A stretch of 48,994 nucleotides of DNA, the filler included, from Sphacelaria rigidula (taxonomy: Eukaryota), in assembly GCA_964200075.2 (NCBI GenBank). It is 2 parts of 2 records of this genome, joined end to end, with 100 filler letters (N's around TTAATTAATTAA, not from the genome) between each part and the next. Parts side by side here need not be neighbours in the genome. Positions count along the whole stretch, not along the records: positions 24,549 to 48,994 come from CAXNAA020000204.1; 1 more part is not named here. One strand, 5' to 3'. Positions 1 through 48,994 of the stretch are shown piece after piece (within the stretch, counting starts at the first letter, position 1; each line of letters starts with the position of its first letter). The notes under the pieces were generated by a model. That model had not been told where the DNA came from, did not search any database, and saw nothing but the letters and a program-made list of their open reading frames with translations. A program made the position numbers and the translations under genes.

Positions 1-72
1 TCTCGAAAGGGATGCGTGGTCAATGATCACACGACTAAGGCAAGCAACAAATGAGTACGCCCCCCCCCCCCT
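1..72 (+). mobile_element. 3' terminus of a second copy of the same LINE family
   Basis: tctcga...gcgtg.tca.tg.tca...gactaa.gcaa.caacaaa..agt plus poly-C aligns with 7978-8050. Confidence 0.6.
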
Positions 73-872
73 ATCGTAGGATGACTCCTACGTATGTGTT
101 CGCAGTCTCAATTATTCTCAAGGGGGTGCTGGCCCAACTCGAAGATATCGTGTAGGTGTTGTGATATTTGTCCCAAAAACCCCACGTCCCTCAGTCGTGG
201 CACAACTCTTGTAGAATCTTGCGCAGTAATTTGACTGGTTGGTTGGTTGACCGACCGATTGATCGATTGACCGATCGATTGGTTGTGTGTCGCACATCAA
301 CTCCCCCTTCAGGTATCTAGCCGTCGTCGCATGATGGGCGCACCTGAGATAAACATAACGGAAGCACTTGCCAAAGAACAGTGAAGAACGCAGAAAGGAA
401 GAATAGATAGAAAAACCCAGAGTAAACTGAGAAAAAACAGAGACAGAGAATAACTGGAAAGGCCGGCCTCTGCAATGACTTGAGGTGGGAAAAGTCTTGC
501 GCCAACGTACATGCACTCATATCCTATGGAAGAAACTACAAGCCTTGAGGACAGATTATTATTATTAGATTACGGGCTGTACATGTTTTCCACACTGTTC
601 TAGGGTGTGAGCTCTCACTCATGAACCCTACGGAAGCGAGGCACACAAACTGTGACTTGCATACACCGAAAGGAGCACACACACGTAGCGAGAGAGAGAT
701 GGGAAGGAAAAGAGAGAACAGAGAAGACAAAGACAATGGAAATGATTAAACTTTGTATCCTACACAACATTTAATGTCAGGACAATAGGTCGGTGGTGAT
801 ATGATGACGGGTTCGGTAGGTTTCTAGACTTCCCCTTCTTCCCCCGGTACTCTAATGCATCGCGGAATAGAC

Positions 873-1276
873 GCACACGCGGCCATTCAGCTACCCCCAT
901 AAACATCCTCTATCGTGATTTTCATCCTCTCGAGAGCAAAGCGACCCTCTGGAGGATAAAAATACCCTCTAGAGGGAACTTCATACTCAGTTCCGGTCAT
1001 AAAACGAATCCTCTGGAGGGCATCTGATGCTCCAGTGACTTCTGAGGTCTGAATCCCTCGAGAGTAACAAAAAATATGGTGCCCTGGAGGGCTGCGCATC
1101 CTCCAAATTCCTCTAGAGGGTGCGCGGCCCTCCAGAGTCCAATCAAGCCTCTGGAGGCGTTCGACCCCACCCCTCTGGAGGGCCGCGCACCCGCTAGAGG
1201 CCTTTAATTCCTCTGGAGGCTCGAAAAGATGACCAGAACAGAGTATTTTTGGGGGTAGCCGAATGGCCGCGTGTGC
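873..1276. mobile_element. MITE with ~27-bp TIRs and internal CTCT(G/A)GAGG repeats
   Basis: gcacacgcggccattcagctaccccca ... tgggggtagccgaatggccgcgtgtgc, 1 mismatch. Confidence 0.8.
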
Positions 1277-2217
1277 TTATCACAGAAAGGGTTGCTGGCT
1301 GTTATGTACCACATGCATATTCATCTCAACCTTGACGTGCAGCAGCAGCGACCTATGGGAGTTCTTGTAAGGTCGCGATACTGACGTGGATACATATGGT
1401 ACAGATGAAGGCGCCCACTTTGTTAGCATAATGCAACACTATATTTAATACATAGATCACTACTTAGCCTTGCGACAAGTTAGGCCATGACGTCTTGACT
1501 GCAAACGCGCTACACGTCGATCCGTAAGCATCCAAGAGGGAACTCGTGATACGAGAGGTATTGGGTTCACGCTATACGTGTGGATCGTGTGTGTCGGGGT
1601 TCTATGTGCTGTTTGTGGGCGGTTTAATAAAAGGATTTGGCATAATACGCTGAAACTGGGGTATGAAATATGCTTGGCAGTAGTAATCGACATCACAGAA
1701 ATTTCTCTTCAACAGGAACTGCGCCACTCAGCATCAAGGGTGTGTCTTGGCAAAAATAATGGCATCCGAATTACGATCGAAAATAAATAGAAAGCTGTGA
1801 TAGCCCCACTGCTCTGAACCGCAACCTACTGCTTTCGAATTTTCGAGCACGAGGAAAGTTTATGCATTTTATGGAGTGTTGTCTTGATAAAAAACAAAAT
1901 CGCATCGAAATAAAAGTGCTGCGACTGGCTGCTTCCCTGATCCGCAACAAAAGTGCTCGTATTTATTAACCCCAGAAAGATTCCAATTCTCGCCTGAATT
2001 CGAAAAGTTGAACCGCATTCAGCGAACGACAGAAAACAAGATCCAACAAGGAGCGTAGGAACAGATAGCGATCGCCTTCTGTGAAATCCCAGCGTATATC
2101 AATTTTGTCCCACCGCGTTTTGGAACGGCTCAGTTCGATTCATCATTGAGGTTTGGATTGTTGTTCGCAACGTTGACGCTCCCCGTGAACCCAATCCGCA
2201 ATATCGGAACTAGAAAT

Positions 2218-2368
2218 CAATTTAGATTTAGATTCGGATGTAGATTTGGATTTAAATTTGGATTTGGATTCCGATTAGGATTTCGATTCGGATTTCGATT
2301 TCGATTTGGATGTGGATATAGATTTAGGCTTACATTTGGATTTAGATTTAGGTTTAGGTTTAGGTTTA
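2218..2368 (+). repeat. Degenerate hexamer array (TTTAGA/TTTGGA/TTTAGG), continues at 3189-3243 beyond the MITE
   Basis: About 25 in-register hexamers read directly. Confidence 0.85.
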
Positions 2369-3187
2369 GGGCCTGTCTCAGCACTTTTCTTTCGATCGAA
2401 AAAATGAGGCGGTGGAATTGATTTGAGCGAAAATATCTCGTTTTGATGCAGTTGAGTTCGGATGGATTTTATGCTTTCGATCGAAAAAATATAGCGAAAA
2501 TCGTGAAACGGTACATAGTCACTCGTGAACAGTTCAGACAGTCTGTACTGTTTGAACTTCTCGCAAGCAGGGTGTCTTGAGTGCGTGCGTGCGTGTTTCG
2601 TGCAGGAGGATAAACAGGAGAAGCGGGCAACGTGCAGTGCAGACAGTCCAGGACTATCACTTCTCTCTGCTTACAATGCGACGTGAAAAGGACTTGAGCA
2701 ACGTGCAGTCTTGTAATGCCTGCACTGTCCATGAGCGTGCACGCAACTCGGTTGCCCACCGTACCACGCGGTTCCGTCCCTGATGCCTACCATGAGAGAA
2801 GATGCGCCAGTTTTCGTCAACAAAAAATAGACAAAGCACGCCCGACTATTGCAGTGTATATACCCCTGTGCTCAACTCCTGCTCTGTGCTGCAGGGTTGC
2901 GGTGGTAGCTGAGAATGAGTTGGATGGAGCTTCCATGGTCCTGTGAACAGGTGTTATTTGGCGTGGTGGTTCGTAAGATAGGAGTCAAGTGCTGCTGTGT
3001 GCCCTTCGAACGCATATTTTCGATCGAAAACGATTATTTTTACCTCGTTGCATTCTTCTCCGCGCGCCGCTAATTATAATTTTGAGTTACAGCCTTCAAG
3101 AAACACATTTGCGGTGGATCTGTCAGATCGACAGAAAAAAAATCGACCACACTCCTGCGATCGAAAAAAAAGTGCTAAGATACGCCC
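2369..3187. mobile_element. PIF/Harbinger (Tourist-like) MITE, copy 1
   Basis: GGGC...AGCACTTTT..TCGATCG TIRs, TTA/TCA flanks; internal homology to 43097-43642. Confidence 0.75.
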
Positions 3188-4060
3188 TCAGATTTAGATT
3201 TAGATTTAGGATTAGATTTAGGATTAGATTGGATGTAGATTTTCTCCAAGACACTCGAATCAAGTACCCACTGAAGTCGAAGATAAATATGGAGGCCAAT
3301 ACGGGTAAGCAGATGTGACATGTGGGTATATAAGTGCTCCATGCTCTTCCGCATTTTGTATCGTCGGTTTGACGATACTTCGATTGTTTTCCGCAAAGGT
3401 TTCACCTCCGTGGAATCAACTCGCCTTGTGGAAGTCGAAATTTCATCGCGATTTCGAATCCAACGTTTTGCCGAAACATGCCGCGAGCGTCATGTCGTGC
3501 GACTCGTTCTTACTGACCAATGAATAGAAAAAGGAGGGCATGTCTACAGCTTCTGGCATAGAACACGGATGGTGCCAGTCCGATGAATGGGAACATGTAG
3601 GCCAGCTTTATTCGCGTTTTTTTCAGATAAATAGCACAAAACCCCCTTGTTGCCATTCGTGACTGAAGGGGTTAGACTCACCCGAAGGAAACACTATTGC
3701 TACAAATACACGTGTCGGGCAACATTACCGAACGGGAGAGAATACACTTATACAACCGATAGCTTCATCGTTGAGTCATTGTAAAGTTGGCAATGGCATG
3801 CACCTTTACACTGACCGTACAGCTGTGTACTGCACTCTCTACAAGTTAAACGCTATCGACGTTTTCGGATTCCCGTCTCGACACATGTGGCGAAACACAG
3901 CGAAAAATATTGTCAAGCAAACATACCCGAAAAATATGCATCTTGGTTACTACCGTAGCGGCACACCTCAGCAATAGCATGTTCAGCAAGCGGACATTTG
4001 ATCATTGAACCAGCGAGCGGTCACTATTCACACGTCAACCTTTCCGTTCACGATCGATCA

Positions 4061-4122
4061 TGCCGGGACTCGAACCGCATATATTTTGTGAAGGGAGCGA
4101 GCAGTTTATCCATTGCGCTCAC
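4061..4122 (-). mobile_element. Degenerate tRNA-derived SINE head
   Basis: Minus strand TGAGCGCAATGG (A-box-like) and GGTTCGAGTCC (B box) at tRNA-like spacing; no intact cloverleaf. Confidence 0.4.
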
Positions 4123-5499
4123 TTCTTCAATGGGTAAACTGTTCGATTCCTGAACATGGTCAGCGTGTTCACTGCGGAAAAGCGTAATCACGGGCAACCT
4201 TTCTCCGTGCGGCATAGCTCCTGGGCCATGCAGTTTCGATCACTGACATTCCTTGTGGTTTGACGTCTTATTGCATCTTGAGCATCCGATCAATGAGGTT
4301 AAATGCTGAATTCTGTGCTGCTCACGGTATGCAAACATACTTCTTCATGGATACGGGGACGAATGACCTCATATACTCAAGAACCGAATCAGCCTGCCGT
4401 AGAAATTGACCACTCGTTTCATCGCTCCTACCTAACTCCGGCTGGAAAGCGAGACTTTGGCTGTAGTCGTGGCTGGGTTTAGTCGTAGAAAACCTTGGTA
4501 CATCGCACCGAGGTGTGTGCTTACTCGACGACACCACGTATTCTGTCATAGAGTACCGCTTTTCATTAACACCGTGGAGCTACACCAGCTGCTGTAGTTT
4601 GTGGCAAACCATCCGTTCTTGACGCTGACGACCGGTATTTCGTGGACTGCTTACAACCATTGAGTACGGTAGGCTTCATTGCTATGCATATCCTCGAGAA
4701 TCTGATGCCAATTCTGGTACCCATAATGTCCGCGCCCACATGCCCCGGCTCTTTCCAATCCCCCCGGTACGATCTAAACTCGTCCGAGCGCCATTCCGAA
4801 ACTCTCTATCTGTCAATTTCTTACCCTGATACTGTGAAAAATGCAGGCACGCACGTTCTCAAGCTTACCATGTCCGCAGCTAGAGGTTGGGAAACTTGCT
4901 CCCCTGGAGCTCGATCAACGTAGCCCGAGGGGCTCAATGCGTCGTCTCAACGGCCGCTCCCAAAGTCCATGCGGTATGGGCCTAACGGATCGGCGCGAAG
5001 GTCCACCGGAGGTACATACGGCCATTTGGTTTTGGGGGGGGGGGCTCTAGCCTAGCACTGTGTCGCTGGGTATGTTTGTGCGTCATTTACGGCTTCGGAT
5101 GCGCGGATCCCGGGTGATCTCGGGCGAATTCAGGTCCGACCACGGACGTGTGCTCTGTTCCATCGTGGTGGAAGACCCACGGTTATTGTCGACAGCGACA
5201 CAGGCATCGTCATTGGTACCTTCGATCGTACCACGTCGAAAGCACCCTGGTGTAGTCGTATTTGCCCATCTATTCTTGTTGCTAGCCACCGTCACACACT
5301 CTGTTTAGGGTGTACGTTTACTCACGGTAAACGCTCGTGTCAAAGAAGCCGGCGCGCATGCATGGGTAAGTGCGAACTCGGTAGAAGTGGTGCGCAACCA
5401 CACCTATGCTGCTCGTGAAACCACCCGCCTGGCACACATACGGGTGGGTCTCACGTTATGAAGAAGACCCTCTGCTCCCGGAACGATCCGGATCCCGGT

Positions 5500-8050
5500 A
5501 TGGGCAAAGACGAAATGCAGAGGCATCAAAACGGAAGATAGTGGTTCACAAGAATTGCAGAGAGAGGTTGGACACAAGAGAGGAAGTAAATGAGTGTGTG
5601 GCTCAACTCAAGAACAGAAAGGCAGCAGGGGCGAACGAAACATTTAATAAATTTATGAAGCACGGGAGTACGGTTTTGGTTACCGTGGGAATCTGGGAAA
5701 CCAAGTACATACGCAAGAGGTGGAGAGAAGGAGTAGTAGCAAAACGTTTCAAAAAAGCAACCCAGAATAGCGCGGGGAATTTTAGAGAGATGACGCTACT
5801 ATTGTAAGCACGGGAGGGACAACAATCTGTGAGATTCTTAACGGCAGAGCGGAAACGATGGTAGAGAAGGAAGAAAATCAGCGAGAGACAAGTAGGGTTT
5901 AGGCCAAAACGTAGCCAGATACACCATGTGTACTATCAGGTAAGACTATTCAAGGCACTGTAGGAAAGACGTGGAGCTAACAATTGGTTGCTTCGTTCGA
6001 GACGTACAGAGAGCCTATTTAACAGTATGGAAAAATGGGTTGTGGAAAAACATGTGGGAAACCGGGATCAGAGGAAATATGTGGAGAATGGTGAGAAGGA
6101 TGACAGTATGTAAGAGCCGATCATCGATGTTGAGAATGAGGCTTTTCATTGAGGATGAGAACCCATAGGATTCAAATAGTCGTATCCATACCAAATCTTC
6201 GAAATATGGCTCCGTTCCTTCACTTACTGGTAGCTATCGACAACTGCTACACGCCCTACAAAGTCGGGGTGAAAAACCAACTTCGGGAAATTTCGACCAT
6301 CTAATCGGATCACTTAATTTTGGGCCCCAAAATGTTTTCTTCATCTAGGACCCCAATATTTCGGTTTTCGAGATTCAAATTTGTAGAGCGTGTAGCAGTT
6401 GTCAATAGCTACCAGTAGGTGAAGAAACGGAACCATGTTCCGAAGATTTGGTGTCGATAGAAAGTTCATCCAATTGGTACTCATCCTCAATAAAAAGCTC
6501 CATCCTCAATTTCGATGGTCGGCTGTTGTGTGGGGGAAGTGCGATAATGCCGGTTGGCGAAATATCAAACAATGTTGCTATTTTACAAGGAGTTGCACAA
6601 GCGTGAGCGTTGTCACCCACCCTATTCAAGGTAGTCATTAATGCAATAATAGTAGCAGTAGAAGCAGCAAAGCAAGGAGTTCGGGTGGTAAAGATACGGC
6701 ATTGAGATTGATGTTTGCGGATGGTTTCGCGGGGAATCAGGAACACCAGAAGAATCCAGAAACAGATAGAGAAGGCGCTACAATACGCTAGGAAATGGCA
6801 AATGGCAACGATCGCAAAAACATGCGCGGTACTTGTATGTAACGAAGATCACAAAAAATCTGGTAGAGTTCAAATGTAAGTGGGGAGCGGAGGAACTGCC
6901 GATCGTAGACCAGTATACATACCTTGGCGTAGATATCTCAAAAACTATTCTTGGGATGCACATATAAATAGAATAAACAAAAGGATAAGGCATATAGAGC
7001 TCTATGGACGAGACGGATGTGATCCTGAGGGACTCGCGCCTCGATCCTGGGATTGAGATATATATTCTGACGAATGTGACTGTACTGAAGCTAGGATATG
7101 CAGAAGATATATGGGAAGGGGACGCGAAGTAGGGGTACCAGCTGGACACAGTACAGATGACAGCTGCAAAGAAAAAGCTTGGATGCTCAAAAGCGACGAG
7201 AAATACAGTATTGAGATCAGATTTGGGAATGTACCACTTGAAATAGATGAAGACCGGAGAAGGTTTGAAACGGCAATTTAACTTAAGGAGCATGCCAAGA
7301 AACCATGTCAAGCCACAGTTCATAGGGCTGCATGGAAGAAAGTAACGGAAGGGTATCTGGAATAAGGTGGGATGGCGTGGTCGAGAAAATATAGAAGGAT
7401 ATAGGAGGAAACCAAGACGAGAGAATGACCATAGGTGAATGTCGTGTATACAAGATAAACGTAGAATCGTGATAGAAATAAGGAGAAAACAATCACCAAG
7501 GTGGAAGGTAGACGGGGAAGAGCACCTGAAGATACTTGTGGGGTTGGCAGGAGGGATAGGGATGAAGACATATCTGCACGGCCCAATGGACTACGCGGAA
7601 AATTGAAAGTGCGATTTCGGATGGGGCACCTGGAACTGTTAGAAAGAAGCAAGAAGTACACCAATAGTCGGGGGGAAAAGCAAACAAATGCACAGGATTG
7701 CTCCTGTGGTGAAAACAAATAGAGAGTAGAACTCATACACACGAGAGAGGACGAGACGTGTCAGAGGGAGAAATGTGGGAAGTAAACGCAGGCGGCATGA
7801 AATCGTTTGGTACATCAGATATTAGTGAGAAAACGATCGCTATGGTAGGAGATAGATGGTGGACACAGACAGTGCAACACGAAAGGAATAAGACTCGTGA
7901 AGCTTTGTGCAATGTGTGGAAGAAGTTTAATGGGCCCAATGGTGGAAGGTGTCGCTGGGAGTAGGAACGGTACTACGTCTCGACATAAGTGGACGCGTGT
8001 TCAGTGGTCAAATGACTAATGCAACCAACAAAATAGTCCCCCCCCCCCCC
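5500..8050 (+). mobile_element. Decayed non-LTR retrotransposon (LINE), reverse transcriptase and 3' end
   Basis: Frameshifted RT motifs EEV...LKNRKAAG, QVGFRPKRS, DVQRAY.TVW.NGLW..MWETGIRG.MWR, QGVAQ..LSP.LF, LMFAD and YTYLG; purine-rich; ends in a C-run. Confidence 0.88.
6112..6527. mobile_element. Foldback/MITE with ~150-bp imperfect inverted arms, inserted into the LINE RT
   Basis: 6112-6262 is the approximate reverse complement of 6378-6527; RT homology resumes immediately afterwards. Confidence 0.8.
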
Positions 8051-11000
8051 CGTCCCGGAACGATCCGTGTGTGTAGCGTACCCAATGCTCAGGACTCGTG
8101 GACTTGCGATTCCTGCATTGATATGGTTTCTGTTACTCTCGCCAAGTTCTAAAGATCAGTCTTATCTTCTGTATTCATTAGCGGGGAATACCGGACTCCA
8201 CAGTCGAAGCCGAGGAGTGCGCTATCTTGGTACTTCTTGAATACGCAATACCTACACTTGGGCGTTGTAATGTGGCATTTCACATCGCCTACTCGCGTTC
8301 CCGGGCAACTACGTTTGTACAAAAGGCCATTTTGCTGACGCTTATTTTGCTCATGTATTGATGAAACAGATTGGCTTGTCGCTGCCTTCTGACAATGGCT
8401 CGAGCGCACGGAGTCTGTCTCCTCGGCTTCCTGCCATGAAGGCACCACCATCACCACGAAACGTGAGATTAGTTTATTGGGTGGGAGAACACTCTCGATG
8501 TGTGATTTTCCGCGTTCGCAGCCTACACGACCTCCTTTTCTCCCCGTGACCTCCGATGGTGAGACACTCATAAGACAGTGTGTAGTCCGCGTCTATTTCT
8601 GGAAGTGACGATACCAGAAACTGAAGCGACTCATTCGAGCTTGTCATCCATATGCAACATGACCAGTCCGCCTCGGGCCGAACACATCACGAAGCTTCCT
8701 GCCTGGTGATTGAGTGCGAGCCTGGTCCGGAGGAAACCCGGCGTGCTCCGTCCTGTCTTTGTACGTATGCGAGGTCAATGGTCATATGACTACGTCGAGC
8801 GAGATCATGAGTACACCCCCCCGCCCTCTGAGGCTGGTTGACGAAACATAGCTGTGTATCTGGACGATGACCGGTCCGAGTTATCTTCCGCAGAGAAGAA
8901 ACAAGCCGAACCCTGTCCACCTTGCCGCTACCTCGCATCAATTCATGCTTACATCGTTCAGTGGACACCCGATACAATGAAAATTGCCCAGTCACCTTCA
9001 AGTGTTGTCTATCGGGGTTTACGTCTGAAAATGATTTCCATCGCTGGCACCGAGCGTGAGGTGTCCAACGTATCGCACGTCGAACCAATCCCTACACATG
9101 CAGGACGAGGCACTGCCGGAGCTGTCACCCAGGGGAGGGGCCCGTCTCTCACGACGATCTCGAAGCATGTCACCTACATCCACGAAGAGACCCTCGGCGA
9201 CAGATTTCCTCTCGCCGATGCAACCTGATTCCAGGGGTGCGGGCATCGGAACACGCAACAGCCTTTTGATGCGTCCAGACGCAAAAGACTCGGACCCAAC
9301 AATGACTGGCAGTCAGTATGACGCAGCTGCGTCGGCAGGGAAGGGGGAGCGTGGGCACAGAAATTGCGTGACGGGGCGGAAGGACGGGAGGAGTACGCTT
9401 GATACACGATGCCGTGAGTCAGAGAGATTGCCTGATGGAAACGCCGGGCGCAGCACCGACCATTTGCCCCAGCCTAAGTGAGGGATTTTATAGCGCAAAG
9501 ACAGAACCATGAAAGTGACATGTACGTCGCTCGACGTAACGTGAGGAAATTCAACTGTACTTGCAGCAAGACGAGAAGTGTCTTGGCCGGGTGTGGTATA
9601 TCCAATTTCGGTGCTCCACTCGAGTGCGGTGATGGATGAGCTTTTGCCAGCTTAATGCTGATAACTCACTCTTTAGTTTCGTGGGGGGGCAAGGCTGTCG
9701 CCCGAAGAAGAGGTTGGTAGGTTGAGTAGATTATGTGTCGGTGCGAAACTCCATCGTGATGATGACCGGCCTTTTTCAGCACACGCTCTGATTCCGTGGG
9801 CAGACAGCATTGTCGTCTGAAAAAGAGGTCGGCATCGATGCTCTCACTGAAGCGGGTGGTCGTGGGACGCATCGATCGCAATATTTGAGAAGCTTATGTT
9901 TGGGTTGTTACATTGGCCCCTGCGACATTTTTTGCTCACGGTTGAGAGGGGCAGACTGTGGAATTAGCGGCAACCCTCCGTAGACGTATGGGTGTTGGTG
10001 GCGGCCAAAGTTGGCGCTGTACATGGCTTTACAATACGCCTGAAACGGAGGAGACATCAACACTATGTTTGTTTCCGTATATCTCCGAAGTTGGCAGTGC
10101 ATCTGACGAAGGATATGTAATAATTTAGCCTCAGGTATAAGTAAAATTATGATTTCCCGTCTCGTGTCGCATTGCGGTATTTCTGTGTTCGTGCCAAGAC
10201 AACATTGATGTTTTTGCAATTCAGGTCATCTTTGTTGCACAGCAACGTTCGTGAGTCAGATTCCAGCCAGTTCGTTTTCGTATGTACCTATTTCAGCCAC
10301 AATGCTCAAGGATGAATCGACAAATCCGGGAATCGCTTTCCTTCGGGACTTGTCCCGCAGGTCGTGCTCCCCTTCGCGTACAAGGAAATCAGGAGGATCG
10401 TTGGGTGAAGACGCCAAACTCACGGGAAGATCGGTTTCCACACGCCGAGGCAGCAGCGGAAACCGAACTGAGGCGCAAAAACGCCCTAGTCGGCCTAGCC
10501 TGGAAGATTTGGCTGCTGTAACAAGGAGGGCCAGTCGGCACGCGGAACATGACCTGTACGCGATGGTGCAGGAATCCTCTGCGTCCGTCGTGCGTGGTGA
10601 TCGTGTGTGCGATGATGCGAAGCAAGCAGCAGGGAGAGCGGAAGGTGCTCTCTCCCGATCTAAAGGTAAAAAGCCTAATTCATGCGTCTTGTTCGTTTGA
10701 CAAAGTGGAATATTCTTGGTGCCGTACCCCAGAACCGCTGGAGGTTTCTGTGTGCCGGGGATGGGACGATTATCGCACACGGTTGTGTCCATACCTGCTG
10801 CACCTCTGAATCAGCCGCGTTCCATTCGAAATGTGTAGCAGAGATTGCGGACATCTACATTTTGTGAATGTCCTTCGTGTTCGCTGAGTAGCACGGTAGT
10901 CGGCACGAACGTGGGGTTTGAATACCTCCTCGCCTCGACGCCTAGTTAACTTCGAGCGTGGAGGGTGCGAACGCAAGACGTTTCGATACACTCGCCGTAT

Positions 11001-11419
11001 CTCGAGAAGAAATGTGTTCTCACAGAGTACGTACCTCCCCCCAGCGCAACGCCGTCATGCGCTAGTCGCCTGACTGGCACATCTGACGCCTGGCAGGGTG
11101 GGAAGTTGAGGGATCGAATCCGCAGATGGTTTGTTTCTCTGAGAAGTCAAGTTGTTTGTCGTTGGAAGCGTGCGAGTGCGAATAGTAACGACATCTGGCG
11201 ATAGTCAACAGCGTGCGGGAGTAGTGGTCCAGTCCCCGGTACAAGCATGCCTGGTATTTGTCGGGGGAGAAAGAAGTTGAACCTGTGAGGCTACGTCCTT
11301 GTCCCAAAGACGGTGGGAGGGAGTAAACGTGCGACAGGAATGAACATACCGGACCGGTCGGGAGTCACTGTCCCAAGGCTGTAGCTGAAATTTTCGACAC
11401 AATCTTCCTTACAATACTA

Positions 11420-12312
11420 GCTCCGTCTGAAGTATTTAAGCTCCATGTGGGATATGGACGACCGCCTACGATACCCATCTGTGTGGATATATGGATATTC
11501 GGTGCATCTGAGGTATTCATCTGAGGCATTCATCTGAGGCATGAAAGCCGAGGTATTCATCTGAGGTATGGAAGCCGAGGTGTTATATCCATGCGGGACA
11601 TCTGTCTGGAACCTTGTCTCTACCTGAGACATTCATTCCGGACCTTGCGTATACCGGGGACGTTATTCTGGACCGCCCGTCTCTACCTATGTAGCGCGAA
11701 GGTTTGTCAGTTCCGCCAGTGTACCCTGCCCTATGCTCTACTTGCGCATATTGCACCCCGCTCTACCAGCGAACGCTAGCTGTAACGAATATCCTACACT
11801 ACACACTGCATGGCGTGGTAAATGTCCACTCTGAACTAGATATGCGAACACCGGCGCACGAGTTGCCCACGAGTCTTCTCAAGAGAGATGGATACGGATG
11901 GGGATTTGGGCTGAGATCGGTCTTTAAAAACACGTGCAGAGAAAGAAAAAAATAACCGATAAGCGAAAGTGCTCCCAGTAGGGGGCATGTTCGTGTCGGA
12001 CGACCACGTCCTACTGGAAGTCCTCGGACATCCCAGGGTCAGATGGATACTCCAGACGGATGTTCACGGCCTAGATGAAAGTTGTAGAGGAAAAATCATT
12101 TCCCAGACGAATATTCCAGGTGCGCGTCCCACGATGATCGATTGGTTATCGCACAGTACCTGATCCACTACGAATCTAGGCGTGGGCACAATACAGACGT
12201 ACGAAAGGCAAAATGGAACACTCACAAACGAACTCGAAGAGAGGAGAGAATGTGAAGAAAACCAGGGAACAAATAAATGCAGCAACGTGGGATTGAAAAC
12301 AACAACAAGAAT

Positions 12313-12355
<43 letters not shown>

Positions 12356-12357
12356 CC

Positions 12358-12413
<56 letters not shown>

Positions 12414-12666
12414 AAGGATCGTGGGATAACTTAGATCGATATCCCATGGAGATCATCATACTCCAGATGTAGACGCACAATCCTCCAGGATATCCCGAGA
12501 CGATTCCCATATCGCAGATTGGGATTCTTCCACAGGAATATCGCTATCTCAGATGGAAATCTCGAGTAGGCCTCAGATCCTGGATACAAGTCCCGCATAG
12601 ATCTCCATTCGCCCAAGGGGTGTCTATCTGGGATATACCGGCATCCCAGATGGATCTATTCCCCAG
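11420..12666. repeat. Degenerate CATC-N-AGATG / ATCTGGGA repeat family (blocks ~11420-11640, ~11975-12170, ~12415-12666; also 17550-17825)
   Basis: Recurrent catctgagg, ccagatg and atctggga motifs. Confidence 0.55.
12297..12413 (+). repeat. (CAA)n microsatellite
   Basis: About 38 units with few interruptions. Confidence 0.97.
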
Positions 12667-14892
12667 GTGGAGCACACAAGATCATATAGGGCTCCCCACT
12701 TTGGCCGAACTAATGCAACGGTTCGTTTTGCTGCATCCGTCTTGCCGCGTGGTATGGAGGGCGTGTGGCTTCTTCTAGCGCCGTCCCGAACGTTGCTGAT
12801 GATACTGACTCTACGTTCTAACCTTCCCGGCGATAACGGTGACCACGACGGAGTGAACGGTAGCAGGCGGAATATTTCTGTTGCCTATCGAAGCAGGAAG
12901 TCTCACAATCGCTCTCTGGCGTCATATCCTGAGCTAGTGTACCAAACTCTACCCTCCGGATGAACAACCAGATTTGTATACGCCCGATGTCGATATCAGT
13001 CGCTGGTTTTGCGAGTTCTCAGGACTCCCTACAAATCTTTTTGACTACAGGCATTCTAATATTTCATGTCTTCGACCGGTGCAGTAGTCGATTGCATGGG
13101 GTCTATACTAGGAATCTGCCGTCCACGGGCTTTTCGACAACCGTGGCTCGGTCACTGACCTCGGTTTACGCTGTGTACCGTTCATTTTTGTCCCTACCGT
13201 TTGACTGTCCACCCCAGAAGCAGGAGGTGATGGTGGATTAAGTCCAAGAACGAGGCGGATGCGACCAATAGACTAGAAACTATTGTGGAACGAGTGCCGT
13301 CGCCGTCGAATACGTGTACGGCAATAGGAGGCAGCGAAAGCCTTGTGCGGTGAATGGACGAGAAGAGAGCGAGTGTTAACGGCAAATACACAACCTTACA
13401 TTATCAGCGCAGTAATATTCCTCGCATTCATTTGGCGGTTCGATCAATTTACATGCCTGAGTTTCGATGCAATCGACTTGGTAATTTCAAGCTGAAGGTA
13501 GTCGAGTTATGTAGTCGACGTTGGTGCAAGTGCAAAGCTTTGTCGGAGCGGGCGGCGACAACCCTTGGTGATACACATTCAACATGTATAAGTTGGAGAG
13601 AAGCACGAACACCCACACTTGTGAAATGCTACTTGCAGGACACAAAAAAGAAGGTTGACGCTATTGCAGCATTGTCCAAATCAAGGGAATTTGTCCACCT
13701 CTCCACAGCCGACCGTGGAGGAATGAACCTGACTGAGGATATTGTAGTAGCGGTACTGGGTACTAGCACAGTGCTGCGTCTTGGCGCCTGGTCAGAAAAT
13801 ATCGAAAAAGTGGAACATGCACGGTAGGGGGGTGCTGGTACTACACGTCTGGTTTGGGGAGAAGAGAAGGGTCGTTGTGATGCCTACAGGGCGTTATACA
13901 ATCACCTTGAGCTTCGAGCAACAGACCAAGGGTCAACGCCCCGTCCGTTCAACGAATAACGTAATGATGGATGCGTCAGCGCCGTGATGCATCGTACTGG
14001 TGAGCCATCGTGGGTTGGCGCTTCTATGCGGCTCACAGGATCCTGATGAACACACGCTTGTAGAAGAGCACTTGGGAGGTGATGAGACTCTGACTACGAG
14101 TGAATCAAATGAGTTGTCTTCCGTCAACTGTATCCTCAAGATGCGTGCGAAAGGAGGAAGTACCAGCACAGAGGCCTCCGTCGTCCTCACCAGGTTTTGA
14201 TAGGTAAATGACATCAACACGTGTACTCCTCGGTATCGCCGCAGATTCATCAACACCCCAATGCAGGATATTATTGCGTTTTATTTTATCATACAACGTA
14301 CACGGCACACGAGCCGCGTTCCCTCGTTCGATAGTCTCAATGTATAGTTGTCCCCCAGTCAGGAGCTATTGCCCCGATACACGCGCTGAGACGCGAGCAT
14401 TCCCTTTGCTGGATATCGCTTTCAACGACGCAACCGTAACTCTGGAATGTACCGTTACCCCCATTGCCTGCTGCACGTACACGTAAGACGAGGCCTTTAC
14501 TATTAATGTATGCACCAGGGCTGAACACACTGAGCTGCATCTCGTGTAGCAGTCACGGGAAACATGCCATGCCGTAATGCTTGCGCGTGTTGTCCGACAC
14601 ACGCCATAGGACAGAAACACGGCAAAGGGTACGTAATTACAAAACTCAGCACAACCAGGATCGATGCAGGGTGTGCACCCGTCCATCTCTTATGGACCCC
14701 AGCCGAAATATTGCGGCAATAGGTCAGGTTAAGCAGAACGTTAGCTGAATTATTTTACTAATCAAATTTCTGTTGAGTGGCTCCGAATCGTGTCTTCGTT
14801 GGATGCATGCAACGTCGGTGATGTACACGATGTAATATACCTCCCGTCGCGCACTCAAGCGGCAAACACTGGACATTAGGCAACAAAATTCT

Positions 14893-17800
14893 TCACTTGT
14901 AAGAACGTTCTTCGTCCTCGTGACGGCGCCTTGTTTCTGTCTCTTTCCCTTCTACTCCCCCGTGCACTCCAGAACCCTTTTCTTCAGCAACAGCCGTGGG
15001 ATTCGTCGCGCCCGCCAGGCGCTTCTGCCTCAGCGATTTCTGGCCTTCTTTCTTCATTACACTAAAAAAACTGTCGTAGTCTGCCGATGCCAGCAAGCAC
15101 TTGATAAATAGCTGGACCTGAAATATTGTGGAAAAATCAGAAAAAGCAGGCAAAGTGTTGATGGCGAAACTTTAAGCTTTCGATTACATCGTACAACAAG
15201 AAGACAAATCACCGAGCACCAGCTTTATCTGGACACTCAGGAAAGGGAGTGGGTTGAAACTGATATGATGCTCCCCGGGGTGAGTCTCGAATCGTACCAA
15301 GATCGGAGTCAGTGACGATCGTTCGAAAACGTTAGCTTGATAAGATACCGGTTCTCAACCCCACCGCAACACGCCCACCAAAGGCGATACCCCACGAGCA
15401 CCCCTTAACCATCGTTTATCCAGCGTGATATTCTGATCACCCACGGCATCAACTTGTCTTTATGCCGTTCTCCTCTACGTCAGATATGGAACCGAGAATA
15501 AACTTGAAGCCCACGAGTGTTCTCTCGCAGGTCTCTCCTTCGGGTAGGCTGGGGGAGGATCAGAACCTTTCACGGCTACACCTCCTAGATTGTGGCTTTA
15601 CAGTTGTGTAGAGGAAAACCCACCTCCAACACCTAGGCTTTTGTGGTGGGTCAAGCAAAAGCGACTGCAAGTTTTGGAATATTGTGAATGGTCACCGTAG
15701 AGCATGTGCTATATAGGGTAGAAATATCTCTCGTTCAAGGAAATAAAGGGTATTCATTGGCACATGACAGGTGGGGATAGGTTATCTCGCCTTTGGATCC
15801 TTGCTGCCCTGATGATCTCGGATAACTGTGTAAAATTCCCCGATCGTGCTTCTTTCCTTCTCTGCTAGCAGACGGTGCGGATATCAAAGGTAAACGCGTG
15901 AGCAGAATTGCAGAGGCACGGCAGTAGTGCTCAGAAGCGGCAATAGCTTCCAACCAGAAAATGAACGGCATGTATATTTTTGGAATCATGAAAATTCCTC
16001 GGTCCAAGAAGCTACAGACTACTCGCTTAAACTCGCTACCCGCGTTCTATATACCCAACACCCCAAACCCTTCCTCCGAGCTGGTGGGGACGGAGGCACT
16101 ACAGCCTATTAGGTCAACGTTTCACAATACAATCACAACGGTTTTCATCACCCTGTAACTTCTGGTGCCCTGATCCAGGGGGCGGGGAAATGACAGTATG
16201 TACACGTGTCACGCATCATGACTCGTCCAAAAACGTGAAGAAGACAGGTTTTCATACGCATGAGATTGATCAAGAATTGATTTGATTGAGTTACAGACTC
16301 TACCAACTTATCCTCGAGGGGTCCAGTCGTGCCAACAATATGGACGTACCCAAGGTAAGGCAAAGGGAAACAGTTGCGGAAATAAACTTGACCAAGGGAC
16401 ACACGAGGGAGAAATGTGGGACAAACAGAGTGTATCGATAAAAAATTAGAGACAAACCAATCAGAGGAGCAACAGAGAAGGAAAGGACAGGACGGAAGAA
16501 CAGGAACACGAACAGCCGATTCCGATCAAAATATTCGAAGTGGTCACAAAAAAAGAGGAAAAACTGAACAAATAACAAGATATGGTCGCCCCAAGCAACA
16601 TGAATTCCGGCCAGAATGACGTGCGGGAAAAGTTTGCCATGGAAGCTATTTGGGAAACGAATGACCTGGGCACGAACTGTCCATCACAGGCAGGCCCGGC
16701 ACGGGCGAGAAACACACACCACCGCAGTAGCAACTGAACAAGAAACGGGAGAAGGAGGGCGTACTCATTTGATTGCTTCCCTCAGAGACAGGGAAGGAGG
16801 GGGGGGGAGGAGGAAGAAGTGCAGAGAACGGATAATGATGGGGGAAAGACGATACAGATGACAAAGAAAAAATGAAACATGGGTAGAAACACAACCAGGG
16901 GCATTGTCGAGCTTGCGAGCCAAGGAGACAAGTCAAAAACCGATGAGATGAGACGGGTAAATCAGTTTCGTACCACCTCTGCCTCTCCCACTCAAAATAA
17001 GTGATAACGGGTCAGAAAGGCACATACCTAGCGTTTCCGTTACTGTAGCTGAAAAAACGCCAGCGAATGCAACCAAATAATCGAAAATCAAATCGGACAT
17101 CGTTGAGGGCTCGTACAAACATAACGATACAGACTTATGGGACAGAGGAAATATACTCTGGTCAGACTCATCGTGGTGCGTCCAACGCGAGTTTGTCGTC
17201 AACCCATGCGTAAAACAAAAATATGCACGGCAAGACAATCACTGTATCTGGACGCATCTAGACTCTTGCATTGGTTTACAGTATTGATATTTACCGCCGC
17301 CACCGCGGTGTCACTAGCTAGTGGCACACCAACCCCAAATAGGGCTGGAGATTGACGATTCGAGTCCTGGTTGATGCGGTTTTTCTTCGAGAAGTGTCTG
17401 TTTTGAGTCGTTAAGAATGTGGCGGCATCATGGGAAGAGACGTTTTTTCGAAAGCTGACGTGGTGCTGGAAACTGATCGTTCCCACGGCCATGTTTAATA
17501 TTAATAGCACAGGACCCATCCAAAAAGCATGTCACGCAAACGTTATTCATCTGCTACATCTATTTGGGATATACATCTGAAAAAGCTCCATTCGTACAAC
17601 CCATCGAGATCTCGCATGCATCTGGGATATCTGTCTGGGATGTTCAATCCACCTAGAGCATCCATCTGGAATGTTCCGCCCATTAGGTATGATGTCTCCG
17701 GTAGTGTTTGAGTGACAGTAGGTAGTCCACATGAAATTTGTGATTGGAAACATCCAGACAGATACCGAGGGAGACGTGGGCTGATCCCTCGACTTGAGAT

Positions 17801-20800
17801 TACGGATCCATCCCGAGACAGGGGAGGGGTCAAACGTGTGGCGGGTAAAAACTGGTGGTGGAAGGGTTCTGTTCATGATTGTATCGCTCGACAAGAGAAA
17901 CCTACGTAATGCAGGAGGAGAGCGCGGGGCGCGCTCAAGCAAGCCGGCTGTTTCCCAACTAAAGGTGGGATCCATTCTGCTGGTTACCGTGTATTTGCGA
18001 TGCTCCATTACAGTACCGGAGAACGATTTTAGCCTCAACGTTCGAACTTGCGGTCTACCAAACGAGGGGAGCGGTGCCACGTGGCTGCTATATGGCCAGA
18101 AAAGCTGAGAGCACATACCACTATTGAGTATCGTTGTTGACGGGGCTATTTTTTCAAACTATTCAGACGTTTTCGAAAAAACAAAACGTAATCTTCGAAA
18201 ACTTGTGACAGCAGATGTCTCAACTAGGTCGAGGAATAAAACGATTCAAGACTGACTAGATATTACTCGGAAAATCCAGCGTTGGACTTGTCTTGGCGAC
18301 TCTTTTTTCAGAATCGGAAATTTTCCCGAGAAAGTAGGACAAATCTTTTCAACAAGTCCCATCAATAATGATCCTACGCAATGACGTGGATGAAGCACAT
18401 CAACTGAGATGCCAAAGCACTGTCATCTTTGGCATTTCTTTTGTCATGCAACAAGGTATTCTTGGGAGAGAAAAACATGCTGTCTACTGGTATCTCAAGT
18501 GTGTGTGTCCTAGCCATTATGGCGTCTCTTCCTACAGTACCGTGCGCCTGGCCGTCGGCGTTGCTTTCGTTTTCATGTGCTTGGCGGAGGTGCGGGGTTC
18601 TGGGTTTTGGGTATGCACGTTTGAGGTGATCGGTTTACACTGCATATGGGCCACGGGATGCTGGAGAACATTTGCACGCATTCAGGGCGCTGACAAAATA
18701 CTTTGCCACCATCCCTGCCGCCGCCCCAACCCCTCCCATTCAAACCGCAGTGTCAAACGTTGAGGGAGTTGGGATACTTTTTCGAGAGTACAGAGTCCCT
18801 TGGATGACGCGCAATGAGTCCGTCTTTGGTGGACCACTTGGCCGGTTCAACCGCGGTTGATTGCCGAAACGAGAGCTCTTCAATATAGAATCGCGTTGAT
18901 GTCCTGTGGACGGTGCGTAATGCATCTTTGAAAAAATTACAACATGCACGTTGATGAGGAATTCAAAACATAAACGCTGAAGCGATGAAGCGACCTGTTC
19001 GCGAGGTCAATCCGAGAAAATGATTCGACTGTCTGGCAAATTGATAGATGGGGTCCGTAAAGGTACTGGCATGAATCTGTGAACCAGAGCGGTGTCTTTT
19101 GTGCTCCTCCGCGAGGTCTATCCTGCTATCAACACAGAATTTTACGAATTGGGGATGGATTCTTCATTGAGGATGAGAAACCCAGATAATTAAAATCTTC
19201 GTATCCACACCAAATCTTAGAAATATGGTTCAATTTCTTCATTTGCTGGTAGCTATTGACAATAACTACACGCCATGCAAAATTTGATTTCGATAACCGA
19301 AATGTTGGGGTCCTAGATGATTAAGCATTTGGGGGGAATTTCGGCGATCAGATCGGATCATCTGAATGCCCCCGAATTGTTTTTTCACTTAGGATCCCAA
19401 CATGTCGCTTATCAGGATCCAAATTCGTACGGCGTGTAGTAGTTGTCAATGGCTACCTGTAGGTCAAGGAATGGAACTATATTTCGAAGATTTGCTGTGG
19501 ATACAGGTGGGTACGAAGATTTTTATTCTGCGGGTTCCCATTCTCAATAAAAAACCCATCCCCAATTTGAAAAATCCCGTGAATATTGGACACCTAGAAT
19601 CCCCCACAATTGTTTTTTTACCGAGGACCCCGACATTTCGGTTCTCGAAATCCAAATTTGGATGGCGTGTAGTAGTTGTCAATAGCTACTAGCAAGTGCA
19701 GAAATTGAAGCATACTTCGAAGATTCGGTGTGGATACGAAGATTTTAATTCTCCGGGTTTTCATCCCCAATAAAAGATGCGTCCCCAATTTGTAAAATCC
19801 CGTGTTTACACTCGATGCGCTGGGCCTGTCAAACATGGATCAGGGCCTCCTCGCCTTGAAAGGAGCTGGTATATCATCTCACGAATATCTTGTACCCGAA
19901 AGTTGAAACTTCTCCTTCGCTGGGGGTAGGTCAGAGGGGCAGGGGCAGATGTTCCCGTCTACTGATCCCCTTGCTCCACCCTACAGCTATGAGTACGCAC
20001 ATGATGATGTCCATTGCTATATAAATATAGCCTGACCAAAGCCTGACCTATAAACTCTTCCAGCTTCCCCTCGAATATCAGCAGGTACTCGTTGAAGAGC
20101 TCCTGATACTCCAGGCTGTGCTCCTCTGTCTTTCCTTCCGCCATTACCTGCCAATCAATAATATATTGAACACCCACACCGTTCATCACTGAGGGGCGCA
20201 GGGTCATCCTGAGTAACGTACAATGCTGCCTAGTGTAGCGGTGCATGTTGCACTCGTGGTTCGTATGCCTTCTCGTTGCACAAATATGCGAGTATAAAAG
20301 TAGCACGCCTGGTTGAACGCGGACGTGTACAGTAGGTATCGTCGGGACACGGCATTCCCAACATGGCATGTAAAATTGAAAACAGCGGCCAGCCGTAGAA
20401 CGCTCCAACTCTGGCTGGACTAACGTAAAATGTGTCTACAAGAGTGTAACTCACGACTGTGTTGTTCACTTAAGATGGTCGTTGAGCATGTATCTGTTGT
20501 GGCAGTCACAGTTGATACAGTGTGTAGCCATTTTCACCCGTCCGGCATACGCGGTATAAAAGGTACTGAGCACCACCACACTTGCTCCACTAACCGTCCA
20601 TAATATATGGGCTGATGGTGAATCAATCGCCAGCTCACGTACCTCGAACTTGGGCCCGTGCTTGCGGAAATACGCTCTAAAAACATCGAGGAACTCGTCG
20701 CCCCAGCAATGCTTAATCGCCTTGGCCAGCAGGCCTCCATGCGCTTCATCTTGTTCGTCATTGCCGTCTTTACCTTCACCCTCTTCGCTTGCTCGCTTCG

Positions 20801-20804
20801 GCAT
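14893..20804 (-). CDS. BART (ARL2-binding)/CFAP36-like domain protein, 4 exons, 185 aa
   Basis: Exons 20643-20804, 20048-20147, 15791-15861 (GC donor) and 14893-15117 join in frame (558 nt with stop). The product contains EEHSLEYQELFNEYLLIFEGKLEEFIEKERSTIGEFY and LLASADYDSFFSVM, the BART-domain pattern (EH.LEY......Y....E..LE.F ... DY..F...M). Confidence 0.88.
19131..19806. mobile_element. Related foldback MITE with one left arm and two tandem right arms (BART intron 2)
   Basis: Shares cattgaggatgaga...ggtagctattgacaa..ctacacg arms with 6112-6527; right arm present at ~19420-19580 and ~19650-19806. Confidence 0.75.
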
Positions 20805-23800
20805 TGCGCGGTTACTCAAGGATACAGTACTTGCTTGAGCCACACAGGCACCCAAGTTTCGACGTGCAAAGCTTCAAGTGTAAGCCATAGTCTCGGAACC
20901 ATTACCATTTATATTGACGCAACTCTGTACTCCGTTCATTATCAGTCGGCCCATCCCTCGCCTTTACGACAAACCGTGGGCGAGAAGTGGTCGATGTGTC
21001 AAAGTTTGACGGTTACGTGAAAAACACGCCTCTAGAACCTCTTCTCTAGAGTATGACCACTTGGATCATAGCTGCTTAGCCTACCGCGTCGCTACCTCAC
21101 TGTAAGCGCGATACCCACGGCAACTGGCGGTCGTCCGCTGAGGTAACAAAGGTCAGAAATGGTATCAGACTGATTCTGAAATCCCAAGTTCAAAGTCGTT
21201 TCCCTCAACCTGTCTAAATGATCCAGATATGTGAGCTTGCGTGCTGCGAAAGAACACAGATGCTCCGATCAGCTGAGACAAGCGATATAGCGCTGAAAGC
21301 AGTACATTTGCATATGATACTGGATGCAGTAGGTACAGAGTAGTAAGGACAATGAAGTCAGGCAGTCTACAACGATAGCACCCCACAACAAGTGCAACAG
21401 CTCGCGGGATAGCCAGCACGGTACAGCCAGTGCCAAGGCAATGATATCCCTAGTATTGATATAAATAGTACAGTAGCGTACCTTACATGGACGAATCTCT
21501 TCCTTGGGGGCAGTGGCCTTCAATCGAGAGACGCATGGTGAGCGGCATCCAGCGTAGTTCCATCATGAGTCGAGGCGTGCGTTACAGATACTGTAGTACA
21601 AGACCACAGGCAACAATCATAATATCGATGTCTGCTCCAGTAGGACATGCATTATAATATTTCAGTACAGTCAGTACATTCAGCACCGGTGAGCGATACG
21701 GCGGCAGGCATGTGCGGCAGAGACAGTTACAGGGCCATGCTTTCCTCTCCTGTGCGGTAGTGTACAGGCGGCACCAAGTTCATAGGTACGAGCCGTTATG
21801 AACTACAGTAATTAAACTGAAATCATCGTTTTGTTCGTTGTTTTCCATTATTCTTGTCGGAATTTTTGCTGGATACGTGCGTTACTCAAACCCTATCTGC
21901 TGCAGAGAGGTCAACAAGATTGCACTGTTCACTTTTTTGTTGTCCGGGACTGTTCTGGAGTTCAATTCCTTCCGTTGGCTTGCTACAGCCCAGGACAGTA
22001 GAAGGAGAAGAGCTGAGAAAAAATGTGCAGTCAGCACAAGGTCAGCATCCTAAATTTATGATGCTCACCAAGATGGCACCACGTCAAAGCAAGCGCAGCG
22101 TACACCTTAGAAAGGAAGCGGCATTCTAGCACACGAGATCGTACACACAAGAGATATACATGATTGCGTTAGCTGTCTGATGTCCCGTGTGTAGAGTGCT
22201 TGGTTGTCTCCAGCGTTGTACCGCAACAACTTTCAGTCGCGATACCGACTGTATTTATATCGCAAGAAGATCCGCCAGCGCTGGCCAGCCAGTTGGCACC
22301 GTGCTTGTCATGCATGTCTGCACGGCATCGATCAACGCGAGCCATCGGGAGCAACAGCACGGCAGCCTACAAAAAGGGGCCAGCAGCATTGATGGGTGTG
22401 GAGTCTTCCTCTCGTCTATGTTCCCTCCGGGCAACATGAAACACCACACAACGACGACGATGGAGCCATCTTAAACCGTGCCCCGTATCCAAGGCCGTGC
22501 AGATGCAGCAGCAACCTAAGCGCAAATGGAGACTGCAACACCAACCTCGGCCACCGCACCCATACCGCGGGCACGGCGGCACTCATAGCGAACGTTGGGT
22601 ACACTGCCCAGTATACCAATAAACAGAGCACCGCTTGAGAGTCTTCCCTTGTCTTGGACATCATCCTGCCTCCGCACGGTGCTATACTGCGGCTGCGGGC
22701 ACCAGAAGACAGGCGAAATCATGTGTGACGGAAGCTATAGTAAAATCAAGTTTATACTTTGGAATGTACCATGAAAGGTAGAGGGACTAGTGAAAAATTT
22801 AAATCAAATCACTCGAAAAAAATGTTTGTAGTGTGAAAATATACCCGTACCTATGGACTCACCGCCGTACTAGCTGTGTGTATGTCTGTCTTTATCATTA
22901 TTAGTATTATGATTTCCGCACAATAGTCCGATATTTCGAACCCGTGGTCACAAACGTGAGCTCGTCTTTCCAATACCGTCCCTGCTTTTCCTTGCAAGAC
23001 AAAGAGTCCTCCATCATTTTTCTTAAACTCCAGCCTAATGACAAGAACAAACGCAGTCAACTATAATATTACCAAAATGAAAACCAGAAGAAGGGCGGCA
23101 AAAAAAGCATGAGAACAGTAACGGACTATTCATACTCGCAGTTTCATCGTGCAAATATCTGGTATTGACAACGTTGGTGTTTCGGTATTGCCTTTAGTGA
23201 ATTAGGACAAACGACCGGCAACCCCGATGAGGGCACATTAAGCGTTCCTGACCCTTTGGATCACGAAAAGTTTGAGGTTTGACTGCATGAGCAACTGTAT
23301 GCCAAAACCAGGCATGAATTGGGGCGGTGACACTGACCACAGTTAATTGACCGTCTATTGTAGCGATTGAAGGGTTGGCCATTTGAACGCCCTGGGATTC
23401 CATTCCGACATATTTTCCACTGACAGTCCCGCGACTTTTGAAATTTGGTTTCGTTGGCGTAGATGGACGCCAGAAAGGTGTGGGCGCCTGGCGGAAGTGA
23501 CGCAAAAAACTACTTTTTGGCCCACATTGCCGCCGTGCCCCGGTGGCCTAATGGTACAGCTGATGCCATTACGTCGGAAGAAACGCGGGTTCGATTTCCC
23601 CCCGATGCGCCGGTTGTGGCTTGCCTTTCTTCTCATAAATTCGAGGTATTCAATTGCCATGGTTGAAAACGTGAGAATGCGAGTACATTGTTTGACGACG
23701 CATTGCGGGAGTGCTGATCGAATCTGCGATACCAGACTTCGAGGCGTATACTGGGGTAGAGATGGGTTGATCCCTTGAAGTCACGGACTCGTCCCAAGGA

Positions 23801-24448
23801 CAGAGAGAGGTTAGGCGTGAGACAAAAAAATGCGTGTAGCGTGGCTCCTTAGTGAGCCATGAAACGTACATGGGCTACGCATGATTGCCCTGGATGTGCT
23901 ACCAACCCGTAGCTCATCAGCGCATATTCGCGCTGGGTGAGCTACGAGGGCTCTATGAGCTATGTATTTTTGTCCTGGGTAAGCCACCTAGCCGCAGCTC
24001 ACCAGCGCATGTTTACCCTGGGTGAGCTATCGGGCGTAGCTCATATGTACATATTTGGCTACAAGTGAGCTACAGCCCGCAGATGCGCTATTATAGCTCA
24101 CGAGCTGTCCAACGTGTGGAATTCTTCATAAACCGCACTACAAGTACTACTGGTACGATCTCCGCTACTTCGTTTTGTTGCATTACAACTTTTCAGTCGC
24201 TGCTGGTCGTGGCTTGTGCACTAAGAACTCTTTCACGGGGTATATGGGACCAACCGGTCACTAATGTGCAAGTATTGTCTCTCCACCCTCAGAAGCAACT
24301 TTTTCCGTACACCCAATAGCTGGTAGAACTAGGGGTCAGGGCTTTCAAGAACACTTTCTACGATAGCCCCCCCCCCCCCCCAGACTGGCTTATTAGTGTC
24401 ACGAAACAAATGGCCATACAGCGCCTGATGTCTGGGTTCAGGCTGCAT

Positions 24449-24548
24449 NNNNNNNNNNNNNNNNNNNNNNNNNNNNNNNNNNNNNNNNNNNNTTAATTAA
24501 TTAANNNNNNNNNNNNNNNNNNNNNNNNNNNNNNNNNNNNNNNNNNNN
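24449..24548. other. Artificial contig-join linker N44-TTAATTAATTAA-N44
   Basis: Exactly 100 bp, symmetric, with a six-frame stop linker in the centre. Confidence 0.92.
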
Positions 24549-24839
24549 CACCAGGATGTAGGAGCATTCGACTGGGGGGGGGGGGGGGGGGGGGGGGACA
24601 GAGGGAAAAACAAATGGGGATTGGCTGTAGCAAAACCGAAGTGAACAGAGGAAAATAAAAACAAGCTCACTAACTGATTCAAAATGAGGTTCCCCACACA
24701 CCGCACGTGCCTGAAATAAGTACAAACGGAACAGATGAGTAATGAATCGAACGTACCGATTACGGTGGCAACGAAACAAGCGCTCTGTCCAGTACAAATC
24801 AGACACTGCAGTCTCACTATACACGGGACAAGAACTCAC

Positions 24840-24935
24840 CGGATTCTTCGATGGTGGGAAGTTAGCCTGTTGGTCGAGCTTCTGGAACAACCATTTTTCT
24901 GCGGTCTTAGCGCAGTCTCGCACCTTGCTCTTTTC
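24840..24935 (-). CDS. HSP110: Hsp110 exon (EKSKVRDCAKTAEKWLFQKLDQQANFPPSKNP)
   Basis: KV......E.WL......Q...P....P motif; last exon recovered before the linker gap. Confidence 0.9.
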
Positions 24936-27900
24936 CTGTACAGGGACAACACGTAGAGTACTCTTCAGTGCCGTGCATTATTTCCTTTCAAAAACTTGAC
25001 GCGCCACGGCTCTCCGCACAGTATAGGTGGGCCGAGCGCCTTGTCCAACAGCGTATACACTACACAGCGTACTACCGCAACACATGATTCCGGAGAGTAA
25101 ATACCCGCGTCTTTTCCTTCACCATTGCACTCGTGAAAACTCTGAGGTTCAAGTTTTTAACTGCTAACTTCTCAAGAGGTCGCAAGGCCTACAAGTCGCC
25201 AATTTTGAATATACCTCCTGGATGATGACTTTCGTGTTTGATTTCAGCACCCCGCGGGCATCGGTGCTACATCGTACATCACCCCCGAGGAAGATTCATG
25301 TTCCACGCCCGAAAACTCGACCAGGGACGACGAAGACCACAACACTCGGAAGTACACAAGACATACCTCCTGGTCGATGTGGGCATACGCCTCATCGGAA
25401 GAGTTGACGAACTTGATGTAACTGTCAATCACTCTCTGCAACTCGGTCGCGCAATCCTAGAGCATGGCACGAAGGACAAGACGAAAAAATTAGCAAGTTC
25501 GATTATTATTATCATCATCATCATTCAACATGAAGTTTCACTGGCGATACAGTAGATTTTTCACCTCAACACAAAAACAAACGGCTAACTTCACAACTTC
25601 CCCGGTAAAGAAATACATGGGGGCTCAATCCACCTCCCACTCGTAAGGCGGTAAGGCTTTGCTCGCACTACGTATATCGCCTGCAATGAAACGCATACAT
25701 GAGCATCCAACCATGCAAAATCACACCGACACGCATACGACAAGACAGGATTGGGAACACCGCAAAACAATAAGATGGGACACGTGTTGGAATCGAAGCC
25801 AATCAACCAAAACAACGAGGCCGTCCTTGTCACATGTCAGCTTCAGTCTCACCTGCCGGTTGGTTGCCTCGTACATCCTCTTCTCTATGGGCTCGCCCAA
25901 GTCCGTGAGTTCCTTCAACTTAGCAGTGTACACCGACTTCGAGCTGTCGAACCCTTCGTCTGAGTAAAGCCTAATTCCGACAAAAAACACAGGCGGGCAA
26001 GCGGGGGCGGGGGTGATACTCAATTCCATTGAACAGAATAATCGAAGAACAATGAATCAAGAAATGGGGAGACATGGAATATACGTTTCTATGTTTTCAT
26101 CGGGACTGGTGCCCGAGAACTGAACGGAGAGTCTCATTCTATAGCCGTTGCGCGGGGCATTTGTTGAAGGCCGTTCCAAACGCGTACCACGAAACTCGTT
26201 CGACGTCACTGCAGGATCAGCGCGCATCAAACCAACTCATTTGACCTTCAAAATCAGCACGCATGAATTGGAACATGACCATCTTTGTCGGCCGTACGAA
26301 GGGGTTACGATTCTTCCTCCACCACAGTGATACCGTCGTCACGTGTGGATGTGCCGTATCACCGTCTGACACGAGTCATATTCCCGCTCGTCTCCTTCCC
26401 CAACAAGGCAAGAGTCTGTGATTCAGATCTTGCTGATTCACCACTCTCGCCATTGGCCATATAAACCGAAACAGGCGAGCTGATCTTGCATTACACACCC
26501 ACCCTATATTCTACCACAAATTCGATAATAATTTCATCAACTGCACACACGGTCATCTGTCTGGCGTCCATCACATACGTGAAATCTCCATCGGAAGGCG
26601 TGAGTTAACGTCATGTGGTGGTGATATGATGGGCTTCGACATTTTTTACATGCAATTTGCCTCAAATATCTGGTATCAGTGTACAAAATATATCAATAGT
26701 CAGCGCCAAAAAGTACGGATTCCCCACACCCCCGTTTCGAAACGTATAAGTATGGGCAAGCGTCCCGCTCCGAGTTTTGAGAGTTGTTGCCACGTCTCCA
26801 ACGCGCAGGTTGATGTTCGCAGATTCATGTTGCAGTCAACCTCCCTCCTTCCCCTCCCCTTCCTCCCTTCCCCCTTCATTAATCTCACCAATCCTCGGCG
26901 TCCTTGAGCTTTCCACCGAACCTGTCAGCCTCCTCCCCCTCAACGTAGGGTCTAAGCGATCCCACAACCTTATCGCGCATGAGATACACATAGCTTTCCA
27001 ACTCGTTACGCTTGTCCGCTGTTTCTCTGAGGACTCGGTCCTGTATTTTTCAAGAGGGAGGGGAGGGAGTGGAGGTAGAGGAGCGAAAGTGACACCCCAA
27101 GACAAGTAGCCATGACATTGTACAGTAGTCAGCGTAGTGTATGCAGAAGTCGTAATTACTCAGTTTCTCGAAGATTTTTCAAAGTTGTTTCGCTTGCCAC
27201 GGCTCATCACAGTGACTGTTGGATGCCAGAAAATCGGCATCTAGAACTCCACCCCCAGCCCAGAGTCGTACCGATCACCTTCGAAGAACTTTAAAAAAAT
27301 CTTCGCAGGAGGGGCACATGGTGATCTTGGCAGGGTGTGCGTGGGAAAAGCTCAAATCGGCGACGACGGCGCGGATTATTTTAGCTAAAAATGCGTGCTC
27401 CAGCAAGATGGAAACAGACGGTCAGCCCTTCGCGGACCCGAATTTGATCTTTTCACACCGTGGACAACAGAATACAATGTCGACGGGTGTACCGCGTACA
27501 GTATGAGATATATCGCCTAATGCAACAAGTCGATATCGGAAGCAGTACACCTTTTTGATGACGTAATTCACCACCCAATGAGAGGTGGTCTTTCCTCATC
27601 AGGCATGTTTTGGCCGCGATGAGTCAACGACAAACTTGCGTGAGTTCTACTAGATCACAATCTCCCATGAACCTCATCAGCTATACTCACATCAGTATAT
27701 TACTCCACTGACTGGGTGCGAGGTCACGGCAGGAATAGCGCGGCCATGACGGACTCGCGATTTTGTGTTCGTACCTGGTTGGCCATCTGCGCTTCCATCA
27801 ACACCGCCTCATCTATCTGGGTCTTTGTCCATGCGGCCGTCTTGGGGTCAACCTTCAAAGGAACCTGCTTGACATATAGGAATGCAAAATCGGTTTCTGC

Positions 27901-30900
27901 AGATTCATTTTCGACAAAAAAAATAGTATCGAATGCGAATCATTTCTCATCATATCTATACACGTATGCATGTATAACAAAACACAGGGCGATTATATAT
28001 CCAAATATCTCCTCACGATCCATCCAGGGTGCGCATACATCTTAAACAAAGACCGCGAGAATGGTCCATCTAAATCATGGATACTGTTTTTCAAGTGTAA
28101 GTTGTTGCCGATTTAGCAGATGGCCTACTCTCGCCGTGGGAGGTGAACTTCGCATTCAACCCGGGCGGACAGACCAGGGACATCCGGAGCGAACCAAAAG
28201 GGGCTTACTCATTCCTTGCTTCTCTTAGTCGTGCGGCCACGCAAAATTCGGGCAGAGTGCTGAGATGACAGTCAATCTACCCAAAATTTGGATAACTCAA
28301 GTATTCAAATTCGCACCCAAGATACCCAGACGACCTGTACTACACATCCCATCGGGGCCGGTTTTGGGTTCAGGTCTCATCACTCCTTACCCCGTGTTTT
28401 GTCATCTTCCACCGTTTCCACCGCTGGGTCCCCCATAGAGGGGGTCAGATGTGTGGCCAGTATAGTCGCTCATTTTCTACACTACTGATGAGTAGCGCTT
28501 TGTACTAAAACTGATTTCGAAGAGGATGCGAAGTATGAAGTAAGGGTATGGACAGATGTGTACTGCCGGGGGTGGGGCAGATGGGTTCATGCACCTGCAC
28601 GCGTTTCTCGTTTTTTAATGGCCCACCGTTCGCCCATGTGTCCGACATGGTCTGTGAAGTGACATCACGAGGTCGCCAACGGTCACGTTACTCATCATAT
28701 CCAAGTGATACTCTGTAGTCGAGTATTACCGAAGTGGCTTACCCAATATTGGGAAGAGTTTCCGAGGTCATGCTCAATCTACCCGATAATTCGGGAAGAG
28801 TATTGAGGGCCATTCTTCATCTACCCAACTTTCGAGTAGAGTTTTGAGATCATACCCAAGTGACACTCTATACCCAGGTAATGCCAAGACTGCTTACCCG
28901 GTGTTGAGTAGGATATTCAAGGTCGTATCGATCTAAATAAAATTTGGACTGAGTATTGAGGTCACATGTTTGAGTGATACTCTATACCCAGGTATTGCGC
29001 ACGATCGAACCACTGGGGACCGTGGGTTTGGACTTGATGTCCCTACACCTTCTTCTTTTCTTGGAGCGTGATGATTTGAGGACCTCATGACCGTTCGACT
29101 GACGAAACCCATCATACATACCCAGACACATCGATATTTTGTACACAATATAATTGTACATCACACAACAATATCAACAACAAAGGAACATAGAGATCAT
29201 GCATTCCCCCGCACATATCCACCAATCGACAGCACATACGGATCAAACATCCTCCTGCACACATCCACCAATCCACAGCACATGTAGATCAGACATACCC
29301 GTGTACATACCCACCAACCGACAGCGCACACAAATTATACAAATCACACGCACACACACCTTGCTGTAAGCCTTCTTCTTCGTTACCGCCGCCGCATCTT
29401 CCTTACCCACGTCCTGCCCAGCGCAGCAGCCCTTGTCAGCACAAGATCCGTTTTCGTCGGCTGCCTTATCTCCACTCTCCGGTACCCCTGCCCCAGCCGG
29501 GGGAACGCCGTTTGGCTGCGGGCCAGCAGCCCCGTCTGGTTCCGCACTGCCGTTCGAGGTTGGGGGTTTCTCCCCTTTGGTCTATTTTTCGTCATGTGTC
29601 ATTGTGAATCAAGGGAGCAACAAAAAAGTCACGTCTCTCGTGGGAATACGGATATGATTTTTTCCCCTACTAAAGGGGTTCACTGTTGATGAAGCCCGAA
29701 AAATAATTGGGAAAGATAAAAAATAATGAAATAATACAGGGGGGATTAGTGCACGATTAGCCTTAAGACGGCGACAGTGGATTGTGTCGGAAACCGCTTC
29801 TGTGTCGTGTCAGAGTGTAAATATCTCAAGGTCAAAGTGTTACGACAAATTATTTCTCCCTCCGTCAAATGTGTGGTACTCCCTTCAACTTTTTTCGAAG
29901 GGGTGTTTTCTCTTATGTTGCTCTATGTTTCGGAGATATTCGCTCTCTGAAATGACATAAAAGCGTTTCCCGGAACTCTCCAAAAGATGATCGGTTGAAT
30001 CGGCAACAATTCCACTTGACGAAAATATACATGGTCCAGATAGACGACCCTAGCGATCGAAGGGTTGATAGTGTAAGGCGATCATCACTGCAGATCAAAT
30101 CGCCAGATGATTGTTTCTTCCTACCGATTTTTGGGGGTATCGATGAGCCAGTTTCGAACCCGCCGGTGGCTCGACTGAATGTCGGGGATTGAGATCCTAT
30201 CACTGAAAATGTGATGCCGTGAGCGGCGGCGAAATTCCAGGTCACGAAAGTTGACGGGATGCGGAGGTGCTGACAACCCCAGCTATCAGCCGTCTCACTT
30301 CATTCCTCGTTTGCCTTGTTGATTCAATACTCTGACTCGCTGTCGACTTGTACTCATCTCTCGAAAAACAGTGGCACCTCAGCAAAAACATCCGCTTGAC
30401 ACGTCAACGTCAAAAGGCTTCAGTTGGAGAGACATGAACGGTTATCTCAGCTGTAATGCTCGTGTTCACAGCTGCCGAGGTATCAACGGTCATGGCAGCT
30501 AGATACTTTTAACCGCACGCCGCTTCCCCCTCATGTTAAGACGAGTATTATTAACAGGTGAAGGGTTGTGAAGCGAACCAGGTGTTTGTATCACAGCCCT
30601 CGTGGGAGTACGGCTGTGGCGAAGCCACGGCAGACTTTCTGCCAGAAACTGACGTTTCTCGCCGCACAAAAATACCAGAACGTAAAAAAGAAACGACTCC
30701 CACGTGTATTTTGTCTCATCGATCAAAACTGGTTCCCTACATGGATGATGACTATCGTCTAGAGCATACAATCGCACGGCAACAAGTCATACAGGAAAAC
30801 AGAAGCGACACAACTCCAAGCTTCGAGTGAGGGGGGGGGACGTAGTTTCAACCAAGAGACATATACAAATGACGCAGACACACAACATATATCCAAATTT

Positions 30901-33900
30901 GCCTTAAAATCTATCAACTTCTCGACAAATCATTAGCACAAGGACAGAAAAACAAGCGAGACATCCTCTCACCTCATCCACGTCCATGGGCGCCTGCGCG
31001 GTTTTTTGTCATGGATTCAAGAACGCCGAATGGGTGCCAGTCGATTGTGGCAGGCAAACGATCCATTACGACACAGGCGGACAGGCAGACAGGGCGTGCA
31101 GCCCCCAGTTTGCGAAAACACAAGTGAGAAAAGTGAAACAAGGAGAAGAACGGTACGGGTGATTAAAAGGAGGGGGAAAGGGGTGCAAGCAGGGGAAAAG
31201 GCGAAAAAAAGAACAGAGGGGACAGGCTCGTCGTGAAGCGGAAAGCAACGTACCGTCTCCAGGGGAGTCATACCCTGAATTTCAAGACCCATACTCTGTA
31301 GTCAAGTGTTCCTGAGAGTGCTTACTCAAATCTTGAGAAGAGTATTCGAGGCCGTAATCGACCCACTTAAATATAGAGTAGAGTGTTGAGGTCATACTCA
31401 AGTGAAGCTCTATACGCAAGTATTACTGAAGGTGCTTACTCCATATTTGAGTGAAGTATTTGAGGCCGTACACAACCTACTCAAACGTCGAGTAGAGTAA
31501 ATACTTGAGTATTTTACTCGAGTACTCAAAAGTACATACTCTACTCGACCTACCTACATACAATTATATAGTTCACTAGTTTTTTTCATTTCACTCGAAA
31601 CTTGTTTCACCAGTCGCGAGAAAAAATATTCTAGCTACACCAACTCACCGCTCCGGCAGCATCAGCTGCACCTGGCGCCTTCTCTTGTGCCGCAGGGACA
31701 GCAGGCGGCAAATCGGCAGGAGGAGGTACCGCCTCCTGAAGGGAAATAGTTGGGAGGACAGACGAACGGAGACAACGGGGGGAAAACGGTTCATCAGTGG
31801 ATTTATATCCCACATCAATTCTTGTGTGGGACTGCAGGAGGTCCAAATCATGTGCAAGAATCATAGGGGTGGGTCATCACGCAACAACTACTATGCCAGT
31901 GATGACAACCATCAACTCTTCTCCCCCCCCCGCCCCCATACGAAGAAAATAAACATATTTTCCTGACGTTTTTTTCCCTTGGTATCCACTCAAGGCGTGT
32001 CTCGGCACAGCAGAAACGGCAAATTCCAATCTAATCAGTCATCAGATCAACATAAGTAAAGCTTGACACGAATGACTACCCATTAGACAGGGCTTATTTT
32101 TTTGCACCTGCACCTTTCCGATCGAATAATATGTCGATAAAAGACGGCCTTACGTTTAATTCGCCATGGGAACGCGGAGGGCAGGAACGTGACCAAACAG
32201 AAGTGGGAAGCTTCTGGGCTTTTGGATCTTAGATGAAATCACCACCAACGGGAACATGAAAGCACAACCGGAACAGACTGCCACCAGCGAATGATGAGCT
32301 TCCTGCCTCATTCTTTGCAAGAACAAATAAAACATCCTGTGAAGAAAGTCCCCCGACTACCGGTGTCATAATCAACATATTGTCCAGATCTTCCTAGTTG
32401 GATCGTTTCGCCGTGCAATTCCGACAGTTTTTGAAAAAGAACAGATGGGATAAAAAGAGTACCACTACGGGTGAAGACCAACCAGCTGGAGTGATTTACG
32501 GCTCGAGCTTCGATGAGACCCGACATACCTAATGGACTCAGATCATCTCTGGGGGGTGTACTCATGATCATGCATGCCATAGTCATGAGACTATTAACCT
32601 CATCTTTGGGGGGGGGGGGGGGGGGCAGTATGCTCCGTGGGTAAGGGGAAGGCCTTATGCATAAATTACTTCACTTGACCGTATATCCGGTACGGAGGGA
32701 AAAGAAAGTGAATAAATAATCGTGGAACAAAGTTACGAATACCGTGGTCGGTTTGTTTCAACATCCGGCTGTAGAGAGGGGTCATGCCAGCATGAGGAGG
32801 GGAGGATTTAGGGCATTCTTGCACAAAATACCAACATTAAATGCGTGTTGAAAGCAGCAGCGGTTGTTCGAACGGGCTTACTATCGATGATTTAAGCCTG
32901 CTCATACCGCTTGACATCGTTTTTACACAAATTAAGCGCACCGCAAGTTTGTCGAGTTGTGCAGCACACCAGCAAGAAAAGATGTCAATTTTGCAGAGAA
33001 CGTTCGGATTTTGGTTGTTTGGTTCGTTTTTGTTTGGGACAAGGGGCAGACAAAAAGCATCATGTATGAAGATGATGAAAAATTGATGAATGAATCAACC
33101 CTTTTGGGACCCATTGACGATTTTTGTTCTTGAGAATCGGCATTTTCAAATGATGCCCCTTCACAAAAACAAGAAACGTCAGTGTATGCCAAAAGGGTGA
33201 AGGAGTGGTTGAGGATGGATGGTTGGATGGTTAGTTGGGATTAAATTTCATATTTTCGGACAAGGAAAAGATATACACATACAGGTTGGTTCACGGTATC
33301 ACCCGAAATTGTGTCATCAGCAAATGCCTCCCGCAATACGCACCCAATAGTCGCATATGTGGTATCATACTGACCGCAATGAATATGAAGAGGGTGACAT
33401 AGCGGGATTCTAGTTCAAGGCCGTAGCGGTGCCGCTCTAGACGACAATATGGAACAACCAATCAGCGCCCTTCGACCTGTTCCGAGATCTAATTCACGAA
33501 TACCAAGCCCAATTTAAACACAATCTCTGCATGCTTAAAATCGTAGTAACCGTCGTCGACACGGGAATCTAACGACAAAATCACATTTTTAAAACGCTCA
33601 CTACGGGGGTCGAATTATTACTGACACCGTGATGCTTCGGTGATGTCGGGCGTTGGCGTCGTCTAATTTCCACTAATGATACGCACGAAAGACCCAGGGA
33701 GCCTCGTGACAGTGTCCCCCAAATCTGTTGTAGAAAAGCTCAGATCGATCTCAAACTCGGCAGTTCCGTAGGTAAATTAATGCATAAAATGGAAAAATAT
33801 ATATTCTCGACAATATATCATAGTTTCTCCGTTCTCTACCGGCTTCCGGGGGTCCCAGCATGAAGACCCCGGACGGCGGTACAGAATGCCCTGAAAAATA

Positions 33901-36424
33901 ATAATATAATGATGCGTCTCGGGAGAGTCCAAGAACACATGTACAAAGTTTGGTGGAGAAACTCAAGAACCTTATACAGGTTTTCTTGCCTTGTCGTCAA
34001 ATTCACCCCAAAAGACGTTTCCATACTAAAACCAAGTAGTAAGAAATTGGACGTTCCGAGCCAACGTCCTCCACAAACGCGCAAACTTTCACGCTGTCAT
34101 CAAGAGTTAGATCTCAAGACTTTGCATAAATATGCCATGTATCATTACGCAACTTTTTACGGACAATGGTTTCTGTACTTCTTTACTCTTTCACCGTTTT
34201 TCGGGGGTCTGACGGGATCGAAGACGTTTTTCGAAGTAGTCTCCATGGTGGGACCCCAGAAAAACGGCACTACGATTATATTTCAATTTTTTCGTCAACT
34301 ATCTGCCTCCGCATAGCCCGAGGATGGGCCCGAAAAAATTCTTGTCGCAAAACTCGATAAACTGATGATTGAAAGTCCATGTTCACGTCAAACAAGGCAC
34401 AAAAACACCGTTTTGGTACTATCATCAAGTAGTTTTCTGTTTCACCGCGGCACGACAGGGTCCAGTGCACAAAATCGAAGAACCTCACGCCGTTTTGACG
34501 AGTTAGACCCTGAAATCTTGTACAACTGTGCTTCGAGTCACTGGGCAACTTCGAAGGAACGGTTGTTCTTCTCGTTACCGTTTTGCGGGGGTTCGATTGG
34601 ATCGAGGTTTCCCCCCAAAAAATGGGACCCCGGAAAACGGTGAAAAAGTCAAGTGAAAAAAAAAAAAAAATGACCTCCGGAAGTTGCATGATGACCTATA
34701 GAACATTCGTGCAAAATTTCAGGGTCGAACTCCTTCAAACGGCTTGAGGTTTTGCCGATGAGTGTTTTTCGGGTGATACGCGTGAACCAGCCTGGATAAG
34801 TACTTTAATGATGAAATATTCAATGAAATAATTGATCAACTGGTTGGTCGGTGATGAATAGGTAGTTGTTCGACTACGTCATTTTTTTTTTTTGGAAAAA
34901 ACAAACACAATGTATCGATGATTTCGCCAAGTGAATTTTGGTGCTCGATGTTTCAATGGAGGAGCATGTCGCATATCCCCTTTTGAAGGGGTGCACTATT
35001 CGACTTCAGGACCGAACAACGTCCATCACATAGGCTCATTATCTTGAACCCGTGGCGTAGAACACCCATAGCAAGTGGATTCATTTACTTTCATCACATG
35101 TTCGGTCCATACGACGACGATTACGAGGAACCTCGACAGTGACGCTGTTTCGAGCAATAAAATTTACATGCAATGTCTACACAAACATATCTTCTGCCCG
35201 TATGTATCCAGTACACCTAGATCCTAACCGAATCGTACCTTTACGACCTCCTTCATCATCTCCGCCGACTGGACGTTGAACATCCCGTGGATGTCGTGTT
35301 TGACGTTCACGCGCACTTTCGAAAGCCCCGCCCCTTCGGGCACGTCCACCTTGAACACAAGAACACCAACAAAAACGCACACAGACATGTACGAATGTCC
35401 CACGGTTAGGACGAATCATTACGACTACTCATCACCGAATCCACGATTCCTTCGGCCTGATAGCCCAAACTTGAGAAAAAAGTTGACCGCTGGTCCAAGG
35501 GGTATCGACGCCAGTTTTGCGCCATTGAACGTGTCTGAGTTGCGTGTACCTGGGTTGCAACGCTGAAGACAACGCGCAGGAGTTGATTCATACGAGTCGA
35601 ATCAATGGTACTAAAACCAAGTAATTTCCAGACAAATCATCATTCGTCCGACCCTTGGAATATACGAACTAAACTAAGGGTTCGTTGACCCCACTTTTTT
35701 CATGGAAACATATATGCGCAGGTGGTGAAAAACAAAATCTAACGTATACACCAGACCCGTCAAAAAGTGTATTGCGTGCTGTATGGAAGGCAGTGCACAT
35801 TAGGCAACGTAATCTATTGCCTAGGGGGTGGTATGAACTGACTCAACAAACAAAATCACGAAAAACACTTCGTCGACAACTTGTCCGAGCAGCTCTCGAA
35901 AAAACTACCGTAGCAACCGCAAAAAAAAAAGAAGGAAAAGGATTCATTCAATGATCGCTTCCCTATACCTTTGTCATCTGCATTTATATTCATGTACGTG
36001 AATGCTCATCATGTTGGTGAATGTTTCCTGACACGGGCATGAAAGCGGCTTAGACATATCGCTCCACAGAGATGTGCGTCTCTCTCGACGGAGGAAGACA
36101 CCACCTGCTTTCTGTGCTCTTCGAAAAAGACGCCAATCACCACATGCCATGTCGTTGTGTGCATCCATACCTTGAAAGTGCCAATTGTGGGAGAGGTGCC
36201 GGCCGGCAATTCCGCCGTAGTATCGTACGTGGCCGTAAGCGTGAACGGCTGGTCCATGTTGAAATTCACCCGCCGCACCTGTTCTCACCCAAGACGAGAA
36301 GATGGGATGAAATGGTGGTTATGTGTGTCGGGGCGGGGGGGGGGGGGGGAAGTGGGGAAACGCCCTGCGGTTTAATTTCGGGCCNNNNNNNNNNGGATGG
36401 TGGAAAGGAGGGGGGGGGGGGGGG

Positions 36425-36465
<41 letters not shown>

Positions 36466-39400
36466 CGGAAGTGGGGAAACGCTCATCAGTTTAATCTCGG
36501 GCCGTCTTGGATCATTGAAAGGTTGAAATGTTGTCGGCGGCTGTTCATCACAGACCCTTTCGGGGCTGTGTTTCATGGGACATAGCCAGAAGAAGGGTTA
36601 TTTTGGTTGCTATACAAAGATATTCGAGGATGCCAACAGAAGATCCCGGTATGGTTTGCCATGGTACGGAACCATGTTCGCAGCACTCCGGTATCTGTGG
36701 TCGGCAAGGACATTTGCCGATCAACTGCCCCCATCATAACTTTGTATATACCACACTTTTAGGCAGTATATCGTACGAAACAGAAGGTCCCCTTTCATCT
36801 CCTGCGTTTCGCTTTTCGTCTACAACTCATTCTATTGCACACTATTCAGCAACAACCTCGAAATATTCCATAATTTTCTTCACAGCTGCAAAAAAAAAAG
36901 TAAGCCGGATAGTGCCGATCCGGTATCGAGCACAAACCACTGCGCGGACAGGTTCTTTTATTGTTTAACGCACATGGACGGTATGAATTTCAACCTCAAA
37001 ATAAAGTGTGTCAAAACAGGCGCAGAAGGTTACACTCTACACGACTACACTTTCTCCGATCGTAGCTGTTCAAATCCTAGATTACATTTCACATCGTCGA
37101 ACAGTATAACGCGTACAGCATGGAATCTGTTGTCTGTTGCAATAGTAGAGGTGTGCCGCTGGAGAAAAAACAGAGGTTGTAACCGGTTTTTGGAAACTCC
37201 AAGAGGCGTTAACCGCTTACGGTTATGAAAAAAAACGGAGTATTCTTTGCCGGTTGAACCGGTTTACCGGCAAAAGAAAGCGTTATTGTGGCGGTTGAAC
37301 CGGTTCAAATGCGAAGTTTGAAACTGGTGCTTGTAGCTCGTAGCTCGTAGCTCGTAGCGAAAACGTGACTTACGACATGCCACACGCTACACGTCACCCT
37401 TACAACTTCCACATAAAGTCAGCTCGCAGAGACCACAGTACTGCGGAGGTGGCGCACATACTTGCATACTCGAGACTGCCCCCATCTTTGTTTTGGGGGT
37501 ATTCTCGCTCACTACTCTCCGATAGATCTCGTAAGTGTCGGTAGATCTTGGTAAAATGAGCAGATAATCCTGAAAAAAACAGTGCCCGAGTGGTTTTACG
37601 TAGTGTTATCGGGTGGTACGAGCAGATACCTCGTTTATAATGAGGGTATTGTTAACCGTGAAACAAAGTTATCCGGCTCTGGTGCAGTGAGTATGTAAAA
37701 TTCCCCAAAAAATAATCTGTACATTTTCGCACAACAACGATCGGGACAGGCTCGATCGATTTGAATTCTTCAAAGAGTCAGGATCTGTGCTGAAAAATTG
37801 CAGGACCCCCGATGACCGGTCAGCCCGGAAGTCACTCAATATTGAGTACAGTTGATTCTTGTTTTCATTGAATGTGGAGCGGATACAAGTATATTCAAAT
37901 CCCTACTGTGATGGGCGGTGACAAGCGGAAGAACCTGAGAAAATCGCCGATGACCGAGAAATCAAAAAAGAAATGGTTCAGGTTCACACCACTACCTACT
38001 ACTTCAGAGTATAGTTTTTATTTTCTACTCTTGACACCATCTAGATTTCACTTCTTCCATGTGTACCAATCCGGATCATGAGCTAGCTTATCTGGACCCT
38101 TTTCCCCATGTCTTCTCCCTCGAGCGTTGGACTATGAGCACGTATAGTTAGCGCTAAGGTAGCGGTTTGACTTCTCGGCCCCTGCTGTCACGTTTTGTGC
38201 TCTTCGACCGCGGATCTGAAAGTCTACTTCGATTAACTTCTTCACGATGCTCATGATCTGTCGAACGTGCGACAGATTTCTTCTCTTCGACCGCGAATCT
38301 GAGAGTCTCCTCCGATTGACCATTTCACGTTGCTCATGATCTGTCAAACGTGCGATAGATTTCTTCGCATATACCGTCACCTGTTTCTTCCTACAATCAA
38401 CGTACAATCCACCCTCGATCGGAAAAAAAGAAGCAGATATCTCAGCGCAACATTGAAAGCGGACTGATTCTAGAAAAGATTACATGTCACGTACACATCA
38501 GTTTTAATCTTTCTCCTTCGTGAACTACGATATGATTGACTTTCCATGGAGACAAGGAATCACTGCACTCGACACTGAGGTGCCCAGTGAACAGGTAATG
38601 CGTGTGTGTGTCGTCATATCATCTACTCTAGACGCCGGTCCCCACCACACAGTATATGTGGGCACATTAGCCAGGTTTACACAGCGCGAAGGTCAACAAA
38701 AGAGTTTTTACCATTTATATTGCTTCAGTACTTCACGTACATCCGCATCTGCAGAACAACCGTCGAGAGTTTTGAGGTTACCAACTGAACCACCGCGGCG
38801 GACGGCTCACGACGTTCCAAGATTTGATCGGCAGGTCATAACAACGCCACAGTGAGATAAGCTCAAATAATGACACGAGTAATCCACGCCGTTTACTTCC
38901 CGCGGTATTTTCCAAACATCGAAACATACCTTCGGCGTCTCATCTCCCTTTGCGAAAATGTTGAGCGAGTTTCCAGCGGGGGCCGCCTCTGATGCCTCTT
39001 CTTCACCCTCTTCTGCGAAAAAAAAAAGAGGGACAAGCGAGGGAAAAAAAGACGAGGGCGGCAAAAAAGGGGAGCACCGCACCGCACAAAACACGGGCGG
39101 GGCGGGGGTTTCTTAGGAAAACAAGATAAGTCATGTATGCAATGCGATGTCGGCGTCTCCTCTTCCTGAAGATGTTTGTGAAACAAGTAGTGTGACAAAA
39201 AATCCTACCGACGTTTCTTGGACGCACGTCGAACCCCACCCACTGTCAGCGATATCATACCTCGTACGAAGCATGTTCAGAGGTCACGGACCTCATTCAC
39301 TATTTTTTTCAACGTGGGGTCCAAAAGTATGGCATCCTAATGCCATGAATATCTTCTCACGCTTCAGAGGTCCCGATTCTCGACTTCAGTTTTGTGGAGT

Positions 39401-42400
39401 AGTTTTTCACAACCCTTGGAGCCCGGGACGTCAGACACGTGGGCGATCATGAGCATGGTGGTGACATCCATACCCTGAAGAAAAAATCGACAATCAAAAA
39501 GTGTACTGTGTACAGTATCGAATATTTCGCCAGATGAAACAGACGATATTCCATAATGTACACAGTATACTTTTCAACAATAAAAAAATTGTCCCGTGTG
39601 TGGAGACAGTACATCCTGCTTGGGCGGGAAAGGGGCGTGCACTCATGATCTTGCATGCCGTGGTCATTCGAGTAAAGACCTCGTACCCTTGGGGCGGGAC
39701 GGAGCACGCCGGGTCTTTAAAATGGGGGGGGGGGAGAGGGGGTGAATGGATCCACTTCCTTCAGAAGAAGGACGGAAAAAAACGGAGCGCTCGCAACGAG
39801 GTGAGACTATATGAAACTTAGTACAGCTTGCTTTGATGTTTTGTAACCTCAGTTCTACTGACTTCTTCCCCCTGTGACGAGACGATGAAACAAGCGCAAC
39901 AAGGCGTGAGAATGAAGGCGAGAGATCAGACTGCGCCCTCGTGTAGGGACGCGGCGTGTGCAGCAGTGCCGTTACAATCACGTGCTCGCGAGTGGGTTCA
40001 AGTACCCGCGACAAACGCGCCGCCTAGGTAGCTCGTGCCAACTGTCATCACATCTCCTTGCTCCATTGTATACTGCGGGCACGGCGCGCTGCAAAACCTC
40101 GGGCACTTAGCTTGTTATTACATCGAGACTCGGCACAAACCATTTTGGTACCTGTAGCAATAAAAAATTTTCACCGCAAAATTTCACGGTTAGGACGAAT
40201 TATCACGGGTTTGAATCACCAAATCCATGACTTCTTCGGCCTGATCGCCCAAAAGGGATCCACACAACTTCCGCGCCATTCCACGTGTCTGGGCTGCGTG
40301 TATCTGGGTTGTAACGTTGAAAACGAAGCCTAGGGATTGATTCGTGCGAATCGAATCACCTACACTATAACCAAGTGATTTTCAGACGAATCATTATTTG
40401 TCCCACCCTTGCACAATTTTCTATATCGTCCGTCACGTCCATGTGGCGGCACAGTACGTGCTTCAGAAATACGTCCCCAGGGCCCGTTTCACGGAAACGA
40501 TAATAATGAGTGAAAGCGTGAGGATCAAACACGATAAAATAGAACAGCTTAGGTGTAGCAATACCATTTCACGTTTTTTGTTGCGCCATCATCAAAATTC
40601 ATCACTTTTCAACCGAACATATTTTGCATAAAAACGGAGGTATAATCTGATGTAAGTGTAACAAAAGAGAACACGAACTGGTTTGCCACGAATAAAATGT
40701 TTGTCACCCTCATTTCTCCAATACAAATACCACTATCATTACTTCTTTCGATAGATGAGACGGAGTCTCATCATTAATTTGAAGGTGTCACGCTCCCACA
40801 TCAACACATTGAGTGTGGCTTCTGCTGGCGGGGCGAAACCTTGGCAGGTCCCACTCACGGGTAAGGAGTTCAAACCCTCACAGCGATGCATAAGAAGCTC
40901 ATCGGCAACATGTTCCGTCGCCCTGACGATACAACAGAACTCGTCTCATAAGCTATATCGTGGATGATTTGATTCGCTACTAGTGCAGCACGGGCGAACG
41001 GTAGATTGATAAGTCAAACGATTAGTCGGTAGCATGGTGGTCGATGCTCAGATGCCATGACCTCTACATTTTTCAGACTGTCTACGGAAACACAACAGAA
41101 CAGAATAGAATAGAAGCGAAGGGAGGCGAGGTGACGTGAGAGATCAGACTGCGCCCTCGTGTAGGGACGCGGCGTGTGCAGCAGTGCCGTTACAATCACG
41201 TGCTCGCGAGTGGGTTCAAGTACCCGCGACAAACGCGCCGCCTAGGTCGCTCGTGCCGACTGTCATCATATCTCCCTCCATGGTTTACATCGAACACACC
41301 ATGAAAGACTCAAATTGTTGCATCAACTTCCGCTCCAAGACCTACTACAATATTGCCACTTAGGGAGGCGCACCATATTTGCTGCATATTTTACGTTTTT
41401 GGGCGTTATGTTCTGGAGGGTTGCTACAAAGTTGTCCAAGACTTGCTCTACAAAAAGTCAACACACGGAGCATAGCTTATGCTGCTGAGGTGAGCCCCCC
41501 CGTAGTTTTGACCCATGCGTCAGGAGATCATCGATCCGTCGCCCTACTGAGGCAACATGACATGTTTGAAAATGATGAACCGGCTGATACGTTGTCACAA
41601 CAGCACTACTGTAGTGGGATGTATATTCACCAGAACGAACGAATTCGTTCATCACGATGGTCGTTCTATAGATATTATGGCCTCCACCTTTTCCTTCCCG
41701 TAGTCGGTACGGTTACAGATAAGCAATTGAGAACCAGACAAGAGATCAGACTGCGCCCTCGTTTAGGGACGCGGCGTGTGCAGCAGTGCCGTTACAATCA
41801 CGTGCTCGCGAGTGGGTTCAAGTACCCGCGACAAACGCGCCGCCTAGGTCGCTCGTGCCGACTGTCATCACATCTCTTTCGTATCGCGAGTACGAACCAT
41901 ATTGAGTTTTGATGAGGCTTGCATCGTCTACTGGTCGACTAACCCTACACATCTAAACTTGGCACTACTTGACGCACCAAAGAGTGACGCAAATCATGTC
42001 AGTGGACCTCAATGCCATCGATGTCCGAGACGGCAAATGTGGCGGAGTATTTCACTGCGGCTTCCGGTAATCACACGGAGGCAGCCGCGACTCACGCCGC
42101 ATACAGTACCTGGTGACCGATCACAAATATCTTCCGTGGTTCCTCCATGATAGGCTCCAATCATATCAGTGCAGACATTATAGATGTTCAACAGTAAAAT
42201 TGATGTGGGCGATGAACGACGCCGTGTAGCTGTGACCCCGGATATTCTCACGAAACGGCGGGAAGGCTAGTGGCGTCGCTTCGGACCGTATATGTCAGGC
42301 TCATCTCCGAATAGTTTGACAGGCGAATGATCCGAGCATGCCCAAAACTCGACATATTTTGCCGGCTAATGGTCGAAAATATATTTTTTGTTTTTCTGTT

Positions 42401-45400
42401 ACTCACAATGTACTAATAGTCATAACATTCGGAAGGCTGCGATTCGGCTGTGGAGGAGAAAATAATCGTTTTCTTCGACCTTCCATCGTCAACAGCAAAC
42501 CACACAAGAGATCTCGGAAATGAGAGCGAGCATGAACTCAGCCGTGTGACATTTTGGTCATGAGAGAAATTCCACGGTAAGGAGTGCACTTCAAAGCTTT
42601 CTGAGGCTGCACACCATGGCCCAACAGTGAGGGTCTCCTCAAGAACAAAATTGAACACCCCCAGCGTATAACTTTTCATCAGCCCGTCCCCGAACGAACG
42701 TCAATACGCCAAATGGGCTACGACGGCGTAGTGTGATATGACGAGAGTGCTCGCATGACACATCACACCGCGTGGCGCAGCGGTTGGAGGGTGCTAGGGA
42801 CTGTGCTGCTGCGGCCAACTCGACAAGCAACGAAGGAAACTGCTGTATGACGTTTCGCACACTCTGGATGATGGCAACAGATGTTGTCAAGATGTGTACG
42901 GCGTCCAGTGTGAAATTTATCGCACATCGCATTAGACGCAGTAGTCCGATACTGTAAGCGGTACACTTTTTCACGGTTCGGATCAATTATCGACGGTTCG
43001 AATCACAAACTCCACGATTTTTTGGGTCTGATTGCTCGAAAGAAGAAAAAGTTCACTGCTGGTCAATAAGGTCTCTATTACAGAGGAACACTGTTAGGGC
43101 GCGTCTTCTGACTTTTTTTTTTTCGATCGAAAAAACGAGCGGTGGAATAGAGTCAGGTGAAAAATTCTCGTCTTGTCGTTGGGTCCGGATAGATTTTCAA
43201 GCTCCCAATCCAAAAAAGCCAGTGAAATTCGTGAAACGGTACATGGTCTGTACTGTTTGTACTGCTTGCAAGTAGGGTGTCTTGAGTGCGTGTGTGCATG
43301 CTTCGCGCAGGAGAAGATGAAGCGGAAGCGGACAATGTGCAGTGCAAACAGCTCAAGACTATCAGTTCTTTCTGTTTACAATGGATCTTGAAAATAACCC
43401 CAGCAACGTGCAGCGTTGTACTGCCTGCATTGTCCTTGGTTGTGCACTTAACTCGGTGGCCCACCGTACCGCGCGCAGCTCCGTCCCTGATGACTACCAT
43501 GAGAGAAGATGCGCAAGTTCTCGCCAACAAAAAATCAACTCACTATAATCTTGAGTTGAAGCCTTCGGGGAACATGAATGCGGTGGAACTCACAGATAAC
43601 ACATTTTTTTTTCGATCGAAAAAAAAAGTGCTGAGCGAGCCCTTAGTGGAAACAAAAAACGCGCAGTGGGAATGATGATTATAATAAAATGCAGTTTTTG
43701 CGCCATCCCACGTGCCTGAGGAGTGCCCAACTGGGTTGCAAGGCTAAGAACGAAGCCCACTACTGATTCATAGAGTTCGAATCAACCACATCGAAACCAA
43801 GTAATTTCTAGACGAATCATTGATTCGTCCGACGCATGCACTTCCCGACAGAGCAATCTCGTGTTCAGGGTGTAATATTGGTGCCATTACCTCCGGCTGT
43901 TTGCCACTTCACCACTCACTGTCTCGAGTAGCGGAGCTAGCCTGTATATCCTCCAGATGATCACTGACTACTGCGGGTTAGGGATCAGACTGCGCCCTCG
44001 TGTAGGGACGCGGCGTGTGCAGCAGTGCCGTTACAATCACGTGCTCGCGAGTGGGTTCAAGTACCCGCGACAAACGCGCCGCCTAGGTCGCTCGTGCCGA
44101 CTGTCATCACCTCCCAGCTTCCGTGACGTGGTGAACACTTTTCATTTGTGTCATTTGGGATCAACTTTCATGACAAAAGTGTCGACTCTCTTTCGTGGAT
44201 TGATTTTTCGGACCCCAGTTTGTTGGGCAATGTTTTTCGGTTAGCTGCGAGCAAACCACATCAATACTCCAAATCTCTGGTTGTTTGAATTGATATACCG
44301 CCTTTCTGCTCACATCGGGACACACTGGTATGTAGCATGGTCGTCGCTGCTCAGATACCATGACCTCTACATTTTTCAGACTGTCTACGGAAACACAACA
44401 GAACAAGAGCGAACGGAGGCGAGGTAAGAGATCAGACTGCGCCCTCGTGTAGGGACGCGGCGTGTGCAGCAGTGCCGTTACAATCACGTGCTCGCGAGTG
44501 GGTTCAAATACCCGCGACAAACGCGCCGCCTAGGTAGCTCGTGCCAACTGTCATCACATCTCCCAAAAACAGGTTACATCATACCTTGCGTACAGTAGGG
44601 ATTGTCTGTCGCAATAGACGCGGCAGTAGTTGTTCATACTGTACACAGTACACTTCTTGACAGTAAATTCTGGTGTCCAGGACGTGTTGAAAAGTACGAT
44701 TCGTGAAGTATTCCACATACCACACGATTTGTTGTAACTAATTTTCTTTCCCCGTATCGTTGGCCAATGCCCTGTGTTTATCAAAACAGCAGACGGTTCA
44801 ATCGGGTTGGTCCATACGTCCATCGCGGACACACATAAAAAGAGATCATAAATACCACACAAGAAATATACACGAGTTCCATCACACGGGACGCGGAAAA
44901 AAATAGAGTCGAACAATTCCGGAGAGGCGGGTTGTCAAATTCAAAGAAGGCAAATCGTCTAATTCAAAAGAGGTGATTAATGATAAACTCGAGAACAAGA
45001 AACAAAAAACTCACCCCCCGTTGCCATGCTATCCCCGCCCGAAGATGCCTGGCCTTCCCAACTGAGGCAAATGGGGTAAGGCACCCTCTCCACAACCGCA
45101 AATTCCTTCACCTTAAACCTGCGTCATGCATGCAAAGAAGATCCATCCACTCAATATAAACGAGTCATCAATCTCATGGTGGATAGAAACATACTCGAAC
45201 TACTCATTCGCTTCCTGTATTACAGAAAAAAAAATATATATATATATATATGTTCAACGGCATAACATCAACATATGTGCTACGAAGTCGACGATCCTCC
45301 GGCGAAAGATTTAATTTGGCAATTCCCCACACAACAGGTCATGAATGTATACCGATCCGGATAATTGGCCACCCCCCATTTTTATGTTTGCTCCTTACGG

Positions 45401-48400
45401 CGCCGGACGATGAGCACGCCGAGTAGTCCAAAGGTTGCGCTTTGTATTTCCCGACTCAGTGATCACATATTTTGTGTGTTTGGATCAACGGACTCGAAGG
45501 TTTCCTTTGATAATTTGTTTCAGATAGATCATGATCCGTCCAACGTGTGCAATTTCCCCACTCGGGAAAATAACGATTTATGATCAATACATGCGATGGA
45601 CAGAGAATGTACCGGGTCGAAGTCAGCATCTCGGGTGACATGAAGTAAAATATGAATTTCCTATTCTTGACTGAATAAAAATCTCGGGCAGCTAGAATCA
45701 AGGGTATTCGACAGTCAAATCGGCATGAGTTTCACTTGCAAAAAGTATCCATGATCCAGATGGACTACCCCCGCGGTTCAGGGTTTAGTCTTCTGTTAAA
45801 AATCGGCATCAATTTGAAGTGAGAAAAAGTATGCATGATCCAGAATGACTAGTCTCGCGGTCTAAGGGTTAATGCTCCCTCATGATCAAGATCACAAAAA
45901 ATATATATTGAAAACATGTCCCGACTCGCCTCTTCGACAGCATGGCGCACTGCAATGCACACCCTCTCGCAATACTCTCATCGGCGTTCATTGTGCAGCT
46001 CAGCCCGAAGTTGATCGCCGTCTTGTCCCGTCCCAACAGCTCTGACAGGTGCGACTTGATCATGGGCACTCTGCGTCCAGTGACGAAAATAAGAAGAAAA
46101 AAATGTTTTGCAACAAGATAAAAAGATGGCAGAAAAGAGACACGGCGTAATGAGAACTCAGGACTTGAACAGGGACATGAAATCGTCGCCTTCAATTCGA
46201 GACAGCAATAAATACGTACTCAGACACATCAGAGACAAATGGACGGAGAGAGCAGACCGAAAATCTTGGTCGACGGTCTCTGTTCTCCGATGACGAAACA
46301 CGTGGCTAACGCTTGGAATGGGGAAGCCATGTCTGTTCTTAATAATCGACAAGATGAAGATGTACCGGGACAGAATCTGCTCAGTTAAATTGGCGGGCGA
46401 AGCCCTCATCACGAGCCAAACCTCCTACACACAGATGAGGGTAATCCAAAGTGAAATGAAAGAAGCGCGACTGTGGCCGAGTGTTCAAAGTCGGCACTGG
46501 CCCAAAATTGAGGATTTCTCCACAATGAGACGGAGGACTAAAACATACACATGTCCTGTTCCACTAGTGTACCGCAGCGAAAACACTCAAGCCCCCTATT
46601 ATGTGTTCGAGCTTCCACCGTCTGTTGTGGTATATTCACGTATCGCCAAGACGGTGTGGATGGCATGAGCTGCGACATTATCGTTGTGTTCGTCTCTGCG
46701 GGAGACACTGTCAGTCAGGACGCAGGGCTGGCTGCACACTGTTGTACGCTTGACGGGTGTGTTGACTGTTTCGTCTACAATGAAACAACCGAAGCGCGGT
46801 TCGTTGCTGCGACGCTCCTGCTAGTGCTGTGCGTTGGGCGCCTGTACTTTGACGTACTACTGTATTATATATGATACTGTATTGGGTTGGAACGCGCCAC
46901 GAGTTGGATCGCACCAACGCTTGGTTTGATATGTACTCCACTGGCGATTCCTGAGCGAAATGGAGCCATCTACATGGTGATTAAAATCTGTTTAGCTCCA
47001 AATGCAGTCTACTCAATGATCAACGATGAATCTATTCGAACGCACTTCGACGTAAAGCACAGCTCGCGATGAGCAATGCTACGGTGGGGATTCACTTTTT
47101 TGCGCAAAGTTTTGTCTGTTCCAGGGGCTCCAAACAATTCTAGATGCACGAGATGATGGGCCAGGGCATCCCCGTTTGCAAATTCTTTCGGGATATCCCC
47201 ATAACATTGGAATAGTAATCCTGACGTACTCACACATTCCAGACGTCGTGTTTTGGATCAGATGAAGGAATCTCAAGGATTCTCACGTCGGAAGGAAATT
47301 GCACACTGCTATCGTAGCAAGAGTTGACATAACATTTCACCGTGTCACCAAGGCAAGTGAGCTTAAAAATAAATCGAGTACGCGCTGACCAATTGCCCGA
47401 CATCCAACGGAAACGAGTGGAGTGAAATCTGGAAAGGCGAAGAACGGGCAGCCCGAACAGGATATTACGCTCAAAAGCGTACTGCGTACAGTATCGACTA
47501 TTGCGCCTTTTGCAATAGACAAGATATTTCATACTGTACGCAGCACATTTTTACAATAGAATATCATGTCCAGCGTGTGAAATAAAAGAATGGAGGAGAA
47601 GTGCAAAGAAGGGAGCCAGGTCGGACGAAAAAAAATGGAAAAACCAGAGCAATTGAAAGTCGGGTACTTGCCTCGTACTGCCCCCTACGATCTCCACCGA
47701 GCCCAGCTGTTCCTTAGTTACACCCGCCTCTTGTAGAGCTCTCAACACGGGAGCGTCCATCCGACCGACCAGCGGCTGAACAAGCTCCTCGAATTGGGTC
47801 AGACTCAGTCGCCCGTTGTAGTCCAGCTGTGTGAGTGCCAGACGGTAACAACAACGACGGAAAAAAAAGTCGGGGAAAAAAAACGCATCAGCCACCATAA
47901 TCCACGAAAAACGACGGACACGACGCCCGTTGCATTCGATCCGTTTCGCACTATACAGAGGGGAGGAAAAAGCAAGCGTACAAGGGCAGGTAAACTGAAG
48001 TATACTCAATTGCACGGGTATCTTGAAAGTTGTACTCAAAAGTACGCAAATTGCAGGTGAGGTTTCGAGGGTCGCTTCCCAGTGATTTTCTTGGTACGAC
48101 TCCGACACTCTACCCTGATTTGAGTACCTCACGTGAGTGTTCAAAACCTTCCGTAATTAAGTACACTTTACTCGACCTGCCCTCGCGAACGTAGCAGAAT
48201 GAAGCACAAAAAACATCAAATCAAAAATCGAACTGCGCATCAGGAGTCATAGTCTACACGAACGAGAGATGGGTGCCAAACAAGCGTACAGAAGATGGGA
48301 ATATAAAGAAGGGTGTAGAAACAAAAACGCACAACATGACACACAGGAAACGGGGGCAACGCAGACAGCACCATACTAGCCATTATATAAACTAATATCT

Positions 48401-48877
48401 ATACAAAACGGAATAAACAATACGGGAGGGAATGACGATCACTCGCCAGTGATACAGGCAAGGATCGTCGACCACGTCGATTGCAACAGGTGACAAGCCG
48501 ACTTTGGAAGCCAATACTGCACCCGTCATGTACACCTCAACAAAAAAGCAAGTGTTGGAATCGAAGGCGAATCGATCGTCATCGCCACCAACAATAAAAG
48601 ATATAAGGAAGAAAAAAATCCGAGGATTCAACACTTGACAGAATACCAACGCACACCGGTGAAAAAAAAAAGCAAGGGAACAAGCAAGCACGGAAAATAT
48701 GAAAAATAATATGAAGAATAAAACTCAAAAACACGGAATAGACACACAACTCACATCCTCCCACAGACACTCAATGTTGATGGGGGCGTCCGTGACTCCG
48801 ACGGGCGACAATTGCTTCTTGGCTTTTTCCGCAGCCTCGAGGAGCTTGAGGAGCGCCTTGGGTTTCGTGCGCGGATC
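24840..48877 (-). CDS. HSP110: Hsp110/Hsp70-family chaperone (Sse1/HSPA4-like nucleotide exchange factor), partial, 15 exons
   Basis: Exons joined manually with consistent phases, 567 codons: 48755-48877, 47672-47826, 45930-46070, 45015-45118, 38930-39012, 36171-36278, 35239-35349, 31649-31735, 30973-30993, 29360-29581, 27775-27864, 26889-27040, 25853-25970, 25367-25456, 24840-24935. Motifs include EIVGGSTRVP, TMNADESIARGCALQCAMLS, an acidic loop, DKRNELESYVY and EDWLYSDEG. 5' exons lie outside the window; the 3' exon was not found before the gap. Confidence 0.95.
25367..25456 (-). CDS. HSP110: Hsp110 exon (DCATELQRVIDSYIKFVNSSDEAYAHIDQE)
   Basis: Y.HI motif; AG/GT bounded. Confidence 0.9.
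25853..25970 (-). CDS. HSP110: Hsp110 exon (WLYSDEGFDSSKSVYTAKLKELTDLGEPIEKRMYEATNRQ)
   Basis: WLY.DEG.D..K.VY..KL.EL..LG.PI..R motif. Confidence 0.93.
26889..27040 (-). CDS. HSP110: Hsp110 exon (DRVLRETADKRNELESYVYLMRDK...KLKDAED)
   Basis: N.LESYVY.MRDK motif; AG/GT bounded. Confidence 0.93.
27775..27864 (-). CDS. HSP110: Hsp110 exon (VPLKVDPKTAAWTKTQIDEAVLMEAQMANQ)
   Basis: E..M..Q motif at the start of the helical lid; AG/GT bounded. Confidence 0.9.
28695..28995. repeat. TACTC/GAGTA subrepeat element (other copies ~31290-31550 and ~48095-48178)
   Basis: atactctgtagtc.agt...gcttac.caa...gaagagt...gagg.c units shared between loci. Confidence 0.65.
29360..29581 (-). CDS. HSP110: Hsp110 acidic-loop exon (TKGEKPPTSN...AAAVTKKKAYSK)
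   Basis: 222 nt, AG/GT bounded, open frame ending in the basic KKK that precedes the last strand. Confidence 0.85.
30973..30993 (-). CDS. HSP110: Hsp110 21-nt micro-exon (APMDVDE)
   Basis: GCAG|...|GTGAGA, phase 0; PM(D/E).D is typical of the Hsp110 acidic loop. Confidence 0.7.
31649..31735 (-). CDS. HSP110: Hsp110 acidic-loop exon (EAVPPPADLPPAVPAAQEKAPGAADAAGA)
   Basis: 87 nt, CAG/GTGAGT, in frame, low complexity as expected for the loop. Confidence 0.75.
33282..34794. mobile_element. Non-autonomous TIR element (~1.5 kb), possibly Tc1/mariner-type
   Basis: TA|CAGGTTGGTTCACGGTATCACCCGAAA ... TTTCGGGTGATACGCGTGAACCAGCCTG|GA; no transposase ORF seen. Confidence 0.7.
35239..35349 (-). CDS. 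HSP110: Hsp110 exon (VDVPEGAGLSKVRVNVKHDIHGMFNVQSAEMMKEVVK)
   Basis: KV.V.V..+IHG.F.V.SA motif; AG/GT bounded. Confidence 0.92.
35401..35657. mobile_element. hAT-like MITE, copy 1
   Basis: TIR CACGGTTAGGACGAAT / ATTCGTCCGACCCTTG; 8-bp flanks gaatgtcc / gaatatac. Confidence 0.7.
36171..36278 (-). CDS. HSP110: Hsp110 exon (VRRVNFNMDQPFTLTATYDTTAELPAGTSPTIGTFK)
   Basis: Beta-sandwich pattern F.L.A.Y....LP......IG.F; AG/GT bounded. Confidence 0.9.
36385..36394. other. Assembly gap (10 N) between poly-G tracts with locally duplicated sequence
   Basis: gtggggaaacgc...tttaat.tcgggcc appears on both sides of the gap. Confidence 0.85.
38201..38366 (+). repeat. ~83-bp tandem duplication
   Basis: tcttcgaccgcg.atctga.agtct...gctcatgatctgtc.aacgtgcga.agatttcttc occurs twice. 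Confidence 0.8.
38930..39012 (-). CDS. HSP110: Hsp110 exon (EEGEEEASEAAPAGNSLNIFAKGDETPK)
   Basis: Polypyrimidine tract plus CAG, GTATGT donor; phase 1 to 0 fits. Confidence 0.85.
39922..40056 (-). ncRNA. Box C/D snoRNA-like RNA, copy 1 (135 nt)
   Basis: Minus strand GAGA-U-GUGAUGA ... CUGA-UCUC; intronic and sense to the Hsp110 host; five near-identical copies. Confidence 0.8.
40185..40411. mobile_element. hAT-like MITE, copy 2
   Basis: Same TIRs; 8-bp TSD caaaattt / cacaattt. Confidence 0.75.
41140..41274 (-). ncRNA. Box C/D snoRNA-like RNA, copy 2
   Basis: C box AUGAUGA (other copies GUGAUGA, both RUGAUGA), D box CUGA, GAGA/UCUC stem. Confidence 0.8.
41742..41876 (-). ncRNA. Box C/D snoRNA-like RNA, copy 3
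   Basis: Same unit; terminal stem extends to AAGAGA/UCUCUU; one substitution in a predicted hairpin loop. Confidence 0.8.
42972..43838. mobile_element. hAT-like MITE, copy 3 (interrupted by the Harbinger MITE)
   Basis: Same left and right ends; flanks cacttttt / cacttccc. Confidence 0.7.
43097..43642. mobile_element. PIF/Harbinger (Tourist-like) MITE, copy 2, nested in a hAT MITE
   Basis: TTA|GGGC ... GCCC|TTA target duplication; ~300 bp interior homologous to 2500-2830. Confidence 0.8.
43981..44115 (-). ncRNA. Box C/D snoRNA-like RNA, copy 4
   Basis: Terminal stem GGGA/UCCC instead of GAGA/UCUC (compensatory double change). Confidence 0.82.
44428..44562 (-). ncRNA. Box C/D snoRNA-like RNA, copy 5
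   Basis: Same unit; flanked by AG|GTATGA donor (~44584) and TTTCCGTAG acceptor (~44385). Confidence 0.8.
45015..45118 (-). CDS. HSP110: Hsp110 exon (FKVKEFAVVERVPYPICLSWEGQASSGGDSMATG)
   Basis: F.V.EF.V....PYPI.L.W linker motif; AG/GT bounded; phases fit neighbours. Confidence 0.9.
45930..46070 (-). CDS. HSP110: Hsp110 exon (VPMIKSHL...NADESIARGCALQCAMLSKR), GC donor
   Basis: Hsp110-type NADE.IARGCALQCA.LS motif; donor AG|GCGAGT. Confidence 0.93.
47672..47826 (-). CDS. HSP110: Hsp110 exon (LDYNGRLS...VEIVGGSTR), GC donor
   Basis: EIVGGSTR motif; frame with the next exon requires donor AG|GCAAGT. Confidence 0.92.
48755..48877 (-). CDS. HSP110: Hsp110 exon (DPRTKPKALLKLLEAAEKAKKQLSPVGVTDAPINIECLWED)
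   Basis: AG/GT bounded, 123 nt; AEKAKK.LS motif of the ATPase domain. Confidence 0.93.
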
Positions 48878-48994
48878 CTACGACACACAACAGCGAACAG
48901 AGACATGACGCAAAAGCAGGGTAGAGAGAGAGAGAGAGGGGGGGGGGGGGGGAAACTCATTTGTTGCTTGCATTTGTTGTTCAACCATTAACCA

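Follow-up and report, generated by a model that had tools for sequence, protein, structure and literature searches.

The window analysed here, by which we mean the whole stretch of 48,994 nucleotides, contains an Hsp110 gene of the brown alga Sphacelaria rigidula on its minus strand, and a single coding intron of this gene carries five copies of a box C/D-type RNA. The intron is a GT-AG intron of 6002 nt in phase 1 (39013..45014), bounded upstream by a coding exon at 45015..45118, placed by the in-frame exon chain with its GT donor starting at 45014, and downstream by a coding exon at 38930..39012, placed by an RNA contig joint, the in-frame chain and relatives. The RNA data are contigs of the long-RNA runs X1, X6 and X7 (three samples from one study), taken as RNA-like from their spliced contigs, alongside the DNA-like run X2, none of these runs being recorded as RNA; the listing used covers 15 of 117 joints and 32 of about 14,450 pieces. 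The joint between 39012 and 45015, skipping 6002 nt, has a depth of 1054, 989 and 847 in X1, X6 and X7, respectively, and 0 in X2, and an RNA contig spans 45015-45117 with 0 other letters in all three RNA-like runs. This direct junction keeps the frame, in agreement with an earlier note on this DNA, which had treated the splice-like sites inside the intron as additional to exons that already join in phase. The outer junction of the mature mRNA is unchanged in 3/3 RNA-like runs of this single study, as intrasplicing demands. A missed coding exon inside the intron is ruled out by the direct RNA joint together with relatives, in which no extra coding segment is found at the 45015/39012 junction. 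Transposon pieces are interspersed between the RNA copies, which lie hundreds to thousands of bases apart.

All five copies are on the minus strand, at 44432..44557 (copy 5), 43985..44110 (copy 4), 41746..41871 (copy 3), 41144..41269 (copy 2) and 39926..40051 (copy 1), and they are 97–99% identical. Each has a box C (RUGAUGA) near the 5' end and a box D (CUGA) near the 3' end, 126 nt apart. The four inner pairs of a terminal stem closing the boxes are formed in every copy, one of them in copy 4 through an A-U to G-C double change. The covariation of this stem shows no excess over shuffles (51–64 of 500), and whole-copy folds are no more stable than shuffled sequence (z −0.16 to +1.4). No Rfam family matches the copies at the gathering score; at E ≤ 10 only weak matches far under gathering appear, none of them spanning a whole copy. 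A guide scan against eukaryotic rDNA loci of at least 1400 nt among L001-L055, a set without brown-algal rRNA or snRNA whose parts were placed by motif alone, yielded only matches of 10–13 nt that include G-U pairs, and no match was at once conserved and adjoining box D. We infer that the RNA is probably a working snoRNA. With five copies in one 6002-nt intron, the array qualifies as a plant-type intronic cluster, in which several snoRNAs share an intron. The window holds no sixth copy. A tRNA identity was rejected (ARAGORN, 0), as was a high-copy element, given a DNA depth of 66–110 in four bins with copies 2, 3 and 5 versus 10^3–10^5 over transposon pieces. Searches for the snoRNA patterns in metagenome and viral contigs gave 0 and 0 hits, and the rRNA motif gave 0 in viral contigs. 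Eighty of 191 Hsp110-related loci were kept, the best 77% identical over part of the exon and none brown-algal by identity; a search of these 80 for the C/D-type RNA gave nothing better than E 2 and no homologous locus.

Splice-like sites around the copies were scored with a weight matrix built on the gene's own 15 donors and 15 acceptors, a small training set on which real donors score 3.7–11.9 (leave-one-out) and real acceptors −4.6 to 11.1. At copy 5, a donor (AAG/GTATGA, GT at 44584, 27 nt ahead of box C, score 9.8) and an acceptor (AG ending at 44385, 47 nt past box D, 9.0) delimit a candidate nested mini-intron of 200 nt (44385..44584). At copy 2, a donor (ATG/GTGTGT at 41299, 30 nt ahead of box C, 7.8) and an acceptor (AG ending at 41082, 62 nt past box D, 8.2) delimit another of 218 nt (41082..41299). 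Copy 1 is followed by an AG-free pyrimidine tract (pyrimidine fraction 0.75; background 2.4%) and a CACAG acceptor ending at 39872, 54 nt past box D (39872..39925, 10.2), and no strong donor lies within 45 nt upstream, the best near donor scoring 2.1. At copy 3 the flanking sites are weak (donor ATG/GTTCGT at 41897, 2.9; acceptor 3.0), and copy 4 has no convincing sites, its best donor (5.6) falling on box C itself and its acceptor scoring 4.1; both copies score no better than chance. A complete donor-acceptor pair inside the larger intron is therefore found at copies 5 and 2 and not at copies 1, 3 and 4. The motifs that the earlier note had named, including the 200-nt intron of copy 5 and the acceptors at 41082 and 39872, are all in place on the minus strand, and its remark that the signals at copies 3 and 4 are weak holds.

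The donors of copies 5 and 2 rank in the top 0.1% and 0.6% of 1400 background GT dinucleotides, and the acceptors of copies 5, 2 and 1 in the top 0.4%, 0.7% and 0.1% of 965 background AG dinucleotides. A donor of at least 7.8 within 45 nt upstream combined with an acceptor of at least 8.2 within 100 nt downstream was found at 0 of 13,243 overlapping background anchors. Within the intron, three of the six acceptors scoring at least 8.2 fall inside copy-side windows (binomial p 0.013, or 0.049 with copies 2 and 5 counted once), as do two of the five GT donors scoring at least 7.8 (p 0.016, or 0.13 with the same adjustment). Comparably strong sites also occur away from any copy: the intron's top donor (39260, 10.6) and two of its top three acceptors (39759, 10.4; 39475, 10.0) are not beside one, and a control pseudo-exon with stops and no adjoining copy (39261..39474, minus strand) is bounded by sites of 10.0 and 10.6. 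No strong donor follows the acceptors at 44385, 41082 and 39872 within 300 nt (best 5.6, 5.0 and 6.3), values to be read against background stretches of 300 nt, 52% of which have a donor reaching 5 and 31% one reaching 6. A branch-point scan established no branch point.

Two other arrangements of sites were rejected. Recursive splicing through a ratchet point finds no usable donor directly after the three acceptors, which are followed by AC at 44385 and 41082 and by GG at 39872. An AG/GT site 100 nt before copy 1 (40146..40176, minus strand, AG ending at 40152; acceptor 7.2, donor 3.8 native and 2.0 regenerated) is within background, as three such sites occur across the other 13 introns. A stwintron, described as an inner intron interrupting the donor, branch point or acceptor of an outer intron (PMC8469720), does not fit inner sites that lie at least 430 nt from the outer donor and at least 859 nt from the outer acceptor.

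For copies 2 and 5 the acceptors are not independent: they go back to a single site, duplicated within a 91-nt flank that is 89% alike. A tail after the acceptor of copy 5 (44332..44384, minus strand) was duplicated with the unit, recurring at 41029-41081 after copy 2 and in diverged form after copy 3. In pairwise alignment, the TAG acceptor of copy 2 falls opposite a position after copy 3 (41702..41704, minus strand) that reads ACT, and the sequence past this position is homologous to the copy 2 tail (0/300 shuffles), from which we conclude that the copy 3 acceptor has been lost. The upstream flanks of copies 2 and 5 align no better than shuffles (56/300), yet both donors are strong, and the flank of copy 1 shows hardly any alignment to those of other copies (9 and 110 of 300 shuffles). 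The duplicated unit is evident at copies 2, 3 and 5 and leaves faint traces at copy 1; the array probably arose by DNA duplication of a unit in which a donor is followed by the C/D RNA, an acceptor with its pyrimidine tract, and a tail of about 55 nt. The tail was rejected as a relic of the next coding exon, to whose start it bears no significant likeness (145, 893, 1276 and 1918 of 2000 shuffles for copies 2, 5, 1 and 3), and it has no conserved fold (z −0.26, 0.17 and −0.02).

Among the 15 of 117 joints listed, none uses 44584/44385 or 41299/41082. Seven intronic pieces with 0 other letters were used, four of them in the 6002-nt intron, and six pieces with 8–11 other letters were excluded as likely other repeat copies. 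One of the four, a 158-nt contig of depth 2.7 (X7 record 19, 39872..40029, minus strand), stretches from within copy 1 to the final base of the copy 1 acceptor and ends exactly on its AG, as expected of an excised intron; the chance that one of four low-depth contigs would do so is about 0.002 if ends are uniform. This contig was seen in one run at 0.3% of the mRNA contig depth, and it stops on the first of five G, a place where thin coverage might also end a contig, so the use of the acceptor at 39872 is no more than hinted at. Bins 44298-44608, 40877-41187 and 41810-42431 have depth 0, a weak indication since rare variants are lost from contigs. Repeat-derived contigs mask bins 39322-40565 and 42743-44297, and bin 39011-39321 shows a residual depth of 0.5 in two of the three RNA-like runs.

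Our preferred reading, to which we give a little short of an even chance, is that splicing of introns within the intron releases single RNA copies and leaves the mRNA unchanged. The array, the signals and the outer junction are observed; the inner splicing, its order and the trimming are what we infer. The short donor-acceptor pairs at copies 5 and 2 would be recognised as small introns and removed first; every lariat so formed would contain a single RNA, which exonucleases could shorten as far as box C and box D. For copy 1, release may use its own acceptor and a farther donor (candidates 40858, 40360 and 40151, all weak). The shortened outer intron would then be spliced from 45014 to 39013, with mRNA and protein unaltered, and copies 3 and 4, whose sites are lost or absent, would stay in the remainder and be freed less well or by another route. 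The distances of 27 and 30 nt from donor to box C and of 47, 62 and 54 nt from box D to acceptor count in favour of this reading as fixed distances, although common descent by itself accounts for the position that the acceptors share. In mammals, an intron that keeps two snoRNAs yields a long RNA rather than mature snoRNAs, as described in PMC4234469 and PMC4233243, so an organism dependent on splicing would need a cut between copies. Because no strong donor follows the acceptors, the signals define introns rather than exons. Nested mini-introns, as first proposed, are the best-fitting reading for copies 5 and 2 and partly for copy 1, with no internal junction among the joints listed. Copies 3 and 4 do not fit the idea of one snoRNA per lariat. 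The direct 45015-39012 joint was seen, as the earlier note had asked, but its view that this joint alone would count against the internal sites is too strict: nested excision yields the same junction in mature mRNA, and the joint is therefore consistent with it.

A possible but doubtful alternative is that the sites are mostly unused relics, carried along in the duplication of a snoRNA that once lay near an intron end. The 6-kb intron would then leave as one lariat, and endonuclease cuts and trimming would free the copies, as is thought for plant clusters, or part of it would persist as a long RNA with snoRNA ends. That the duplicated unit includes acceptor and tail suits this account, as does the visible decay (the AG of copy 3 lost, copy 1 without a near donor, copy 4 with neither site) and the finding of only the direct junction among the listed joints; Arabidopsis, moreover, has snoRNA clusters in one coding intron, and endonucleolytic cutting is the assumed route for plant polycistrons, according to the cited text of PMC2875012. 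A point against the preferred reading is that copy 3 has lost its acceptor and yet has a body with only 2 differences from copy 2 and 1 from copy 4 over 126 bases, so conservation of the body does not require the sites. Relics do not readily explain why copies 2 and 5 have strong donors although their upstream flanks have otherwise diverged, the tract kept at copy 1 or the RNA contig ending on 39872, and no source exon for the tail was found.

It is unlikely that the sites instead serve a minor isoform that retains intron pieces (for example 44771-44585 and 41447-41300) as non-coding exons and loses the small introns by splicing; the resulting frameshift or stop would expose it to NMD and so uncouple snoRNA output from Hsp110 mRNA. 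Fair acceptors of 7.7 and 7.1 do lie 187 and 148 nt before the donors of copies 5 and 2, but acceptors of at least 7 occur in 25% of background 300-nt stretches. Both retained pieces would break the frame, the second also containing a stop, and 248 nt before the true acceptor there is a strong donor at 39260; isoforms of this kind are used by human multi-snoRNA hosts, as reported in PMC4233243, and NMD would thin an isoform that contigs tend to drop in any case. Against this, the exons after 44385, 41082 and 39872 would have to be closed by donors at background level, the mRNA contig runs unbroken across the intron at depth 847–1054 in 3/3 runs, and none of the three has any depth in the bins containing the tails that follow copies 5 and 2 (contigs, weak). 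The poison or non-coding cassette exons coupled to NMD that the earlier note had envisaged are accordingly not borne out. A separate non-coding host transcript, beginning in the intron on the same strand and using the sites as ordinary introns, is very improbable: fungal hosts of this kind are usually built of short non-coding exons separated by short introns with snoRNAs, in the accounts of PMC5033589 and PMC3596301, and independent promoters have been proposed for Ectocarpus intronic miRNAs in PMC4513859, but no spliced contig appears among the 15 of 117 joints and 32 of about 14,450 pieces listed, and no strong donors close the exons.

Several snoRNAs in one intron are released by endonucleases in plants, as is thought, and by exon choice in mammals. 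Nested splicing, if true, would be a third route, using short introns nested in a coding intron, and intrasplicing would thereby acquire an evident function. In the literature searched, we found no earlier starting point for studying how brown algae mature their snoRNAs. Because the copies vary both in site retention and at marker bases, which lie at 44508 for copy 5, 41269 for copy 2, 41763 for copy 3 and 40040/40030 for copies 1 and 5, they form a natural test of splice-dependent output. More tentatively, the snoRNA gene may be a self-contained mini-intron cassette that can be duplicated anywhere in a coding intron of a highly expressed gene and cut out before or after the outer splice. Such a cassette would raise snoRNA dose without touching the mRNA, would be invisible to poly(A) sequencing and annotation, might be general in intron-rich brown algae, and here would carry an undescribed C/D RNA family as cargo. 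If the sites are relics, the locus amounts to an intronic cluster of the ordinary kind, formed by a new orphan C/D RNA.

The algal copies resemble intronic box C/D snoRNAs near the 3' splice site (PMC8162545) in their boxes, terminal stem, position on the sense strand of a highly expressed host and close downstream acceptor, and differ in having neither an Rfam family nor a convincing guide; in vertebrates the optimal distance to the branch point is about 50 nt (PMC8162545), which would imply a longer spacing than the 47–62 nt found here from box D to AG. Like plant intronic clusters as described in PMC2875012, the array consists of tandem variants of one snoRNA in one coding intron, whereas release in plants is thought to be endonucleolytic and the cited text makes no mention of internal splice signals. 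Human multi-snoRNA hosts, for which NMD-sensitive isoforms and sno-lncRNAs are reported (PMC4233243; PMC4234469), are similar in that, on these accounts, splice-site choice sets whether two snoRNAs share an intron or leave singly; there, however, a real exon is included or skipped in several percent of transcripts, and no exon-defining donor or included exon was found in the alga. Intrasplicing of nested introns is known from dystrophin intron 7 and EPB41 (reviewed in PMC4394429), where, as proposed for the alga, the inner pair is spliced first and the outer pair later and the final mRNA is unchanged; the review, as cited, describes it as shortening very long introns and mentions no snoRNA cargo, whereas the algal intron is 6 kb. 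Nested and recursive splicing of polycistronic snoRNA clusters is described for Candida, Debaryomyces, Yarrowia and Euascomycetes (PMC5033589; PMC3596301), so nested snoRNA release is known from yeast non-coding clusters, and we found no report of it inside a coding intron in the literature searched. Those hosts, as described there, are non-coding and carry different snoRNAs in abutting introns (exons of 0, 1 or negative length), whereas the algal case has five near-identical copies far apart in a coding intron, with AC rather than GT after the acceptors of copies 5 and 2. What the two share, as far as these accounts go, is several snoRNAs per precursor with their own splice signals; the proposed release of one per lariat, with no stable exons between them, would be a further likeness.

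Splice signals as strong as those of real introns accompany three of the five copies of the box C/D-type RNA in the 6,002-nt snoRNA intron (39013..45014, minus strand) of the Hsp110 gene, which confirms what the earlier note had seen. A splice matrix was built from the gene's own 15 donors and 15 acceptors and applied to every GT and AG of the 14 introns (background of 1,400 GT and 965 AG). On the minus strand, copy 5 has a donor at 44584 (score 9.8) and an acceptor at 44385 (9.0), copy 2 a donor at 41299 (7.8) and an acceptor at 41082 (8.2), and copy 1 an acceptor at 39872 (10.2) with no donor within 45 nt. These scores all fall in the top 0.1–0.7% of background and inside the range of real sites, and a comparable donor–acceptor pair occurs at 0 of 13,243 background anchors, which overlap and are not independent. 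At copies 3 and 4, already described as weak, no donor or acceptor rises above background; copy 4 is directly followed by a CTAAC branch-like motif (43972–43984, minus strand), and the CAG that follows box D by 14 nt (score 2.0) is too near to convince. Three of the intron's six best acceptors (p 0.013) and two of its five best GT donors (p 0.016) stand beside copies; counting copies 2 and 5 once, because one duplicated flank is common to both, gives p 0.049 and 0.13, respectively. The intron's strongest donor (39260) and equally strong acceptors (39759 and 39475) are distant from any copy, so score alone does not show use. A 214-nt pseudo-exon at 39261–39474 (minus strand) contains stop codons and is flanked on either side by a very strong site; a low, untraced RNA depth occurs in its bin in two of three RNA-like runs.

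The copies, each 126 nt from box C to box D on the minus strand, lie at 44557–44432 (copy 5), 44110–43985 (copy 4), 41871–41746 (copy 3), 41269–41144 (copy 2) and 40051–39926 (copy 1). They differ pairwise at 1–4 bases. RUGAUGA, CUGA and a closing stem are present in every copy, with one stem pair altered on both sides in copy 4. Covariation among these near-identical copies is not significant (51–64 of 500 shuffles), and their folds are no more stable than shuffles. DNA depth over the repeat is about single-copy level, no Rfam family matches it, a negative ARAGORN search rules out a tRNA, and no guide is assignable against rDNA of other eukaryotes. Orphan box C/D-type RNA is the most fitting name for the repeat, which we infer works as a snoRNA. 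The outer copies, 5 and 1, share two linked changes (44546/44536 and 40040/40030) that turn a C–G pair of the first hairpin into U–U; because copy 5 combines these with a flank shared with copy 2, the mosaic suggests that gene conversion has occurred among the copies. Within a different intron of the gene (35010–35110, minus strand), a 10-bp inverted repeat surrounds the motif TGTGATGA; this element has no box D at its stem, and the C/D scan did not report it. At least 55 contig stretches filed under bacterial or archaeal genomes contain a eukaryotic rRNA motif and hence represent contamination in those assemblies.

The host is an Hsp70-family gene on the minus strand in the right half of the window, with 15 exons that keep a single open frame from 48877 to 24840. 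One of these exons agrees at 100% with a public protein that carries the label Sphacelaria rigidula and at 80–89% with other brown-algal proteins, and Pfam assigns HSP70 to the Sphacelaria-labelled protein and a full-length relative. Alignment with relatives reveals a long acidic insert and a C-terminal extension, features of the Hsp110 family on which the name given to the gene is based. In that alignment the exon that ends at 45015 and the one that begins at 39012 adjoin with no coding sequence lost. The gene breaks off, without its last exons, at the assembly joint at 24449–24548 (two 44-N runs around a 12-nt A/T pad). The left half of the window, with exons of a second intron-rich gene at about 20050–20800 (minus strand), need not be its true neighbour. 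Directly upstream of the snoRNA intron are two consecutive GC-AG introns (46071–47671 and 45119–45929, minus strand), both backed by RNA joints in 3/3 runs; the second is read through in public protein P0003, from which exon 45015–45118 is missing, so its gene model looks wrong there.

In the three RNA-like runs, all of one study, a spliced contig (depth 1,054, 989 and 847) directly joins 47672, 46070–45929, 45117–45015 and 39012; no such joint occurs in the DNA-like run. Among the pieces listed, at least seven low-depth intronic contigs contain no other letters, four of them inside the snoRNA intron. One (run X7, record 19; 40029–39872, minus strand, 158 nt, depth 2.7) starts directly after the base separating copies 1 and 5 from copies 2–4, and such an assembly-graph break suggests that the run contained both copy kinds; pieces of the DNA-like run likewise break 30 nt from such variant bases (41239 and 41793). 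It stops exactly on the G of the CAG acceptor at 39872, where an RNA end would be a simpler reading than a spliced fork, because a fork would extend the contig 30 nt more. The chance that one of four contig ends meets one of three acceptors is about 0.002, but a run of five G begins at that same base and the support is a few reads in one run; we take this as a hint of occasional use of the acceptor. None of the six remaining contigs listed ends at a predicted site.

For cassette exons, every internal acceptor would have to be followed by a donor. The best donors within 300 nt after the three internal acceptors score 5.6, 5.0 and 6.3, which background reaches in 31–52% of stretches, and the acceptors upstream of the two mini-intron donors score 7.7 and 7.1, which it reaches in about 25%. 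Because the strong pairs point inward, around the RNA, with no strong donor after the acceptors and no ratchet site among these, the arrangement speaks for small introns inside the large one rather than for poison exons or recursive splicing. Each such pair would be cut out within the large intron with the mRNA unchanged; an acceptor with its own close donor would spare the coding exon's donor from capture, and copy 3 may be without both sites since a lone acceptor could steal that donor. The nested mini-introns that the earlier note proposed are thus plausible, and we give their excision slightly less than an even chance: paired sites, unaltered mRNA and the contig end at 39872 fit, and against them no internal-site joint is among 15 joints listed of 117, in contigs that drop rare variants.

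Rather doubtful, and next in rank, is that the sites are relics and the RNA is released by nuclease or stays in a long RNA that has snoRNAs at its ends. Copies 2 and 5 have clearly homologous tails beyond their acceptors, and copy 3 shares this homology (0 of 300 shuffles each), with ACT at the position of the TAG acceptor. The duplicated unit thus included acceptor and tail, and common descent explains the shared spacing, which is the main ground for this reading; moreover, copy 3 has lost its sites and its body is still 98–99% like copies 2 and 4. Against pure relics, copies 2 and 5 each retain a strong donor 27–30 nt before box C despite diverged upstream flanks (in the 40 nt before the stem the alignment is no better than that of shuffled sequence, 56 of 300), and copy 1 still has a pyrimidine tract equalled by 2.4% of background 40-mers. 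Copy 1 resembles the others weakly (upstream flank to copy 2, 4 of 300 shuffles; tract to copy 5, 9 of 300), copy 4 flanks show no likeness to other copies' flanks, and searches of contigs and Hsp110-related loci found no homologous locus for a conservation test. The tail after the shared acceptor (44376–44384 and 41073–41081, minus strand) begins ACAGTCTGA, almost identical to the 3' end of the RNA itself, box D included. The introns are filled with short high-copy repeats of at least three families, among them MITE-like ones with inverted ends (39497–39574, 42884–42970, 44587–44694 and 47473–47552; 40182–40414, 43696–43841 and 35401–35657; 43116–43597), one terminating 2 nt before the copy-5 donor. 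The poison-exon and NMD coupling also put forward finds no support, and a cassette isoform of that kind is improbable given background-level donors after the internal acceptors. A separate non-coding host transcript is very improbable.

The Ectocarpus non-coding RNA catalogue may describe the repeat RNA or clusters of this kind. The literature searched, which covered a minority of subscription papers, describes neither snoRNA mini-introns within a coding intron nor this RNA, and PMC13736004 and PMC4513859 yielded nothing on nested sites. Human host genes with several snoRNAs make use of NMD-sensitive isoforms (PMC4233243), sno-lncRNAs come from introns that hold two snoRNAs (PMC4234469), and in vertebrates most C/D snoRNAs are placed a fixed distance upstream of the branch point (PMC8162545). 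Arabidopsis has intronic snoRNA clusters, and endonuclease cutting is presumed for plant polycistrons (PMC2875012). Intrasplicing is reported for dystrophin and EPB41 (PMC4394429), and in Candida (PMC5033589), as in other fungi (PMC3596301), non-coding polycistrons release their snoRNAs by nested and recursive splicing.
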